A DNA stretch of 63,331 bases, the filler included, from an uncultured Myxococcia bacterium (GTDB lineage: Bacteria > CAZTWC01): the NCBI GenBank assembly GCA_964617105.1. It is 3 parts of 3 records of this genome, joined end to end, with 100 filler letters (N's around TTAATTAATTAA, not from the genome) between each part and the next. Parts side by side here need not be neighbours in the genome. Positions count along the whole stretch, not along the records: positions 1 to 21,451 come from CAZTWC010000032.1; 2 more parts are not named here. The stretch is one strand, 5' to 3'. Shown piece by piece: positions 1 to 63,331 of this stretch (position 1 is its first letter; the number at the start of each line of letters is the position of its first letter). A program made the translations under genes and the position numbers. The notes under the pieces were generated by a model, which made no database searches, was not told the origin of the DNA, and saw nothing but the letters and a program-made list of their open reading frames with translations.

Positions 1-6
1 TTTCAT
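1..6 (-). CDS. 5' end (ATG AAA) of a gene running off the window edge; by synteny possibly dsrM
   Basis: The minus strand reads GAAAAGGAGTATCAATGAAA: a strong SD (12-17) before ATG at 6-4, downstream of dsrT. Identity is inferred only from the usual dsrT-dsrM order. Confidence 0.4.
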
Positions 7-40
7 TGATACTCCTTTTCCCAATTAAAACTTAAAACTC

Positions 41-67
41 ACAATTGGCATAGGATTTGGCAATTGT
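41..67. repeat. Inverted repeat / hairpin between dsrT and the next gene
   Basis: ACAATTGGCA-N7-TGGCAATTGT; 9 of 10 positions complementary. Confidence 0.45.
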
Positions 68-86
68 CTTTGCGCCAATGGGGAGT

Positions 87-632
87 TTAGGAACAACTTA
101 TCCGCTCCCACAACTTGTAGGATCGTTTTTTAATCTCCGAAATCTGTATTTGGTATATTTTTTCCCGGCAAAGGCAAAACTGGTCAAAGGCCTTTAATGC
201 CAGTTGATCAATTTTATTATCCAGGCTCTGCAATTCTTGTTTCAGGGTTTGTTTTTCTTTATCGGTCAAGTTTTTCCCTTCCTCAGCCACCATCTCCTGG
301 AGTATAGGTTTTATTTGGAAAAGAAAGGATAGCCCTTTAGAGGGAGGTATATCCTGGACTGCCATGATGCGGATGATACTATCCAAAGCCAAAGCATCGG
401 TTTGTTTCTCTTGGTCGGAATGGCTTTTGAAGCCATCATCAGAGTTTTCATTGCCCAGTAAATTAACTAATTTGGTCAGACTGGAGTCTATATTGCTGCC
501 CAGGGGATTTTGAAATCTGTCTTTTTTTCCATCTAAAAAAGTATGGCTCTCGGCGGGAAATATTTCTATCACCAGGTTCCATAAACTCTTTAACAGGTAA
601 TCTTTTTGGCGTTGAATAATTTCGGATATCAT
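87..632 (-). CDS. dsrT: DsrT (RsbRD N-terminal-domain protein of dsrTMKJOP clusters)
   Basis: Motifs KKDRFQNPLG, LDSIIRIMAVQD.PPS, IDQLALKAFD..C.CREKIYQI match the DsrT family. ATG at 632 is preferred over the TTG at 656. Confidence 0.85.
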   Translation of the reverse strand: MISEIIQRQKDYLLKSLWNLVIEIFPAESHTFLDGKKDRFQNPLGSNIDSSLTKLVNLLGNENSDDGFKSHSDQEKQTDALALDSIIRIMAVQDIPPSKGLSFLFQIKPILQEMVAEEGKNLTDKEKQTLKQELQSLDNKIDQLALKAFDQFCLCREKIYQIQISEIKKRSYKLWERISCS

Positions 633-671
633 CTGATTTTTTTTTTTAACCCTCAAAAAAAGTTGTATGTT

Positions 672-700
672 TATATATCAGTTATAATAAAATTTGTCAA
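672..700 (-). promoter_or_regulatory. Sigma70-type promoter for dsrT
   Basis: Minus strand TTGACA (700-695), 17-nt spacer, TGnTATATA (extended -10, 677-672). Confidence 0.55.
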
Positions 701-734
701 CGGAGCTTTTCGTCCAAGAAAAGAACTGATATAT
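673..734. repeat. 11-bp perfect inverted repeat in the dsrT/def divergent spacer
   Basis: ATATATCAGTT (673-683) and AACTGATATAT (724-734). Confidence 0.6.
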
Positions 735-800
735 TAAGGAAGCCCTAAGGGTTCGCTCAAAAATAGATCTCGTTCGAGAGTTTACTGCCAGAGGTGGAGG

Positions 801-1496
801 ATGTATTTTAAAAATATTTTATATCGGATAAAATACCTAGCTATATGCTTACTGGGGAGCGTGCTCCTGGTAACTTTTTTCATTCAATGTGCAATCCAAA
901 AGAACAGCCTAAAAAAAACAGGAGAAGAAGCTCTATTTTCTCCCAGCGAAAGATACCTGATTACGGTCAGGGATGAAGAACAAGCCCTGTCCCTGGTGCT
1001 CAACGATAGTCCCGCTGGCAACAGATTTTTGCGCACCAGCAGCCTTCCTTTGCAGATCAATGATCCCGCTCTATTTCATTTGATAAATAGAATGAAAGCC
1101 ACGGTGGTTTTACAAAAAGGGGTGGGAATCGCAGCGCCCCAGGTGGGTATTAACAAGCGTCTTATTCTGGTAAAAAGGTTAGACCTGGAGCCGGTTCAGT
1201 TTGAGGTCTACCTTAATCCTAAAATTGAACATTTTTCTCCCCAAAAGGTGATGGGATGGGAGGGTTGCCTCTCAATACCAGCGGGGTTCGGCCAGGTTGA
1301 GCGTTCACGGGACATTACTTTTTCTTACCAAAAAAAGGATGGCACCAGGGCGACTGAAAGAGTGGAAGGGTTTGTGGCCCGTATTTTCCAGCACGAAATA
1401 GACCATCTGAACGGGGTTTTATTTATTGATCATTTCAAGGGAAAATTGATTCCCAAAGAGCAATACAAAAAGATGAAAGAAGCTGGGAAAATATAG
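801..1496 (+). CDS. def: Peptide deformylase with N-terminal hydrophobic/lipoprotein-like leader
   Basis: All three PDF motifs are present: GVGIAAPQVG, EGCLS, QHEIDH. SD GGAGG lies immediately upstream. Hydrophobic N-terminus ends ...FFIQC. Confidence 0.93.
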   Translation: MYFKNILYRIKYLAICLLGSVLLVTFFIQCAIQKNSLKKTGEEALFSPSERYLITVRDEEQALSLVLNDSPAGNRFLRTSSLPLQINDPALFHLINRMKATVVLQKGVGIAAPQVGINKRLILVKRLDLEPVQFEVYLNPKIEHFSPQKVMGWEGCLSIPAGFGQVERSRDITFSYQKKDGTRATERVEGFVARIFQHEIDHLNGVLFIDHFKGKLIPKEQYKKMKEAGKI

Positions 1497-1560
1497 CAAC
1501 CAAAAGAATTTTTATCGAATTTAGCCGCTGATTTGCCGAAAGTTTTTCCTGATAGTTATC

Positions 1561-2820
1561 TCAACAATACAACATCTCCTGGTGATTTTGCCGGAATTTA
1601 CTCACTTCTCCTCTCACATCTTTACTATCCACCGCCTCTTTGATTAAACGGGCTATATGTCCCATCTGCTCTTCTTTTGCTCCAAACCGGGTCATTTCAG
1701 AAACGCCAATCCTGAGGCCTCTGGGCTCTCTGGCATCTTTGTCGCCGTATAGCATGTTGGCATTGAGGATAATATTGTTCTTCTCCAGTAATTGGGCTAC
1801 CTGGTTGCCGCCGCCCTGAGAGGAAACATCCACCGCCACTTGATGACTGGCAGTATAACCAAACTCTTTGGCCTCAACGTTAAATCCTTGCTCATCCAGA
1901 GCCTTGCCTAAGGCCTGAGCATTGGCCACTATCTGGGCGGCGTAGGCTTTACCATGGGCCTGAAATTCCCTGATCGCCACTAAAAGCGCTGGCAGGGAAA
2001 ATAGGTGATGGTTGCTGGAGGAGCCGGGGAAAATTCCCCGATCAACTTTTTTCCAGTATTTACTTCCATCTTTTACATCACTCACCACCACGCCCCGTTG
2101 AGGTCCGGGAAAAGTCTTGTGAGTGCTGGCCGCCATAATGGTGGCCCCCTCTTTGAGCGGATTTTGGAACTGGCCGCCGGCAATCAGGCCAAACACATGA
2201 GCAGCGTCATAAAGAATGGGGATTTTCATTTCACTGCAAATTTGAGCCAACTCGGACACCGGTTCTGGAAATAGAAACAGGCTGCGTCCCAGCACTATCA
2301 ATTTTGGTTTTACTTCTCTGATCAGGTCAACACTCTTTTCCACATCAGTGTGATATCCATCCTGGGTGAGGGGGAAAAAGTGGAGAGGTATTTTGGCCAA
2401 TTTCTGGCCGGGCAACTGGATACGACGGCCCAAGCCGCCGATACGGTTATGGCTGATATGGCCGCCGGCAGCAGTAGAATTGGCAATTACCGGCTGACCT
2501 CCGGTCAAAAAGGTGAGAAAAATTCCTATGTTAGCGGCGTTTCCGCTGATAGGCCTGACATCAGCCTGGCGGCAATCCATAAGTTGTTTCAACTCCTGGG
2601 TGGCCTTAGATTCTATTTGGTCTATATACTTGGTACCCTGGTAATACCTCTGGCCCGGGTGTCCCTCAGCATAACGGCTCATAAAATCGTTACACTGAAT
2701 CTTCATCACCTGCTCGCTTTGAGTATTTTCGCTGGCAATCAGGTTAATACACTCCTTACGGCGCCATTGGTTTTGAGTTTTGACGATCTCTTCTATATCT
2801 TTAATATTTATATTGCTCAT
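1561..2820 (-). CDS. glyA: Serine hydroxymethyltransferase (archaeal-type signature)
   Basis: LIASEN, YAEGHP..RYYQG, YDAAH, PLP-lysine motif STHKTFPGPQRG, FPGSSSNHH, GLRIG. Confidence 0.93.
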   Translation of the reverse strand: MSNINIKDIEEIVKTQNQWRRKECINLIASENTQSEQVMKIQCNDFMSRYAEGHPGQRYYQGTKYIDQIESKATQELKQLMDCRQADVRPISGNAANIGIFLTFLTGGQPVIANSTAAGGHISHNRIGGLGRRIQLPGQKLAKIPLHFFPLTQDGYHTDVEKSVDLIREVKPKLIVLGRSLFLFPEPVSELAQICSEMKIPILYDAAHVFGLIAGGQFQNPLKEGATIMAASTHKTFPGPQRGVVVSDVKDGSKYWKKVDRGIFPGSSSNHHLFSLPALLVAIREFQAHGKAYAAQIVANAQALGKALDEQGFNVEAKEFGYTASHQVAVDVSSQGGGNQVAQLLEKNNIILNANMLYGDKDAREPRGLRIGVSEMTRFGAKEEQMGHIARLIKEAVDSKDVRGEVSKFRQNHQEMLYC

Positions 2821-2898
2821 GTTGGTTGCCTCAAAAAAATTTTATTGTGTTGTCAGGTGGCAAATGTAGATGATGCTAGACCGGGATCTGTTAGTGTA

Positions 2899-3567
2899 CT
2901 AGTCTCGGTTGCCGCCTAAAATAGCCAAGATTCTGATAAACAGGTTGATGATATCCACATACAGAGAGGCAGCGGAATCCACAGCATTGTCCAGGGTTTT
3001 GGGGATTGAATTGGCGCGGGCCCAATCATAACCGATATAGCCGCAAAAAATAGCGGCGATAATCCAGTCAAAGATACCCACTCTGGCTCTAAATATAAAA
3101 GTCATTATTAATTCTACGATGATAGTGGCAATAAGAGCCACAAACAAAGTGCCGGCTATCCGTTTGAAAAAGGCTGGATACATGGTGGACAGGCACATCA
3201 TAATCACGGTAACCGCACCGGTGGCCATTACTGCGTTTTTAACCACCTCCGGGGCAAAGGAGTGGACCAGGGGGGTTATTACTATACCCATGGGTACTAC
3301 TATCAGATTGTAACCAAAAAAGGAGATAGCCGGATTGTCCGACTTGGAATAGATGGCGATGCCGGCAAAACAGGAGACAATATAGCCGATGATCAAGACA
3401 AAAAATGGAATGGCTTGAATCGACTCGACCGGAACATTGGTGACAATTAGATAATTGACCCCAAATCCCCAGGCCAGGGTAAGGCCAATGGCAAGATTAT
3501 AGGCTCGATCCGAAATAATGGCACCATGCTGCTCGGCTCGTTTAAATACACTGGATGTTTCAAACAT
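2899..3567 (-). CDS. Bax inhibitor-1/YccA family membrane protein
   Basis: About 7 TM helices; C-terminal GYIGYD...AASLYVDIINLFIRIL; SD AAGGAG. Confidence 0.85.
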   Translation of the reverse strand: MFETSSVFKRAEQHGAIISDRAYNLAIGLTLAWGFGVNYLIVTNVPVESIQAIPFFVLIIGYIVSCFAGIAIYSKSDNPAISFFGYNLIVVPMGIVITPLVHSFAPEVVKNAVMATGAVTVIMMCLSTMYPAFFKRIAGTLFVALIATIIVELIMTFIFRARVGIFDWIIAAIFCGYIGYDWARANSIPKTLDNAVDSAASLYVDIINLFIRILAILGGNRD

Positions 3568-3806
3568 GGTAGTACTCCTTTAAGAAAACGACAGTTGAAA
3601 TTGTCTAAAGTTATTAAGAACGAAAAGAATTCCCGAGATTTCAATACCGGGTTGACAAATAATTTTTTATTTTATTACGTTTTATTACTTTGATCAAGAC
3701 TCTTGAAATAAATAGAAAAATTTTATATCCTAAACTCCAATTAATAATTATGGGTAAAGGTCATTGAGCGCTCAATACTGATTTGCCCCCAAATGGAGGA
3801 AGAGTT

Positions 3807-5348
3807 ATGAACAGCCATCTTAAAAACTGCTTGGTATTTATAGTGATATTATTTTTCTCATTGGCTCTTGGGGCCCAGGAGAAAAAGAGTGAGGCTACCA
3901 GTGAAAAGGGGAAACCCGCGGTAGAGAAAGGGGAAAAGGAAGAAGGGAAAAAAGGAACTTTGGAACCAAAACCTGCTGAAACTGAGACCCCGGCAGCCGA
4001 ACCAGCTCCGGCCAAAGAGGAGGAAAAAGATGAGGCGGCCCCGCCAACTGGGGGAGAATCCCAGGCTGGCGAAACCATTGAGATGCTCAACGGCGATACC
4101 ATCCGAGGCCGCATCCTGAGGTTGGACGATAACTGTCTGGTGGTGGCCAAAACCGCAGCTGATGAAAAAGATATCCGGGCCGGACGCATTAAGGGATTGA
4201 GATTAAGTCTGGATAATGTGCTTTTTGTGGAGTGGCATGGCCGCAGCGATGATTTTACCGCCAAAATAGATAAATATTTGGAAGCCAGCATGGCCGGCAC
4301 CACCTTTTTTCAAGATATGGATTTTGAAGTCAAATTCAAGGCTGGTAAGGTCAAAGACCAGGATGCTACCTATAATGGTAACCTGGGAGTAAAGTATATC
4401 CATCGAAATGACACTGAAAAGTTTGGTTATGAATTTATGGGTAGCGTTTTCCTCAATTCCGATTCTAACCGCGCCGATAATAAGTTTTCTTTCTCCCTCC
4501 AGGATGAATACAACTCCGATGACTCCTTTGCTACTGGTGTCTACAAGCGCTATCTCAAAGGTGATACGTTTGTTTTTGGCGGCGGAAAATTCAAGTTTAA
4601 TTACCAACTTCATGACCGCCCCGGCTCAAGAGCTCTGGGTGGAGCCGGTTATGGTCGTATCTACAACATTGCTTCCAAGAAAAAGATGGAGGCGGTGGAG
4701 ACCTTTATGATGGATGCCGGGCTGCTCAAACGAAAGTTTAGTATAAAGATGAAAAGAGCCCTCACCGCCATTTTCGACACCTCAGCCAATCCTCAGCAAT
4801 TGACCCGGCGCATCGCCTCCCTGTTGAAGCGCTTTAACATGTTGGTGGATGGACGGGAGTTGGGTATAGATCAGGCCTTTGAGATAGTCCAGATTATCGA
4901 GGACTCTTTTAAAGAGCGTTTGGATGGTTTGGAGTTGAGAGGCTATACTGAGTTGGACCTAATAACCGCTAATGAGGGAGAGAGCAACCAGATGAGTATG
5001 TCGGGTATGATGCGCTGGTATAAACCGATTAGTGATAAAATCCAGTTTGTCCAGTTAAACACCTTTTATATGGGCTTTACCGGGGCCAAAGTAATCTCCT
5101 TCGCATCTAACAACGAACTGACCTATCTGGTTAACGAAAAATTCGCCGTTGGGGTAACCGATCAGTTTGGTCTGAATTTGAAACCCACCACCGATCTGAC
5201 TAACAGTTTGCAGGGTGTTGCCACCTATTTTGTTTCCGAGCAAATCGACCTGAAGGGGGAGGCTAGCGCCAACTTGAGCATTCCGGAGATAGGACCCACC
5301 GGTTGGGACTTAACGATGATGGTTCATTTTGTGTATGACTTTATTTAG
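3807..5348 (+). CDS. Exported outer-membrane beta-barrel protein with acidic Pro/Glu-rich N-terminal linker
   Basis: Signal peptide (ALG-A), low-complexity linker, IEMLNGDTIRGRI small domain, amphipathic strands, aromatic C-terminus FVYDFI. ATG 3807 has SD GGAGG. Confidence 0.6.
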   Translation: MNSHLKNCLVFIVILFFSLALGAQEKKSEATSEKGKPAVEKGEKEEGKKGTLEPKPAETETPAAEPAPAKEEEKDEAAPPTGGESQAGETIEMLNGDTIRGRILRLDDNCLVVAKTAADEKDIRAGRIKGLRLSLDNVLFVEWHGRSDDFTAKIDKYLEASMAGTTFFQDMDFEVKFKAGKVKDQDATYNGNLGVKYIHRNDTEKFGYEFMGSVFLNSDSNRADNKFSFSLQDEYNSDDSFATGVYKRYLKGDTFVFGGGKFKFNYQLHDRPGSRALGGAGYGRIYNIASKKKMEAVETFMMDAGLLKRKFSIKMKRALTAIFDTSANPQQLTRRIASLLKRFNMLVDGRELGIDQAFEIVQIIEDSFKERLDGLELRGYTELDLITANEGESNQMSMSGMMRWYKPISDKIQFVQLNTFYMGFTGAKVISFASNNELTYLVNEKFAVGVTDQFGLNLKPTTDLTNSLQGVATYFVSEQIDLKGEASANLSIPEIGPTGWDLTMMVHFVYDFI

Positions 5349-5350
5349 TT

Positions 5351-6352
5351 ATGGAGAGATTAATACCAGTCAATGGGCATAAATTATTGATTATGCTGTT
5401 TATAGCCATGCTGGTGCTCTTAGTACCATTAAAAGGTATAGCGGACACTGCCGGCCAGCAGCCGGCAGTGGTTGGTTTGGCGGTGGCTCCCTTTAAAAAT
5501 ATCAGCCAAAATCCCAATTATGACTGGTTGAGTGCCGCTTTTAGCGAAACTATTAGCACCCGCCTGAGCCAAGTAAAAAGTTTTAATTTGGTGGAGCGCA
5601 GTCAAATGAGAAAACTGCTCAAAGAGATGGAGATATCTCAATTGGGCCTTACTGAAAAGAGCATTGAGCCGGGAAAATGGGCGGGAGTGGATATCCTGAT
5701 GCTGGGTAGTTTTTTGGTGATGGGGCAGGGCGAAGGGGCCAAAATGCAGGTTAACACCCGCCTGGTGGATGTACAGAAAGCGATAATCCTCAAGGGCAGC
5801 GGTCTTTCTCAGCAGGCAGAGTTCAAAACTCTGTTTTCTCTTCAGGATAAAATTATTTTCCAAACCAGTAGTGCCCTGGCCCGTACCACCGATCCTGCTA
5901 CCAAAAAAATACTGGCCTGTCACGAAACCGAATCTTTGGCTGCATACCAGTTTTATCACCTGGCCTTACAGGAGCAAAATCCACATAAAAAGGTTATCCT
6001 GTATAAAAAAGCGCTTAGTTTTGATTCCAATTATGCCCTGGCCTATCTGAATCTGGCCTCTGCTCTCTACCTGTCATCATACCACCGGGTGAGTGACATT
6101 GAGGTGGAGAAAAACGCAGTCAAAGCCCTTTCGATTCAGCCCAACCTTAGTGAAGGCCACTTACTTCTGGGCTCCTACTATGAAAGAATAGCCAATAAGG
6201 GCAAAGGAAAAAAACAGCGAAAACAGGCCCGGAAAAAAGCGATTTTTCACTACCAGCAATATATTGTCCAAACCCAGGGCGAAAAAAGAAAATCCCAGTT
6301 ATACAAGATAAAAAGAGCCAAGCGTCGTCTCACCCGCTTACAGAGGAAATGA
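5351..6352 (+). CDS. CsgG/FlgO/TolB-N-like domain plus TPR repeats, exported
   Basis: LAVAPFKN..YDWLS, LVERSQMRKLLKE, VNTRLVDV, followed by TPRs (YKKALSFDSNYALAYLNLA). Confidence 0.75.
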   Translation: MERLIPVNGHKLLIMLFIAMLVLLVPLKGIADTAGQQPAVVGLAVAPFKNISQNPNYDWLSAAFSETISTRLSQVKSFNLVERSQMRKLLKEMEISQLGLTEKSIEPGKWAGVDILMLGSFLVMGQGEGAKMQVNTRLVDVQKAIILKGSGLSQQAEFKTLFSLQDKIIFQTSSALARTTDPATKKILACHETESLAAYQFYHLALQEQNPHKKVILYKKALSFDSNYALAYLNLASALYLSSYHRVSDIEVEKNAVKALSIQPNLSEGHLLLGSYYERIANKGKGKKQRKQARKKAIFHYQQYIVQTQGEKRKSQLYKIKRAKRRLTRLQRK

Positions 6353-6366
6353 CAGAGAGGTGTTAT

Positions 6367-6789
6367 ATGTCCCATAAATGTGATGCTTTAGTGATTAATT
6401 GTATGGATTTCAGGCTTCAAAAAAGTCTGGTAAATAATTTGCCGGCTGCCGCCAATATCCTTTCTTTTGATTTGGTTTCTCAGGCCGGGGCGGTAAAACC
6501 GCTTTTAGTCCCGGAAACCAGGCAAGTTATCCTGGACCAGGTGGAACTTTCAAAGCAGTTGCATCAGATCAAAAAGGTGATCCTGGTCAATCACACCGAT
6601 TGCGGCGCCTATGGAGGCAGCAACGCTTTTTCCAGTTTCGAAGAGGAGATTAGGGTGTTGACAGAAGACCTCAAGCGGGCGGCAGATTTAGTAAAAGAGC
6701 ACCAACCCTCATTAGAAGTGGTAAACTATTTGGCAGTTTTGTACAGTAAAGACGAGAAAAATTGGCAGATAGAGTTTAAGATAGTTTAG
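6367..6789 (+). CDS. Small beta-class carbonic anhydrase-like protein
   Basis: Zn ligand motifs CMDFR and HTDCGAY. ATG 6367 follows SD AGAGG (alternative start 6349). Confidence 0.8.
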   Translation: MSHKCDALVINCMDFRLQKSLVNNLPAAANILSFDLVSQAGAVKPLLVPETRQVILDQVELSKQLHQIKKVILVNHTDCGAYGGSNAFSSFEEEIRVLTEDLKRAADLVKEHQPSLEVVNYLAVLYSKDEKNWQIEFKIV

Positions 6790-6830
6790 TGTTCCCCTTC
6801 TAAATCCTAAAAGGATCTAAAAGGGGACAC
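6789..6830 (+). terminator. Long imperfect hairpin ending the barrel-CsgG-CA operon
   Basis: GTGTTCCCCTT.CTAA.ATCCT-AAA-AGGAT.CTAA.AAGGGGACAC; there is no classical U-tract. Confidence 0.5.
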
Positions 6831-6884
6831 TCAATTAACACCACCAAAGGTTCTAAGCCGAAAACACTTACCTGTCAAATTTTT

Positions 6885-6910
6885 TGTCCAAACTTTGCCT
6901 GCCAGGCGTC
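6885..6910 (+). promoter_or_regulatory. Putative autoregulated ECF promoter
   Basis: TGTCCA-N16-CGTC about 30 nt upstream of the ECF gene. CGT/CGTC is the typical ECF -10 element. Confidence 0.5.
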
Positions 6911-6939
6911 TTTATAACTAGAACCAAAAGGATATTTTT

Positions 6940-7407
6940 TTGCAGAGCGATCTAAATAGTATTTACCGGCTGCATATCACCATGGTTCGCAAGGCTGCCG
7001 AAAGAATTTTAAAAAATTCTTCAGCAGCGGAAGATGTGGCCCAGGAAACTTTTATTAAATATATTCAATATACCAGGAAGCAGAAAAAAATTGACCATAT
7101 CGCCGGATTTTTATTTCGGGTGGCCACCAACCTGGCTCTGAACCAGTTGCGAAACAGTAAAAGACGAGATTTGCTTTTGCAACAAATGGTTAGCGAAAGT
7201 ATTGATGTTACCGTTTCCATTGAGGACCAGATAGCGTTACGCAAGGTGTTGTCCCAGGTGGGCGAATTGGAGGCTCAAATAGCCGCCTATTATTATATTC
7301 ACGGTATGAACCAGCGAGAGATAAGTGATTTGCTCTCTTTGCATCGCCGCAAAGTCAGCCGGCTTTTAGAAGAATTTAGAACCCGGGCGCGTAAATTGTT
7401 GGGTTAA
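6940..7407 (+). CDS. ECF sigma factor
   Basis: Region 2 AAEDVAQETFIK...FLFRVATNLALNQLR; region 4 GMNQREISDLL.LHRRKVSR. Confidence 0.92.
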   Translation: MQSDLNSIYRLHITMVRKAAERILKNSSAAEDVAQETFIKYIQYTRKQKKIDHIAGFLFRVATNLALNQLRNSKRRDLLLQQMVSESIDVTVSIEDQIALRKVLSQVGELEAQIAAYYYIHGMNQREISDLLSLHRRKVSRLLEEFRTRARKLLG

Positions 7408-7442
7408 ATTTAAATCGGTTTGAATTTATAAGGTAGTCAAAG

Positions 7443-8192
7443 ATGACAAATGAGATTTTTAGGCAGGAAAAAGCGGACCTGCAGTGTCTTTCTTATTGGA
7501 CGATATCGCAATTGGCTCTGGGAGCGCTAAAAGAGAGGTCTATACAATCTGCGCAGGAGCATTTAGACCAGTGTCCCAGGTGCAGGGATTTGTTGCGGGC
7601 CGAACAGGAACAGGTAGATGCGGCTCGCTACCAGAGACTGCCCGAACAACTGATGGCAGAAATAGAAAAAGATGAACAGAGAACCAAAGCGGGTTGGCGG
7701 CTATTTTTTGGCAGCCGGCTATTCTTTCCAGGCCTGACCGTCTCTTTGACGGTTTGTCTAGTGTTAGTTATTTCTTTCATAGTTAAGGATATGGGGGTAG
7801 ATGTCAACCAACCTTTGACCAGGATCAAGGGAAGTGAGGGGTTGACCGTATCAGTATTAAGGGGAGAGCAATTAACTCATAACCGGGTCCCTTTGGAGCA
7901 GGTCTCCGCCCTTTCGGTAGGCGACAGACTGCGCCTCCATTACCAGGGGCGCCAGGACAATTGGTTGGAGATATACGGGCAGGAGAAGGGGATATGGGAG
8001 TTATATTATCAAGGAAAAGTTCCGCTGGATGGTTGGTTGCCTATGGGCATTAAAATTACCGGCGAGGAGATTACTAAAATAAAGGTTCTTGAATGTTCTG
8101 GTCAATCTGGGCTTCAATCTGAGCAAATAATTGACAAATCAAAGTGCAGCCAGCAGGTTTTTAATTTAAGACTATCAAATTCAAGTCAATAA
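7443..8192 (+). CDS. Membrane anti-sigma factor (zf-HC2/ZAS), one TM helix, periplasmic domain
   Basis: HLDQCPRC zinc motif; TM LFFPGLTVSLTVCLVLVISFIV; then LTRIKG and a small beta domain (LSVGDRLRLHY). Confidence 0.85.
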   Translation: MTNEIFRQEKADLQCLSYWTISQLALGALKERSIQSAQEHLDQCPRCRDLLRAEQEQVDAARYQRLPEQLMAEIEKDEQRTKAGWRLFFGSRLFFPGLTVSLTVCLVLVISFIVKDMGVDVNQPLTRIKGSEGLTVSVLRGEQLTHNRVPLEQVSALSVGDRLRLHYQGRQDNWLEIYGQEKGIWELYYQGKVPLDGWLPMGIKITGEEITKIKVLECSGQSGLQSEQIIDKSKCSQQVFNLRLSNSSQ

Positions 8193-8271
8193 TCACTCTG
8201 TCCTCACCTGGACACAGCCCTTCAGAGGCTGCGGCAGGCAAGAGGTTAATATTTATTTTTTTTTGGGTTTT

Positions 8272-9840
8272 ATGAAATACCGGGTATTTAAAAATTTTAT
8301 CTTTCTTCTGGTGTTACTAGCAGGTTTGTCTGAGGCGGCGGCTGACTCTCGGTATGCCTTGCTGGTAGGAGCCAACCGGGGAAGTAGTCCCGGCCAGGTG
8401 CCACTTCTCTACGCTGGTCAGGATGCAGAGAGGATGGCCGATGTCTTAATCAACCTGGGAGGTTTTTCTATTGAAAATATCATTGTCAGTAAAAATCCCA
8501 GCGCCAATAAATTAAGAGGTCTGCTAGCCAAATTGAACGCCCGGATCCGCTCCGAGTCAAGTGCTGTTGGCGACAGTTTTCTGTTTGTTTATTATTCGGG
8601 GCATGCAGATAGCATCTCGCTCCACCTGGGTGGCACCTTGCTTCCCTGGGAGGAGTTGCGTAATTGGACCGCCAGTTCTCACGCCCGGGCGCGGCTTCTG
8701 GTGATTGATGCCTGCCAATCGGGCCATGCCACCCGTGTAAAAGGTACCCGCCTGGAACAGCCTTTTGCCCTACCTACCAAAAATATCGCTATCCCCGAGG
8801 GCTTTGCCATACTTTCCTCTGCTACCGCCGGTGAAAACTCTCTGGAGTCGGATCAAATTAGAGGTTCCTTTTTTACTCACCATTTTATTGCTGGCTTAAA
8901 AGGGGTGGCTGATGTGGATGGCGACCGGGTAGTAACCTTAAACGAGGCTTACCGGTATACTGCCAAGCGCACCGTGGCCAGCACTATCTCTACCTTGTCC
9001 GGTGTGCAGCACCCAACCTATTTATATGAACTAAAGGGGAAAAAAGACTTGATTTTAACTCGTCTTCATACCAGGGAAGAGTTGAGTGCTCTTAGCCTGT
9101 CAAAGAGAGGGCAGTATTTTTTTTACCGCAACAGTTTAGAGGGCGTTTTAGAGTTGGAGGCCAATATTGCTGCGGAGAACCGGACCGTCTATATTCCGGC
9201 GGGTAAATATTTTGTCCGTCATCGAACTCTGGAGCGTTTTTATGAAGGTAAAATTGAGTTGCAGGCCAATAGTACCACGGAGTTAAATACCGATAATTTA
9301 AACAGAATCGAGTATGCACAGTTGGTTCGCAAGGGAGGAGTTGCTACCAGAGTTTATTCCCTATCTCTATGGGGAGGAATGGCGCCTTCTTTGCTGGAAG
9401 GGTACCGCTCTATTTGGAACCAGGCCCTGGGATTCTCAATAAACACCCGGCTGTTGACCTTGGAGATATTGGGCCGCTTTTCCTATCATCAAACTGAAAA
9501 TTTGGGTTTGAAAGGGATGCTCAAGGAATACGGCTTATTAGCCGGCATCAGGAAGGTTTTTGATTTTAACCATTTTTCCTTATCCACTGGAGCCCGGGTA
9601 GGAGCCAGTTATCTGGATCAAAAATTTGAGTCCAATGGCGATAATCCCGGTAGATGGTCACTGGTTCCGGTTTTGGAAGTGATGTTACGGGGAGAGCGCC
9701 AATTGCCGGCCGGCTTTTTCCTGGGGCTGGAAGGATCAGCCCGGGTTATAAATTTACGGGTGGAGGGAGATCAGCCGGATTCGGAACGTAAAACACCACT
9801 CCAGTTTATTGGTGCAGTAGGAATTGGAAAATATTGGTAA
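8272..9840 (+). CDS. Exported caspase-family (peptidase C14) protease with C-terminal outer-membrane beta-barrel
   Basis: Signal peptide (SEAAA-DS), RYALLVGAN, catalytic His in YYSGHAD (8602-8604) and Cys in IDACQSG (8713-8715), SFFTH, DVDGDRVVTLNEAY. C-terminal amphipathic strands end GIGKYW. Confidence 0.9.
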   Translation: MKYRVFKNFIFLLVLLAGLSEAAADSRYALLVGANRGSSPGQVPLLYAGQDAERMADVLINLGGFSIENIIVSKNPSANKLRGLLAKLNARIRSESSAVGDSFLFVYYSGHADSISLHLGGTLLPWEELRNWTASSHARARLLVIDACQSGHATRVKGTRLEQPFALPTKNIAIPEGFAILSSATAGENSLESDQIRGSFFTHHFIAGLKGVADVDGDRVVTLNEAYRYTAKRTVASTISTLSGVQHPTYLYELKGKKDLILTRLHTREELSALSLSKRGQYFFYRNSLEGVLELEANIAAENRTVYIPAGKYFVRHRTLERFYEGKIELQANSTTELNTDNLNRIEYAQLVRKGGVATRVYSLSLWGGMAPSLLEGYRSIWNQALGFSINTRLLTLEILGRFSYHQTENLGLKGMLKEYGLLAGIRKVFDFNHFSLSTGARVGASYLDQKFESNGDNPGRWSLVPVLEVMLRGERQLPAGFFLGLEGSARVINLRVEGDQPDSERKTPLQFIGAVGIGKYW

Positions 9841-9939
9841 TTCTTGAAGGTTAAATAAAACATGGTTAAATTATACATTGTAATTTTGCGACAATTATAT
9901 TAAAATAAATGTCTTTGATTTTTGAGGGGGCTTTTTTTA

Positions 9940-11421
9940 ATGACGCTGATTTTGCATTTTCGGCCAGCAGCAATGTATCTATTGCTGCTATTACATATAA
10001 CTCTTTTCGTTAGTTGTGGTCTTCCCCTGAAAGAGGGAAATTTTAAGGGAGAGCCACAGTGTCTGGCCGGTCAGGAGACTCATTGCCTGTGCCCTGACGG
10101 CTCTAATTCCCGGAAATCCTGCACTGCCAACTCCACCTGGGGTCTATGTATTTGCCGCAGCAATTTGTCACCAATAGACTTGAAAAAAGTGGATTTGCTC
10201 CCAAGTCTAAAAAAATGCCGGGAGCACAGCGACTGCCCTGCCGGTCAAAATTGCCAAAATAACCTCTGTAAATTTCAGGTGTGTAAAAACCATCAGAGTT
10301 GTCCCTGGGGACAGGTTTGCTCGGTGGAAGGGGAGTTGGGAATATGCCTGGAGCCAGGCTGCCAGAAAGATAATGACTGTGGCGGCGATAATATCTGCCG
10401 GGAAGGCAAATGTTTAACCGCCCAACAACTTTTAAAGAGCGAAACCTTTATTAGATTATCTTCAAATCATGTAAGCACTTGCGGAATCAGGGGTGATAAC
10501 TACCTGTGGTGCTGGCAGGAAGATACCTCCCTTAAGTATTTGAATCAGGACCAGATCTTCACCACCATTCAGATGGATAACGACAAATGGCTGGATATCT
10601 CCATGGGGTACAATCATACCTGTGGTATCAAAAGTGACCGCACCCTATGGTGCTGGGAAAATAGTAACCTGAGCCAGGAGAGCGGCTTTAGTCAAAAAGA
10701 GGTCCCGGTTCAATTGGGGGACAACAGGTGGAAAGTTATCGATTCAGGTAAAAATCACACTTGCGGCATTAGATCAGACAGCAGCCTTTGGTGCTGGGAG
10801 GGTAAAAACCTGAGTCATAGTCACAATTTATGGCCCATAAAAATTGGCCAAGGGCAATGGAAATTTGTTTCCTCCGGGGAAGAAAAAAGTTGCGCCATTC
10901 ATAAGGACAATATTCTTTGGTGCTGGAAGAATGGAGAAAACCAATTACCCAAATCTTTTGATGGAAACCAATGGCGGCAGGTAAGCGCCGGAAAAAATCA
11001 TTTATGCGGCCTTAAAAAGGATAATAGCTTATGGTGTTGGGGAGATAACCGGTATGGTCAGGTAGGCGATGGGACCATGGAAAATGGGCAGGTTCGGGAA
11101 ACGCCAGTTTTTATTGGCGGGTATGATTGGCGGGAGATCAGTGCCGGAGAGTATCACACTTGTGGCCTTAAAAAGGATAACCGCCTTTGGTGCTGGGGAT
11201 TGAACCGGTATGGTCAAATCGGAGACGGCACCAAGTGGTCCAGGCCAAAGCCAATTAATGTTAATCAGCAGCAATGGAAACAGATTACTTCGGGTGGGAA
11301 CCACACCTGTGGTATCAGGAGTGACAACACTATATGGTGTTGGGGCTACAATTTTTACAGTAGATATGGTCAGGGGATCCAGTTGGATATTAAACAACCA
11401 TCTGGTAATAATGGAGATTAA
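9940..11421 (+). CDS. Cys-rich lipoprotein with RCC1/BLIP-II beta-propeller repeats
   Basis: FVSC lipobox, C..xSDCP.GQ.C Cys repeats, and about 7 repeats of the type SAG..HTCG.K.D..LWCWG.N.YGQ.GDG. Start uncertain (9922/9940). Confidence 0.85.
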   Translation: MTLILHFRPAAMYLLLLLHITLFVSCGLPLKEGNFKGEPQCLAGQETHCLCPDGSNSRKSCTANSTWGLCICRSNLSPIDLKKVDLLPSLKKCREHSDCPAGQNCQNNLCKFQVCKNHQSCPWGQVCSVEGELGICLEPGCQKDNDCGGDNICREGKCLTAQQLLKSETFIRLSSNHVSTCGIRGDNYLWCWQEDTSLKYLNQDQIFTTIQMDNDKWLDISMGYNHTCGIKSDRTLWCWENSNLSQESGFSQKEVPVQLGDNRWKVIDSGKNHTCGIRSDSSLWCWEGKNLSHSHNLWPIKIGQGQWKFVSSGEEKSCAIHKDNILWCWKNGENQLPKSFDGNQWRQVSAGKNHLCGLKKDNSLWCWGDNRYGQVGDGTMENGQVRETPVFIGGYDWREISAGEYHTCGLKKDNRLWCWGLNRYGQIGDGTKWSRPKPINVNQQQWKQITSGGNHTCGIRSDNTIWCWGYNFYSRYGQGIQLDIKQPSGNNGD

Positions 11422-11470
11422 AGTTTTTTCCCGGCTTTTAAATTGTCAATATAATATCAGGAGGTTTATC

Positions 11471-12847
11471 TTGAAAATATCATCTAATATAATGTTATTA
11501 TTGGCATTTTGCCTTGTGCTGGGTTATTATGCTTTGCCAACGACGGCAACGGCGGCCACAGCGGACGAAACTGATTCAGGAGAAGGCGGAGGCTGGGATT
11601 CCTACCTGGGTGAACAGGAAGAGGAGAGTGATAGCGATAAGAAAGAAGATGGCAAGAAGGTAGATAAGAAAAAAGGGAAAAAGTCCAAATCTGAAGAAGA
11701 GGAGGATGAGGAAGAGGAAGAGGGAGAAGATAAGGAAAAAAAAGATGAAAAAGGGGCCGAAACAACGGCTGAAGGTGGAAAAACCGAGCCGGAGGCAGTC
11801 CCGCCAACCAGTTTACAGAAAGAGTTGGCCGAGGATGTAAAATCAGATGGGCAGCAACCTGCCGCTGCAGAGAAAAAAGCCGATATTGAAGTTGAGAAAA
11901 AAGCGGAACCTGCCCTGGAGGTAGTTGCCGGTTCAGAAGCAATGCCGGATCAAAGTAAGGATAAGCGCCCGTATTCTCTGAGTTTTTCTCTGGGCAACTC
12001 AATGGGAATGGGTGTTTTTGCCCCCAATGTCAACACCGGAACCTTTGTCACCTCCCTGGGAGTCAACGGTTCCTACCGCTTGCAAAAAAATATTTCGGTG
12101 GGAATGGGGTTTTCGGTTTATAAAAGTTTAATCAACAGCTATGTTACTCACACCACCTATCCCAAAGAATTGAAATACAGCGATGTATCTTTGAGCGCCA
12201 GTTGGGGTAAATTTTACCAGGATTCCTGGAGCGGGGTTTCATTTTCAGGCAATGCCGGGCTTAAATTGCCCATATCCATAGAAAGCCGTCATCAGGGGCT
12301 GTTATTCGCCCTGTCAGCCGGGGTTAATGCGATTAGAAAATTCTGGGAGATAAATTGTTCCTACGCATTTTCTTTTAAGAAAAATTTTCATCGCTGGACA
12401 GCCGCCCAGGTGCCCAACCAGTATTATATTCCGCCTTCACCTATTTTAGAGTGGAATGACCCGGAGTTGGTGCTTAACCGTTTCCAGCCTCAGCGCTACA
12501 ACAATAGTTCTTTTAGTTTTAGCAACCGGTTTTCAGCCTCTTATGGTTTTATGGAAAAATTTTCCTTTTCGATTAGTTTTGGATTGGCCCATGCCTTTAA
12601 ATATTCTAAACCCATCGATGAGTTCAGTGTAGAAGATGCAGACAGCGTTGGCCGGACCGATATTATGATGGGCGGGCTGAATTTAAATTATGCTGCTTAC
12701 GATAATGTATCTTTAAGTTTTGGCGCTTCCACGGCTCAGGCGCCTTATTATCGGGACAATACAGGGATACGCTTTCCCTTTTTCGATTTTGTTTCCACAG
12801 CGGACAACCTTACCAGTTTATATCTCAACCTCACCTATACTTACTAA
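11471..12847 (+). CDS. Outer-membrane beta-barrel protein with highly acidic/lysine-rich N-terminal extension
   Basis: TTG 11471 follows SD CAGGAGG. Signal peptide, then an E/K/D low-complexity tract, alternating amphipathic strands, and C-terminal beta-signal YLNLTYTY. Confidence 0.75.
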   Translation: MKISSNIMLLLAFCLVLGYYALPTTATAATADETDSGEGGGWDSYLGEQEEESDSDKKEDGKKVDKKKGKKSKSEEEEDEEEEEGEDKEKKDEKGAETTAEGGKTEPEAVPPTSLQKELAEDVKSDGQQPAAAEKKADIEVEKKAEPALEVVAGSEAMPDQSKDKRPYSLSFSLGNSMGMGVFAPNVNTGTFVTSLGVNGSYRLQKNISVGMGFSVYKSLINSYVTHTTYPKELKYSDVSLSASWGKFYQDSWSGVSFSGNAGLKLPISIESRHQGLLFALSAGVNAIRKFWEINCSYAFSFKKNFHRWTAAQVPNQYYIPPSPILEWNDPELVLNRFQPQRYNNSSFSFSNRFSASYGFMEKFSFSISFGLAHAFKYSKPIDEFSVEDADSVGRTDIMMGGLNLNYAAYDNVSLSFGASTAQAPYYRDNTGIRFPFFDFVSTADNLTSLYLNLTYTY

Positions 12848-12909
12848 TACCGATAAGTAAGGGAAGAAGAGAATATTTTTAGCGGAAAATTCAGATATTG
12901 GAGGGATTC

Positions 12910-15900
12910 ATGAGAGAATTTCGCAGAGAAAAGTTACCTCAATTAATTATTTCACTACTGTTGATGGCAGCCCTGTTGACCCCGGTGGTCTTGAGCGGCT
13001 GTACCGGCGACATGGGTGACATCAACCGTACCAGTCCCGACCGGGTGGAAAAATCTATTTTCCAGGGGTTGTGGTTCTATCGTCCCACCACTATTTATGC
13101 CCCCTATTCGGTTGGTTTCACCTTTGTGGGCGAACAGCCTCTAATAGGGTTGAGCCCCAAGATTATCTGGGATATCCAGGAGAAATACCTGATAGGGTAC
13201 AATATCTACTCCCTGGTGAAAAATGCTGAAGAGCAATATCAGCGCCGCCGTCTCCGCCGGCCTGACGGCAGTTGGGTGGAGATCTATGTTGGCAGCCCGG
13301 TGGCTATTTTCCCTATCAAGAAACACTTTGATGTTATCCGCGCCTTCAACACCACCTCTGGGGAACAGTCCAACGTTATTACTGAAGACAGCAGTTTGAA
13401 ACCCTGGTATCAGCGTAAATATATGCGGGTCGACTGGTCGGTTAACAAGGCTAAACCTCTGCGCATTATGATGATGTCGGCTGAACTGGATGGAACGGCC
13501 AATTATATTCGGGCAAATGAAGACCAAAATATGAGTAAGCCTATCTTTAGCAAAGACTATATTGAGTTTACCGGCTGGATCGGAATCAATCCCAAGGGAA
13601 ATCGCTGCTCCTACTATTATCACCACGATGCCACCTGTTCCTCAGCCCGCTGGCAGGTGCGCCACTCCTTTAAAAAGGCAGGGCCAACTTTTCAAGGCCA
13701 GTTTTGTGAACCAGTCCAGGGTGATGGCCGCTGTGATTACCTGGGTTTTAAAAATTATCGTTGTGTAGCGGACCAAGAGGGCTCGGAGAGTGGAGAATGT
13801 TTTCTGGAGTGTGAGAATGACCTGGGTTGCGGCCAGAGTTACCAGTGTGTGCAGGGAATGTGTGAAAACACTTACGAAGCCTGGAACTACGACCCCTATT
13901 TACAGGATAAGTACGGTTATTTTATTAGCGAGCGGAAAACCTATCACCGCCAGCGGGGTATGTCCGAATCCGGTAAAAAATATTTTATCAACCGCTGGAA
14001 TCTATGGACCAAGACCAAAAACCCTGATGGAACCAAACTTACTTTTCGGCAACGGATAGAGGGCGGGTTTTATAAACCGGTATTATTTTACAACAGTGTC
14101 AATATGCCCCAATACCTCTGGGAAACCTCCTATTTGGTAGGCCAAGACTGGAACAAAGTTTTTAAGGACACGGTCGCCTGGATGATATACCTGGAAGAGA
14201 AGGAGGGACTTTTAAAAGATGTGATGCTCAACGACAAGTTCAAAATTCTTTCAGATAAGCAACTGGCCGACTTCCAAAAAGAGGTGGATGATATCAAAAA
14301 CCGTCTGCCCGCTTTCTTTGCAGTTTGCCCCAATCGATGGCAGGATGTGCTGGACGCCAAAGGCCAAGCACCTGCCTATTGGCAGAATACTATCTGTCGG
14401 AATTTGCCTGACAAGGATAAAGTTAAAAAAGTGGGTGATATCCGCTACAGTTTGATCAACTGGGTGGGCTCTCCAATGTATTCCGGACCACTGGGATACG
14501 GTCCCTCTGACAAGGACCCGGAAACCGGCGAGATTTTTACCGGCACCGCCAATATTTACGGCGCCTCCCTGGAAGCCTACGCTTCTTACGCCATGGATAT
14601 CATCAATTTGTTAAATAACAACATTAAGCCGGAAGATTTAATATCTGGCAAGGTAACCAGGGATGATGTGGCTACCAGCAAGGGGAAGAGCACCAGCCCC
14701 TTAACTGCTACCGAAGTGGAAGATCATAAAAACCCCATGGCAGGTATTGACCACGATTTGGCCATGCGTTTGAGAAATTCAACCGCCCTTACTCAGCAAA
14801 AAGAGAAGGCCGCCTGTATCCATAATCATTTCAACCCCAGTGAGCACTTCTCTAACCCAAAAATTGCCGAACTGCACAAAATGATGCGTAATCCGCTAAA
14901 TGAGATGCGCCAGTTGCTTATGGCCGCTCCCCAGGTGCGCCCCGATGCCAAGGCCCGGGGTCTTGAACCTATTAAAGGCACTCCAATTGAAGATCGCTTG
15001 ATCAACGAAGAGGTGCGTTTTATGTTCGGCCAGCAGGAGGATAGAGGCAAAATGCTGGATGAACAGGAGCGGGCCAATTTGTCACCCGCCCGTTGGGCCC
15101 ATTTTGGTGAACTGGATCGCTATCGTAAGTGGCAAAACACGCTTATGGCAAACAATGTCTACCACATCACCTTCACCGATGACACGGTTTATGGCCTGGC
15201 CAAGGAGATGCAGGAGAAGCAGAAGAAAAATGGTTGGTCCTCGGATCAGGTGCGTGAAGAAGTGATAAAAAGAGTCTATATGGGAGTAACTATACACGAA
15301 ATTGGTCATACCGTCGGACTGCGCCACAATTTTGGCGCTAGTGCCGATGCCTATAACTTTTTTGATAAATGGTACGATATCAAGGGAAATTTTACTAATC
15401 CCGATGCCCCGGTTACTGAGCAACAAAAACGGCTTAAAATCTACGAATATCAATACTCCAGCATTATGGATTACGGCGCCCGTTTTAACAGCGATTTTAA
15501 TGGAGCCGGAAAATATGACCGAGCGGTCATCAAGTTTGGTTACGGCGGATTGGTGGAAGTGTTTGGCAAGAGAACCGCTTTCCCCGTGGTCACTTGGGCT
15601 CGCAATACCATGAACATGAGATCCGCTGGTATTGTGTACCATATCTTTAGCTATATGCAAATATTCGGCGGGAACGAGGGCTGGAAGAACTTTTTGGATA
15701 AAAACCGACTTACCCTGCGTTGGAATGATGTCCAGGCTCACCAGCAGAAAATGTACTCCCAATATTTTAAAGATCCGGAAATTATTAACGACCGGATAGC
15801 TACTTTAAAAAACAAGGATGCTGATTCTATCAATGATGCCTATGGTGCCTGGGAGATGATCGAGGTTCCTTTCCGTTACTGTGGCGACGAATTCCGGGGG

Positions 15901-17082
15901 AATTTGGGATGCAACGTCTGGGACCAGGGATTTGATGCTTCCTCAATTGTGGATACCGCTCTTAATAGCCTGGATAAGTACTATATTTTTGATGCCTTTA
16001 TGCGCGACCGCTATAGTTTTGGTAAATTCGGTTCCTATTCCTACTACTACTATCGTCTGGGCCGCTATTATGACTTTTTGCGCAGCGCCAACCTTTATGC
16101 CTCTTTGTACAAAAACTATATTTCTCAGATAATGCCCCAGGGACAAGCCCAGAATTGGGAATATGACAAGATGCAGGGCGGCATGCTAATGAGAGGTTTG
16201 CAGAAGTCGGTCAACTACTTTTCTAAAGCGATGGCTTCACCTTCACCGGGGGGGCACTTTCTTAACCAGAATGTTTTTGAACCAATTACCCCCTTTACCT
16301 CTACCGCCGGCCAGCAGACCGTGGATATTCCCCTGGGCATCGGCCGTTATCCCTTCACCCGTTTTATGGACGACACCTATTTCTATGCATATCGGGCCAA
16401 GTGGATCGGCAGTTTTTGGGACAAGCTCTATGCTTTGATGACCCTGACCAATTCCCGGGCTTATTTTGCCGGTGGTGAGTTTTCTTCTGAGTTAGCCGGA
16501 ATCACCGGTGGAGCCGCAGTGGGAGTATTTACCGTCTATCCCAAACTGGTTACCAATATTCTCGGCGGTTTGATTACCGACACCTATCAGATTTTTGCCG
16601 GCACCTGGGATGCTCAAAAGCAGAACTACACATCTCTTGATATGTTCAGTCCCTCTTTTATGACCGGTAAACCGGTAAAACCCTCTATAACTAATATGAC
16701 GTTAAAACTCTATGCCGGTCTTTACGGTCTGGCCAATTTGGCCGCCGGGTATGATCAGAGTTTTATTGATTCCATGGCGCTTTATATAAAAGGAAATAGT
16801 CATGAATTTGAGAATTGGAATCCTGATCCTGCCCAGTTTAAAAATCCTATGGAGTTCAAGGATCCTTTTACCGGTAAAATTTATGTAGCACCACATCACA
16901 GGCACGATGGCCGAATTGCCATCTCCTATACTATGCTGCAAAAAGCCCAGAGTTTGGTCAACATGTACAACAGTGCCGGTACCTTTACCCAGAAAACTGA
17001 ATATCGCAGCCAACTGAGAGAGATTTTGGCTTTACTGGATTATTACCATTACCTGTACAAGTTTTACGGCTATGTAAACTGA
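12910..17082 (+). CDS. Giant lipoprotein zinc metalloprotease (metzincin; EcxA/DUF4953-like), paralogue 1
   Basis: Lipobox VLSGC, HEIGHTVGLRH, Met-turn SSIMDY, DPETGEI motif and a Cys-rich insert. ATG 12910 follows GGAGGG. Confidence 0.88.
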   Translation: MREFRREKLPQLIISLLLMAALLTPVVLSGCTGDMGDINRTSPDRVEKSIFQGLWFYRPTTIYAPYSVGFTFVGEQPLIGLSPKIIWDIQEKYLIGYNIYSLVKNAEEQYQRRRLRRPDGSWVEIYVGSPVAIFPIKKHFDVIRAFNTTSGEQSNVITEDSSLKPWYQRKYMRVDWSVNKAKPLRIMMMSAELDGTANYIRANEDQNMSKPIFSKDYIEFTGWIGINPKGNRCSYYYHHDATCSSARWQVRHSFKKAGPTFQGQFCEPVQGDGRCDYLGFKNYRCVADQEGSESGECFLECENDLGCGQSYQCVQGMCENTYEAWNYDPYLQDKYGYFISERKTYHRQRGMSESGKKYFINRWNLWTKTKNPDGTKLTFRQRIEGGFYKPVLFYNSVNMPQYLWETSYLVGQDWNKVFKDTVAWMIYLEEKEGLLKDVMLNDKFKILSDKQLADFQKEVDDIKNRLPAFFAVCPNRWQDVLDAKGQAPAYWQNTICRNLPDKDKVKKVGDIRYSLINWVGSPMYSGPLGYGPSDKDPETGEIFTGTANIYGASLEAYASYAMDIINLLNNNIKPEDLISGKVTRDDVATSKGKSTSPLTATEVEDHKNPMAGIDHDLAMRLRNSTALTQQKEKAACIHNHFNPSEHFSNPKIAELHKMMRNPLNEMRQLLMAAPQVRPDAKARGLEPIKGTPIEDRLINEEVRFMFGQQEDRGKMLDEQERANLSPARWAHFGELDRYRKWQNTLMANNVYHITFTDDTVYGLAKEMQEKQKKNGWSSDQVREEVIKRVYMGVTIHEIGHTVGLRHNFGASADAYNFFDKWYDIKGNFTNPDAPVTEQQKRLKIYEYQYSSIMDYGARFNSDFNGAGKYDRAVIKFGYGGLVEVFGKRTAFPVVTWARNTMNMRSAGIVYHIFSYMQIFGGNEGWKNFLDKNRLTLRWNDVQAHQQKMYSQYFKDPEIINDRIATLKNKDADSINDAYGAWEMIEVPFRYCGDEFRGNLGCNVWDQGFDASSIVDTALNSLDKYYIFDAFMRDRYSFGKFGSYSYYYYRLGRYYDFLRSANLYASLYKNYISQIMPQGQAQNWEYDKMQGGMLMRGLQKSVNYFSKAMASPSPGGHFLNQNVFEPITPFTSTAGQQTVDIPLGIGRYPFTRFMDDTYFYAYRAKWIGSFWDKLYALMTLTNSRAYFAGGEFSSELAGITGGAAVGVFTVYPKLVTNILGGLITDTYQIFAGTWDAQKQNYTSLDMFSPSFMTGKPVKPSITNMTLKLYAGLYGLANLAAGYDQSFIDSMALYIKGNSHEFENWNPDPAQFKNPMEFKDPFTGKIYVAPHHRHDGRIAISYTMLQKAQSLVNMYNSAGTFTQKTEYRSQLREILALLDYYHYLYKFYGYVN

Positions 17083-17126
17083 GTTTAAGGACTTTGAAAA
17101 TAATTTAAATTTGTGGAGGAAAATAG

Positions 17127-20100
17127 ATGTTAAAGCGGACAGCAAAATTTTGGTTGTTTTTTTGGACTCTGTTCATTGTAAGTTGTGCTCAGGATGTGAA
17201 GGATATCGATAAAGTGCAGCCCGATTTGGTACCCAAGAAGTTTTTTACGGGTGAATGGTATGTAAAGCGTACCATCGTGGGCGCCAAACACGGCTCATTT
17301 TTTTCCTTTGTGGGTGACCAGAGCAACCTGGAAAGAATCCGTTGGCGGATTGAAGAGAACCAACTCATCGGGGTCAGGACCTACGAGATAGTAGAGGGAA
17401 ACGATATTTACGGTCAGCGTGAGGATGTTAACGAAACGGTTATTACCAGTGAAGGGGCAAAAACTTTCAAATATTTTCCCGGCGCAGTGGTAGTTTATCC
17501 TATCAAATCCCACGTTGATATCAAGCGTTCCTACAATGCCGGCACTGGCGAGAAAACCAATGTGATTACCGAGAATATGAGCGACCGCCATTGGTATGAC
17601 CGGGAATATATGCGAGTGGACTGGGGAGCGGTCTCTACCAATGACTTTGATACTATTTCATCTCTGGCTAGAAAGCGCAAGATATCGGCCTATACGTATA
17701 GAGGGGAAAATGATGACCAGTTGAGCAAGCGTAATGACAAACCCGTTTTCGCTGAAAATTTTATCGATTTTGTTAACTACTATTCTCTAGCTACTCCCAA
17801 CTTGAAAGATCTTTATGGCGATGAGTTTCCCGAAGCCTATTGGCAATATCCTGCCTGCTTGCTATACGTTGCAATGGGTATCAATGAGTGTTACGAGGAA
17901 CCCATGGAGGTGCGCACCTCTATGCTGAAAATCGACCCCAAAAAGGTAGCTGACTATGAGGATCTGGTATACGATGACCAGATGATGGACAAATTTGGCT
18001 TTTTTAGAGCAGAGAGGGCTAATTACAACCAGGAGCGGGGTATGACCTGGAGCGGCGTAACCAATAGAGCCATGCGCTTCAATTTCTGGCAACGCTCCAG
18101 GGATGACAACGGCGCTATGATCCCTTACAGTAACCGCCAGGTGAAACCAATTGTTTACCATTTGAACGATACTTTTCTCATGGACAAAAAACTTGTAGAG
18201 GCGGCTTTTCAGTTTTTTGGCGAGTGGAACAAGGCCTTTGTGGCCACGGTCAAAGGTTTGGGTAATGCACACCAGGGTCCGGTTTTGAATCTCTGCTTCA
18301 ACAATCAGACCCAAATGGAAAAAGCAGCCGCCCTGGGAGCAGTTGGACCGGCCGATTATCCTATTGCGTCTACTACCTATCCCGAATACTGTGGCGATCC
18401 GAATCAGATCAAAAACTTAGGAGATTTACGTTACAGTATACTTAACTTGGTGGATCAGCCCATTGACTATGGTCTATTGGGCTACGGTCCTTCAGCATTT
18501 GATCCATTAACCGGTGAAATTATTTCGGCCACTGCTAATATTTACGGAGGCGCAGTAGATACTTATGCCAGATATGCATTGGATATTATCGAGTATTTGG
18601 CAGGTACCAAGACCCGCTTTCAACAGACTTCGGGCAGCGAAATTGCCAAAGAGGTCGCAGCAAACAACAAGGGCTTCAATCGTCACGAAATCGACCAGAT
18701 AGTTAAAAATCTGGTCTCTGCCAAAGTGTCCCATCATTGGGAGAAAAAGGATCTTCCCAAAACCGATATTTTATATAGCCAGGTGAGATTACGCCGGATT
18801 TTAAAAGCGGATCCAGGGTTGGAAGAATCGATTTCATTGCCTTTTAATTCCCTGTTCCGTACTCCGGGATTGGGAGTGGACTACGAGTTCGACCAGAAAA
18901 TGAAAAAACAGGCCTCTATCTCCAATTGGGGATCTATCCAGGGGGTACACCAGATGATAAACGATGTGTCTGTAACCCGCGAATTGTACAAAAACGCTAT
19001 GGAGCGCAACATGTACCTGTCTGATTTTGCGGATCCGGCGGTTATAGGATTGGCCAATGATTTCAAAGAGCGGTATAAAAACGCAGCAGACCAGAAATCT
19101 AAAGAGGCGGTCACCAAGGAGTTTATCCGGCTTTTGAGGGCGGAAATATTCCGGGCAGTGGCTGCTCACGAAGTGGGACACACTTTGGGTCTGCGCCACA
19201 ATTTCGCGGCCAGCACCGATGCTCTAAACTTTCAACCCGATTTCTGGAAACTGCGGGGCGTTAACGGTAAAATCGGCGATCCCACCACTCCGGCACAGGC
19301 GGCTGGCAAAATTGACCAGATGAAGTACTCTTCAATCATGGATTACCAGGCTCGGTTTAACGCTGATTTTCACGGTATTGGCAGATACGATCATGCTGCC
19401 ATAAAATTCGGTTATGGTCAGTTAGTGGAAGTATTCCAAAACCCTCCAAACCAGCAGAAGTTAACCCAGGACGCCATGATACCCAACCTGAGCGATACTG
19501 ACCACACCGATTCCATACACCACCACAATAGCCAGAAATTGGTGGATCAGTTTACCCGGGTTCACTACACCAGCATCCCCTCTTACTGGGGTGGTAACTT
19601 GCAAGCCATGCAGGCTCGGAAAGATGTGGCCTGGAGCAAAGTGAAAAACGATCCTAAACAGGTTGAAGTTCCCTACCGGTTTTGCTCAGATGACTATAAC
19701 GGCGTTGATCCCTTCTGTAACACGTTTGATGCCGGATTGGACAGTTATGAAATTGTGGGCAACTACTTTACCCAATACGATGAGTACTACTGGTTGTGGG
19801 GTTATAAACGCGACCGGTCTCTGTATGATTACTCCAGCGCTGCCGGCCGGGTGGCTCGTTACCTGGAGCCAATGCTGCTTCAATACCAGCACTGGGCATT
19901 GAATTATCATCGCTATAACCGTAACAACTGGTGGCAGAGGCATAATCAGAAGAGGTGGGAGGAAGATCCAAACGGCGGTAAGGCTCAGACCCTGGCGGTA
20001 CACAAGATAATGAATAATTTTTCTGAAGTTTTGACCCGTCCTTTTGAGGGTTGCCATATCTATGACCAAACCGAAAAGGCTTTCCGCAACCTGGGCTACA

Positions 20101-20930
20101 ACCAGGAATGGTGCAATGAGCAGCAGGCTAAAAATGCCGCCGCCAAATATGCCTGGATAGGCGAAGAGCAGGGCGGCCGCAATCTGTTTGACGATTATAA
20201 CTACGGGCCATACATGTACTGGAAAGAGAAACAGGGAAGTATCAACGGCAAACTGGTGGCTATTATCTATTTTTCTGATCCGACCACCTACTATCATATT
20301 ATGAATCCTAGCCGCAGCGCAGATATACGATCCTTTTTGATCAACGGTTTCACCATGTTCCCGACTGAGGTTATGAACCTGTTTTCAGCCCTGGCTTTGG
20401 ATGACTATAAAAATTCCAGTTGGTATTGGGATACTACCCAGAATAGAGTAGTAAGACCCATCAATTTTGGATGGGGCGCAACCCAGCAAAAAGCCGAGGT
20501 GCAAAGCGGCAAACTTGCTCCATTTAAAACCCGCGGTGAGTATATTTTTGCCACTACCAAGTTTATTTTGCCCAAACTGTCGCTCCTGTACGGCACCGCC
20601 TACTTGACTGGAACCTATGATATGGATTTTACCAACAATATGCGCATCTGGCTCAAGGGACATTCCGAAGGGGTAACCCCTCACTTTAGTCAGGGTGAAA
20701 TTGTGGAGTATAAAGACGACTTATCCGGCCGTATTTACCAGGCGGCCAAGAGCCGGGAACCAGGTATGATTAGCTTGGGCTACGAGTTGGTAAAAAAAGC
20801 CAATCTGGAACGAGCCAAGATGGGAAGCATGCAGAATATGCAACTTAATTATAATCTGTCAGAACTGCAATACATTGTTGGCAAGATGGATCTGATCAGA
20901 AAATATATGACCTTTGTGGATAATATATAA
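17127..20930 (+). CDS. Giant lipoprotein zinc metalloprotease (metzincin), paralogue 2
   Basis: Lipobox IVSC, HEVGHTLGLRH, SSIMDY, DPLTGEI; colinear with the upstream paralogue; SD GGAGG. Confidence 0.88.
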   Translation: MLKRTAKFWLFFWTLFIVSCAQDVKDIDKVQPDLVPKKFFTGEWYVKRTIVGAKHGSFFSFVGDQSNLERIRWRIEENQLIGVRTYEIVEGNDIYGQREDVNETVITSEGAKTFKYFPGAVVVYPIKSHVDIKRSYNAGTGEKTNVITENMSDRHWYDREYMRVDWGAVSTNDFDTISSLARKRKISAYTYRGENDDQLSKRNDKPVFAENFIDFVNYYSLATPNLKDLYGDEFPEAYWQYPACLLYVAMGINECYEEPMEVRTSMLKIDPKKVADYEDLVYDDQMMDKFGFFRAERANYNQERGMTWSGVTNRAMRFNFWQRSRDDNGAMIPYSNRQVKPIVYHLNDTFLMDKKLVEAAFQFFGEWNKAFVATVKGLGNAHQGPVLNLCFNNQTQMEKAAALGAVGPADYPIASTTYPEYCGDPNQIKNLGDLRYSILNLVDQPIDYGLLGYGPSAFDPLTGEIISATANIYGGAVDTYARYALDIIEYLAGTKTRFQQTSGSEIAKEVAANNKGFNRHEIDQIVKNLVSAKVSHHWEKKDLPKTDILYSQVRLRRILKADPGLEESISLPFNSLFRTPGLGVDYEFDQKMKKQASISNWGSIQGVHQMINDVSVTRELYKNAMERNMYLSDFADPAVIGLANDFKERYKNAADQKSKEAVTKEFIRLLRAEIFRAVAAHEVGHTLGLRHNFAASTDALNFQPDFWKLRGVNGKIGDPTTPAQAAGKIDQMKYSSIMDYQARFNADFHGIGRYDHAAIKFGYGQLVEVFQNPPNQQKLTQDAMIPNLSDTDHTDSIHHHNSQKLVDQFTRVHYTSIPSYWGGNLQAMQARKDVAWSKVKNDPKQVEVPYRFCSDDYNGVDPFCNTFDAGLDSYEIVGNYFTQYDEYYWLWGYKRDRSLYDYSSAAGRVARYLEPMLLQYQHWALNYHRYNRNNWWQRHNQKRWEEDPNGGKAQTLAVHKIMNNFSEVLTRPFEGCHIYDQTEKAFRNLGYNQEWCNEQQAKNAAAKYAWIGEEQGGRNLFDDYNYGPYMYWKEKQGSINGKLVAIIYFSDPTTYYHIMNPSRSADIRSFLINGFTMFPTEVMNLFSALALDDYKNSSWYWDTTQNRVVRPINFGWGATQQKAEVQSGKLAPFKTRGEYIFATTKFILPKLSLLYGTAYLTGTYDMDFTNNMRIWLKGHSEGVTPHFSQGEIVEYKDDLSGRIYQAAKSREPGMISLGYELVKKANLERAKMGSMQNMQLNYNLSELQYIVGKMDLIRKYMTFVDNI

Positions 20931-20937
20931 CGAATAT

Positions 20938-20966
20938 TTGACAGAGGGGAATTATCTCTATAAGAT
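20938..20966 (+). promoter_or_regulatory. Sigma70 promoter
   Basis: TTGACA-N17-TAAGAT upstream of the 21018 gene. Confidence 0.55.
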
Positions 20967-21013
20967 AGTTGAAGTATCATTTAGAACTGTTTTATTATTA
21001 AATTCCCCTCTGT
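20941..21013. repeat. 13-bp perfect inverted repeat with 47-nt spacer
   Basis: ACAGAGGGGAATT (20941-20953) and AATTCCCCTCTGT (21001-21013). Confidence 0.8.
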
Positions 21014-21017
21014 TAAT

Positions 21018-21451
21018 ATGAAAATTTCGACCTGTTACCAATGCGGCAGGACTTTACCGGCGGAAGCCGAATATTGTGACTTTTGCCTGCCCGATATTTC
21101 CTACAGTCCCACTTCCCCATCCAGCCTCAGCATGGGGCGCCAATTCGTAAAAAATATTTTTGAACTTTTAGCGGCGGGAGAGGACGATATCGCCGTCTCT
21201 CTAATCGATGATATCTTGATACAGCATAAGAACCCTCCGTTTTTCCTACGGTTACTGATAGATAACCTGATAAAAAACAAAAAACTCGATGAGATAGAAC
21301 AGTATCTCGTGCTTTTAGAAGAGAGTGGAGAGGTGTTGCCAGAAGGCATCACCATGTTAAAGGCGGATATCCAGTTGGCTGGAGGCAACCTGGAGGAAGC
21401 CAGCCAAATCTACTGGCAATATATCAATGATTATCCAGAGGCTAATATCCT
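21018..21451 (+). CDS. Zinc-ribbon plus TPR protein, truncated at contig end
   Basis: CYQCG...YCDFC ribbon, then TPR-like helices (KADIQLAGGNLEEASQIYWQYINDYP); runs into Ns. Confidence 0.7.
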
Positions 21452-21551
21452 NNNNNNNNNNNNNNNNNNNNNNNNNNNNNNNNNNNNNNNNNNNNTTAAT
21501 TAATTAANNNNNNNNNNNNNNNNNNNNNNNNNNNNNNNNNNNNNNNNNNNN
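21452..21551. other. Artificial contig linker
   Basis: 44 N + TTAATTAATTAA (stops in all six frames) + 44 N. Confidence 0.97.
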
Positions 21552-21887
21552 ACCACTTCGGGCTCAGCCACCGCTCAATTCGGACTGTGGCTCAAAGCCC
21601 ACTTGCCATTTGTAGAGCCCTGGGCAGGATTAGGACTTGGGTACGGCGGTTATTGGCTAACCACCAAATTGAGTAGTAGTTCCGGTTATTCAGACAGTGA
21701 CACCTACGGCAACTATGGATTGAGTTGGCTGGCAGAAATTGGGGTTGACTATATGATCCTGAATCTGTTTGGCGTAGGATTAGCATACAGTTATATTGGT
21801 TTTTCCACCAAAGAAGATGAAAAAGTAGGTACCCGCAACAGCGCCGCCATCCATGGGATAAGGCTAGATCTGATTCTGTCTCTTTGA
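21552..21887 (+). CDS. 3' fragment of a small outer-membrane beta-barrel protein
   Basis: Frame is open from the contig start: TAQFGLWLKAHLPFVEPWAGLGLGYG...GLSWLAEIGVDY...GIRLDLILSL. Confidence 0.65.
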   Translation, partial: TTSGSATAQFGLWLKAHLPFVEPWAGLGLGYGGYWLTTKLSSSSGYSDSDTYGNYGLSWLAEIGVDYMILNLFGVGLAYSYIGFSTKEDEKVGTRNSAAIHGIRLDLILSL

Positions 21888-21948
21888 GACTCAACCAGTT
21901 TTTAAGACTTCATAGCCTAAATTAAAATTATTTTTGGTAAATTAGGAC

Positions 21949-21977
21949 TTGTATTCCATATTTTCCGGTAATATAAT
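21949..21977 (+). promoter_or_regulatory. Sigma70 promoter for cheY
   Basis: TTGTAT-N17-TATAAT. Confidence 0.55.
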
Positions 21978-22059
21978 TAAACATTCATTTTGAAAAACAT
22001 ATAATCAACAATGGCTTTCTCCGCTGGTATGTCGGCCATAAAATTGGACTGAGAAAATA

Positions 22060-22455
22060 ATGCTAAAACCAGATGCAGGTATACTGCTGGTTGATGATTT
22101 TGCCATCACCCGCAGGATCATAAAAAGCCATTTAAGTAGATTGGGATATACCAATATCTTTGAAGCGGGTAATGGTAAAGAAGCCCTGACCGTAGCCAAG
22201 GTCAATTTCAGCCAGATTGCCCTAATCTTTCTCGATTGGATGATGCCGGAGATGACCGGAATAGAATTTTTGAGAATGATAAAGGCGGTTCCTCAATTTA
22301 AACATTTCAAGGTGATTATGGTAACCGCTGAAAACAAACCGGAAAACGTCAGAGAAGCCCAGCAAGCCGGGGTTAATAATTATATCCTCAAACCCTTTGA
22401 TGCTGAAATAATCAAACGTAAAATTGAACTCCTGTTTGGAACGATTTCCACCTAA
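22060..22455 (+). CDS. cheY: CheY-like single-domain response regulator
   Basis: ILLVDDF, FLDWMMPEMTG, MVTAE, YILKPF. Confidence 0.8.
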   Translation: MLKPDAGILLVDDFAITRRIIKSHLSRLGYTNIFEAGNGKEALTVAKVNFSQIALIFLDWMMPEMTGIEFLRMIKAVPQFKHFKVIMVTAENKPENVREAQQAGVNNYILKPFDAEIIKRKIELLFGTIST

Positions 22456-22471
22456 AACCATAGAGGCAAAC

Positions 22472-24013
22472 TCACCCTAAATAGTGTTCTGCCCGGTATA
22501 GAATAACCTGACGACAATGACCCTGGCGCCAACAAACCTGGACTGGCGCTATCACTTTTATCTGTTTAAACATCTGTTTCATCGAAGGTAATAGGTATTG
22601 GTCGCCCTGGTTGGCCACCAAAATGATATTATCACCATCTTTCAACTCCGGCTGGGGCCAGATATTGTATTGACTGCGCCTCTTTAAAGGCAGCCAATTG
22701 GGTACGGTTACCACCCGTTGACCGGAATAGAAGTTTAGTCTGGAAGCGGTTTGGTAAGTAGTGGCATAAACCTGATGGATACTGGCTGAACCAACAGTCT
22801 CTTGCTTCAGTTGCTCGTTTATCTTTTGAACTAACAACTTCTGTCCTTGAAGCCTGGAAGTAGGATCTGCTTCAGGAGGAAAGGGCAAAAAAGGAAGAAA
22901 GATATGCAAATGGATAATAAAAGCAATGAGCAAAGCCAACACCACAGCAGCCCGGAAATAGTTGGTGATATATTTTGGGGAGGGAGAAGATTTTTCCAAC
23001 CACCACAAACCGCCAATCAGCAGTCCCGGCAAAGCAGGAGCAGACCAGTTAGCCTCCAGGTGAGTAAAAGGGCTTAAAAACAGAAGAAACAAAAATAGAG
23101 GAGCATGCAAACACCAGAGGAGAGCGGGCAGGGCCTCTCTTGAAAATTTCCTGAATTTCAATAAAAATAACATTGGTAAAAAAAAGGTAAGAATCCCCAT
23201 AATCCCGGCCTGACCAGATAAAAATTCCAGCAGGTTAATAACCGGGGATACCGGAGATGTGACTTTCAAGTTGCCAAAAACATGAACTAACTGGAAAGAG
23301 AAACCAGCCTGGCGATGAAAGAAATTCCAAAGCAGATGGGGTATTGTCAGCCCCAAAAAAATCAGTAAACCTAAACCTACCAGCCAAAATTTTGCCCGGT
23401 TAACCAATTGGTTCAGCCTTCCACTAACCGGCAGCAAAAAGTAGAGCACTATCCCGGCTGGAAAAAACAACATGGTGTATTTGCTCAAAATACCCAGGGC
23501 TAAAAAGAGAGAGAGCAGGGGCCATTGAAAAGATGAGAAAAGAGGTTTCTGGGCCCGGATGGCTTTTAATATCGTATAGAGAGCCAGGCTCCAAAACAGC
23601 AGCAGGGGAGAATCGGGGGTGGTAATAAACGCGCCCGCTGAAAACAACGGACTAAGATGAATTAATGTGAGCAGCAACAGACAGGATGAATCGGAAAGTC
23701 CCATAATCCGAGCCGATTTCCAAAAAAACAGGGTGCTGATTATGGATGAGGATAAAGCTACCAGTCTGGTACTCAGAACAATATCAATAAAAGACCAACT
23801 AAAAAGGCGGCAGAATAGGGCTACCAGGGGAGGGTGGTCGTAATAACCCCAGGCCAAATCCCGGCTCCAAAGATAATAATATGCTTCATCTGCACTTATA
23901 TCAAGCCTGGTGGCTATAAACAGCCGAAATAAAGTGAGGACTAAGATAAAGCCGAAAGCAATTGATCCAGTCTGGTATTTTGACAGAAAGGCGTTTTGGC
24001 CTCTATTTTTCAT
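22472..24013 (-). CDS. Glycosyltransferase family 39 / ArnT-like integral membrane protein
   Basis: DEAYYYLWS..LAWGYYDHPP, TPDSPL, LSKY, EANW. Start placed at ATG 24013, overlapping the lapA stop. Confidence 0.88.
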   Translation of the reverse strand: MKNRGQNAFLSKYQTGSIAFGFILVLTLFRLFIATRLDISADEAYYYLWSRDLAWGYYDHPPLVALFCRLFSWSFIDIVLSTRLVALSSSIISTLFFWKSARIMGLSDSSCLLLLTLIHLSPLFSAGAFITTPDSPLLLFWSLALYTILKAIRAQKPLFSSFQWPLLSLFLALGILSKYTMLFFPAGIVLYFLLPVSGRLNQLVNRAKFWLVGLGLLIFLGLTIPHLLWNFFHRQAGFSFQLVHVFGNLKVTSPVSPVINLLEFLSGQAGIMGILTFFLPMLFLLKFRKFSREALPALLWCLHAPLFLFLLFLSPFTHLEANWSAPALPGLLIGGLWWLEKSSPSPKYITNYFRAAVVLALLIAFIIHLHIFLPFLPFPPEADPTSRLQGQKLLVQKINEQLKQETVGSASIHQVYATTYQTASRLNFYSGQRVVTVPNWLPLKRRSQYNIWPQPELKDGDNIILVANQGDQYLLPSMKQMFKQIKVIAPVQVCWRQGHCRQVILYRAEHYLG

Positions 24014-24416
24014 CAGAGATAATTTCAGCCTGAACCTCTTCCTGGGGAGATTCTTTCTCTTCAATTTCCGCTTCAGCGGGTACGGGCTGCGGTGGAGGCC
24101 CCTGATGATAGGCGGCCGCCATTGCCTGAGATTCCTCAAGTCTGGTTACTTTAGAATTTAGTTCTAGATTTTCACGGGTTAAGAAACCAAGTTTTTTCCG
24201 CAACTTAATAAAAGCAAAGAGATATAAAAAGGCGGGAAAAACAAAACCAAATCCAAAAGAGATTAGGAAAAATTTCCAAATTTCTATTTCTTTTATTCCC
24301 AACAGGTAATTTACCGACATGGCAGTATTGTTTTTAATGCCCAGGCTGGTAAATAGCGCCGCAAATCCCAGGACAAAAAATACAAACAGGTAAATTCTGA
24401 AACTTTTACTCTTCAT
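24003..24416 (-). CDS. LapA (DUF1049)-family small membrane protein
   Basis: Two TM helices flanking a KN...SVNY loop, then a coiled coil; syntenic after rpsA-sppA-HIT. Confidence 0.65.
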   Translation of the reverse strand: MKSKSFRIYLFVFFVLGFAALFTSLGIKNNTAMSVNYLLGIKEIEIWKFFLISFGFGFVFPAFLYLFAFIKLRKKLGFLTRENLELNSKVTRLEESQAMAAAYHQGPPPQPVPAEAEIEEKESPQEEVQAEIISDEK

Positions 24417-24912
24417 GGTTGCTTCCTTCCGGTGAAATTTCAAAGTATTTTTTCAGTTTATTATAGGTTTCCAGTAAAAACTCGTTTATTACTTTGGTAT
24501 CGGAAAAAACCGGCATAAAATTGACATCGCCGTTCCACCTGGGCACGATATGGTAATGTAGATGTTCTTTTATTCCAGCCCCGGCACATTGGCCAATATT
24601 CAAACCGATATTGAATCCCTGGGGATTCATCAACGCCTGCAAATTCTTTTGGGAAAAAACCAACAATTGATGTAGTTCCAGGACATCTTCCTGGTCCAAC
24701 TCCTCCAGGGCTGATGTATGCTTATAGGGCACAATCATCAAATGCCCGTTGTTATAAGGGTATTTGTTCATAATTACAAATGCCCTTTTACCCCTGAACA
24801 GTATCAGATCCTCCCGATCCTGATTGCGGTTGACCCGGTTACAAAAAATGCAGCCCGGTTCTTTGGGGCCAATAATGTATTCGATTCTCCAGGGAGCCCA
24901 TAATTTTTGCAT
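24406..24912 (-). CDS. HIT family hydrolase (Ap4A phosphorylase/Fhit-like)
   Basis: LWAPWR..YI, CIFC, NKYPYNNGHLM, AGAGIKEHLHYHIVPRW.GD.NF. Confidence 0.92.
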   Translation of the reverse strand: MQKLWAPWRIEYIIGPKEPGCIFCNRVNRNQDREDLILFRGKRAFVIMNKYPYNNGHLMIVPYKHTSALEELDQEDVLELHQLLVFSQKNLQALMNPQGFNIGLNIGQCAGAGIKEHLHYHIVPRWNGDVNFMPVFSDTKVINEFLLETYNKLKKYFEISPEGSNHEE

Positions 24913-24964
24913 ATTGATAAAGTTACTATTTCAAGCAAAAAATTTCAACCTAAATAGTGTCCAA

Positions 24965-25969
24965 TCATGGAATCAGCTTCGTTGCCAGGTGCCAAAATGT
25001 ACCGACCTCTTCAACCACACCCCTGGTGGCGCCTTCGGCAGCGTCCTGTAAAAGCTCCCGCAGGATCATACGCCGGTCTTTGCGGGGGTAAATTATCTTG
25101 GGCATATCCTTAATTCCTGCCAGTTCACCTGCTTTTTTCACTGCATCGAGAAAATTACCCTGCTGGTCCACCAATTTTAACTCTATTGCACCTTCACCAG
25201 TGATCACCCGGCCATCGGCAATTTTTTTCACCTGGTCGAACTCTATTCCCCGTCCCTTGACAATGTCATTGATAAACTGGTTTAATATTTTTTTTAAAAG
25301 TTTATTGAATAGTTCTTTATCAGCCTGGTTAATATCCCTAAAGGGGGAGCCAGAGTCTTTGTATTGGCCGGTTTTTAAAATCGTGGTCTTTATCTTGGCC
25401 AGTTTTATAAGTCCAGAAAAATTGGCAAACTGGGATATCACCCCTATACTGCCGGTAAGGGTTCCAGGGTTAGCGATTATGTAATCAGCAGAAGCGATAG
25501 CATAATAACCGCCTGAGGCAGCCACATTACCCAGGGAGGCTACCACTTTTTTTATCTTCTTGACCTTTTCGATCTCCCGAAATATCTCCTGGGCCGGCCC
25601 TACCGGACCACCGGGAGAGTTGACTCGGACCACAATGGCTTTTATCTCATCATCATGGGCAAACTGATGTAAGTTAAGAACTGTTTGCTTGGCAGAGGTA
25701 AGGGCTCCCTCTATTTCTACTACTCCCACTTTGTCGCCATCTTCCAAATTTATCTCATCCATCTGCAAAAATTCTTTTAATATGCTTCCCAAAACCAGCA
25801 TAAAAAAGAAAAAACAGGAAAACAAAATAATTATAGCGATTACCAGGGTTCTCAGGATACTGTTACCTTTAGTTGGCGTTCTATTATACTCCTGGGAAAC
25901 ATTCTGATGGGAAAAAGGATTTTGCTGTCTGCCGTCATTCATTGGGGGCAACGATTGGTTATCATTCAT
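24965..25969 (-). CDS. sppA: Signal peptide peptidase SppA, short membrane-anchored type (S49)
   Basis: RVNSPGG, VAASGGYY, TGSIGV, GQYKD, ADGRV; N-terminal TM helix. Confidence 0.9.
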   Translation of the reverse strand: MNDNQSLPPMNDGRQQNPFSHQNVSQEYNRTPTKGNSILRTLVIAIIILFSCFFFFMLVLGSILKEFLQMDEINLEDGDKVGVVEIEGALTSAKQTVLNLHQFAHDDEIKAIVVRVNSPGGPVGPAQEIFREIEKVKKIKKVVASLGNVAASGGYYAIASADYIIANPGTLTGSIGVISQFANFSGLIKLAKIKTTILKTGQYKDSGSPFRDINQADKELFNKLLKKILNQFINDIVKGRGIEFDQVKKIADGRVITGEGAIELKLVDQQGNFLDAVKKAGELAGIKDMPKIIYPRKDRRMILRELLQDAAEGATRGVVEEVGTFWHLATKLIP

Positions 25970-25989
25970 TAAAACACCTGTAAAAACTC

Positions 25990-27003
25990 TTATTGCGAAA
26001 AACGATAAACCTTCCATAGCCCGACTAGATATATAGTTACCAGCAAGATAGATTCTAGCCTACCTGGGGATATCAGGCGATGAGAAGTCTTAAGATTAGT
26101 ACCAATTTTTTTCATTACCCACTGGCCAAATAAAAAAACCATAGTCATAAAGATTACCGCTGTGATAGCGATAAAATGAGTAGTGTCCGAGCGGGTAAAG
26201 ATATTTCCACCCCTGAAAAAGATATCGGCCATAGCAATAATGGTAAGATTAAAAATGTTGCTGCCAAAAATATTGCCCAGGGCCAGACCATGTGCTCCCA
26301 TCCTTACCGCGGAAATGGTGACCACCATCTCTGGTAATGATGTGGCTCCGGCTAAAAAGAGAACTCCCATAAAAGATTGGCCCAAACTGCTGAGTTGAGA
26401 TATTTGATTGCAACTCCAGGCAGCTACCATGCCGGAGATAAAAATAATCCCGGAATGGAAGGCAAAAGATCTTACACTTTTCCAAAAATTCTGTTGGTTT
26501 CCCCGGGTTTCTTTAGGAGTGATAGTTTTCTTTTCACCCTTGAAGACCAAATATATAATCCCAGCAAAAATAGGAAACACCAGAAAACTCTGTAAACCAA
26601 TTTTGAAGATGCTGTGGTTATAGGGAAAAGCCAAAAAAAGGGCTACCACCAAAGTAAAAAAGATACTCAGCCAGGCAGCCCGGATAGTTTGAGAATTGTG
26701 TATTTGAAATTTGCCCGCCAGGATAGAAACCAGGGCGATAAGAAGCAAATTGAACATATTGCTGCCAAAAATATTGCCCAGGGCCATCTTCTCAGCATCA
26801 ACTAAGGTTACCGAAGAGATAGTAGTGACCATTTCCGGCATGGAAGTGGCCAAACTAAGAAGGATAAAACCTATGAATGTTTGGCCCCAACTTGAATTGT
26901 CGGCTATACTATCTGCTGCTACTGTAAGTTTGTTACCGCTGTATATAATAACAGCGGCACAGAGTATAAAAATTAGCCAGGCTTGAGCTAACAAAAACAT
27001 CAA
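25990..27003 (-). CDS. Cation:Ca2+ antiporter (CaCA/YrbG-like)
   Basis: Duplicated alpha-repeats ATSMPE...[10 protein letters not shown] and ATSLPE...[10 protein letters not shown]. Confidence 0.9.
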
Positions 27004-27602
27004 TCAGTAGTTTCAGTTTTTTCTTCACCTGTTTCGCTTGAATTATCAGTCTCTTCTGTAGATGCTGCTTCATCAACGGCAGTTTTCTGTTCAGCCTCCG
27101 CCTCAACTTCTGGCTTTTCTTGCTCAGGCACCGGTTCAGCCTGCACTGTCGGCTTGGCTGCTTGCATCTCTTTTTCCGGCTCGTTCTGTTTCATCCTATT
27201 AACCAATTTATCGCCGAATACATCTCCCAGGTGAGTGGTGGAACTTTTCGCTTCCACATATTCTTTGAGACCTGCATCTGAGTCGAGTCTAGACAAGGCC
27301 TTAATACTGAGAGCAATTTTTTGTTCTGTAGTATCTACCTGCAGCACCAGGGTTTCCACCTCATCGCCTTCAGAAACCACCTGGTCGGCGCTTTTAACCT
27401 TCTCATCACTCAATTCAGAGATGTGGATTAACCCTTCTATTCCATCCTCCAGTTCTACAAACACGCCAAATTCTTTGATTTTAACCACTTTTCCTTTAAT
27501 TTTAGTACCTTTGGGATATTTAATATTGGCATCATCCCAGGGATCACTATGTAGTTGTTTGAGCCCCAAAGAAAAACGTTCGTGATCAGCATCAATATTC
27601 AT
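27000..27602 (-). CDS. rpsA: 30S ribosomal protein S1, C-terminal part (end of S1 domain 5, domain 6, acidic tail), out of frame with the N-terminal part
   Basis: [47 protein letters not shown]. Confidence 0.85.
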
Positions 27603-28965
27603 TACCTTTTTTAAACAGGTCGGATGGATGCTTCAAGCGCTGGGACCAGGTAATATCTGAAATGTGCACCAGGCCATCAATACCTTCTTCTATTCCCACA
27701 AACAAACCAAACTCGGTTATGTTGCGTATACTGCCGTTGATTATCGAGCCTACCGGGTATTTAACCTTCAACTCTTCCCAGGGATTGGGTTCTACCTGCT
27801 TGATACCCAGAGATATCCGACGATTTTGGGCATCGATATCAAGTACCATAGCTTTTACTTCATCGTTGATATTTACCAATTTGGAGGGATGTTTTACTCT
27901 CTTAGTCCAGGACATCTCCGAAATATGGACCAATCCTTCCACTCCTTGCTCCAATTCAATGAATGCGCCATAATCGGTGAGGCTAACCACCCGGCCGACA
28001 ATCTGGCTGTGAACTGGATATTTATCTGCGGCGGTAGTCCAGGGATCTGGAGTAATTTGTTTTAATCCCAGAGATACCCGACCTTTTTCTTCATCATAAT
28101 TGAGGACCTTGATTTTGACTTCATCACCAATAGAGAACATTTCGGAGGGATGATTTACTCTACCCCAGGACATGTCGGTGATGTGTAAAAGACCATCGAT
28201 TCCACCCAGATCGATAAAGGCGCCGTAATCGGTAATATTTTTAACAATACCATCCAAAATTGCGTCTTTTTCTAATTTCTCCAGGGTTTCTTTACGTAAT
28301 TCTTCCCGCTCTTTCTCCAGTAAAGCCCGGCGGGAGAGAACGATATTACCCCGTTTTTTATTAAACTTAATAATTTTAAAGTTATAAGTTTGACTTAGAT
28401 ATTTATCCAAATTCCGAGTGGGACGTAAATCGACCTGAGAGCCTGGCAGAAAAGCCTTGACACCTATGTCCACCGAGAGTCCACCCTTAACCCGACTAAT
28501 GATAGTGCCTTCCACCAATTTGTCATTTTCACAGGCAAAACTAATCTCATCCCAAATTTTCATCCGATCCGCTTTTTCCTTGGAAAGAATCACCAATCCG
28601 TTATCATCTTCTATCCCCTCCAAAAGCACATCAACTTCGTCACCTTCTCGGATATCCAATTTTTTGTGCTGTGAACAAAATTCTCCAATGGAAATTTGGC
28701 CTTCAGATTTATAGCCAATGTCTACCATAACGTAGTCATCTAAAATCTGGATAATTTTTCCGGTAACGATTTCACCTTCCACCATCTGTTTATTCTGAAG
28801 GCTCTCTTCAAACATGGTTTTGAAATCTTCCTGTTCAAGATCCAGACTGATATCATCGCTCAAATTATCGTTGTTATTGGGAGCGGTTGCCTGGCTATTG
28901 CCATTGGATTGTTCAGATGGTTGTTGTTGTACGGTTGTGGTTTGTTGGGTTTCGGTTTGTTGCAT
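27592..28965 (-). CDS. rpsA: 30S ribosomal protein S1, N-terminal part (domains 1-4 and most of 5)
   Basis: [50 protein letters not shown]; ends prematurely at KKGNEY*. Confidence 0.92.
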
Positions 28966-29110
28966 GGTATTAATTTACTCCTTGAATTTCATTCCCAAAG
29001 GGAACACTTACTTGATGCCCATACTGTATGGACACCGCCTAGATCATTAATTCTCAATAAATCCATTAATTAAATTTTGGAGAATTAAATTTTTCAACAT
29101 ATTCTTACGA
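28966..29110 (-). promoter_or_regulatory. Structured rpsA leader (three hairpins)
   Basis: Inverted repeats TTCCC-AAA-GGGAA (28992-29004), GATGCCCATACTGTATGGACACC (29014-29036) and TTAATTCTC...GAGAATTAA (29047-29088). Confidence 0.45.
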
Positions 29111-29965
29111 TTAAAAATTGTCAAACCTTTTTTTGACCCTTTCCGCTATTTCTACTATTTGCTGCCCAGGAGTAGACGCTCCACTAAGAATCCCAACGGT
29201 TAGATCGGTGTTCTCGGCCTTAAACCACTCCGATTGTATCTCTTTCTCTGTTTCTATATGAAAGACTTTGCTATTTCCTACTTTTTGGCAGAGTTGCTTC
29301 AAATGATTAGTGTTAGCACTAATTTTGCCACCCACCACCAGGATAACATCACATTCCTGGGCCAGGGATACAGCCTCGGTTTGCCTTTTAACCGTTTCTT
29401 TACAGATGCTGTTGATAGTTAAAATTTCAAAATATTTATCCAGGCAAAGATGGTTGAGCCGTTTTAGGATCTCTGGCGGCTGAGTGCTCTGGGAGAGTAT
29501 GGCAATCCGGCTGGAGACCGGTAAATCACATGGCGACAGGGTAGGGGGGATCACCTTTATTTTACCGGGTGCTATGGCCTTTATACATTTTACTTCAGCA
29601 TGTCTAGCATCTCCTACCAATAACATATTGTATCTATCTTTTAAACTGGCCACCCGTTTGTGAACCGCAAGTAAAAAAGGGCAGGTGCCATCCACCACCT
29701 CCAACCCTTTTTGGAGGGCTTCTTTGATCAAAGAAGATTCCATACCGTGGGATCTGACCAAAAGAACTCCCTCATTACATTGATCCAGGCGGCTGATAGT
29801 ATTCAATCCTCTGGACTCCAAGTGCTGGACAAAATCGGGGTTGTGGATCAAATGACCTACGGTAGAAACTGTTTTCCCCGCTTGCAGCAAGGTTTCTGCC
29901 AGTTTAACCGCTCTCTTTACTCCCAGGCAAAAACCGCTTCGGGAGGCAACTTTTATCTTGATCAT
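29111..29965 (-). CDS. ispH: 4-hydroxy-3-methylbut-2-enyl diphosphate reductase
   Basis: GFCLGV.RA, LIHN, RSHG, DGTCP, HAE, SIC.ET..RQ, SANT, GASTP. Confidence 0.93.
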   Translation of the reverse strand: MIKIKVASRSGFCLGVKRAVKLAETLLQAGKTVSTVGHLIHNPDFVQHLESRGLNTISRLDQCNEGVLLVRSHGMESSLIKEALQKGLEVVDGTCPFLLAVHKRVASLKDRYNMLLVGDARHAEVKCIKAIAPGKIKVIPPTLSPCDLPVSSRIAILSQSTQPPEILKRLNHLCLDKYFEILTINSICKETVKRQTEAVSLAQECDVILVVGGKISANTNHLKQLCQKVGNSKVFHIETEKEIQSEWFKAENTDLTVGILSGASTPGQQIVEIAERVKKRFDNF

Positions 29966-29987
29966 TAATCTAACCGTTAATCACCTG

Positions 29988-30665
29988 CTATAACATTTCT
30001 CTAAAAAGCCGGTAAATCTCTTCCACCACCTGCTCTATCGACATCTGGGAGGTATCAATTCGTATGGCATCTTCGGCGGCTTTTAAGGGCGCCACCTTCC
30101 GGGTGCTATCCTGATGATCACGCTGGTTCATCTCCTTAATAACCTGGTCCAGCTCTATGGCCTGGCTACTATCCTTTAGATCCAGGTGACGTCTCTGGGC
30201 TCTTACCAGGGGTGATGCATCTAAAAATATCTTCAACTGCGCCTGGGGGAACACCACAGTACCGATATCTCTCCCCTCCAGCACCACGCCTCCATGTTGG
30301 CCTAATTTTCGCTGAATATGAAGCAAACCCTTTCTCACTCCGGGCAGAGCTGAAATTTGAGATGCCAGCATAGATATCCGGTTCTCCCTTATCTCTTTGG
30401 TTACTTCGCTACAATTTACAAAGACCCGGTTTACCTCTCTATCCATCTTAAAATCTATTTCCAACTCCTCCGCCAAACTGATCAGTTTATCCTCATCTTT
30501 CTCCTGGCAGGCTAAACCTTGCTGATGAGCAAACCAGGCCAGGGAACGATAAATAGCGCCAGTGTCAACCTGGGTATAGCCCGTTCTTTCGGCCAATAGT
30601 TTAGCCACCGTGCTTTTACCAGAGCCCGCCGGCCCATCAATGGCAACAATAATTTTCTTTTCCAT
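29988..30665 (-). CDS. cmk: Cytidylate kinase
   Basis: AIDGPAGSGKST, DTGAIYR, EGRDIGTVVFP, RDHQD.TR.VAPL. Confidence 0.96.
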   Translation of the reverse strand: MEKKIIVAIDGPAGSGKSTVAKLLAERTGYTQVDTGAIYRSLAWFAHQQGLACQEKDEDKLISLAEELEIDFKMDREVNRVFVNCSEVTKEIRENRISMLASQISALPGVRKGLLHIQRKLGQHGGVVLEGRDIGTVVFPQAQLKIFLDASPLVRAQRRHLDLKDSSQAIELDQVIKEMNQRDHQDSTRKVAPLKAAEDAIRIDTSQMSIEQVVEEIYRLFREML

Positions 30666-32033
30666 TTACCCCACCTGAAAATTCATCTGGTTCAATTGCT
30701 CAAAAAAACCTGGGAAAGAAACTGCTATAGGATCGGTATCTGTCAAAATCCCCCCCTTTTTGGAGTTGAGAGCAGCCACCGCCATAGCCATAGCAATCCG
30801 GTGGTCTCCATGACTCTCTATTTGGCTGCCGCCCTCAAGAAAACCCTGGCCATCTATTACCATCCCATCGGGCAACTCTTTGACCTTTGCGCCCATTTTT
30901 GACAACTCTTGAGCCATGGCGCTAATCCGGTCGCTCTCCTTGACCCGCAACTCAGCAGCGCCCCTAATCTCAGTCTTTCCCCTGGCAAAAGCCGCTCCTA
31001 CTGCCAACAGAGGAAGTTCATCGATCAACCTGGGTATGCGGGGTGCCTGGATAGAGATCCCTTTCAAGTTTCCCTGGTATTGAACTACAATATCTCCAAT
31101 CTCTTCCCCACCCACGGTTCGCTGATTTACAATGGTTATGCCAGCACCCATCTCCTGCATTGCCTCTAAAAAACCGGTGCGGGTGGGATTAAGTGATATA
31201 TCACAGATCTCCACTCTGGCGCCTTCTACCAACACTGCAGCCATGATAAAAAAAGCAGCAGAAGAGATATCCCCGGGCACCAAAAAATCCCTGGCAGCAA
31301 AAGGAGGGTTAAAGGCCCTATTACGAACTGTCAGCCCATCTATCTCAAGGGGTAAACCTAAATACTGCATCATCTTTTCAGTATGATCGCGAGATTTATA
31401 ATCTTCGGTAATCGAGGTTTCTCCCTGGCTGTACATACCAGCTAAAAGCAAGGCCGATTTCAACTGGGCTGACGGTATTGGACTTTGATAATCGATCCCG
31501 GTCAAACTCCTCCCGTCCAGGTGCAGCGGCGGATATATCTCTCCAGCCTTTTCAGCGGAGTTAGAACCCTGGATATGGGCGCCCATTTTTAGCAAAGGCT
31601 CCACCACCCTGGCCATGGGCCGGCGGCGGATGGAGGCGTCTCCATCCAGAGTAACCGAAAAAGGTTGACTGGCCAGCAACCCGCATAAAAGACGCATGGT
31701 TGTGCCGGAGTTGCCTACATTCAGCACAGTTCGCTTGTCCAAAGGTGCGGTTAATCCTTTTTCTCCTACTCCCTGACAAACCAGGTGTTCACTATCCTCC
31801 AGCCGGGAAAATTTAGCCCCCAAATGGGTAAGGATCTCCATGGTACTGCCATTGTCCCGGTTGTTGGAAAAATTACTAATCCGGCTTTCACCCTGGGCCA
31901 GGGCGGAAAATATCAGGGCCCGGTGACAAATTGACTTATCCCCGGGGACCTTGAGTTTCCCGATTAATTTTTTGACCGGAACAATACGAGCCTGCTTATC
32001 TTTGGTGGTAATTATGGTTTGGGTAGATGTCAT
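30666..32033 (-). CDS. aroA: 3-phosphoshikimate 1-carboxyvinyltransferase
   Basis: PGDKSICHRA, GNSGTTMRL, SAQLKSA, RDHTE, ELRVKESDRI, GDHRIAMA. Confidence 0.96.
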   Translation of the reverse strand: MTSTQTIITTKDKQARIVPVKKLIGKLKVPGDKSICHRALIFSALAQGESRISNFSNNRDNGSTMEILTHLGAKFSRLEDSEHLVCQGVGEKGLTAPLDKRTVLNVGNSGTTMRLLCGLLASQPFSVTLDGDASIRRRPMARVVEPLLKMGAHIQGSNSAEKAGEIYPPLHLDGRSLTGIDYQSPIPSAQLKSALLLAGMYSQGETSITEDYKSRDHTEKMMQYLGLPLEIDGLTVRNRAFNPPFAARDFLVPGDISSAAFFIMAAVLVEGARVEICDISLNPTRTGFLEAMQEMGAGITIVNQRTVGGEEIGDIVVQYQGNLKGISIQAPRIPRLIDELPLLAVGAAFARGKTEIRGAAELRVKESDRISAMAQELSKMGAKVKELPDGMVIDGQGFLEGGSQIESHGDHRIAMAMAVAALNSKKGGILTDTDPIAVSFPGFFEQLNQMNFQVG

Positions 32034-32059
32034 TAGATCAATTTCTAGATATACACATT

Positions 32060-34186
32060 CTATTCGTTTCTTAAGAAAATAAAACTCTCCAGAGCCACCA
32101 ACCGTTCTCTATGGTAAACTAAAGGATTGATATCCATCTCCAAAATGTTAGGATTCTCTTGAAAAAGTACGGAAACCTTCACCAGGATTCCTGCCAAAGT
32201 CTCAATGTTTATCTGAGGTAAATCTCGAAAACCGCTAAACAATTTTCTGGCGCTCAAATTATAGATCATATTGCGGGCGTGATTTATGGTCAAAGGGGCA
32301 ATACCCGCGGTGATATCGTTATAGACATGTCCCATGGCTCCTCCTAACCCGAAAGTGATAAAGGGGCCGAAAAGATTGCGGTAAGGACGGCGGCTGGCAC
32401 TAATAAAAAACTCTAACTCGCTGTCTACCATCTTTTGAACCAGAAAAATGAGTTGCTTTTTTTTGCCCATCTGAAAGTTATACTTTTCCCTTAAAAACAG
32501 GTAGGCCTCTTCCAGTTCAAGCACGTTTTTAATACCTTTAATGGGCTCAAATATGGCCCTGGATTTATCTGCATCGTGAATAACCATTAACGCTACCGGA
32601 TATCCAAAAGTTCCGGCAATATTTTTTAACTGATCTAATTTAAAAGCAATGGCTTCATCGCATACCGGGATACCATACTCTGCCAAAAGGACATTGGAAG
32701 TAAATTTATCCAGGGTGGTCAAACCTTGCTTGAGATGGATATCCAAAATATAGGAGGAACTTTGCCGTGCCGGTGGCGCATCTTGAAATTTCTCCTTTTT
32801 TTGCTCCCGTAATAGGCTGTTTAATTGATAACAATTTTTAAAGGTCATAAAAGCCTCTTCCAAATCTGGGTAACCGACAACCTGGTTCTGGCTCGCAACT
32901 TTTGCATTTTGGTTGCCGCCATAGGCCCCGCAAAGAATAAGAGGTTTTTTACTCTTTTCATTTAACTTGCATAACTTGTTAACCAACCTGGAATTACTCG
33001 AAGATTTGGCCGGCAAATAGGCTACCGTAGCCCAGGTATCAGTATTACTCATTCCCAACCTGAGTAAATTATCGAGTTTTTCACCTCGAAATTTATCCGT
33101 TGGGAGGGGTAAATACTTTTGAGCCAAATCTTGAATCATATCAGCGGTGAGATTCTCTCTGCCAGAAAGCCTTTCTGCAGTTTCCTGAAGCACTGGTGAA
33201 AGAAGTCTCAATTGAATTTTAGCAGCCTTATCAGCCATATAGGCACTGGCATAAGCATCATTGGCCACCGCAAAAACAGTGCTATCCCATGGCAATTTGA
33301 GGTCGAACACATTAATATAACTGAGCAATTGTAATATCTGACCAAAATTTTCAATAAAGAGAAAACCACACTGGCGGCAAAGAGCCATCATTACCTTATC
33401 GATAATGGGAGTGGTACGTCTAAAATTCCGAAAAAGATTATGGGAGGCTTTACTTCCTCCCTGCAACAGGCAGATGACCGGTTTGGTTCCGGCTATCTCA
33501 TAAGCCACCTGTTTAAAACTGGTGCCATCGGCAATTGAAGACAATACCAATACAATAACCCTGGTCTTTTCATCCTGGGCTAAGAAGCGCAGCAAAGCGG
33601 GTAAGGAAATTCCCCATTGCTCCCCAACATCAACCACCTTTTCCAACCCAAATCCCCTTTTTCCGGTTTCGCTAAGCAGAGCATTAAAAGCAGATTCCCC
33701 TTCTACCAGAGCACTGATACCGGTGGAAGGTAAATTTTCCTGAGGCTGGTGATTCCCGATGCCCAACTGGCTATTAGAAAAAACACCGCTGCTTTGCGGC
33801 CCCAACAGGTAAATCCCTTTTTGGATCAACTCCTGGGATAGCCGTAAATAACGCAGATAGTTACTTTTAGTTGCCGGACATTGGCCAGGGGTCATTACCA
33901 GGTGACAATCCCGTTCAGCCAGTTCATCGGCCAGGCAGTGATCAATTTGCGATAATCTGGAAACCACTGCCAGATCAATTGGGTTATTATCCAGTTTGTC
34001 CTCCACCTGAAAAAAGATGTTGCCAATTTGAATCTGGCTCTCTCCCTTACCTTTATTATATAGGGAAAGCCGGCCGGAAAAACCAGACTTGGACAGATTT
34101 GACAAAAGCCTTTTACTGGAAAAAGTAGTGTTGAAATTATCAACAAAAAGGACAGATTCCGGATTAAATAACTTGTTTAAATCCAT
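32060..34186 (-). CDS. Divergent NDP-forming acyl-CoA synthetase / Pat-like protein (CoA-binding, ligase and ATP-grasp domains), probably inactive
   Basis: LFNPESV, LLGPQSSG, FLAQDEKTRVI, FGPFITFGLGG, GFRDLP, EMDINPL. SHTG aligns to NFRR and HKS to DKS; there is no GNAT domain. Confidence 0.75.
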   Translation of the reverse strand: MDLNKLFNPESVLFVDNFNTTFSSKRLLSNLSKSGFSGRLSLYNKGKGESQIQIGNIFFQVEDKLDNNPIDLAVVSRLSQIDHCLADELAERDCHLVMTPGQCPATKSNYLRYLRLSQELIQKGIYLLGPQSSGVFSNSQLGIGNHQPQENLPSTGISALVEGESAFNALLSETGKRGFGLEKVVDVGEQWGISLPALLRFLAQDEKTRVIVLVLSSIADGTSFKQVAYEIAGTKPVICLLQGGSKASHNLFRNFRRTTPIIDKVMMALCRQCGFLFIENFGQILQLLSYINVFDLKLPWDSTVFAVANDAYASAYMADKAAKIQLRLLSPVLQETAERLSGRENLTADMIQDLAQKYLPLPTDKFRGEKLDNLLRLGMSNTDTWATVAYLPAKSSSNSRLVNKLCKLNEKSKKPLILCGAYGGNQNAKVASQNQVVGYPDLEEAFMTFKNCYQLNSLLREQKKEKFQDAPPARQSSSYILDIHLKQGLTTLDKFTSNVLLAEYGIPVCDEAIAFKLDQLKNIAGTFGYPVALMVIHDADKSRAIFEPIKGIKNVLELEEAYLFLREKYNFQMGKKKQLIFLVQKMVDSELEFFISASRRPYRNLFGPFITFGLGGAMGHVYNDITAGIAPLTINHARNMIYNLSARKLFSGFRDLPQINIETLAGILVKVSVLFQENPNILEMDINPLVYHRERLVALESFIFLRNE

Positions 34187-34239
34187 GTAATAACTCCAAA
34201 TAATTAATCAATTATACGTTGCTAGAAAACAACAACAGC

Positions 34240-35295
34240 CTAAATGGACCAGACCATTTCTCCGGCTATCTTATCCACAGCCAACACCTGATCAACACAG
34301 CCGGTCTTTTTGGCTGATTTAGGCATCCCATAAATTATTGATGTCCTTTCATCTTGAGCAATGGTTAAGCCGCCCATTTTCTTGATGGCGATTACTCCGG
34401 CACTGCCATCATTGCCCATACCAGTCAACACTATACCGGTGGCTTTTTGTTTAAAAGAAGCAGCCACCGAACAAAAGAGCATATCCACCGATGGACAATA
34501 TTCGTGTAATTCATCTTCTGGCATCAGGTTTATCATCTGCCTGGAGTTCACCACCATGTTATACCCACCTGGAGCGATAAAAACCGAGCCGGCTTTTAGA
34601 ACATCTCCCGCTTCTGCCTCTTTTACCTTCAAGTGGCAAGACTGGTCCAGGTGTTCTGCAAAAGTGGCGGTAAAAGGGGCCGGCATATGCTGAGCCACCA
34701 ATACAGCGCCGGGAAAATCGGCAGGCATACGGGCAAGTATCTTATGAAGCGTGCCCGGACCCCCAGTGGAAAGACCAAAGGCAAAAATACGGGGCAAAAA
34801 CTGACGACTGGCAGAAGAAGGGGCAAAAATACGGTTAATCACCGCACCGGTGCCTGAGGTAGATGACAAATTCCTGGGCCGGATCTCAATCCGGGCTAAC
34901 GATTTAATTTTTCTAATGATACCGTTTCTTATAAAAAGAAAATCGCTAGTTTTTTCATCACTGCTCAGTTTAGGGATAAAGTCTACGGCTCCAGCCTCCA
35001 GAGCCTTAAGAGTTTCAGGGGCATCTTTCCTGGTGAAGGCACTCAGCATAATAATGGGCCTGGGCATCTCCTCCATTATTCTCTTAACTGCCTGAATACC
35101 ATCCATAACCGGCATGTTTACATCCATAGTGATCAAATCGGGACGGAACCGCCGGGTCATATCGATGGCAGCCTGGCCGTTGCTGGCAGTACCCACCACC
35201 GAAATCTGTTCATCAGAGTTCAGGAGTTCCCTTAAAATCATGCGCACCGACCTGGAATCGTCAACTACCAGAACTTTTATAGATTCTTGGCTCAT
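34240..35295 (-). CDS. cheB: Chemotaxis methylesterase (REC + CheB)
   Basis: VLVVDDS, TMDVNMP, STGGP, QHMP, PSVD, LTGMGNDG. Confidence 0.95.
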   Translation of the reverse strand: MSQESIKVLVVDDSRSVRMILRELLNSDEQISVVGTASNGQAAIDMTRRFRPDLITMDVNMPVMDGIQAVKRIMEEMPRPIIMLSAFTRKDAPETLKALEAGAVDFIPKLSSDEKTSDFLFIRNGIIRKIKSLARIEIRPRNLSSTSGTGAVINRIFAPSSASRQFLPRIFAFGLSTGGPGTLHKILARMPADFPGAVLVAQHMPAPFTATFAEHLDQSCHLKVKEAEAGDVLKAGSVFIAPGGYNMVVNSRQMINLMPEDELHEYCPSVDMLFCSVAASFKQKATGIVLTGMGNDGSAGVIAIKKMGGLTIAQDERTSIIYGMPKSAKKTGCVDQVLAVDKIAGEMVWSI

Positions 35296-35313
35296 CTAAA
35301 TTAGATAACCTCT

Positions 35314-38300
35314 CTATATTATCCCTAATTGGCGTTTAATTGTGCCCAAAAGGGAATTTTTTTGAAAAGGTTTGATAAGATATTCATTGGCGCCTGCCTC
35401 TAAGCCGCTGAAAATATCTTCTTTCTCCCCTTTACTTGATACCACCAGAATTGGTATATTACTGGTTGGGACATGGGCTCTAAGTTCCCTGGTAAACTCG
35501 ATTCCGTTCATCCTGGGCATCATTATATCAGTAGTAATAAGATCGTATTTTTTTCTTTTGGCCTTCTCCAGTCCATCAACCCCGTCAACCGCCAGATCAA
35601 CTATAAATCCATCCGATTCCAGGAGATCTTTTACTTGACGCCTGATAACGGCGGAGTCATCCACCACCAACAGATTGTAACGTCCCGATTTTAACCTTTC
35701 AACCGATTTCGCCGGAGGAGAGATAAAACTGGTCGCGCTATAGGAAGTGGAGATGCTGTTGATGACAGAGGGAACATCCAGGATAAGCACCACATTGCCA
35801 TCTCCCAAAATAGTGCCGCCGCTAATGAACTTGATGTAGGGGAGAAATTCGCCCAGCGATTTGAGTACGATCTCATGCCGGCCCAGCAGTTCATCTACCA
35901 AAATACCAATTTTCTTGTTCCAGGAACCCACAATAATTACTGGTTGAAAATCTTGACCTGAGATATATTTTTCCTCGATGTTGACTATTTCCACCAATCT
36001 GACCAGAGATATGACACTTTCTCTTACATTGATCACTTCACGGTTACCGATCATGCGTATATCCGCCATGGACACGGTAATGGTTTCCAATACCGAAGAT
36101 AGTGGAATGGCATACATCTCCCCGGATACCTTCACCAATAGGGCATTCATTATAGCCAGGGTTAAGGGGAGTTTAATTATAAAAGTGGTGCCCTTTCCCT
36201 TGCTGGTGACTATGGCAATAGTACCCTTTAGTTGCTGGATATTAGTTTTTACCACATCCATACCCACACCCCGTCCAGAGATGTCGGTTACATCCTCGGC
36301 CGTGGAAAATCCCGGCATAAAAATCAAATTATTGGCCTGTTGCTCATCCAGGTCTTTAGCTTCATTACCAGAAATTAAACCTTTTTCTACAGCTTTCTCT
36401 TTTACTATCTCGGCATCGATCCCTTTGCCATCGTCAGAAACCTCAATAACGATTTGATTCCCTTCATGATATGCCTTTAAAATTATATTGGCCAACCTGT
36501 TTTTACCACTGGCTTTTCTATTTTCTGAAGATTCAATCCCATGATCTATAGCATTTCTGATCAAGTGCATAAGTGGATCAGCGATTTTGTCGATAATCAT
36601 TTTATCCACTTCGGTTTCTTGCCCCAGCAAAACCAACTCTACCTTTTTTCCTGTGGTACGGGAGAGATCTCTTACCAGCCTTGGAAAGCGGGAGAAAACT
36701 GTGGAGATTGGCAACATCCTCAGTTTTTGCAATCCCTCTTGTAACTCAGAAGTGATCCGATCCATCTGGTCAGTGGTTTCAATAATATTGGAGGAAGCAT
36801 CGTTCAGTTCATTGCTCAAACGAATTACTTCCTGGGAAGTTTCCAAATTTTCAACCTGAAATTGGTCGGCTTTCCCGCTGCTGTTTCTTTTAGACTGATC
36901 GCTGACTATTTGATTCATCTCATTAGAAATAGTGGGTATTTCATGAAAAAAGCCAGATTGGATAGCCATTTTTTTTAGGTAAGAGAGGATCTGCTCCTGC
37001 AACTCTTTTAATTGGATACTTTCCTTGTTTTCCTGGTGAACATCCAGCAAACTACGCTTTATGCCCTGCAATTCCTCCACCCGTTGATGAAAATCTTTAA
37101 GATCATCGTCCAGCCGGCTCTTAATAATAACCAACTCTCCCATAAAATTCATCAGGTTATCCAATTTATCAGTATCCACCCGCAATGAACGACTCTCCCT
37201 CCCGATAATTCCTGATAACTTGACTTTACCACCTTTTTTCCCGGCTTTGCCCCCTTTTTCTACTTTCTTGGCCGCTTCTTCCGTATCAGAGGATTTCCCC
37301 GGTTGGATCAATTTGGGACTCTCTGACTTACCAACCTTTGCTGCAGATGCTTTTTCTTCCCCCTTGATTATCTCCAGATGTTCCTCCAGTTTAATTATCA
37401 CCTCTTGGCCGTTAATCGGCACCGGTTTTTGGGTCCCAGTATTATTAACAATAATTTTTGCCAAATCAAAACCATTGAAAATAATCTCCAGTAACCTTTC
37501 AGAGGGAACAACCTCTTTTTTCCTGAGTAAATCTAGTAACGTCACCAACTTTTCTGCCACCTGAAGAAGTTGTTCCAGGTTGAAAAAATTAGCTGAGCCC
37601 TGGATGGCATATATGATGCGGAAAAGTGAATTTAAAAGTTCCAGGTTTTTCGGTTCCTGAGTCAGGCTGGTAAAAAGTTGCTCCGCTTCTGACAGCGATT
37701 GCAGAGCCTCTTGTTTAAAAGTCTGAATAATCTCCTGGTCGATATCCTCTATTTGCAAGAGGGGGTCATCAGCCTCAATAGTTGCTTCAACTGGTGGTGC
37801 CGCATCTCCGGCATGTTCACCCGGTTCTAACAGGTCCATCTGTTGGATCCGGTCCAGGTATAAGCTAATTTGTGCCTGGGTAGTTTCATCCTGTTCCGGA
37901 AATCTGTCATCCCTGATAATCACTAACATCTGCTCTATGAGAGGATTATAATCAAAGAGGAGATCTACCAACTCCTGGTTCAAACTTTCCGGTTTGGTTT
38001 TGAGCACTTCCAGCAGATTTTCAAATTCATGAGACACCTTTTTTACTTGTAGAGTAGAAGTGAAACCCATTGAGGCAAACACTCCTGAGGTGCCTTTTAT
38101 GGTATGTATTTCCCGGGCTATTACATCTATAAAATCTTCGATTTGACTTTCAGATAAATTCATAAACCCCAATTTGTCGAGTTCCACCAGGTGTTTTTCG
38201 ATCTTCTCGATCATCTCTTCCATCTCGATGAGGTATTCTTCTTTTATCTTCCGAGCCACCTGAGAGGGAAGTTTAGATATAGCAGATTGGGGCTTTTGAT

Positions 38301-38760
38301 CTTCCTCTTGGCTAATAACATTGGACAACTCGGCTATCTTTTCGGAGGGCTCCACCATTCCACCGGTTGAGACCAATTGTTCAAACTGTTTTAGAAGTAT
38401 TTCCACCCCTTCAATATCTGTCTCTATGCCTTCAGCCAATCGATCAACCATATTTTGCAGAGCATCAAAGCCGACAAAGAGTAGATCTGATACCTCTTGG
38501 GAAAATTTCATCTTATTTTCCCGAAGAACGCGGATAATCTCCTCCATCTTGTGGACAAATTGCTCAATTTGATTCAACCCAATAGTGCGAGAGGAACCTT
38601 TCATATTGTGGAGGTTACGGTACAATTCCTCCAGGTGGTAGTCTGCCTGCTCCGGATTTTCCTTTTCTAACTCCAACAGGCTGACATTCATGGCCGAGAG
38701 ATTCTCTTCCGACTCCTCGATAAATATTTTCAGCAACTCTTGGTCGATTTTAAAAGCCAT
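35314..38760 (-). CDS. cheA: Hybrid chemotaxis kinase CheA: 3 Hpt-like domains, dimerisation, HATPase, CheW, REC
   Basis: LHNMKG, IHTIKG, degenerate IYAIQG; LRVDTDKLD; HLIRNAIDHG; DDGKG; GFST...SGRGVGMDVV; C-terminal receiver TDIMMP...KPF. Confidence 0.95.
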   Translation of the reverse strand: MAFKIDQELLKIFIEESEENLSAMNVSLLELEKENPEQADYHLEELYRNLHNMKGSSRTIGLNQIEQFVHKMEEIIRVLRENKMKFSQEVSDLLFVGFDALQNMVDRLAEGIETDIEGVEILLKQFEQLVSTGGMVEPSEKIAELSNVISQEEDQKPQSAISKLPSQVARKIKEEYLIEMEEMIEKIEKHLVELDKLGFMNLSESQIEDFIDVIAREIHTIKGTSGVFASMGFTSTLQVKKVSHEFENLLEVLKTKPESLNQELVDLLFDYNPLIEQMLVIIRDDRFPEQDETTQAQISLYLDRIQQMDLLEPGEHAGDAAPPVEATIEADDPLLQIEDIDQEIIQTFKQEALQSLSEAEQLFTSLTQEPKNLELLNSLFRIIYAIQGSANFFNLEQLLQVAEKLVTLLDLLRKKEVVPSERLLEIIFNGFDLAKIIVNNTGTQKPVPINGQEVIIKLEEHLEIIKGEEKASAAKVGKSESPKLIQPGKSSDTEEAAKKVEKGGKAGKKGGKVKLSGIIGRESRSLRVDTDKLDNLMNFMGELVIIKSRLDDDLKDFHQRVEELQGIKRSLLDVHQENKESIQLKELQEQILSYLKKMAIQSGFFHEIPTISNEMNQIVSDQSKRNSSGKADQFQVENLETSQEVIRLSNELNDASSNIIETTDQMDRITSELQEGLQKLRMLPISTVFSRFPRLVRDLSRTTGKKVELVLLGQETEVDKMIIDKIADPLMHLIRNAIDHGIESSENRKASGKNRLANIILKAYHEGNQIVIEVSDDGKGIDAEIVKEKAVEKGLISGNEAKDLDEQQANNLIFMPGFSTAEDVTDISGRGVGMDVVKTNIQQLKGTIAIVTSKGKGTTFIIKLPLTLAIMNALLVKVSGEMYAIPLSSVLETITVSMADIRMIGNREVINVRESVISLVRLVEIVNIEEKYISGQDFQPVIIVGSWNKKIGILVDELLGRHEIVLKSLGEFLPYIKFISGGTILGDGNVVLILDVPSVINSISTSYSATSFISPPAKSVERLKSGRYNLLVVDDSAVIRRQVKDLLESDGFIVDLAVDGVDGLEKAKRKKYDLITTDIMMPRMNGIEFTRELRAHVPTSNIPILVVSSKGEKEDIFSGLEAGANEYLIKPFQKNSLLGTIKRQLGII

Positions 38761-38784
38761 AGAACTATTCGATTCGATTCCGGT

Positions 38785-39315
38785 TTATTCCGGTTTAGCG
38801 TTGATTAATTTCTGTATGGAACTATTCTGCATAATATTGTGCCAGTTCAACAGGATCAGAGGATGATCTTCCAGTTGAATAACTCCCCTGATATAATCTG
38901 GTTCAATAATTGAGATGCCCGGCGGTGGCGGGTCAATTTTTTCTAAAGGGATCTGCTTAATTTTTGAAAGCCGGTCCACTTTTATCCCCACGGTTAAATT
39001 TTCCATGGTGATAATTAATATCCGTTCGTCCAAACTGGTCATAGTGGGAGGCAACTGAAAGACTTTTTGTATCTCCATTATGGCGATTATCTTTCCCCGC
39101 AGGTTGATTACCCCCAGGATAAAATCGGGTATATAAGGCACCCGAGTTATGGGCATAATTTCGATCACTTCCCTGATCATAGTAAGATTTAGCCCGAATT
39201 CCTGATTGGACAGATAAAAACAAAGCATATCCTCTTGATTCTTGACATTCAATCTGCCGGAATCTTCCTGGTGAATATCGCTTAAAACAGAATATATACC
39301 TTGGTTATTTTGCAT
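38785..39315 (-). CDS. cheW: CheW coupling protein
   Basis: IREVI..ITRVP..PDFILGVINLRGKI, VGIKVD, YIRGV. ATG 39315 chosen as start. Confidence 0.92.
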   Translation of the reverse strand: MQNNQGIYSVLSDIHQEDSGRLNVKNQEDMLCFYLSNQEFGLNLTMIREVIEIMPITRVPYIPDFILGVINLRGKIIAIMEIQKVFQLPPTMTSLDERILIITMENLTVGIKVDRLSKIKQIPLEKIDPPPPGISIIEPDYIRGVIQLEDHPLILLNWHNIMQNSSIQKLINAKPE

Positions 39316-39412
39316 GACAAAATTATCCTGAATATTATACCTGGTGTCCGGACGGCAACAACCTAAAATCAGCAACTACCTCGATCTTTAAGCCAATTGC
39401 TGATTACAGGTT

Positions 39413-41977
39413 TTATATCTTAAACCTGGACATTTTTTCTTCGGTGGCCCGGGACATGGTTATCAGATTCCTAACATGCTCCACTGCTTCGTCCGTGGAA
39501 GTAGCCGTGGTTTTTGCCACCTCGGAGATACGCTCAATGGCAGAGGACACCTGGTCAGAAGTTTTTGCCTGCTGACTGGTGGCTGCCGAGATCTCGTTTA
39601 CCGCCCGACTGATCTCTTTTACCACGTTGATAATATTGCTCAAAGAAGAGCCACTGGTTTCTGCCAGTTTAACTCCCTGTTCCACCACTTCAGTACCGCT
39701 GATCATAGCCTTCACCGATTTATCGGTATCTATTTGAATTTTCTCAATTAACACGGCTATCTCTTTGGCGCTCTTGGATGAGCGTTCCGCCAATTGACCC
39801 ACTTGATCGGCCACAACGGCAAAACCTCGACCCTGTTCACCTGCTCTGGCCGCTTCAATAGCAGCATTGAGAGCCAATAAATTAGTTTGGTCGGCAATCG
39901 CAGAAATAACTTCAACTATTTTGCCTATCTCCTTGGAAGAATTGCCCAATTCCTTAATTTTAGAAGCAGTTTCTTCTACCCGATTACGGATCTCTCTCAT
40001 CCCTTCAATCGTCTTGCTAACCGCTTCTCCACCCTCTTTTGCCATCTCGTTAGCATGACTGGCTATATCGGTGGATGACTTAGCGTTTTTTGATATCTCC
40101 TGAATAGAAGCGGAGAGTTCCATGATTGCTGAAGATGAACCCTCAATCTGGATAGCCTGATCGCTGGTGCCTTTGGCGATTAATTCACTGGAACGGCGTA
40201 TATCCTCCGCCAACTGGTTGACCCCAGCCACCATATCCTTAATATCTTTTACCAGGAATATTAGGTTTTGCACCATCTTTTCAAAAAAATCTCCTATCTC
40301 CCCGGGAACTTGTTTCTTTAGAATCGGATTAGACAATTCACCTTTGGTCAACATCTGTGCCTGCACCGCCAAAGTTTTCAAGGAGTCCATACTATCCTTC
40401 AAAGCCAGGCTCAACTCTCCCTGAATCCCTTCGTCAACCAAATATTGCTGTAGGTCACCTCTGGCAATAAGGTGAACATTATTCAATACTTGCTTAAGAT
40501 TGTCAGTCATTTTCTTAAAAGAATCTCCCAAATGACCAGGTACTCTCTTTTCTAAAATCGGATCCAACATTTTCTCTTTAGACACTATCTCCACCTGTGC
40601 CTGCAACAGACGTAAAACAGCCTTAATATCCTTAACCGGCTGTTTATATTGGCCCGGCAAGTTAGTTTGTAACCCTTTGTTGTCTAATTCTCCTCTGGCT
40701 AAAAGATGCAGTTGGGTATTAACTGTTTTGACATTTTCCACCGCTTTGAGCAAAGTATTAGGCATGGCGTCGCTGGAATTATTGGTAGATCCAGCGGCTA
40801 GTATCAAAGCCTTATCAATATCGCCTTCAGCCAAAGCCTTGACAATTTTCAACTGCTCATCTCTTGCCACCGCTAAACGGGACAGTTGACTGCCAATGGA
40901 GCCGCTGCCAACGTCTTCAGAGGTTACAGGTTTTCCGGTGACTAAACCTTCAGCATTTTTGGCCATTCTTTTAAGCGAGGTAAGAGTTTTATCGAGCCCC
41001 TTTCCTATCTCTCCTGGTATTTTTTCATTGAGTATAGGCTCTTCCAGCCGATCAGCAGCCACAGCCTCAGTCTGAAAATAAAATTGAAGCAGGTAATATC
41101 GAATGGCTAACAGGTCCTGGGCAATCTTGTCTTGCGGCAAGGATGGAACGCATTTCTGAAAAGCATTTTTAAGGTCTATCCCTTCAGCCAGATAAGGTTT
41201 AATTTTATCTGCCCCCAATTCCCCCTCCTTCAAATCTCCGGTTAGGCGCGATATCTCCTGCAATCGTAAGGAAATGATGTTATAGGCTTCCTCCAACTCT
41301 TTTATCTCGCCTCCACCTGTCAATTCCAGGGTATCTGATAAAATTTGCCCCTGGTTCATATTACTCACTTCCTGGGCAAACAGTTTGATAGGCTGGGCAA
41401 TAGAATTACCAACCACCAGGGATAGCAACAATCCTAACAAAAAAATAATCAGACCGGTGATAATCACCGTCTTTTGAACTGCCAATTTTCCTACTTCTAC
41501 ACTATCCAGAGAGTAAGCCACCGCCAGGGTGCCAAGCAAGTTATTATTATCATCTTTTATTACCAATACCCGCACCAGCAAGTTGTCCACTTTTTGAAAA
41601 CCAGATTTTCCCTTTAAAACAAGTTTCTTATCTTTAACCAGTCTATCTGCCAAGGTTTTATTGTGTATATAGAGGTAGTTGCTATCCTCCTGCTGTAGAG
41701 AACCGTTGAGAAGTAAAACCAGGGACACCTGTTTATCACTCTTTATAACATCCAGTATTTCTTTTATTTTTTCCGAATCCTCAGAACCAAGGGCGGCTGC
41801 CAAAGGCTGGTTAATAAAACCATCCAAAGTCAATGCTTTTCCTCTCAAATCCTGTTCTAAAATTTTCTCCACCCGGTTCGGCAGATATAGAATAAACAAT
41901 AAAAGAGTGATACACAGCACCAGGAAGGTAAACAAAGTCAGTCTACTCTTAATGGGCAGTTTGGCAAAAAAGGACAT
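39413..41977 (-). CDS. Methyl-accepting chemotaxis protein with periplasmic sensor and extended HAMP-like array
   Basis: Two TM helices; [30 protein letters not shown] signalling tip; repeated ...G-[EH]-[IL]-G HAMP-like units. Confidence 0.93.
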
Positions 41978-42102
41978 AAATGGCTCTCCCAAACACCTTT
42001 TTGTTTTAACTAATTATTAGTTTCAGGTTTCAAGTAAAATATTTCCATGCTAAAATAAAAACTTCATAATTTCAAGATAATAATATTGGCGGAGGTTATA
42101 AT

Positions 42103-42465
42103 ATGAGCACTGACTTTGGTAATTCACAATTGCTTCAAGACACTGTAGCCTTTTTACGCAAATTAATATCTCTTCCCAGCACCAGTTGTCAGGAAAAAGA
42201 GGTGGCAAAGGCTATTCAAAACCGAATGAAAGAGGTTGGTTTCCATGAGGCATTTATAGACAATATGGGTAATGTTATTGGCAGGATTGGCACTGGACCG
42301 GTAAAAATCCTTTACGATTCACATATAGATACCGTGGATGTTGGAGATAAAAACAATTGGCATATAGATCCTTTTGAAGGGGACGACCAGGATGGTATTG
42401 TTTATGGCCGCGGCGCTTCTGACAACAAGGCTGCCATTGCCACCATGGTTTCGGCGGGTGTCAAT
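42103..42465 (+). CDS. M20 metallo-hydrolase (YgeY/ArgE-like), truncated at contig end
   Basis: D..GNVIG.IG.G, DSHIDTV, YGRGASDNK. Confidence 0.85.
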
Positions 42466-42565
42466 NNNNNNNNNNNNNNNNNNNNNNNNNNNNNNNNNNN
42501 NNNNNNNNNTTAATTAATTAANNNNNNNNNNNNNNNNNNNNNNNNNNNNNNNNNNNNNNNNNNNN
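42466..42565. other. Artificial contig linker
   Basis: 44 N + TTAATTAATTAA + 44 N, identical to the first linker. Confidence 0.97.
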
Positions 42566-42578
42566 GAGGAACGGCCGA

Positions 42579-43463
42579 TTACCTGGTAGTCCTCGAGCGG
42601 CTCAAGCACGAAGAGTCGAACACCCCTTCAGTGATATCACCGTTAACCATACCAGAAATGGCTCGATCATCTTCCTGGCCAATTATATCTATTAATTCTT
42701 CCGAACCAGCACCCAGGTGTTCCGCTTTCCACATGCGTATAGAAAAGTCGTTGCGTAAAACCCTTAACATATTTAATTTTCGGCCGGTGATACAGGTACC
42801 ACAATCGGCACTCTCTACCAGAGCAGATTTGAAATTTTGATGGGCAGGACATTCTGTTGTCGCCACAAAGCGGGTTCCCATTTGCACCCCTTCTGCACCC
42901 AGAATAAAGGCGGCGGCTATGCCTCGTCCATCAGCAATCCCGCCAGCAGCGATAACCGGGCAGGAAACTGCTTCAGCCACCTGGGGTACCAGGGTAAAAG
43001 TGGTGGTCTCATCCAGTCCATTATGTCCTCCCGCCTCGTAACCTTCGCAAACTATAGCGTCACAGCCTACTGCTTCGGCCTTTTTTGCACCTTTCACCGA
43101 TGGGACTACGTGGACGATGGTGCAGTCATAGCCATCCTTTAACAGTGGCACAACTTTGGCTGGATTTCCAGCTGAAGTAAAAAATACACCCACCCCATGT
43201 TTTTTACAAACCTCTACTCTTTCGGCCAATTGTTGATGAATCATGGGTAAATTTACCCCAAAAGGAAATTCATCATTCAGGCTTTGTTTGGCTTTTATAA
43301 CTTCTTGCTCAAATTCATTCAGGTTCATGGCGCCGGCGCCAATTAGACCCAGACCGCCTGCCCTGGATACTGCAATGGCCAATTGGGAAGGTGAAATATG
43401 AACCATCCCGCCCTGGATAATTGGGTATTTAATCTTTAATAATCGACAAACTCTATTACTCAT
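42579..43463 (-). CDS. Nitronate monooxygenase / FabK-family flavoprotein; 3' end probably incomplete or chimeric
   Basis: YPIIQGGM, AGGLG, PFGVN, EGYEAGGH, AAGGIADGRG, GVQMGTRF. The C-terminus departs from the family consensus after GDITEG. Confidence 0.88.
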   Translation of the reverse strand: MSNRVCRLLKIKYPIIQGGMVHISPSQLAIAVSRAGGLGLIGAGAMNLNEFEQEVIKAKQSLNDEFPFGVNLPMIHQQLAERVEVCKKHGVGVFFTSAGNPAKVVPLLKDGYDCTIVHVVPSVKGAKKAEAVGCDAIVCEGYEAGGHNGLDETTTFTLVPQVAEAVSCPVIAAGGIADGRGIAAAFILGAEGVQMGTRFVATTECPAHQNFKSALVESADCGTCITGRKLNMLRVLRNDFSIRMWKAEHLGAGSEELIDIIGQEDDRAISGMVNGDITEGVFDSSCLSRSRTTR

Positions 43464-43487
43464 TTTGATTTTAAATTACCTTTTTTA

Positions 43488-43520
43488 ATAAAACCGCCTG
43501 GGCTCATGTCCAGGGTTTAT
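43488..43520. terminator. Possible intrinsic terminator/hairpin between crotonase and FabK
   Basis: ATAAAACC-G-CCTGGGCTCATGTCCAGG-GTTTAT: GC stem with A/T flanks. Confidence 0.4.
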
Positions 43521-43547
43521 TTATCGGCATTTTAACGTGGAGATGGT

Positions 43548-44330
43548 TTAGCGTCCCTGGAAATTTGGTTTCCGTTTTTCCAGAAATGCCCTCATCCCCT
43601 CCTGGCAATCTTTAGTGCCGAATAATACCGAAAATGCGTGTTTTTCCAATTCGGTAGCGGCTGACAGGTCAAGATTAAAGCCGGTGTTAACCGTCCGCTT
43701 GGCTTGAGCAATAGCCAGCGGCGCTTTTTGAGCCAGTTTATTCGCCATTTTATAGACTTTTTCCAATAGTTGGTCATGCGGTACAATCTCTTGAATAAGA
43801 CCGTATATCAGGGCGGTTTCTGAATCGATCATTTCACCACTGTAGATCAATTTTTTGGCCAGGTTTTTACCTATCAGGCGAGGCAATCTCTGGCAGCCGC
43901 CAAAACCGGGGATAATACCCAGATTTACTTCGGGAAGACCCAATTTGGCCTGGTCAGAGGCATAGATCAAATCGCAGGACATGGCTATCTCCAGACCGCC
44001 TCCCAGGGCAAAACCGTTAATAGCGGCAATAATCGGTTTGTCCAGATCTTCCATGGCCCACATAACTTTGTGCCCCAGGTCGGAAAAAGATCTACCTTGA
44101 ATGGTGGAACTCTCCAGCATGGTGGCGATATCAGCACCAGCGACAAAACTCTTGTTGCCAGCGCCCCTTAAGACCACTACTCTGATATCGCCCTGGTTGG
44201 CCCTTACACTGAAACAGTGCAAAAGTTCCTGCAGGGTTTTAATATTTAGAGCATTCATCTTGTCGGGGCGGTTGACTGTCAAAGTAGCTACACTGTCCTC
44301 AATAGTCCAGAGAATGTTTTGAAACTCCAT
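43548..44330 (-). CDS. crt: Enoyl-CoA hydratase (crotonase)
   Basis: NRPDKMNALN, FVAGADI, NGFALGGGLE, GLPEV.LGIIPGFGG.QRL, EGM.AFLEKR. Confidence 0.9.
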   Translation of the reverse strand: MEFQNILWTIEDSVATLTVNRPDKMNALNIKTLQELLHCFSVRANQGDIRVVVLRGAGNKSFVAGADIATMLESSTIQGRSFSDLGHKVMWAMEDLDKPIIAAINGFALGGGLEIAMSCDLIYASDQAKLGLPEVNLGIIPGFGGCQRLPRLIGKNLAKKLIYSGEMIDSETALIYGLIQEIVPHDQLLEKVYKMANKLAQKAPLAIAQAKRTVNTGFNLDLSAATELEKHAFSVLFGTKDCQEGMRAFLEKRKPNFQGR

Positions 44331-44372
44331 TATTTTGGTCTCCTTAGTTGGTGTTTATGTTAAGTTGATTTT

Positions 44373-45041
44373 TTAAAAATAGTAATGAAATCCCAATACA
44401 CCAGCATCAAAGATACTTTTGGTCTGCGAGTTTGAATCAAAGGGGATAGCCAGCACCATCTCCTCTTTATTGGTGGTGTACTTTAGGCCGCTAGTAACCT
44501 CCAGACCCAGGGAGAGATCTTTGAACCAGGGTAGGAAATACTCCACCCCAAACATGGTCAGCACATTAATGGTCAGCATATTGCTGCTGCCCGGGGTGCT
44601 TTCTTTGATAACTCCAAGTCCGAGACCGCCGCCAGTGTAAACCAGTAAATTTTTTTTATGAACCAGGTTGTAAATCAGTTTTCCGGCCAAATTCAGGCCG
44701 AAACTGGTATTGCTTTTTACACTCTTCATGTTGAAACCGCCGATGGCCTGGATCCCTATTCGATTATCGAAAAAATATTTCAAGGAGATGCCATCGCCGA
44801 ATTGCCCATTGTAGCCCAAAGCCGTTCTTCGGTATAGGTCGGGGCTCATGGTTTTTCTGGTGTTATAGTTTTTTCTCGGTTGGGTACGGGAGATAGCCCG
44901 AGAATTTTTATATACCGGGCCTGGCTGTATCCTTAAATCTTTTCCATCATCCAGGTTATCCATTTGGGCCAGGGAAAGTTTGGGTGTCAGGATTATTAAC
45001 AAAACTAAGGTCAACATACTGAAAAGTTTTTTGCTATTCAT
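44373..45041 (-). CDS. Small outer-membrane beta-barrel protein
   Basis: Signal peptide (SLA-Q), amphipathic strands (GISLKYF, YTGGGLGLG, FGVEYF), terminal GFHYYF. Confidence 0.75.
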   Translation of the reverse strand: MNSKKLFSMLTLVLLIILTPKLSLAQMDNLDDGKDLRIQPGPVYKNSRAISRTQPRKNYNTRKTMSPDLYRRTALGYNGQFGDGISLKYFFDNRIGIQAIGGFNMKSVKSNTSFGLNLAGKLIYNLVHKKNLLVYTGGGLGLGVIKESTPGSSNMLTINVLTMFGVEYFLPWFKDLSLGLEVTSGLKYTTNKEEMVLAIPFDSNSQTKSIFDAGVLGFHYYF

Positions 45042-45228
45042 AATACATATATCTCCATGGCTGATGGTTGCAACAATCCAAACTATCCCAGATAAAAAAT
45101 GATAACTATTTTTTATATTAGATAATATCTTTATTTTGCTACCATATTAGCGGATGACTGTCAATCAATGCTGTAATTCAGGGGTAGGTTTTCGACCGAC
45201 TTTCGTTCGATGACCAAGGGGAATTTTC

Positions 45229-45257
45229 TTGACTAATAATTGGCTAATCTTTAAACT
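45229..45257 (+). promoter_or_regulatory. Sigma70 promoter for the long sppA
   Basis: TTGACT-N17-TAAACT. Confidence 0.45.
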
Positions 45258-45345
45258 TAAATAATATAGACTTTTTTCTTAAAAGGTTGAGCGTACAAAG
45301 ATTTTTTTTATCGAAATCAACCAATATAGATTATTTGAGGTGGTT

Positions 45346-47850
45346 ATGAAAAAAAATGGCGCTGTTTTGTTGGCAATTTTAATAGCGACATTACTGAGTT
45401 TTGCTGTAAATGCCCAGGTGCGTAATCTGCCTCTGCCAAACCGGTCCGCATCCCTGGTGGATGACGCCAGTGCCGTGGATATCAATCCCGGCGGGCTAGG
45501 CTTAATAAAGGGCAGTCATATACTCTATCAATATTCACGGCTCCAGCGGACCAACGGTAGCGGTCACCGCTTTTTTTGGGCTGGTAATCTGCTGAAAGTG
45601 TTTACTGCTTCTATGGGATACACCTTTTTCAATCCTGGAGATCGCCCAGACCAGGTGCTGGCTTTTCCCAATCCCCCCTCTGCATCGTCTGGCTTTCCTC
45701 TAAACCCGTACTCCTTACTCTCAGTAGGGCTGGGTCTGAATTCGGAGAAAAAGGTGGGACTGGGATTTAGTTATCATCGACTTTTTCCCAAACAAAACAG
45801 TGATATGGAGAGCGCTGAATTTTGGGATATTGGTATGCTGATCAGACCCCATGATAAGTTGTCTGCCGGTTTTTCCATCACCAACCTTAACCAGCCGGTT
45901 CTGAAAAAAGATGTTCAAGAGAGGACCTGGTTTGATTTCTCTTTTGGGGTAAGGCCATGGAGCGATTATATAACTTTGGCCGCCGATATCATGTATAGTC
46001 CCCACCATCAGGAGGTCGAGCCCCATTATACCTTGCGGGTAGACCCCATGCCCGGGTTGCAGATAGTTGGTTATGTAGACAATCGTCTGGCTCATTCGGT
46101 GGGCATCAATTTCGATCTTTCTCATTTGGGGATAGGTAGTTTTGCCAGGTTATCGGAGAAAAAAGGGCTTTTAGATTACTCGGTGCATATGCGCATGTCC
46201 AAAGAGTTTTTTCCTTCCATCTCTGGTGATGGCCAGAGAAAGAGAAAGCCTCTGTCTCTGGCAGTTATCCACTTAAAAGATGATTACGAATATAAAAAGT
46301 ATGCCGGACAATTCTCCTTTTCTTTGGGAGAAGACTATTTGCAGCTGTTATTAACCTTAGACAAAATATCTAAAGACCGGCAAATCGGCGGGGTTTTCCT
46401 TAAAATCGATAAACTTTCCATGGGATTGGCCCGGATTGAAGAGGTCAAGAGGTTATTGGAAAAGATAAATCGTCAGGGGAAAATGACCATAGCCTACTTA
46501 AAAGAGGGGTCAGACAGCGATTATTATCTGGCAATTTCCTGCAAAAAGATTTTAGTCCACCCGGCGGGTAGTTTTTTTATCAATGGTTTTAGTCAGGAGA
46601 TGATCTTTTTAAACCAGGGGTTAGAAAAACTGGGAGTAAAGGCGCAATTTGTAAGGCGGGGAAAATATAAAAACGCTCCCGATATGTTTACCAGAAAAAA
46701 AGCCAGCCCAGAGCAGTTGGAGGTGAGTAAATCCATTGTTGATGATATCCAGGGACGCCTGGTCAACCAGATTATTCATCACCGAAAAATTGCTAAGCCT
46801 GTTATAGAAAAAATGATGGCTCTGGGAATACAGGCGCCAGCCCAGATGCTGAAGAGTGGACTGGCCGACCAGGCTTTTATGGAGATGGAGTTGGAGTCCG
46901 GGCTGGAGAAGGTTTTACATCGACCAGTGTTGATGGTGACCGACTATGAAGAGCGGATTTATAAAGAGAGGCAATGGGCTCCCTGGCCCCGCATAGCCTT
47001 GGTGTATCTAGATGCGCCTATTGTAAGCGGTAGGAGTCACGAAAGCCCCTTTGGTTTTGGTAACACTGTAGGGGCGGATACTATTGCCGAGATATTGTCT
47101 GAGATTAGATTAAATCCTGAAATTAAGGGAGTGATTCTCAGGATCGATTCTCCGGGGGGCTCAGCTCTGGCTTCTGATGAGATGTGGGAACAGGTGGATA
47201 TTACCAGGAGAGTAAAACCGGTGGTGGTTTCAATGGGTGATGTTGCCGCGTCCGGCGGCTATTATGTGGCATCCGCCGCCGACTTTATATTGGCAGAGCC
47301 ATCAACTATCACTGGTTCCATTGGTATATTTGGTGGAAAACTGAGTTTAAATAACCTGTTGGAGAAACTGGGGATTAACACAGAGGTGATTAAAGATACT
47401 GCCAGTGCTGATATTTTTTCCCCCTTCAGGCCTTTTAACCAGAAAGAGTTGGAGGAGATGCAAAAACATATCGATGTGGGTTACCATCGCTTTTTGGACC
47501 AGGTGGCCAGGGGCCGTTCTTTAAAAAAGGAGAAAGTGGCACAGATTGCCGAAGGTAGAGTATGGACCGGTCGCCAGGCAAAAGAGATAGGTTTGGTGGA
47601 TAAGATGGGAGGAATAATCGATGCTATTGAAATGGTCAAAGTTCGGCTTAATGTCCCTACCCATCGCCAGGTCGCTCTATCTATCTACCCCAGAGGTTCT
47701 TATTTGAAGAAGATGATGGAACAATTTACCGAAAAGGACCAGGCTTTTTTCCCTGGGTGGTCTAAAAAATTTCCTCACATATCCTTTTTTACCAGGGTAT
47801 CAGCCGGTGAAAATTTAGCGATTTTACCTTATATATTTTATCTGCGATAA
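45346..47850 (+). CDS. sppA: Long SppA (tandem S49 domains) fused to an N-terminal beta-barrel-like domain
   Basis: Signal peptide, INPGGL, about 270 aa of amphipathic strands, then GKYKNA (Lys), RIDSPGGSALAS, VAASGGYY (Ser), TGSIG, AEGRVWTG. Confidence 0.88.
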   Translation: MKKNGAVLLAILIATLLSFAVNAQVRNLPLPNRSASLVDDASAVDINPGGLGLIKGSHILYQYSRLQRTNGSGHRFFWAGNLLKVFTASMGYTFFNPGDRPDQVLAFPNPPSASSGFPLNPYSLLSVGLGLNSEKKVGLGFSYHRLFPKQNSDMESAEFWDIGMLIRPHDKLSAGFSITNLNQPVLKKDVQERTWFDFSFGVRPWSDYITLAADIMYSPHHQEVEPHYTLRVDPMPGLQIVGYVDNRLAHSVGINFDLSHLGIGSFARLSEKKGLLDYSVHMRMSKEFFPSISGDGQRKRKPLSLAVIHLKDDYEYKKYAGQFSFSLGEDYLQLLLTLDKISKDRQIGGVFLKIDKLSMGLARIEEVKRLLEKINRQGKMTIAYLKEGSDSDYYLAISCKKILVHPAGSFFINGFSQEMIFLNQGLEKLGVKAQFVRRGKYKNAPDMFTRKKASPEQLEVSKSIVDDIQGRLVNQIIHHRKIAKPVIEKMMALGIQAPAQMLKSGLADQAFMEMELESGLEKVLHRPVLMVTDYEERIYKERQWAPWPRIALVYLDAPIVSGRSHESPFGFGNTVGADTIAEILSEIRLNPEIKGVILRIDSPGGSALASDEMWEQVDITRRVKPVVVSMGDVAASGGYYVASAADFILAEPSTITGSIGIFGGKLSLNNLLEKLGINTEVIKDTASADIFSPFRPFNQKELEEMQKHIDVGYHRFLDQVARGRSLKKEKVAQIAEGRVWTGRQAKEIGLVDKMGGIIDAIEMVKVRLNVPTHRQVALSIYPRGSYLKKMMEQFTEKDQAFFPGWSKKFPHISFFTRVSAGENLAILPYIFYLR

Positions 47851-47865
47851 GCAGCGAGGATAAAA

Positions 47866-49383
47866 GTGGAAAACAATAGTAAATTCAATGGAGATTTTTG
47901 TAATACCGCTTTTGAAGAGGTGTTGGCGAAAATCTATTTTGATCAGGAAACCGGTGTTTTAGATGTTTCCCAGGGAAAGATTCGCAAGCGGTTCTATTTT
48001 TCCCAGGGGGAGCCGTTTTTTTCAGAGAGTAATCTGTCCCAGGAAAATATTATCTACAACCTGCTTCAGCAAAATCGGATTGATGATCAGCAATATCAGC
48101 AGATTTATGAAAAGGCAAAACAGGAAAAGAAAAAGACCCATTTGGTGCTGGATGAGTTGGGCCTTATCGCGAGTGAAGAGATTGCTCTGCTGCTAAAACG
48201 CTACACTCAGGAGAAATTTCTCGATACCTTTTCCTGGAATCAAGGCGATTACCGCTTTGTGAGTAATGACAAGTTCCTTTCCAGGCTGCCCAGGGTAAAG
48301 TTAGACTTTTTTCATCTGTTGTTCGATGGAATTCGTTTAGGTAAGGAGGCTGGATCTATATTAAAAACCATGCAGCAACACACTAATTATTTAGTAGTGC
48401 GGCAAGAGAGTTTTTCCTCGCTATGCGATATACTCCAGGATGCCTTTTTAGGGGTCATGGACATCACTATTTTTATTGATGATAACACCAATTTGGGCAG
48501 ATTATTGGAAAAAAACACCAATGCTTACATGGATATATCAAAACAAATATATGCCATGCAAGTGGCCAGGATGATCTCTTTTGTAGATACCTCTGATAAA
48601 ATCGCTTCACCTCCGCCCGAGAAAGTTGATTCAGGCAATTCTAAAGAGGATGAGGTGATAAACAGTATTGCCACCGAGTTTAATCATCTGCAAGATGCTG
48701 ACCATTACCAGGTTTTGGGAGTATCCAGGGATGCAGGAGATGAGGCGATAAAAGATTCCTACTTTGCTCTGGCTAAAAAATATCACACCGATGCCTATTC
48801 TCAGTATGATTTACATGAAGATACCCGCGAGATGCTGGACGAGATATTTTCTATGGTGACTGTGGCCTACCAGCAACTGTCTGATGAAGAAAAGAAAAAA
48901 GAGTATGATACCATTTTAGATAGGAAAGAGAAGGGATTGCCCCTGGATTTAAATGCAGTTTTGCAGGCAGAAACATTTTTTAAAAAAGGGATGTCGTTGT
49001 TGCAATATGGCAACCATCAGGCGGCTGAAAACTGTTTTAAAGAAGCCATTAAACTTAACAACGGCGAGGCGGAGTTTCATGCCTGCCTGGGTTGGGCCAA
49101 GTTTCTCAACAGTGGATCATACCTTGATGATTCCATAGTTCAAAAAGTGGAAGAACACCTGGATTGCGCCATCAGGATGAATCCTAACCTGGACCTGGTT
49201 TATTATTATCGAGGGGCCATGCAGACCGCCATGAACAAATTTGATTCTGCCCGCCGAAATCTAAAAAAAGCCCTGGAGATGAATCCTGATAACAAAGAGG
49301 CGCAAAAGGAGTTGAACCGGCTGACCATTATGGAGAGCAAACAGAAGAAAAAAGGATTTTTCACCCGTCTTTTTGGAAAGTAG
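47866..49383 (+). CDS. DUF4388/PatA-N + J-domain (HTD variant) + TPR protein
   Basis: ETGVL...FYF.QG, FSWNQGDYRF; HYQVLGV...IKDSY..LAKKYHTD; AY..LSD...YD; C-terminal TPRs. Confidence 0.85.
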   Translation: MENNSKFNGDFCNTAFEEVLAKIYFDQETGVLDVSQGKIRKRFYFSQGEPFFSESNLSQENIIYNLLQQNRIDDQQYQQIYEKAKQEKKKTHLVLDELGLIASEEIALLLKRYTQEKFLDTFSWNQGDYRFVSNDKFLSRLPRVKLDFFHLLFDGIRLGKEAGSILKTMQQHTNYLVVRQESFSSLCDILQDAFLGVMDITIFIDDNTNLGRLLEKNTNAYMDISKQIYAMQVARMISFVDTSDKIASPPPEKVDSGNSKEDEVINSIATEFNHLQDADHYQVLGVSRDAGDEAIKDSYFALAKKYHTDAYSQYDLHEDTREMLDEIFSMVTVAYQQLSDEEKKKEYDTILDRKEKGLPLDLNAVLQAETFFKKGMSLLQYGNHQAAENCFKEAIKLNNGEAEFHACLGWAKFLNSGSYLDDSIVQKVEEHLDCAIRMNPNLDLVYYYRGAMQTAMNKFDSARRNLKKALEMNPDNKEAQKELNRLTIMESKQKKKGFFTRLFGK

Positions 49384-49623
49384 AGCCCAGAATTTGAGGC
49401 TGGAATTATTTATCCAAATGCGCCGTAAAACCCCTTCGATAACTTTTCACCTTACATTTTAAGTATTGTTAAAAAATAAGTTCGCATTATGGCGGGTCAG
49501 AATGTGAATTTATTTTCGGATGGACACGGCTAGTCAGGAGAACTATTTTGAATCAAGGAGAAATCAGGGAAATGGGAGCCAGGGATTTTTGACCAAACTT
49601 GCCCCCCCTTCTGAGGAGATTGG

Positions 49624-52600
49624 ATGAAAAGATTTAAACTACTTTGCAAAATTATAGCAGTCGGGGCAGCGGTTATGTTACTGTTTTTAGTAGTTTTAAC
49701 TGCCGTAGGGTTCTATTCATTAAAAAATATGGATTCCCCATTTTTTCGGGAAAGGATCATCTCTGAGGTCCAAAAGAACTTGGGATTGAAAGTATCTTTT
49801 AACCAATTGTCAGTCAGCCCTTTTTCCGAAATCCGCCTGGAAAATTTGGTTTTGCAACAGCCGTCCCCTTTTGACAGATATGCCCCTTTTCTGTTCAAAG
49901 TAAAAAAAGTTGTGTTGAAATATAGATGGGCAGGGATTTTACCTGAACAGGTGATTATCGAAAAGGTGCTGATTGAAGAACCGCAAATCCAAATGGTGGC
50001 TGAAAAGGGTGGTAAAACCTCTATAGATCTGATTTTAGATAGGCTGGGGATAAAAAAAACCACTGAAAAAAAACCAAAATCTATCCCCATCACCAAAAGT
50101 CTGCAACTGCTTCAATTGCCACTTACAATTACGTTAAAAGAGGCGGCTATTGAAGGGCTTTCTCTGGGATTCAGAGAGATGGTCCAGCAAAAAGTGGGGC
50201 GGGAGATTACACTTTCCGGTATTTCGCTAAATAGTTCAGCAGAGGTGAAGCCCGGAGATCTGAATCTGAATTTTCAATTACATACACCAATGGCTGGTGA
50301 GCCGGGTGCACCTGATAAAAATCCGGGTTCATTTGCTCAAAAAGGGGAGGGCAACGGTCAGATAGTTATAATAGAACCAGGGGCAAAATTGCCTAAGCGG
50401 GAGGTACATTTCGGTTTTAATCTGGGAGTTCAAATTAAAGAATCAAAAGAGATCTCCTGCTTAATCGATCTTGACCTGAATAAACAGAGTTTTAAAGAGG
50501 AAGTGACATTTTTGGGAAAAGTGGTTAAATCTCGGGTAAAGGTAAAATTAGACCCACAGGAGAAAATGATTCATCTGGCAGTGCCTGAACTCTCTCTCTT
50601 AACGGACCGGATCAAGGGCGATCTGAATTTGTCGGTCAGCGAAAAAGATGGATTGGGCTTGGTTCTCCTGGAAAAAGCAAACCTGTTTATCTCAATTGAT
50701 AGGTTGCTGGAGATATCTCCGCATAATTTAGATCATCTTTTATCTTTGGCTACCGGGTCTTTTAATTTATGGGCCCGGGATATTGAGGTGGATATCAGGA
50801 AACTGAAATCTGAGTTTATTAATCGTGGAAAAATTGGATTTGACGGGGAATTTTCTGACCTTAAGGTAAAATTAAAAAAACAGGAATTCTCAATGGACAA
50901 TATCACCCTGAATATGGACGGTAACCTTAAGGGGTTGGCGTTTTATACTTTAAACTTTAAAAGTGATTTTAATAATTTAACCGTTTCTAATAATGAAGGT
51001 AATAGAATTACGAAAGAGTTGCTGAAATGGAAACAGGCCGATATAACCTTTAAGGGCAAAAATATTGTCCCTGATCTCCAAGACCCGCTTAAATCCTCGG
51101 CTGATTTGAGACTGATGGTGTTTATCCAGGCGCTGCAATTGCAGGGAAAAAAGTTATTGGCCGACAATTTTTCAATGGATATGACCGCCAAAATTAAAGA
51201 CACAAAGCCGGATCCTGTGGTGATTACCGGGGAATTGAACAATATTTGGGCTCATTTGGGAAAAAACCGCGGGCGGCTGCAGATCAAAAAAACCGGGTTC
51301 AACCTACGGGCTTTTAAGGTGCTGCCAGATCTTAAAAATCCCCTCAACTCCCGGGCCAGTATGAAATTTGGTCTTATTCTGGACTTTGCCAATTTGGAGG
51401 GCCAGGTAAACAAAGGGGAGCATCTGGACTACCGCCTGAATCTGGCGGTGAAGAATTTGCAGAAGTTTAAGCGGCTGGTGCCCGCCCATCTGCTCAAAGA
51501 GAACCAGATTCCTTTAGAACGTCTGGCTTTTACGGTTACCTCAAAAGGAAAAATAGAGAACCCCTTTAAAAAGCACCGGCTGAATATTTCTCAACAAACC
51601 GATTTTACTGTAAACCGTATCTCTTTGCGCCGAAAAAAAATATCACTGAAAACCAAAGCTATCAAGGCCAGTTTTAGATCCTCAGGCGGACTGCAAAAAC
51701 AGGATATCAGCCTGGATTTGAAGGTTTCCGGGGCAGAGATCAACCAGGAGAAAAATTCCAAGATTGCCATCAATTCCCTGGTGAAAATCGATTTTCGAGA
51801 TGCCAAGAAACCGCTGCTGAAATTGCAGGTGAAGGGAGATTTGGGCTCAAAGCGTAATATGGGTTTCAATTTGTCATCCAGATCGGGAGCCGGTCCCAAT
51901 GGATTAACTTTTCATTATGATGCCTTTATGAGTCTGGAATCTTTTGGCTTTTTGCCCCGGGCCTTGCCAGAGATATATGCTATGGCTCCCAAATTAAAAA
52001 TGATGGACCTGGACAACCTGCAAATTTCTTTGGAGAGCAAAGGGGAGTTGTCCGGTATTATCAAGGCGCTTCCACCCTTAAAGCCCCCGGTGTTGTATAA
52101 AAATTTAAAGCAAAGTATTGAGGCCAGTCTAAAAACCAACCTGACCGTAAAGAACATTGATTTTGATGATCTGGAGATGAAGGCAAAATCTTCTGAATTA
52201 AGAGCGCAAATGGTTTCTAAAAATCGCGGACCAAATTTAGAGTCAGAGATAAGCCTGAACAGCGAAGATTTTTTCGCCCAAATCAAGGGCAACAAATTTA
52301 ATTTGTCTGGCCTGGATACCAAACTTAAAATTGTGGGCCGGGATCTGTTAAGTGCCAAACCCAACGGTTGGCTGGAGATTAAAGGTAAACTGGAAAAACT
52401 CAAGCAGAATATAGTGGGCGGGTACCCCATTGGCAGAGTTTCTATGCTGGTGCAAATGCGGGCCCAGAGTAAAAACAAATTACGATTGGACAAATTCTCT
52501 TTTGTCAATGTTGACGGTGGCACCGAACTAACCTTTGACTCCAGAGTGGATCGTCTGCAACTCCCCGGCGGCTTGATGCAGAGTAATCTGTTGGTCAATG

Positions 52601-53517
52601 GTCTACTTAAGCAATCTTTGGACAAGCCCGACTTTTCCAAGGACTTTGGTGTCTCTACTTCCGGAGAAGTGGAATTACCTTTCACCATAACCTCCAAGGA
52701 TCTATCCCGATTTTCTCTGAACACTCTAATCAAATTTGACCAGGTTACTGGTATCTTGCGAAAACCAGGCACCAAACTGGATAACACCAAAGTAGAGGAT
52801 ATAAATGGGGTTATCCGTATGCAGCAGGAGATCGCCTTAACCCCGGATAAAAAAATCCGTATAATTAAGCAGGATTTTAGCAATGCCTATGCCCGGGTAA
52901 CTTTTTCTGATGTCCATCCCTATCTTTTTGAGGACAGTTACTTCACGGTTGGNNNNNNNNNNCCTATTGCCGGTAATTTGTTTATCGACCGTAATCTCTT
53001 TGCCCTTCGTCAGTTTCAATTGGACTTTGGTGATGGTACGGTTCTGGGACAAATGTTGCTCAATTTTCAAAAAGATAATACTCAGGTGTTGCTAAGGGGT
53101 AAAATTACAGATTTTAAACCAGAGTTGGTCAAAAACGGCAATCGCGCTACTGCCACTGGTTATCAGGCCAGGGGAATAGACGCAAACTGCGCTTTGATGT
53201 TTAACCTTACCAAATTGGAGATGAAGGGCCGTTTTCACCTGGTGCACATTAGTAAACATCATCTGCTTACCATGCTGGATATTTTGGACCCCTTTCATGA
53301 AAATGTAAAATTTAACCAACTGCGGATGGCCTTATCCCTGGGTTATCCAAAATTTGTCCGTTTGCGGCTTGACCCCGGCTTTTTGTCTATGAAACTGGAA
53401 TTGGGCGGAGTTGCTCAATTGGTTGATATCGGCGAGATCCGTGGTATCCCCACCGGACCGCTATTGGAAAAATATTTGGGAGGAATTCTTACAAAAACCG
53501 GAGGAATTATAAAATGA
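49624..53517 (+). CDS. AsmA/YdbH-like (repeating beta-groove) envelope-spanning protein; contains a 10-N gap
   Basis: N-terminal TM anchor, then LENLVL...IEKVLIEEP (AsmA-type N-terminus) and about 1200 aa of amphipathic beta-strands. Confidence 0.7.
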   Translation: MKRFKLLCKIIAVGAAVMLLFLVVLTAVGFYSLKNMDSPFFRERIISEVQKNLGLKVSFNQLSVSPFSEIRLENLVLQQPSPFDRYAPFLFKVKKVVLKYRWAGILPEQVIIEKVLIEEPQIQMVAEKGGKTSIDLILDRLGIKKTTEKKPKSIPITKSLQLLQLPLTITLKEAAIEGLSLGFREMVQQKVGREITLSGISLNSSAEVKPGDLNLNFQLHTPMAGEPGAPDKNPGSFAQKGEGNGQIVIIEPGAKLPKREVHFGFNLGVQIKESKEISCLIDLDLNKQSFKEEVTFLGKVVKSRVKVKLDPQEKMIHLAVPELSLLTDRIKGDLNLSVSEKDGLGLVLLEKANLFISIDRLLEISPHNLDHLLSLATGSFNLWARDIEVDIRKLKSEFINRGKIGFDGEFSDLKVKLKKQEFSMDNITLNMDGNLKGLAFYTLNFKSDFNNLTVSNNEGNRITKELLKWKQADITFKGKNIVPDLQDPLKSSADLRLMVFIQALQLQGKKLLADNFSMDMTAKIKDTKPDPVVITGELNNIWAHLGKNRGRLQIKKTGFNLRAFKVLPDLKNPLNSRASMKFGLILDFANLEGQVNKGEHLDYRLNLAVKNLQKFKRLVPAHLLKENQIPLERLAFTVTSKGKIENPFKKHRLNISQQTDFTVNRISLRRKKISLKTKAIKASFRSSGGLQKQDISLDLKVSGAEINQEKNSKIAINSLVKIDFRDAKKPLLKLQVKGDLGSKRNMGFNLSSRSGAGPNGLTFHYDAFMSLESFGFLPRALPEIYAMAPKLKMMDLDNLQISLESKGELSGIIKALPPLKPPVLYKNLKQSIEASLKTNLTVKNIDFDDLEMKAKSSELRAQMVSKNRGPNLESEISLNSEDFFAQIKGNKFNLSGLDTKLKIVGRDLLSAKPNGWLEIKGKLEKLKQNIVGGYPIGRVSMLVQMRAQSKNKLRLDKFSFVNVDGGTELTFDSRVDRLQLPGGLMQSNLLVNGLLKQSLDKPDFSKDFGVSTSGEVELPFTITSKDLSRFSLNTLIKFDQVTGILRKPGTKLDNTKVEDINGVIRMQQEIALTPDKKIRIIKQDFSNAYARVTFSDVHPYLFEDSYFTVXXXXPIAGNLFIDRNLFALRQFQLDFGDGTVLGQMLLNFQKDNTQVLLRGKITDFKPELVKNGNRATATGYQARGIDANCALMFNLTKLEMKGRFHLVHISKHHLLTMLDILDPFHENVKFNQLRMALSLGYPKFVRLRLDPGFLSMKLELGGVAQLVDIGEIRGIPTGPLLEKYLGGILTKTGGIIK
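52953..52962. other. Scaffold gap inside the AsmA-like CDS
   Basis: 10 N; true length unknown. Confidence 0.95.
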
Positions 53518-54089
53518 ATTGGGTAAAGATTTTTTTGCTGCTAGTCTGCTGTAGTAGTTTGGCTGGTGGCTGTGTAAAAGTTTCCAATATCGTTTTGCTG
53601 GATAACAAAACCGCCTTGGAGCAACAGGCATCCGGAGAGTATAGTGCCCTGGAAGCCCAATTGGAGAAAGAGGGTATCTATCCCAAGGCCAAAGAGTTTG
53701 CCTTTCATCAATTGGAAAAAAATGTTTGGCTATCCTATGGAGAGGACTCCTTTGCCGCTATTCTCGATATCTATCGAACTCTGGAAGAGAACGCGGAGCA
53801 ACAGAATAATCTACTCATAAAACAGTGTATCGGTGAGGCCTCCACCGGACTATTAATGGAAACTCCGGCTAATTGCCGGGTGCAAAATTTGAGTACCAAT
53901 CTGGTGGAAAGTGTAATCAATAAAACCAATCAAAATCGCAGGCAATTGTGGGAATATATTGCCACCAAGCGGGGCGTATCTCCAGAGAAGGCCCAGGCTC
54001 AATGGCATAAGACCAATCTGCAAGAGATGGTTTGTAGCGGCCAGTTCCAGGATGAACAGGGGAAATGGCAGGTGAAAAAATGCGAATAA
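53514..54089 (+). CDS. Lipoprotein, DUF1318/YdbL-like
   Basis: Lipobox AGGC, KTALEQQ..G.Y, CIGE..TGLL, N..RRQL, Q...GKW.VK. ATGA overlap with the upstream gene. Confidence 0.7.
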   Translation: MNWVKIFLLLVCCSSLAGGCVKVSNIVLLDNKTALEQQASGEYSALEAQLEKEGIYPKAKEFAFHQLEKNVWLSYGEDSFAAILDIYRTLEENAEQQNNLLIKQCIGEASTGLLMETPANCRVQNLSTNLVESVINKTNQNRRQLWEYIATKRGVSPEKAQAQWHKTNLQEMVCSGQFQDEQGKWQVKKCE

Positions 54090-57000
54090 AATCATTAAGG
54101 CCCCAGGCAGGCTGGCGGTTGGTTTTATTACTGCTGGCATTACTAATAATTCCTCAAACCGCTTTTTCATCAGTAATCCAGGGCGGAGGACTATACTTGC
54201 CCAAACGGCTGACAGCCGGGTCTTCCGATCAATACCGGAGTGAATTGAACCCAGATGCTGCCTCTATCTACTATTTGAGCAACAAAAATGGCACCACCGA
54301 AATATTCAGTCAAAATCTGCAGCAGGGGAATCCCCGCCTGTTATTTGACAACTCCGCTGATGTCAATTGCCCTCGGATAAGCCCTGATGGTAAAAAGATG
54401 CTCTATATCAGTTATAAAACCGATGCGGTCGGTGATGTGTGTGTCTATGATTTGCAAAAGAGCGAGAACCGCTGCCTTACCAGTGGCAAACCGGCTGAAA
54501 TATTTGCCTTCTGGTTTCCCGATAATAAGAGTATCGGCTATGTGTCCAGGCAGTCACTCCACGATGACCTGGCTCTGTTTCGGATGGATATCTCCTCTGG
54601 AAAAAGTGATTTGATCCTAAAGCAAAATATGAGCAGCCCATCTCCTTCTCCGGATGGTATCTGGCTGACCTTTGTGCCATTAACCAGGAATTTAAGTTCG
54701 GTGGGAGTTAGTTTTTCGGTGGAGGTGGCCCGGCATATCAGTTTACTGAATCTGAAGACCGGCATGGTTTACACCATAGAGATGCCTTTACCAGGCAACA
54801 GTGGTTTCCCGTCATTTTCAAAAGATGGGAAGTTTCTCTATTTTTCTCAATATCTGAATGACACCAATTTTGACGGTCAAATCGATGGCAATGATCACAG
54901 TGTTATTTTTCGTATCCCTTTTAACCGGCAAAACCCGACCAAAATTTCTATGCCCCAGCAACTCACCTCAGCCCGCTGGAATTGCCAGTTTCCCTATCCG
55001 GCGGCCAATGAGTTGATATTGACCTGTTCTCACCAGGGATCTCTGGATATCTATTCTCTACCCCTTACCGGAAGCATTCCCTTGCAATGGAAGGCCAACA
55101 AACTGGACGAGGAGATCATTTCCAGCCGCAACAGTTGGGACAAGATGCTATTATTGGCCCGCAAATTGATGTTTGCCCCATCCAATCCGGAACGGATCGA
55201 TATTTATCGCCAAATGGTTTTTTTACACATGAGCCGCCAGGAGTACCGTTCAGTGGAGTTTTATACCAGACAAGTATCTGCGCTCAGCGGTTCAGAAGAA
55301 TTTGAGCATCAATGGGCCGAAATAGTCCAGGAATTGGTCAATTTCTATCAACAGGAAAAGCGTCTTCAGCGGGGATGGCTGAATAACCGGTTTGTGGTTG
55401 CCCAGAAAAAGCGAATAGAGCGGTTAACCAATAACCTAAAGGATTACACTCTCAGTGCTCAGCATTTCACCCACATGGTAATTAGCCAGATAGAGGGGAA
55501 ACTGGGCAATTTTGAACAGGCAATGGAACATATTAAGGCGGTAAATTTAGCGGAGGAGAAAGATTTTTATGTTTTGATGAGTTATGTTTTTAACCAAATC
55601 CCTTTTCTCAACCTGGTAGGGGAAAAAGAGAAAGTGGGCGCTGATCTGAAACTATTATCCAGCCATAAAAGTCTGCCTCTCGATTTAAGGCTCTATTATG
55701 CCCAAAGATTTGTCAAAGAGAAAACTCTGGGTAAAAGTCTCCAGGAAAAACAGCAGACAGTGGCAGATATTTTAAGCAATTTAGACTTGGATGAGTCTGT
55801 TTCGGAAGAGTTGCAAGTTGTCCTTACTTTAACAGGCTATTTGTTAGAGATAGGTCAGGCTGCCGAAGAGGAGGTTCGTAAAAAAATATTTGCCCTGTAC
55901 AAAAAGAATAAAAAAATGGTGGTTCGCAAGGTGATAATTGCCTCCACTTTGAAATATGCGGCTCAAAAGGGCAAAGATTATTTGCTTTACCAATTTGCCA
56001 ATTCCTGGGTATCCTGGCTCAAAAAAGCGCAGAGCGAACGGCGGTATGCGGAGAAAGTTTATTTGGCGGTTATTTTGGAGCGTGCATATCTGGAGATTGC
56101 CAAAAAGGAGTATAAGAAGGCCCGGGCCTCTTTTTACGGCGGAACCTTAAAGAGTAACTCGCTGGAGGCTCATACCGGTTTTATCGAAACTCGGTTTATG
56201 GAAGGGAAAGGGGTTGAGGATATCCTCTCTTTTTACCGTAAACAGTTTAAAAACAGGGATAATCACCCGGTTTACCGGTACGTGCGCGCTTATCTGATAG
56301 CCCGGGAATTCAGTTCTTTACCTCTTTTGATTCACAGGGACGAACAGAGCAAACCAGACTTTGATATCCTAAATTTTTCTAAAGAGAGATGCCAACAAGC
56401 CCTTGATTATCTATATTTGGCGGATCGGGATCTGCCTCGGAATTTATCTATAAATTTTTTGTGGGGATTTTTAGCCCATCAAAAATATTTTCACCGTGAT
56501 ATTGATACCGGGGCCGCTTATACCGCTATCCAAAAGTATCTTTTAGCCCTGGATTTGGCCCGTGAAAAGCCTCGCTACCAGGCACCCATAAGTCATGCCC
56601 TGGGCCTTTTGAATGCTGCTCTGGGTAATCACCGGGCTGCATTACTCCATTTTGATAGCCGGCAAAAGTTGCCTTTTTTGCAAAAAAAGGTGAATTTAAA
56701 CCTGCTAATAGCCAGGGCGCGTAGTTTATACCATACTCACCGTCCAGAAAAAGCGGTTGATACCGCAACTTTGGCATTGACTATCGTTAAAGAGGAGCCC
56801 AGAATGCAAGCATATCTTCCTATGGTGCTGGATCGGGCGGGATTATATTTTTATGCTTCCAAGCAATTTGATAAATCGATTGAAATACTAAATGAATATC
56901 TAACTTTAATTGCCGGAGCGGGCGCCAATGACCGGTTTCCCCTGGTCAACCATTTAAAAGGCCATATCCTTTTAGCCGCCAATCATCTGCTTTTGCAGCA

Positions 57001-57637
57001 GTTTAACCAGGCCATCGAGCAGTTGAAAAAGGGGGAAGCCGTATTGGATTCCGGAGAAAAGATGCGGCCGGTTCAGGAGAAAGTGAACAACAGAAAGTCG
57101 ATGTTTAGAAAACACCAATATGGCCGGGAGGATTTTCAGATTTTGATTGCCGGACTTCTGGCCCATGCCTTTTATGGCTCCCAAGATCTTTCTGCCGCCA
57201 CCTTTCGGATGAAACAGCGAATAGAGTTATTGGAGGAACGGTTTGAAGAGAAGGGCCGGGATTCCGACCTGCTGGAGATAGCCCAGGCCTATTCTGATTT
57301 GGCCACTTACGCATTTTTACAAAAAAGAGAAGCCGAGAGCTTGCTGATGATGAAATCTGCTTTTAATTTTTCCGATAAGTTCAATAAAAAAACAGGCACC
57401 ATAGTTAACCAGGTCAACATCAGGCTTTTGCACGGATATGCCCGTTTATGGCTGAATGGAAAAAAAACCGCCGGGGAAAACCTGGATGATCTTATCCGGC
57501 GTTTACAAAAAGTGCATCAATTTTTATGCCAAAAACCCAATCCCCGCTGGAAGGCAGATCGGGAGATGATAGGTTTTTATTTAACCAGTGTCCGGACGGA
57601 CACTGCGATGACTCACCCTCAAGGAGAACTAAAATGA
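54080..57637 (+). CDS. Exported PD40 (TolB-like) beta-propeller plus long TPR/alpha-solenoid protein
   Basis: Signal peptide (TAFS), PRISPDGK, PSPSPDG, PSFSKDGK, Ca-loop DTNFDGQIDGND, long helical C-terminus. Confidence 0.8.
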   Translation: MRIKSLRPQAGWRLVLLLLALLIIPQTAFSSVIQGGGLYLPKRLTAGSSDQYRSELNPDAASIYYLSNKNGTTEIFSQNLQQGNPRLLFDNSADVNCPRISPDGKKMLYISYKTDAVGDVCVYDLQKSENRCLTSGKPAEIFAFWFPDNKSIGYVSRQSLHDDLALFRMDISSGKSDLILKQNMSSPSPSPDGIWLTFVPLTRNLSSVGVSFSVEVARHISLLNLKTGMVYTIEMPLPGNSGFPSFSKDGKFLYFSQYLNDTNFDGQIDGNDHSVIFRIPFNRQNPTKISMPQQLTSARWNCQFPYPAANELILTCSHQGSLDIYSLPLTGSIPLQWKANKLDEEIISSRNSWDKMLLLARKLMFAPSNPERIDIYRQMVFLHMSRQEYRSVEFYTRQVSALSGSEEFEHQWAEIVQELVNFYQQEKRLQRGWLNNRFVVAQKKRIERLTNNLKDYTLSAQHFTHMVISQIEGKLGNFEQAMEHIKAVNLAEEKDFYVLMSYVFNQIPFLNLVGEKEKVGADLKLLSSHKSLPLDLRLYYAQRFVKEKTLGKSLQEKQQTVADILSNLDLDESVSEELQVVLTLTGYLLEIGQAAEEEVRKKIFALYKKNKKMVVRKVIIASTLKYAAQKGKDYLLYQFANSWVSWLKKAQSERRYAEKVYLAVILERAYLEIAKKEYKKARASFYGGTLKSNSLEAHTGFIETRFMEGKGVEDILSFYRKQFKNRDNHPVYRYVRAYLIAREFSSLPLLIHRDEQSKPDFDILNFSKERCQQALDYLYLADRDLPRNLSINFLWGFLAHQKYFHRDIDTGAAYTAIQKYLLALDLAREKPRYQAPISHALGLLNAALGNHRAALLHFDSRQKLPFLQKKVNLNLLIARARSLYHTHRPEKAVDTATLALTIVKEEPRMQAYLPMVLDRAGLYFYASKQFDKSIEILNEYLTLIAGAGANDRFPLVNHLKGHILLAANHLLLQQFNQAIEQLKKGEAVLDSGEKMRPVQEKVNNRKSMFRKHQYGREDFQILIAGLLAHAFYGSQDLSAATFRMKQRIELLEERFEEKGRDSDLLEIAQAYSDLATYAFLQKREAESLLMMKSAFNFSDKFNKKTGTIVNQVNIRLLHGYARLWLNGKKTAGENLDDLIRRLQKVHQFLCQKPNPRWKADREMIGFYLTSVRTDTAMTHPQGELK

Positions 57638-58164
57638 AAAATGAAAATCCCCAAAACCAGACAGATTCCTTAAAAGTGGCCGTTATCGTTGTTCTGCTGG
57701 CAGGATTATTTTTAATGTTGGTCAATAGTTGCGGCACTGATACGGATGATTTTTTACCGGGAGATGAATCTAAGTCTGGCTTTAGTTCTCTGTACAACGG
57801 CTATTTTCAAAAGTGTATTCAGTGCCACTCTCCAGACGGCCTGGGAAGAATAGATGGAGAGACTGAACAAAACCTGAATTTTTCCACCAAAGAGTTGGCC
57901 TTTTCTACTATCACCAGCGGCAAGGCAGCCGGTATGGTCGGAAATCAGGAGAGTTGTAATGGAGTTGGTTTTATCAGTAAGGGAGATGCTAGCAAGAGCC
58001 TGCTAATAGCGGTTTTGGATGAAAATGTGCGCCATTCTTTTCAAGCAGGTGAGTGTGATGTGGATGCCATCAGCGACATGACCGTAAAAGTGGGATCAAA
58101 TCCAGATTCCTCTTTTGTATCCAATTTGAAAAAGTGGATCAATGACGGTGCTCTTAATGACTAA
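57634..58164 (+). CDS. Monoheme cytochrome c-type lipoprotein
   Basis: ATG 57634 follows AAGGAG (ATGA overlap). Lipobox VNSC, CIQCH, GDASKSLL, candidate axial Met, terminal KWINDGALND. Confidence 0.8.
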   Translation: MKNENPQNQTDSLKVAVIVVLLAGLFLMLVNSCGTDTDDFLPGDESKSGFSSLYNGYFQKCIQCHSPDGLGRIDGETEQNLNFSTKELAFSTITSGKAAGMVGNQESCNGVGFISKGDASKSLLIAVLDENVRHSFQAGECDVDAISDMTVKVGSNPDSSFVSNLKKWINDGALND

Positions 58165-58231
58165 AAGCGGAAGTAAATAACCCGGGATTGAAATTCCTAG
58201 AATTCTTTTCGTTCTTAAAGTCTGATTTTTC

Positions 58232-58271
58232 TTGCAGGTTTAAATTGCTTACGTTATAATGTAAACGTAAG
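58232..58271 (+). promoter_or_regulatory. TA operon promoter with overlapping operator palindrome
   Basis: TTGCAG-N17-TATAAT (58232-58260), overlapped by CTTACGTT-N8-AACGTAAG (58248-58271). Confidence 0.75.
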
Positions 58272-58283
58272 AAAGGGGGTGTC

Positions 58284-58541
58284 ATGGAAAAAATATTTTC
58301 AACCAGACTGGATGAGTCAACCATTAAATATATTGGTTTGCTGGCCAATCAACTGGGTACATCTAAAAAAGCTATTGTGGAAAAAGCGATAAGGTTTTTT
58401 GGTAAACAGGTAAGTGACATCAATAATATAAATGTTTTTAAACAAACTTGTGGAGCCTGGAAACGTGATGAACCGGTTGATAAAACCATAGAAAACGTGC
58501 GTAAAACTTTTCAAAACTCTATGATTCGTCATAAAAAATGA
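58284..58541 (+). CDS. Ribbon-helix-helix antitoxin (VapB-like)
   Basis: KIFSTRLDE...LANQLGTSKKAIVEKAI; ATGA overlap with the PIN toxin. Confidence 0.8.
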   Translation: MEKIFSTRLDESTIKYIGLLANQLGTSKKAIVEKAIRFFGKQVSDINNINVFKQTCGAWKRDEPVDKTIENVRKTFQNSMIRHKK

Positions 58542-58921
58542 GAGCATATATTGATACTGATATTTTAATATGGCATCTGCGGGGTGATGAAAGAGCCAAC
58601 TATTTTTTGGACCAAATAAGCAACAACCAGATCTATGAACTGTGGATTGGGGCGATGCAAAGGGCGGAAATCGTTTTTTTTATGCAGTCCAAAGAAGTTA
58701 AAATGACTGAGTTACTGTTGGCCCAATTTAAAACCGCACCAGTAGATCAAAAAATTGTTGACCTGGCTGGAATTCTTTATAGAAAGTGGCACCCCAAACA
58801 AGGAATAGACGTCAATGATGCTATATTAGCGGCAACAGTGATGCAAACCGGTGGCGAGATTTTCTCTCTCAATGCCAAACACTATCCCATGCCGGACGTT
58901 CTAGTCCAAACACCCTGGTGA
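58538..58921 (+). CDS. vapC: PIN-domain toxin (VapC-like)
   Basis: YIDTDILI, RAE, NDAILAAT, LNAKHYP. Confidence 0.88.
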   Translation: MRAYIDTDILIWHLRGDERANYFLDQISNNQIYELWIGAMQRAEIVFFMQSKEVKMTELLLAQFKTAPVDQKIVDLAGILYRKWHPKQGIDVNDAILAATVMQTGGEIFSLNAKHYPMPDVLVQTPW

Positions 58922-58960
58922 GTTATCTCAAGAATTTTCAGATTATTTTAAGTCCTTCTA

Positions 58961-58989
58961 TTGACAAATATCCTTCTACTGGTTATATT
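58961..58989 (+). promoter_or_regulatory. Sigma70 promoter for the Fe-S protein
   Basis: TTGACA-N17-TATATT. Confidence 0.6.
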
Positions 58990-59090
58990 GGTGTTAGAAT
59001 ACCAGAATATGTTTGGTAAACTACTCAGTTTGTGTCTGATAATTCATAATCAGGCCAAGATTATTTGTTCAAATTTAAAAGGAATTTATT

Positions 59091-59939
59091 ATGAAACGCA
59101 AGATTATCACTATTGATGAAGATGCCTGCAACGGGTGTGAAGAGTGTATTCCCAATTGTCCGGAAGGGGCTATCCAGATTATAGATGGAAAAGCCCGGCT
59201 GATAAGTGATCTTTTTTGTGATGGTTTGGGAGCCTGTCTGGGCCACTGTCCAGAAGGGGCCATCACGATAGAGGAGAGGGAAGCAGAGTCTTATGATGAG
59301 CGCAAAGTTATGGATAATGTTGTAATTGGTGGTCCCAATGTGATTAAAGCGCATTTGCAGCATTTGCAAGAACACCATCAGCAGGAGTATCTACAGGAGG
59401 CGTTACAGTATTTAAAAGATCATCATATCGAAGTTACGACCGATTTTACTCAGGAGGATGCATCGGAACACAGTCAAGGCGAGCATAGCCAATGTGGGTG
59501 TCCAGGGGCAAAAATGCTGGATTTTTCCCAGGCTGGTGAGCAAGATGAAGATGATTCCCAGGGTAATCGTCCATCCCAACTGCGCCAATGGCCGATTCAA
59601 ATGCATTTGATATCTCCGGCTGCGCCCTATTTTAAAGAAGCTGACCTATTGCTGGCCGCTGATTGCGTAGCCTTTGCAGTGGGGGATTTTCACCGGGATT
59701 TCTTAAAAGATAAACGGTTGGCTATTGCCTGTCCAAAACTGGACCATGGCCCTGAAATCTATATTGAGAAGTTAAGAGCTCTGATTGATGAAGCCAAGAT
59801 AAACTCCCTGACCGTAATGGTTATGCAGGTTCCCTGCTGCAGTGGTTTGGTCCAGATGGCTGAACAAGCTATGGAAAAAGCCAATCGAAAATTGCCTATC
59901 AAAGTGGTGGTGGTCGGACTAAAAGGCAATATTTTGTAG
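59091..59939 (+). CDS. 2x[4Fe-4S] ferredoxin-domain protein with Cys-rich C-terminal domain (anaerobe family often found near hcp/CODH)
   Basis: CNGCEECIPNCP, CDGLGACLGHCP, GCPG, SQLRQWPIQ, AADC, ACPKLD, VPCCSG. Confidence 0.88.
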   Translation: MKRKIITIDEDACNGCEECIPNCPEGAIQIIDGKARLISDLFCDGLGACLGHCPEGAITIEEREAESYDERKVMDNVVIGGPNVIKAHLQHLQEHHQQEYLQEALQYLKDHHIEVTTDFTQEDASEHSQGEHSQCGCPGAKMLDFSQAGEQDEDDSQGNRPSQLRQWPIQMHLISPAAPYFKEADLLLAADCVAFAVGDFHRDFLKDKRLAIACPKLDHGPEIYIEKLRALIDEAKINSLTVMVMQVPCCSGLVQMAEQAMEKANRKLPIKVVVVGLKGNIL

Positions 59940-60070
59940 AACTACATTGCCGTTTATCCAAATTCTATTCTTTCCTTTCTTCTATTTTCTTCTTTCTTCA
60001 AGAAGTGTTGTATTTATTACATAATTTGCGATATACTCTGTGTGAATTACGCACCCTTAGGGAGAACTCC

Positions 60071-63000
60071 ATGCAGCAAGCTAAATTTATCCGATTTTTT
60101 CTAGTTAGCCTGACACTATTGATTGGACTATCTTTTTCTTATTGCGGAGTTGAATCAACATCTCCCATAAGTAGTGATCCTGGTGAGGATGGGGGTTCAA
60201 CGATTGATGATAGTGGAACCGGAACTATTGTTGATGGGGTTGACAATATCTTGGATGGTGGTGATGCAGGGGTGGATAGCCAGGAAGATATGGATGCAGG
60301 GAACACTGACAACAGTGGACAAGGTGGAGTTGATGCTGGCATTGATGCAGGTGTAGATGTTGGAACCGGAGGATATCCTGATGCCGGCGGTGTGGAGGAA
60401 GAGGAATTGACCGGGGAGAAAATCGGTTCACCCTGCCAGCGTTTTAGCGACTGCCAGGATAGATTTTGTTATTTTACCCCGGACAACCAGGGGATTTGTA
60501 GTAAAAATTGTGACCAGCAAAATGGCTGCCCAGTTGACTTTCGTTGTAAAGCCACCGAAGATCCAGCCTCGGGTCAGTCGCTTAATCTGTGTCTTCCCCA
60601 TGTGAGTAATCTCTGCCGGGTTTGTTCTACAGATAGTGACTGTGGTTTGGATGGTGATTTTTGTTTGCACCTGAAAGATGGCAACTATTGTGGACATGAC
60701 TGCACTCTGGAGTTATGTCCCGAAGGATTTGTTTGTTTAGAAACTTCTAATGTTGATGGCAGCCGCCAGGGAAAGCAGTGTAAACCCAAAGTGGCGATTT
60801 GTGACTGCACGGAGGCCAACGTCGGAGAGCAGCGGGATTGTCAACTGATAAACCAGTTTGGTGTTTGTAAAGGTAAAGAGACCTGCCAGCCCCAAAAAGG
60901 GTGGCACAACTGCACTGCCTGGGAGCCAAAGCCAGAAGAGTGTGATGGACTGGACAATAACTGCAATGGCCAGATAGATGAGCAGTTAAATGATTCACCC
61001 TGTTTTAATAGAAATCAATATGGTTCTTGTCCCGGCACCCGCAATTGTTCGGGCGGCAGTTGGCAGCAGTGTTTTGCCCCTCAACCAGAGGCGGAAATTT
61101 GCAATGGCCTTGATGATGACTGTGATGGAGAGACTGATGAAGGTTTAAAGGGTAAAGCCTGCCAGGCCAGTAATTTGTTGGGTACCTGTCATGGTTGGGA
61201 GAAGTGTATGTTGCTGCCGGGAGGTATACGGGGTTGGGGAGGGTGTAGCGCCTTACTACCCACGGAGGAGGAGTGTGACGGCCTGGATAACGATTGCAAT
61301 GGCAAGATAGACGAAGGGTTTACCGAGCGGGGATGTACCATCCAGAACAGTTATGGCTCCTGTTCCGGACGGCAAAAGTGCGGGGTTCTGGCAGATGGCT
61401 CCAGGGGATGGACCCAATGTGATGCCAAAACTCCAGAGTTTGATGATTGTGATGGTGTGGATAACAATTGCAATGAAAAGGTGGATGAGAATCAGATCCT
61501 GGTTTGTAGTCAAAGCAGTCTATTTGGTGAATGTAAAGGCCAGGAGGTTTGCACAGATTTAGGTAATGGTCAAAAGGGTTGGAGCCAATGCAATGCCGCC
61601 AAACCAGAGGCTGAGGTTTGTGATAATGTTGACAATGACTGTGACGGCGAAACTGATGAGCAGTTAGAGCGTTACTGTAAACAGACCAATAATATTGGTT
61701 ATTGCACGGGCACTGAAACTTGTGTGGCTGGAATTTGGCAGGGTTGTTCTGCCAGAGAGCCCAAAGAGGAGGATTGCAACAATATCGATGATAACTGCAA
61801 CGAAGAGATCGATGAGGGGCTCACTTTTCGCACCTGTCAGCGCACTAACCAATATGGCACCTGCACCAATGGAGAAGAGGCATGCAAAGAGGGCGCCTGG
61901 CAAGATTGTACCGCTCCCGAGCCTGCCAAAGAGGTGTGCGACAATAAAGACAATAACTGTGATGGAAAAACCGATGAAGATTTGGCGCCGCTAGATGAAG
62001 TAGAGCATTGCGGTCAATGCTTTCATCAGTGTGAACGGCCTAATGCCCAGATGACCTGCGCCCAGGGAAAATGTTTGATTAGCATGTGCAATACTAACTA
62101 TTACAACCTGGACCAGGATAGTCCCACCGAGATGGGTAACAATCAGGCCAATGGCTGCGAATATTTTTGCCAATACCAGGGTGAACAAGACCAACCAGAC
62201 CCACCTGACGATCTGGTGAAGTCAATAGATGCAAATTGTGATGGAGTAGATGGGATATTGGATAAAACCATATTTGTTGCCGGCACCGGTGGTCTGGATA
62301 CCAATCCGGGAACTCTTCGGCAACCTATGCGCACCATAATGGGGGCTTTGGAAAAGGTAGCGGCTTCTCAGGGTAAATTTGTTAGGGTATATGTGGCTTC
62401 AGGCACTTATGACGAAATTATTAAACTCAAATCTGGCATCGATTTGTATGGCTCCTTTAGTGGTAATTTTCGTGATCGTCAAAAGGGAAGCACCGTAATT
62501 TTGGGTGACAAGGAAGATGTTGATAATCATAAAGTAGAAATTGCCATGATGGCTATGGATATTTCCAAGCCCACTGTAGTAGATGGTTTCAAAATAACCA
62601 CCAGAGATGCTACCGAAGATAGTGGTAATGCGGTGGCGGTTTTGATCCACAACAGCCCTGAAGATACCCTGATCTTGCAAAACAACTATATTGTCGCCGG
62701 GCGGGGTCAAAAAGGCAAATTGGGTCAGAATGGCACCAATGGCGCTAATGGTGGTGTTGGCGGCAACGGAGGCTATGGTGCTCCCGATGGAAATTTTAAC
62801 AGCCTTGGTATTGCAACTTGTACTTCGGGAACTGAACCTGCTCAGGGCGCTGCCGGGCAGAGTTCTTGTACCCGGCCTGGCGGTAAAGGCGGGCAGCCGG
62901 GAGTGGATGAAAACCCTGGTCTAAATGGTGATGAAGGTGCAGGCGGCACTCTTGGTGGTGAAGGGGGAGTAAAACCTGAGTTCTTAGGTTGCCTAGTCAT

Positions 63001-63331
63001 TTCTTGTTTTTGTTCTAAAGGAGGTAATGGGGCTATGGGGATGGCAGGTGAAAAGGGACTTGCCGGTGTAGATGGAAATGGGGGCGACGGGGCTGGAAAG
63101 ATTACCGGACTTGTATGGACGGGAACTGATGGGACTGCAGGAAATGATGGCCAGGGCGGCAATGGTGGCGGCGGCGGTGGCGGCGGCGGTGGTGACTGCA
63201 ATGTGTGTTATTCCTGGGGTGGCGCTGGCGGCGGCGGCGGTGCTGGAGGTTGTCAAGGCAGCGCAGGAGAAGGAGGTAAGGCGGGCGGTGCCTCAATAGG
63301 TATTTTAGTTTTCAATTCCAAACCAAAAATT
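60071..63331 (+). CDS. Large Cys-rich surface lipoprotein (myxobacterial metal-binding-motif repeats, DUF1565/beta-helix-like domain, Gly-rich PE-PGRS-like tail); 3' end outside window
   Basis: My translation from ATG 60071 (SD AGGGAG) stays open to the window end: MQQAKFIRFFLVSLTLLIGLSFSYC, a DAG-rich linker, 7 repeats of type ExCDGxDNxCxGxxDE, IFVAGTGG.DTNPGT..P.RTI, then GxxG repeats. Confidence 0.88.
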   Translation, partial: MQQAKFIRFFLVSLTLLIGLSFSYCGVESTSPISSDPGEDGGSTIDDSGTGTIVDGVDNILDGGDAGVDSQEDMDAGNTDNSGQGGVDAGIDAGVDVGTGGYPDAGGVEEEELTGEKIGSPCQRFSDCQDRFCYFTPDNQGICSKNCDQQNGCPVDFRCKATEDPASGQSLNLCLPHVSNLCRVCSTDSDCGLDGDFCLHLKDGNYCGHDCTLELCPEGFVCLETSNVDGSRQGKQCKPKVAICDCTEANVGEQRDCQLINQFGVCKGKETCQPQKGWHNCTAWEPKPEECDGLDNNCNGQIDEQLNDSPCFNRNQYGSCPGTRNCSGGSWQQCFAPQPEAEICNGLDDDCDGETDEGLKGKACQASNLLGTCHGWEKCMLLPGGIRGWGGCSALLPTEEECDGLDNDCNGKIDEGFTERGCTIQNSYGSCSGRQKCGVLADGSRGWTQCDAKTPEFDDCDGVDNNCNEKVDENQILVCSQSSLFGECKGQEVCTDLGNGQKGWSQCNAAKPEAEVCDNVDNDCDGETDEQLERYCKQTNNIGYCTGTETCVAGIWQGCSAREPKEEDCNNIDDNCNEEIDEGLTFRTCQRTNQYGTCTNGEEACKEGAWQDCTAPEPAKEVCDNKDNNCDGKTDEDLAPLDEVEHCGQCFHQCERPNAQMTCAQGKCLISMCNTNYYNLDQDSPTEMGNNQANGCEYFCQYQGEQDQPDPPDDLVKSIDANCDGVDGILDKTIFVAGTGGLDTNPGTLRQPMRTIMGALEKVAASQGKFVRVYVASGTYDEIIKLKSGIDLYGSFSGNFRDRQKGSTVILGDKEDVDNHKVEIAMMAMDISKPTVVDGFKITTRDATEDSGNAVAVLIHNSPEDTLILQNNYIVAGRGQKGKLGQNGTNGANGGVGGNGGYGAPDGNFNSLGIATCTSGTEPAQGAAGQSSCTRPGGKGGQPGVDENPGLNGDEGAGGTLGGEGGVKPEFLGCLVISCFCSKGGNGAMGMAGEKGLAGVDGNGGDGAGKITGLVWTGTDGTAGNDGQGGNGGGGGGGGGGDCNVCYSWGGAGGGGGAGGCQGSAGEGGKAGGASIGILVFNSKPKI
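60935..61980 (+). repeat. Seven coding repeats (about 50 aa) with CDGxDNxCxGxxDE core
   Basis: EECDGLDNNCNGQIDE, EICNGLDDDCDGETDE, EECDGLDNDCNGKIDE, DDCDGVDNNCNEKVDE, EVCDNVDNDCDGETDE, EDCNNIDDNCNEEIDE, EVCDNKDNNCDGKTDE. Confidence 0.85.

What the first reader, a model, noticed from the sequence alone, without database searches (positions are those of the whole stretch)
6885..9840. Candidate caspase-activated trans-envelope ECF system: the protease and the anti-sigma share a T-R-[IV]-K-G motif
Seen: an ECF sigma with its own putative promoter, a ZAS anti-sigma with one TM helix, and an exported C14 caspase-like protease (intact His/Cys dyad) fused to a C-terminal OM beta-barrel, all co-oriented. 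The anti-sigma has LTRIKG just outside the TM helix (7818-7832). The caspase has ATRVKG six residues after its catalytic Cys (8731-8745) and VRKGG at the linker before the barrel (9325-9339). Established: meta/orthocaspases cut after Arg/Lys and self-process in the loop following the catalytic Cys; ECF anti-sigmas are released by site-1 proteolysis; the CRISPR-linked Csx29/Csx30/CASP-sigma system shows that caspase-clan proteases can free sigma factors. Inference: an OM-anchored caspase autoactivates at RxKG and acts as the site-1 protease on the same motif in the anti-sigma, giving a CRISPR-independent surface-to-cytoplasm cascade. Similar gene trios occur in myxobacteria, but I know of no mechanistic description.
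Basis: partly seen in the sequence, partly recalled or inferred. Interest (0 to 1): 0.88.

Follow-up and report, generated by a model that had tools for sequence, protein, structure and literature searches.

The report
Outer-membrane caspase with sigma-factor switch
This is a three-gene signalling cassette common in myxobacteria, in which a caspase-like protease anchored to the outer membrane probably switches on a sigma factor by cutting its membrane-bound inhibitor at a short motif that the protease also carries, though nobody has tested this at the bench.

Summary
An ECF sigma (6940-7407), a single-pass zinc-type anti-sigma (7443-8192) and an exported C14 caspase with a beta-sandwich and an 8-strand outer-membrane barrel (8263-9840) are co-oriented. 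All three motifs sit at the stated coordinates.

In 72 homologous anti-sigmas, the Gly of RxKG is kept in 72, the Lys in 70 and the Arg in 63. Mean identity is only 26%, and the motif lies in a predicted disordered linker 8-27 residues past the membrane helix. In 81 partner caspases, the K-G at Cys+9/+10 is invariant and also lies in a disordered loop.

New here: a second, monophyletic clade of the cassette has R-G in place of K-G at all three sites together. These are the caspase loop, the caspase-anchor junction and the anti-sigma linker. This is one evolutionary switch, not many.

Cleavage itself is inferred, not shown. The operon type was noted in print in 2012 without a mechanism, and my searches found no mechanistic paper. 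This scan has met the same cassette before on other DNA, and two earlier notes already flag a shared motif.

Verdict: a real, widespread, untested new variant of anti-sigma proteolysis.

The parts
6788..6831 (+). Stable stem-loop directly after the stop of the upstream gene. It has no T-run. It separates the cassette from the upstream genes.
   Evidence: -20.6 kcal/mol, z = -5.08, 0 of 200 shuffles fold as well.
6885..6911 (+). Candidate ECF-type autoregulated promoter, TGTCCA-N16-CGTCT.
   Evidence: One search gives the position; the same motif, TGTCC[AG]-N16-NGTC[TA], lies at the same place in L001, L002, L003, L005 and L023. GTCC-N18-GTC[TA] matches 6 of 69 upstream regions; shuffles give a mean of 0.64 and a maximum of 3.
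6940..7407 (+). ECF (group 4) sigma factor, 155 aa, TTG start preceded by AAGGA.
7443..8192 (+). Single-pass anti-sigma factor. The cytoplasmic helical domain carries H40xxxC44xxC47 (nt 7560-7583). The membrane helix spans about residues 96-116 (nt 7728-7790). The periplasmic beta-sandwich spans residues 133-244 (nt 7839-8174) and is DUF4384-like.
7818..7832 (+). T126-R-I-K129-G130: proposed site-1 cleavage motif (K|G) in the disordered juxtamembrane linker.
   Evidence: G 72/72, K 70/72, R 63/72; coil at 117-132, pLDDT below 50 at 122-127. K lies 8-27 residues (median 14) after the membrane helix.
8263..9840 (+). Exported C14 caspase-like protease. Signal peptide about residues 1-27. Caspase domain residues 29-250 (nt 8347-9012), with H114 (nt 8602-8604) and C151 (nt 8713-8715). 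Beta-sandwich residues 264-350 (nt 9052-9312). Eight-strand barrel residues 364-524 (nt 9352-9834), ending in Trp.
8731..8745 (+). T157-R-V-K160-G161 in the loop after the catalytic Cys: proposed self-processing site.
   Evidence: T 79, R 77, V 71, K 81 and G 81, each of 81; pLDDT below 50 at 154-166.
8911..8946 (+). EF-hand-like loop, D217-x-D-x-D-x-x-V-x-x-x-E228, inside the caspase domain. A candidate Ca2+ site.
   Evidence: D217 81/81; position 3 is D/N/S/T in 81/81; D221 79/81; G222 60/81 (R in the window); V/I224 81/81; E228 81/81. The EF-hand consensus is recalled, not tested.
9325..9339 (+). V355-R-K357-G358-G at the junction of the beta-sandwich and the barrel: proposed release site.
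   Evidence: R356 81/81, K357 72/81 (R in 8), G358 71/81; the sister clade has xxxRG at the same distance from the Cys in 29 of 30.

Best explanation
The three genes form one signalling module. The ECF sigma factor is held at the inner membrane by its zinc-type, single-pass anti-sigma factor. The third protein is exported and anchored in the outer membrane by an 8-strand barrel, with its caspase domain and beta-sandwich in the periplasm.

The caspase has metacaspase-like acidic pocket residues, so it should cut after Lys or Arg. I propose that it cuts after the Lys of a K-G pair at three places:
1. In its own loop nine residues after the catalytic Cys (TRVK|G), the place where caspases mature.
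2. At the junction to the barrel (VRK|G), which would free it from the outer membrane.
3. In the flexible linker of the anti-sigma factor (TRIK|G), about 14 residues outside the inner membrane.

The short stub left in the membrane would then be removed by the usual site-2 protease. The sigma factor would be released and would drive its own promoter at 6885-6911.

Shown: the gene identities, the architecture, the conservation and the coupled K-to-R change. Inferred: every cleavage, their order, the release step, the involvement of a site-2 protease, and the input signal, which is unknown.
For: 1. The cassette is conserved. A sigma gene lies directly upstream in 71 of 80 caspase loci. Four of the nine misses have less than 800 nt of upstream sequence. 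All 71 have a middle ORF of about 250 aa with one hydrophobic helix, and 65 of 72 (window included) have HxxxCxxC.

2. In the anti-sigma family (72 sequences, mean column identity 26%), the only invariant columns are G130 and C218, and K129 is 70/72. RxKG is present in 61/72, and in 43 of 53 non-redundant sequences against a shuffle mean of 1.7.

3. The Pfam DUF4384 match starts about 24 residues after the K-G in the member I worked out (L025). So the motif is not part of that domain model.

4. Both motifs lie in predicted flexible segments (pLDDT below 50) at domain boundaries.

5. The caspase K160-G161 pair is 81/81, and the dyad and D149 are 81/81. A profile alignment to solved metacaspases places D54 on the Asp of 'CVND' and D149-x-C on 'DSC'.

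6. A second clade of the cassette has Arg at Cys+9 in the caspase (35 sequences), [FW]T[AS]RG in the anti-sigma linker, and xxxRG at the anchor junction (29/30). Over 118 non-duplicate pairs, the states (caspase, anti-sigma, junction) are KKK 71, RRR 26, KKR 15 and others 6.

7. L163 has the rare RDKG in both partners.

8. The barrel has 8 strands and matches OmpA, OmpW, NspA and Ail at TM about 0.7. Its variable, indel-rich loops are the first, third and fourth, which is as expected if the N-terminal enzyme is periplasmic (the topology rule is recalled).

9. The stub left after the cut would be 8-27 residues, within the range known for site-2 proteases (recalled).
Against: 1. No cleavage has been observed.

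2. The K-to-R change is one event on the caspase tree (minimum changes = 1 over 147 sequences). The covariation therefore rests on two clades, not on many independent switches.

3. The junction site takes Arg in 15 K-clade pairs, so the enzyme may not discriminate K from R. This leaves the strict Lys at the other two sites unexplained.

4. The Arg two residues before the Lys is not coupled between partners. In K-clade pairs, (caspase R, anti-sigma R) is 70, (R, non-R) 13, (non-R, R) 3 and (non-R, non-R) 5.

5. All five residues of TRVKG are conserved in the caspase, more than a cleavage site needs. The loop may also have a structural or lid role.

6. Five of the 76 loci with room upstream have the caspase without a sigma/anti-sigma pair (L036, L045, L057, L071, L072).

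7. Three paralogous anti-sigmas carry TR[IT]KG with no caspase directly downstream. L103 and L106 have about 1.5 kb of sequence downstream; L102 has about 0.95 kb before its contig ends.

8. The window's caspase has Gln at position 152, where 78 of 81 have Arg.

9. A tethered enzyme needs the untested release step to reach its substrate.
Confidence: 0.6

Rival explanations
1. The caspase is an output of the sigma factor, not its activator. It is co-transcribed because it is part of the regulon (envelope remodelling, predation or cell death). Another protease cuts the anti-sigma factor. The caspase's TRVKG loop is a structural or lid element.
For: The caspase occurs without the sigma/anti-sigma pair in 5 of 76 loci. 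All five loop residues are conserved, more than a cleavage site needs. The literature links bacterial caspase homologues loosely to cell death (PMC3501461, passages read).
Against: This does not explain why the most conserved periplasmic feature of a 26%-identical anti-sigma family is the same K-G, with Arg two residues before it. It also does not explain why that residue becomes Arg in just the clade where the caspase loop and junction do.
Confidence: 0.15
2. The shared motif is a docking or pseudo-substrate element. The anti-sigma linker occupies the caspase active site, or the site normally held by the caspase's own loop, without being cut. Either the anti-sigma factor holds the caspase inactive, or the caspase holds the anti-sigma factor. 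Signalling would then work by binding and release rather than by proteolysis.
For: The same conservation and covariation data fit. Full conservation of five loop residues suits a bound lid. DUF4384 is reported as often fused to protease domains (bioRxiv 10.1101/2022.08.17.504292, one passage read).
Against: The catalytic dyad and pocket residues are invariant (81/81), which argues for real catalysis. The motif lies in a variable, Pro/Gly/Glu-rich linker at the position typical of site-1 cuts. The outer-membrane anchor keeps the enzyme far from the linker unless it is released.
Confidence: 0.12
3. A third, unlinked periplasmic protease specific for basic residues cuts both proteins at K-G. The caspase would then be a fellow substrate, not the enzyme.
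For: Three paralogous anti-sigmas carry the motif with no caspase directly downstream: L102, L103 and L106.
Against: The motif lies exactly in the caspase's own maturation loop, nine residues from the catalytic Cys. The caspase has the acidic pocket residues of Arg/Lys-specific metacaspases. A third protease would have to change specificity in step with both clades. No such gene is conserved in the loci; the window's neighbours are not shared with other loci.
Confidence: 0.05

Closest known systems
Sigma-70 / metacaspase operons of Myxococcus xanthus DK1622 and other bacteria (Asplund-Samuelsson et al. 2012, PMC3501461; passages read)
   Same: The same kind of operon. The paper states that four of the five M. 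xanthus metacaspases lie in operons with sigma-70-family factors. It notes the same structure in Anaeromyxobacter, Haliangium, Sorangium, Ralstonia and Fibrobacter.
   Different: In the passages I read, the paper records the gene order only. It mentions no anti-sigma factor, no barrel, no motif and no mechanism, and it discusses cell death instead.
DdvS/DdvA of Myxococcus xanthus (PMC11506125; abstract and passages read)
   Same: An ECF sigma with a single-pass, zinc-binding anti-sigma factor and a periplasmic caspase-fold domain. The authors propose that this domain cuts the flexible linker next to the membrane helix before RseP acts.
   Different: There the protease-like module is a TPR-CHAT domain fused to the anti-sigma factor, acts in trans within a dimer, and controls CBASS/CRISPR genes. 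Here it is a separate C14 protein with its own outer-membrane anchor and a motif shared with its substrate. Cleavage is unproven in both.
Type III-E craspase: Csx29 (TPR-CHAT), Csx30 and RpoE (bioRxiv 10.1101/2022.08.17.504292, one passage read; PMC10028731, search listing only)
   Same: A caspase-clan protease cuts a linker in a sigma-binding protein to free an ECF-type sigma. One group of Csx30 C-terminal domains is DUF4384, the family of this anti-sigma's periplasmic domain.
   Different: That system is cytoplasmic, RNA-guided and CRISPR-linked, uses CHAT rather than C14, and has different cut sites.
RpoE-RseA-DegS/RseP and SigW-RsiW-PrsW regulated proteolysis
   Same: A single-pass anti-sigma factor. 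A site-1 cut in the extracytoplasmic juxtamembrane region leaves a short stub for a site-2 protease, and the sigma gene is autoregulated.
   Different: The site-1 protease there is a serine or metallo enzyme at the inner membrane and is not encoded in the operon. There is no self-processing motif shared with the substrate and no outer-membrane anchor.
EACC2-caspase systems with an ECF sigma (Kaur et al. 2021, PMC8195603; two passages read)
   Same: A caspase domain is genomically coupled to an ECF sigma, and autopeptidase activation is proposed.
   Different: Those have EACC2/TPR (DUF1822) partners in conflict systems. The window's caspase scores 68.1 bits against the related EACC1-type NCBIfam model, whose cut-off is 140. 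It has a signal peptide and a barrel instead.

Membership tests
ECF (group 4) sigma-70 factors | Sigma-2 and sigma-4 regions only, small size | tested here: met
   TIGR02937 covers residues 5-153 at 64.9 bits, cut-off 42.9. PF04542 has E 8.6e-12. PF04545 alone is weak at 16.2 bits, cut-off 24.1. The protein is 155 aa.
ECF (group 4) sigma-70 factors | Cognate anti-sigma gene directly downstream, and an own promoter with conserved -35/-10 elements | tested here: inconclusive
   The anti-sigma gene is adjacent. The promoter motif is conserved in 5 of the 6 nearest loci only. No transcription data were examined.
Zinc-binding (ZAS-type) anti-sigma factors | HxxxCxxC motif in an N-terminal helical anti-sigma domain | tested here: met
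   H40, C44 and C47 are at least 90% conserved across 72 sequences. Helices span residues 18-90 in the model.
Zinc-binding (ZAS-type) anti-sigma factors | Pfam zf-HC2 above the gathering score | tested here: not met
   The window protein scores 19.4 bits against a cut-off of 22.2. 43 of 72 relatives match at E up to 0.01.
Peptidase C14 (caspase / metacaspase / orthocaspase) | Pfam PF00656 above the gathering score, and an intact His-Cys dyad | tested here: met
   47.8 bits against a cut-off of 21.4. H114 and C151 are 81/81. Foldseek matches procaspase-7 and MALT1.
Peptidase C14 (caspase / metacaspase / orthocaspase) | Acidic S1 pocket residues of Arg/Lys-specific metacaspases | tested here: met
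   The profile aligns 'LRYAesD' to 'LRGCVND' and 'DaCrSG' to 'DSCHSG' of metacaspase-4. D54 is 80/81 and D149 is 81/81. The role of these Asp residues is recalled.
Peptidase C14 (caspase / metacaspase / orthocaspase) | Cleavage after Arg/Lys, and self-processing | not testable with these tools
   Needs enzyme assays.
NCBIfam caspase, EACC1-associated type (NF047832) | Score above the curated cut-off | tested here: not met
   68.1 bits against a cut-off of 140.
DUF4384 (PF14326) | Pfam match above the gathering score in the periplasmic domain | tested here: not met
   The window protein has no match at E up to 0.01. 43 of 72 relatives match at E up to 0.01. Of 10 relatives inspected, one (L055, 30 bits) passes the cut-off of 27. 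The domain is DUF4384-like by family relationship only.
Small 8-strand outer-membrane barrels (OmpA / OmpW / OmpX-Ail / NspA type) | Eight antiparallel strands, a signal peptide and a C-terminal aromatic residue | tested here: met
   The model has 8 strands at residues 364-524. Target-normalised TM is 0.67-0.71 to OmpA, OmpW, NspA and Ail. The window protein ends in Trp; 49 of 81 end in F/W/Y and 21 in Leu. No Pfam barrel family matches.
Regulated intramembrane proteolysis of anti-sigma factors | Site-1 cut in the extracytoplasmic juxtamembrane region, followed by a site-2 protease | not testable with these tools
   The position of the motif (8-27 residues from the helix) is compatible. No cleavage data exist. 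Site-2 protease genes were not looked for.
CHAT-type caspase-clan sigma regulators (DdvA, Csx29) | TPR-CHAT domain | tested here: not met
   None of the three proteins has a CHAT or TPR Pfam match.

The most novel reading that the evidence does not exclude
This is a bacterial caspase cascade that runs across the cell envelope. A zymogen is parked on the outer membrane by its barrel. It cuts itself twice at K|G, once to mature and once to let go of the membrane. It then crosses the periplasm to cut the anti-sigma factor at the same K|G. Because the anchor is a barrel that must be assembled, and the enzyme carries an invariant EF-hand-like loop, the module could report on outer-membrane assembly or integrity, or on periplasmic calcium. 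Enzyme that is not anchored, or that is released, would be the signal. Sister clades have retuned the code from K-G to R-G at all three sites, which would insulate paralogous cassettes in one cell from each other. At least 9 full-length anti-sigma paralogues were seen in single genomes.
Probability: 0.3. Interest if true: 0.85.

Novelty: new variant of a known kind. Interest (0 to 1): 0.7.

Why it matters
Bacterial caspase homologues are numerous, but almost none has a known substrate or job. ECF sigma factors are the largest group of bacterial signalling sigma factors, and for most groups the activating step is unknown.

This cassette offers both at once. It gives a defined candidate substrate with a defined scissile bond (K129|G130) and a built-in self-processing site, and the orthologues sit in genetically tractable myxobacteria. 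It is very common. The sister clade matched in 179 of 301 sampled Myxococcota genomes.

If the model holds, it gives caspase-fold enzymes a signalling role in the periplasm. It also adds a fourth kind of site-1 protease for anti-sigma factors. And it shows how a two-residue code could keep many paralogous pathways apart.

Tried and rejected
1. Complex prediction of caspase residues 25-360 with anti-sigma residues 115-249, both as alignments. The result was 'no answer', score 0.00 in both runs, and the controls were not run. This is neither support nor evidence against.

2. A universal promoter motif across all loci. Enumerating 5-mer/4-mer pairs gave nothing above a reverse-complement control. 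Only the nearest orthologues share the motif.

3. Conserved neighbours. None of the six flanking window proteins has a relative next to the cassette in the 80 loci, apart from 3 weak hits to the RCC1-repeat protein. The module is therefore the trio alone.

4. A structural match for the anti-sigma periplasmic domain. There is no PDB hit at E up to 0.001; it is a generic beta-sandwich.

5. Coupling of the Arg at P3 between partners. It is not convincing.

6. The window's own genome. None is held, so paralogues and a site-2 protease in this organism could not be sought.

7. Reaching other phyla through the genome search. The first attempt failed on a wrong argument. The handles then obtained gave more of the same clade, and no taxonomy is reported for them. 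The claim in print that Ralstonia and Fibrobacter have such operons was not checked.

8. Literature. Seven searches found no paper that describes the trio's mechanism. The ECF re-classification paper that I recall was not among the hits.


Full report
**What is in the window**

Three co-oriented ORFs lie at 6940-7407, 7443-8192 and 8263-9840, separated by gaps of 35 and 70 nt.

- The first is an ECF sigma factor. TIGR02937 scores 64.9 bits against a cut-off of 42.9, and Sigma70_r2 has E 8.6e-12.
- The second has H40xxxC44xxC47 and one strongly hydrophobic stretch. Its Pfam zf-HC2 match is weak, at 19.4 bits against a cut-off of 22.2.
- The third has a signal-peptide-like N-terminus and a Peptidase_C14 domain scoring 47.8 bits against a cut-off of 21.4.
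- TR.KG occurs nowhere else among the 172 frames of at least 80 aa in the window.

**Architecture**

AlphaFold2 with a 41-sequence alignment gave a mean pLDDT of 84.8. The model shows:

- a caspase domain at residues 29-250;
- a low-confidence loop at 154-166 that holds TRVKG, directly after the strand ending in C151;
- a beta-sandwich at 264-350 and a short helix at 351-356;
- eight long strands at 364-524.

Foldseek finds OmpA, OmpW, NspA and Ail for the barrel (target TM 0.67-0.71). For the enzyme it finds procaspase-7, caspase-8 and MALT1.

A profile search of solved structures finds only metacaspases. It aligns the family's 'LRYAxxD54' to metacaspase 'LRGCVND', and 'D149-A-C151-x-S-G' to 'DSCHSG'. 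From recalled structural work on metacaspases, these Asp residues make the pocket for Arg/Lys.

The anti-sigma model has a mean pLDDT of 83.3. It shows:

- cytoplasmic helices at 18-90 and a membrane helix at 101-116;
- coil at 117-132, with pLDDT below 50 at 122-127;
- a beta-sandwich at 133-244.

TRIKG (residues 126-130) therefore lies in the flexible linker just before the first strand.

The sandwich has no significant PDB match. In 43 of 72 relatives it matches Pfam DUF4384 at E up to 0.01. In the member I worked out (L025), that match begins about 24 residues after the K-G.

**Conservation of the cassette**

The full-length caspase-barrel protein has 454 database relatives at E up to 0.001 among the 8000 candidates scored. 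The named ones come mostly from myxobacteria.

- A sigma gene lies directly upstream in 71 of the 80 loci.
- Of the nine misses, four have less than 800 nt of upstream sequence.
- The other five (L036, L045, L057, L071, L072) really have another context.
- Every one of the 71 has an ORF of about 250 aa between the sigma and the caspase, with one hydrophobic helix. 65 of 72, window included, have HxxxCxxC.
- The window's other neighbours are not shared with these loci.

In the 72-sequence anti-sigma alignment, mean column identity is 26%. The only invariant columns are G130 and C218.

- K129 is Lys in 70, and R127 is Arg in 63.
- RxKG is complete in 61 sequences.
- Among 53 sequences below 60% mutual identity, 43 have RxKG in the periplasmic part. 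Residue shuffles give a mean of 1.7 and at most 7.
- The Lys lies 8-27 residues (median 14) after the membrane helix, at the end of a linker rich in Pro, Gly and Glu.

In the 81 caspases, conservation is as follows:

| Position | Count of 81 |
|---|---|
| T157 | 79 |
| R158 | 77 |
| V159 | 71 |
| K160 | 81 |
| G161 | 81 |
| R356 | 81 |
| K357 | 72 |
| G358 | 71 |

The motif is therefore co-conserved in both partners. The core is K-G.

**A coupled change in a sister clade**

I searched five myxobacterial genomes with the anti-sigma profile. This gave many full-length paralogues, at least nine in single genomes.

Some of them sit next to much more distant caspases, and these pairs have a different code.

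- The caspase carries Arg at Cys+9, for example 'DACYSYFLAYSRG'.
- The anti-sigma linker reads [FW]T[AS]RG.

A profile of five such caspases matched in 179 of 301 sampled genomes of the same phylum at E up to 1e-20. Three qualifications apply to that number.

- The weakest matches are at the level where main-clade caspases cross-hit. The window's own caspase scores 4.4e-18 against this profile.
- The tally includes one unpublished genome, G201.
- No locus from G201 was read.

Of the 30 loci fetched:

- 25 have a same-strand anti-sigma factor, all with Arg before the Gly;
- 29 have xxxRG at 193-206 residues after the Cys, which corresponds to K357 in the window (Cys+206).

Over 118 non-duplicate pairs, the states (caspase loop, anti-sigma, junction) are as follows:

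| State | Pairs |
|---|---|
| KKK | 71 |
| RRR | 26 |
| KKR | 15 |
| KRR | 2 |
| KMK | 1 |
| KRK | 1 |
| KK- | 1 |
| RR- | 1 |

Two of the K/R discordances are artefacts of my 'first [KR]G after the helix' rule. L085 has RSKA and L098 has GIKG.

On a FastTree of 147 caspase domains, the loop residue changes only once. The motif columns were not removed from that tree. This is therefore one evolutionary switch seen at three sites, not many independent events.

One further anecdote: L163 has the rare RDKG in both partners.

The Arg two residues before the Lys is not reliably coupled between partners.

**How it most likely works**

The even-stranded small barrel should put both of its ends in the periplasm. 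That topology rule is recalled. It is supported weakly here, because the indel-rich loops are the first, third and fourth.

So the enzyme faces the periplasm but is held at the outer membrane. Its proposed substrate site is only about 14 residues from the inner membrane.

Together with the coupled junction motif, this makes release by a cut at VRK|G the natural reading. The proposed order is:

1. mature at TRVK|G;
2. let go at VRK|G;
3. cut the anti-sigma factor at TRIK|G;
4. a site-2 protease removes the stub;
5. the sigma factor is freed and drives its own promoter.

The candidate promoter, TGTCC[AG]-N16-NGTC[TA], is at 6885-6911. It sits at the same place in five of the six nearest loci and not in the more distant ones, as expected for clade-specific ECF promoters.

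All cleavage steps are inference. The input signal is unknown. An invariant EF-hand-like loop at residues 217-228 (consensus recalled) points to calcium as one candidate.

**What is known**

- Asplund-Samuelsson et al. 2012 (PMC3501461, passages read) note that four M. xanthus metacaspases lie in operons with sigma-70 factors and that the structure recurs elsewhere. They give no mechanism.
- DdvA (PMC11506125, abstract and passages read) is an anti-sigma factor with a fused periplasmic TPR-CHAT domain, proposed to cut its own linker.
- Type III-E Csx29 cuts Csx30 to release an RpoE-bound fragment, and some Csx30 C-termini are DUF4384 (bioRxiv 10.1101/2022.08.17.504292, one passage read).
- EACC2-caspase systems with ECF sigmas are described in PMC8195603 (two passages read).
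- ECF54 is linked to CHAT and other peptidases in PMC8999054 (one passage read).
- Seven searches found no description of this trio's mechanism. Supplements were closed.

**Earlier notes of this scan**

This scan has met the same cassette in other genomes at least eight times. Two notes (e1-1405105, e1-3694552) already mention a motif shared by the protease and its inhibitor. One note pointed me to the 2012 paper.

**Verdict**

This is a new variant of regulated anti-sigma proteolysis, with a separate, outer-membrane-anchored caspase as the likely site-1 protease. It is widespread and directly testable.

Noticed in passing
window 8911-8946 (caspase residues 217-228): An EF-hand-like loop, DxDxDGxVxxxE, lies inside the caspase domain. 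Its key positions are invariant or nearly so in 81 relatives, and it is present as DADGDG in the sister clade. The window itself has Arg at the Gly position. It may be a calcium input to the enzyme.
   Followed up: partly
window 6788-6831: A very stable stem-loop (-20.6 kcal/mol, z = -5.1) with a nested inner palindrome lies right after the stop of the carbonic-anhydrase-like gene. No T-run follows it. It could be a terminator without a tail or a regulatory site.
   Followed up: partly
L118, L119, L122 and L124-L148 (sister-clade caspases): The R-G clade caspases lack the barrel sequence pattern. Instead, by eye, they end in one or two long hydrophobic Gly/Ala/Val-rich stretches, so the anchor may be a different membrane element. 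L123 looks barrel-like. This was not modelled.
   Followed up: no
L120, L149, L151, L153: In this subclade the caspase (HSRG loop) and the sigma/anti-sigma pair lie on opposite strands (divergent), and the anti-sigma motif is W[QT]AR[SG]. L115 and L116 carry the same anti-sigma type (WGTRGG, WQSRGG) with no caspase found within the fetched flank.
   Followed up: partly
window 8716-8718 (caspase residue 152): The window's caspase has Gln directly after the catalytic Cys, where 78 of 81 relatives have Arg and 2 have Lys. It is the only such case in the set.
   Followed up: no
window 9922-11421 and 12898-17082: Downstream genes encode a Cys-rich protein with RCC1 repeats (Pfam RCC1_2, E 1.2e-48) and a 1394-aa protein with an HEIGH zinc-protease-like motif. 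Neither is conserved next to the cassette elsewhere. No terminator was found in the 81-nt gap after the caspase gene, so co-transcription is open.
   Followed up: partly
window 3783-6789: Upstream genes encode a 521-aa secreted protein with no family match (it contains RIKG at about residue 135 of the ORF), a CsgG-like lipoprotein with TPR repeats, and a Pro_CA_2 carbonic-anhydrase-like protein. The window's G+C of about 45% is far below that of the named myxobacterial relatives.
   Followed up: no
L102, L103, L106: These paralogous anti-sigma factors carry a perfect TR[IT]KG-LEP motif but have no caspase gene directly downstream (about 1.5 kb of sequence for L103 and L106, about 0.95 kb for L102). 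Their near relatives L093, L096 and L111 do have one. This raises the possibility that a caspase acts on them in trans.
   Followed up: partly
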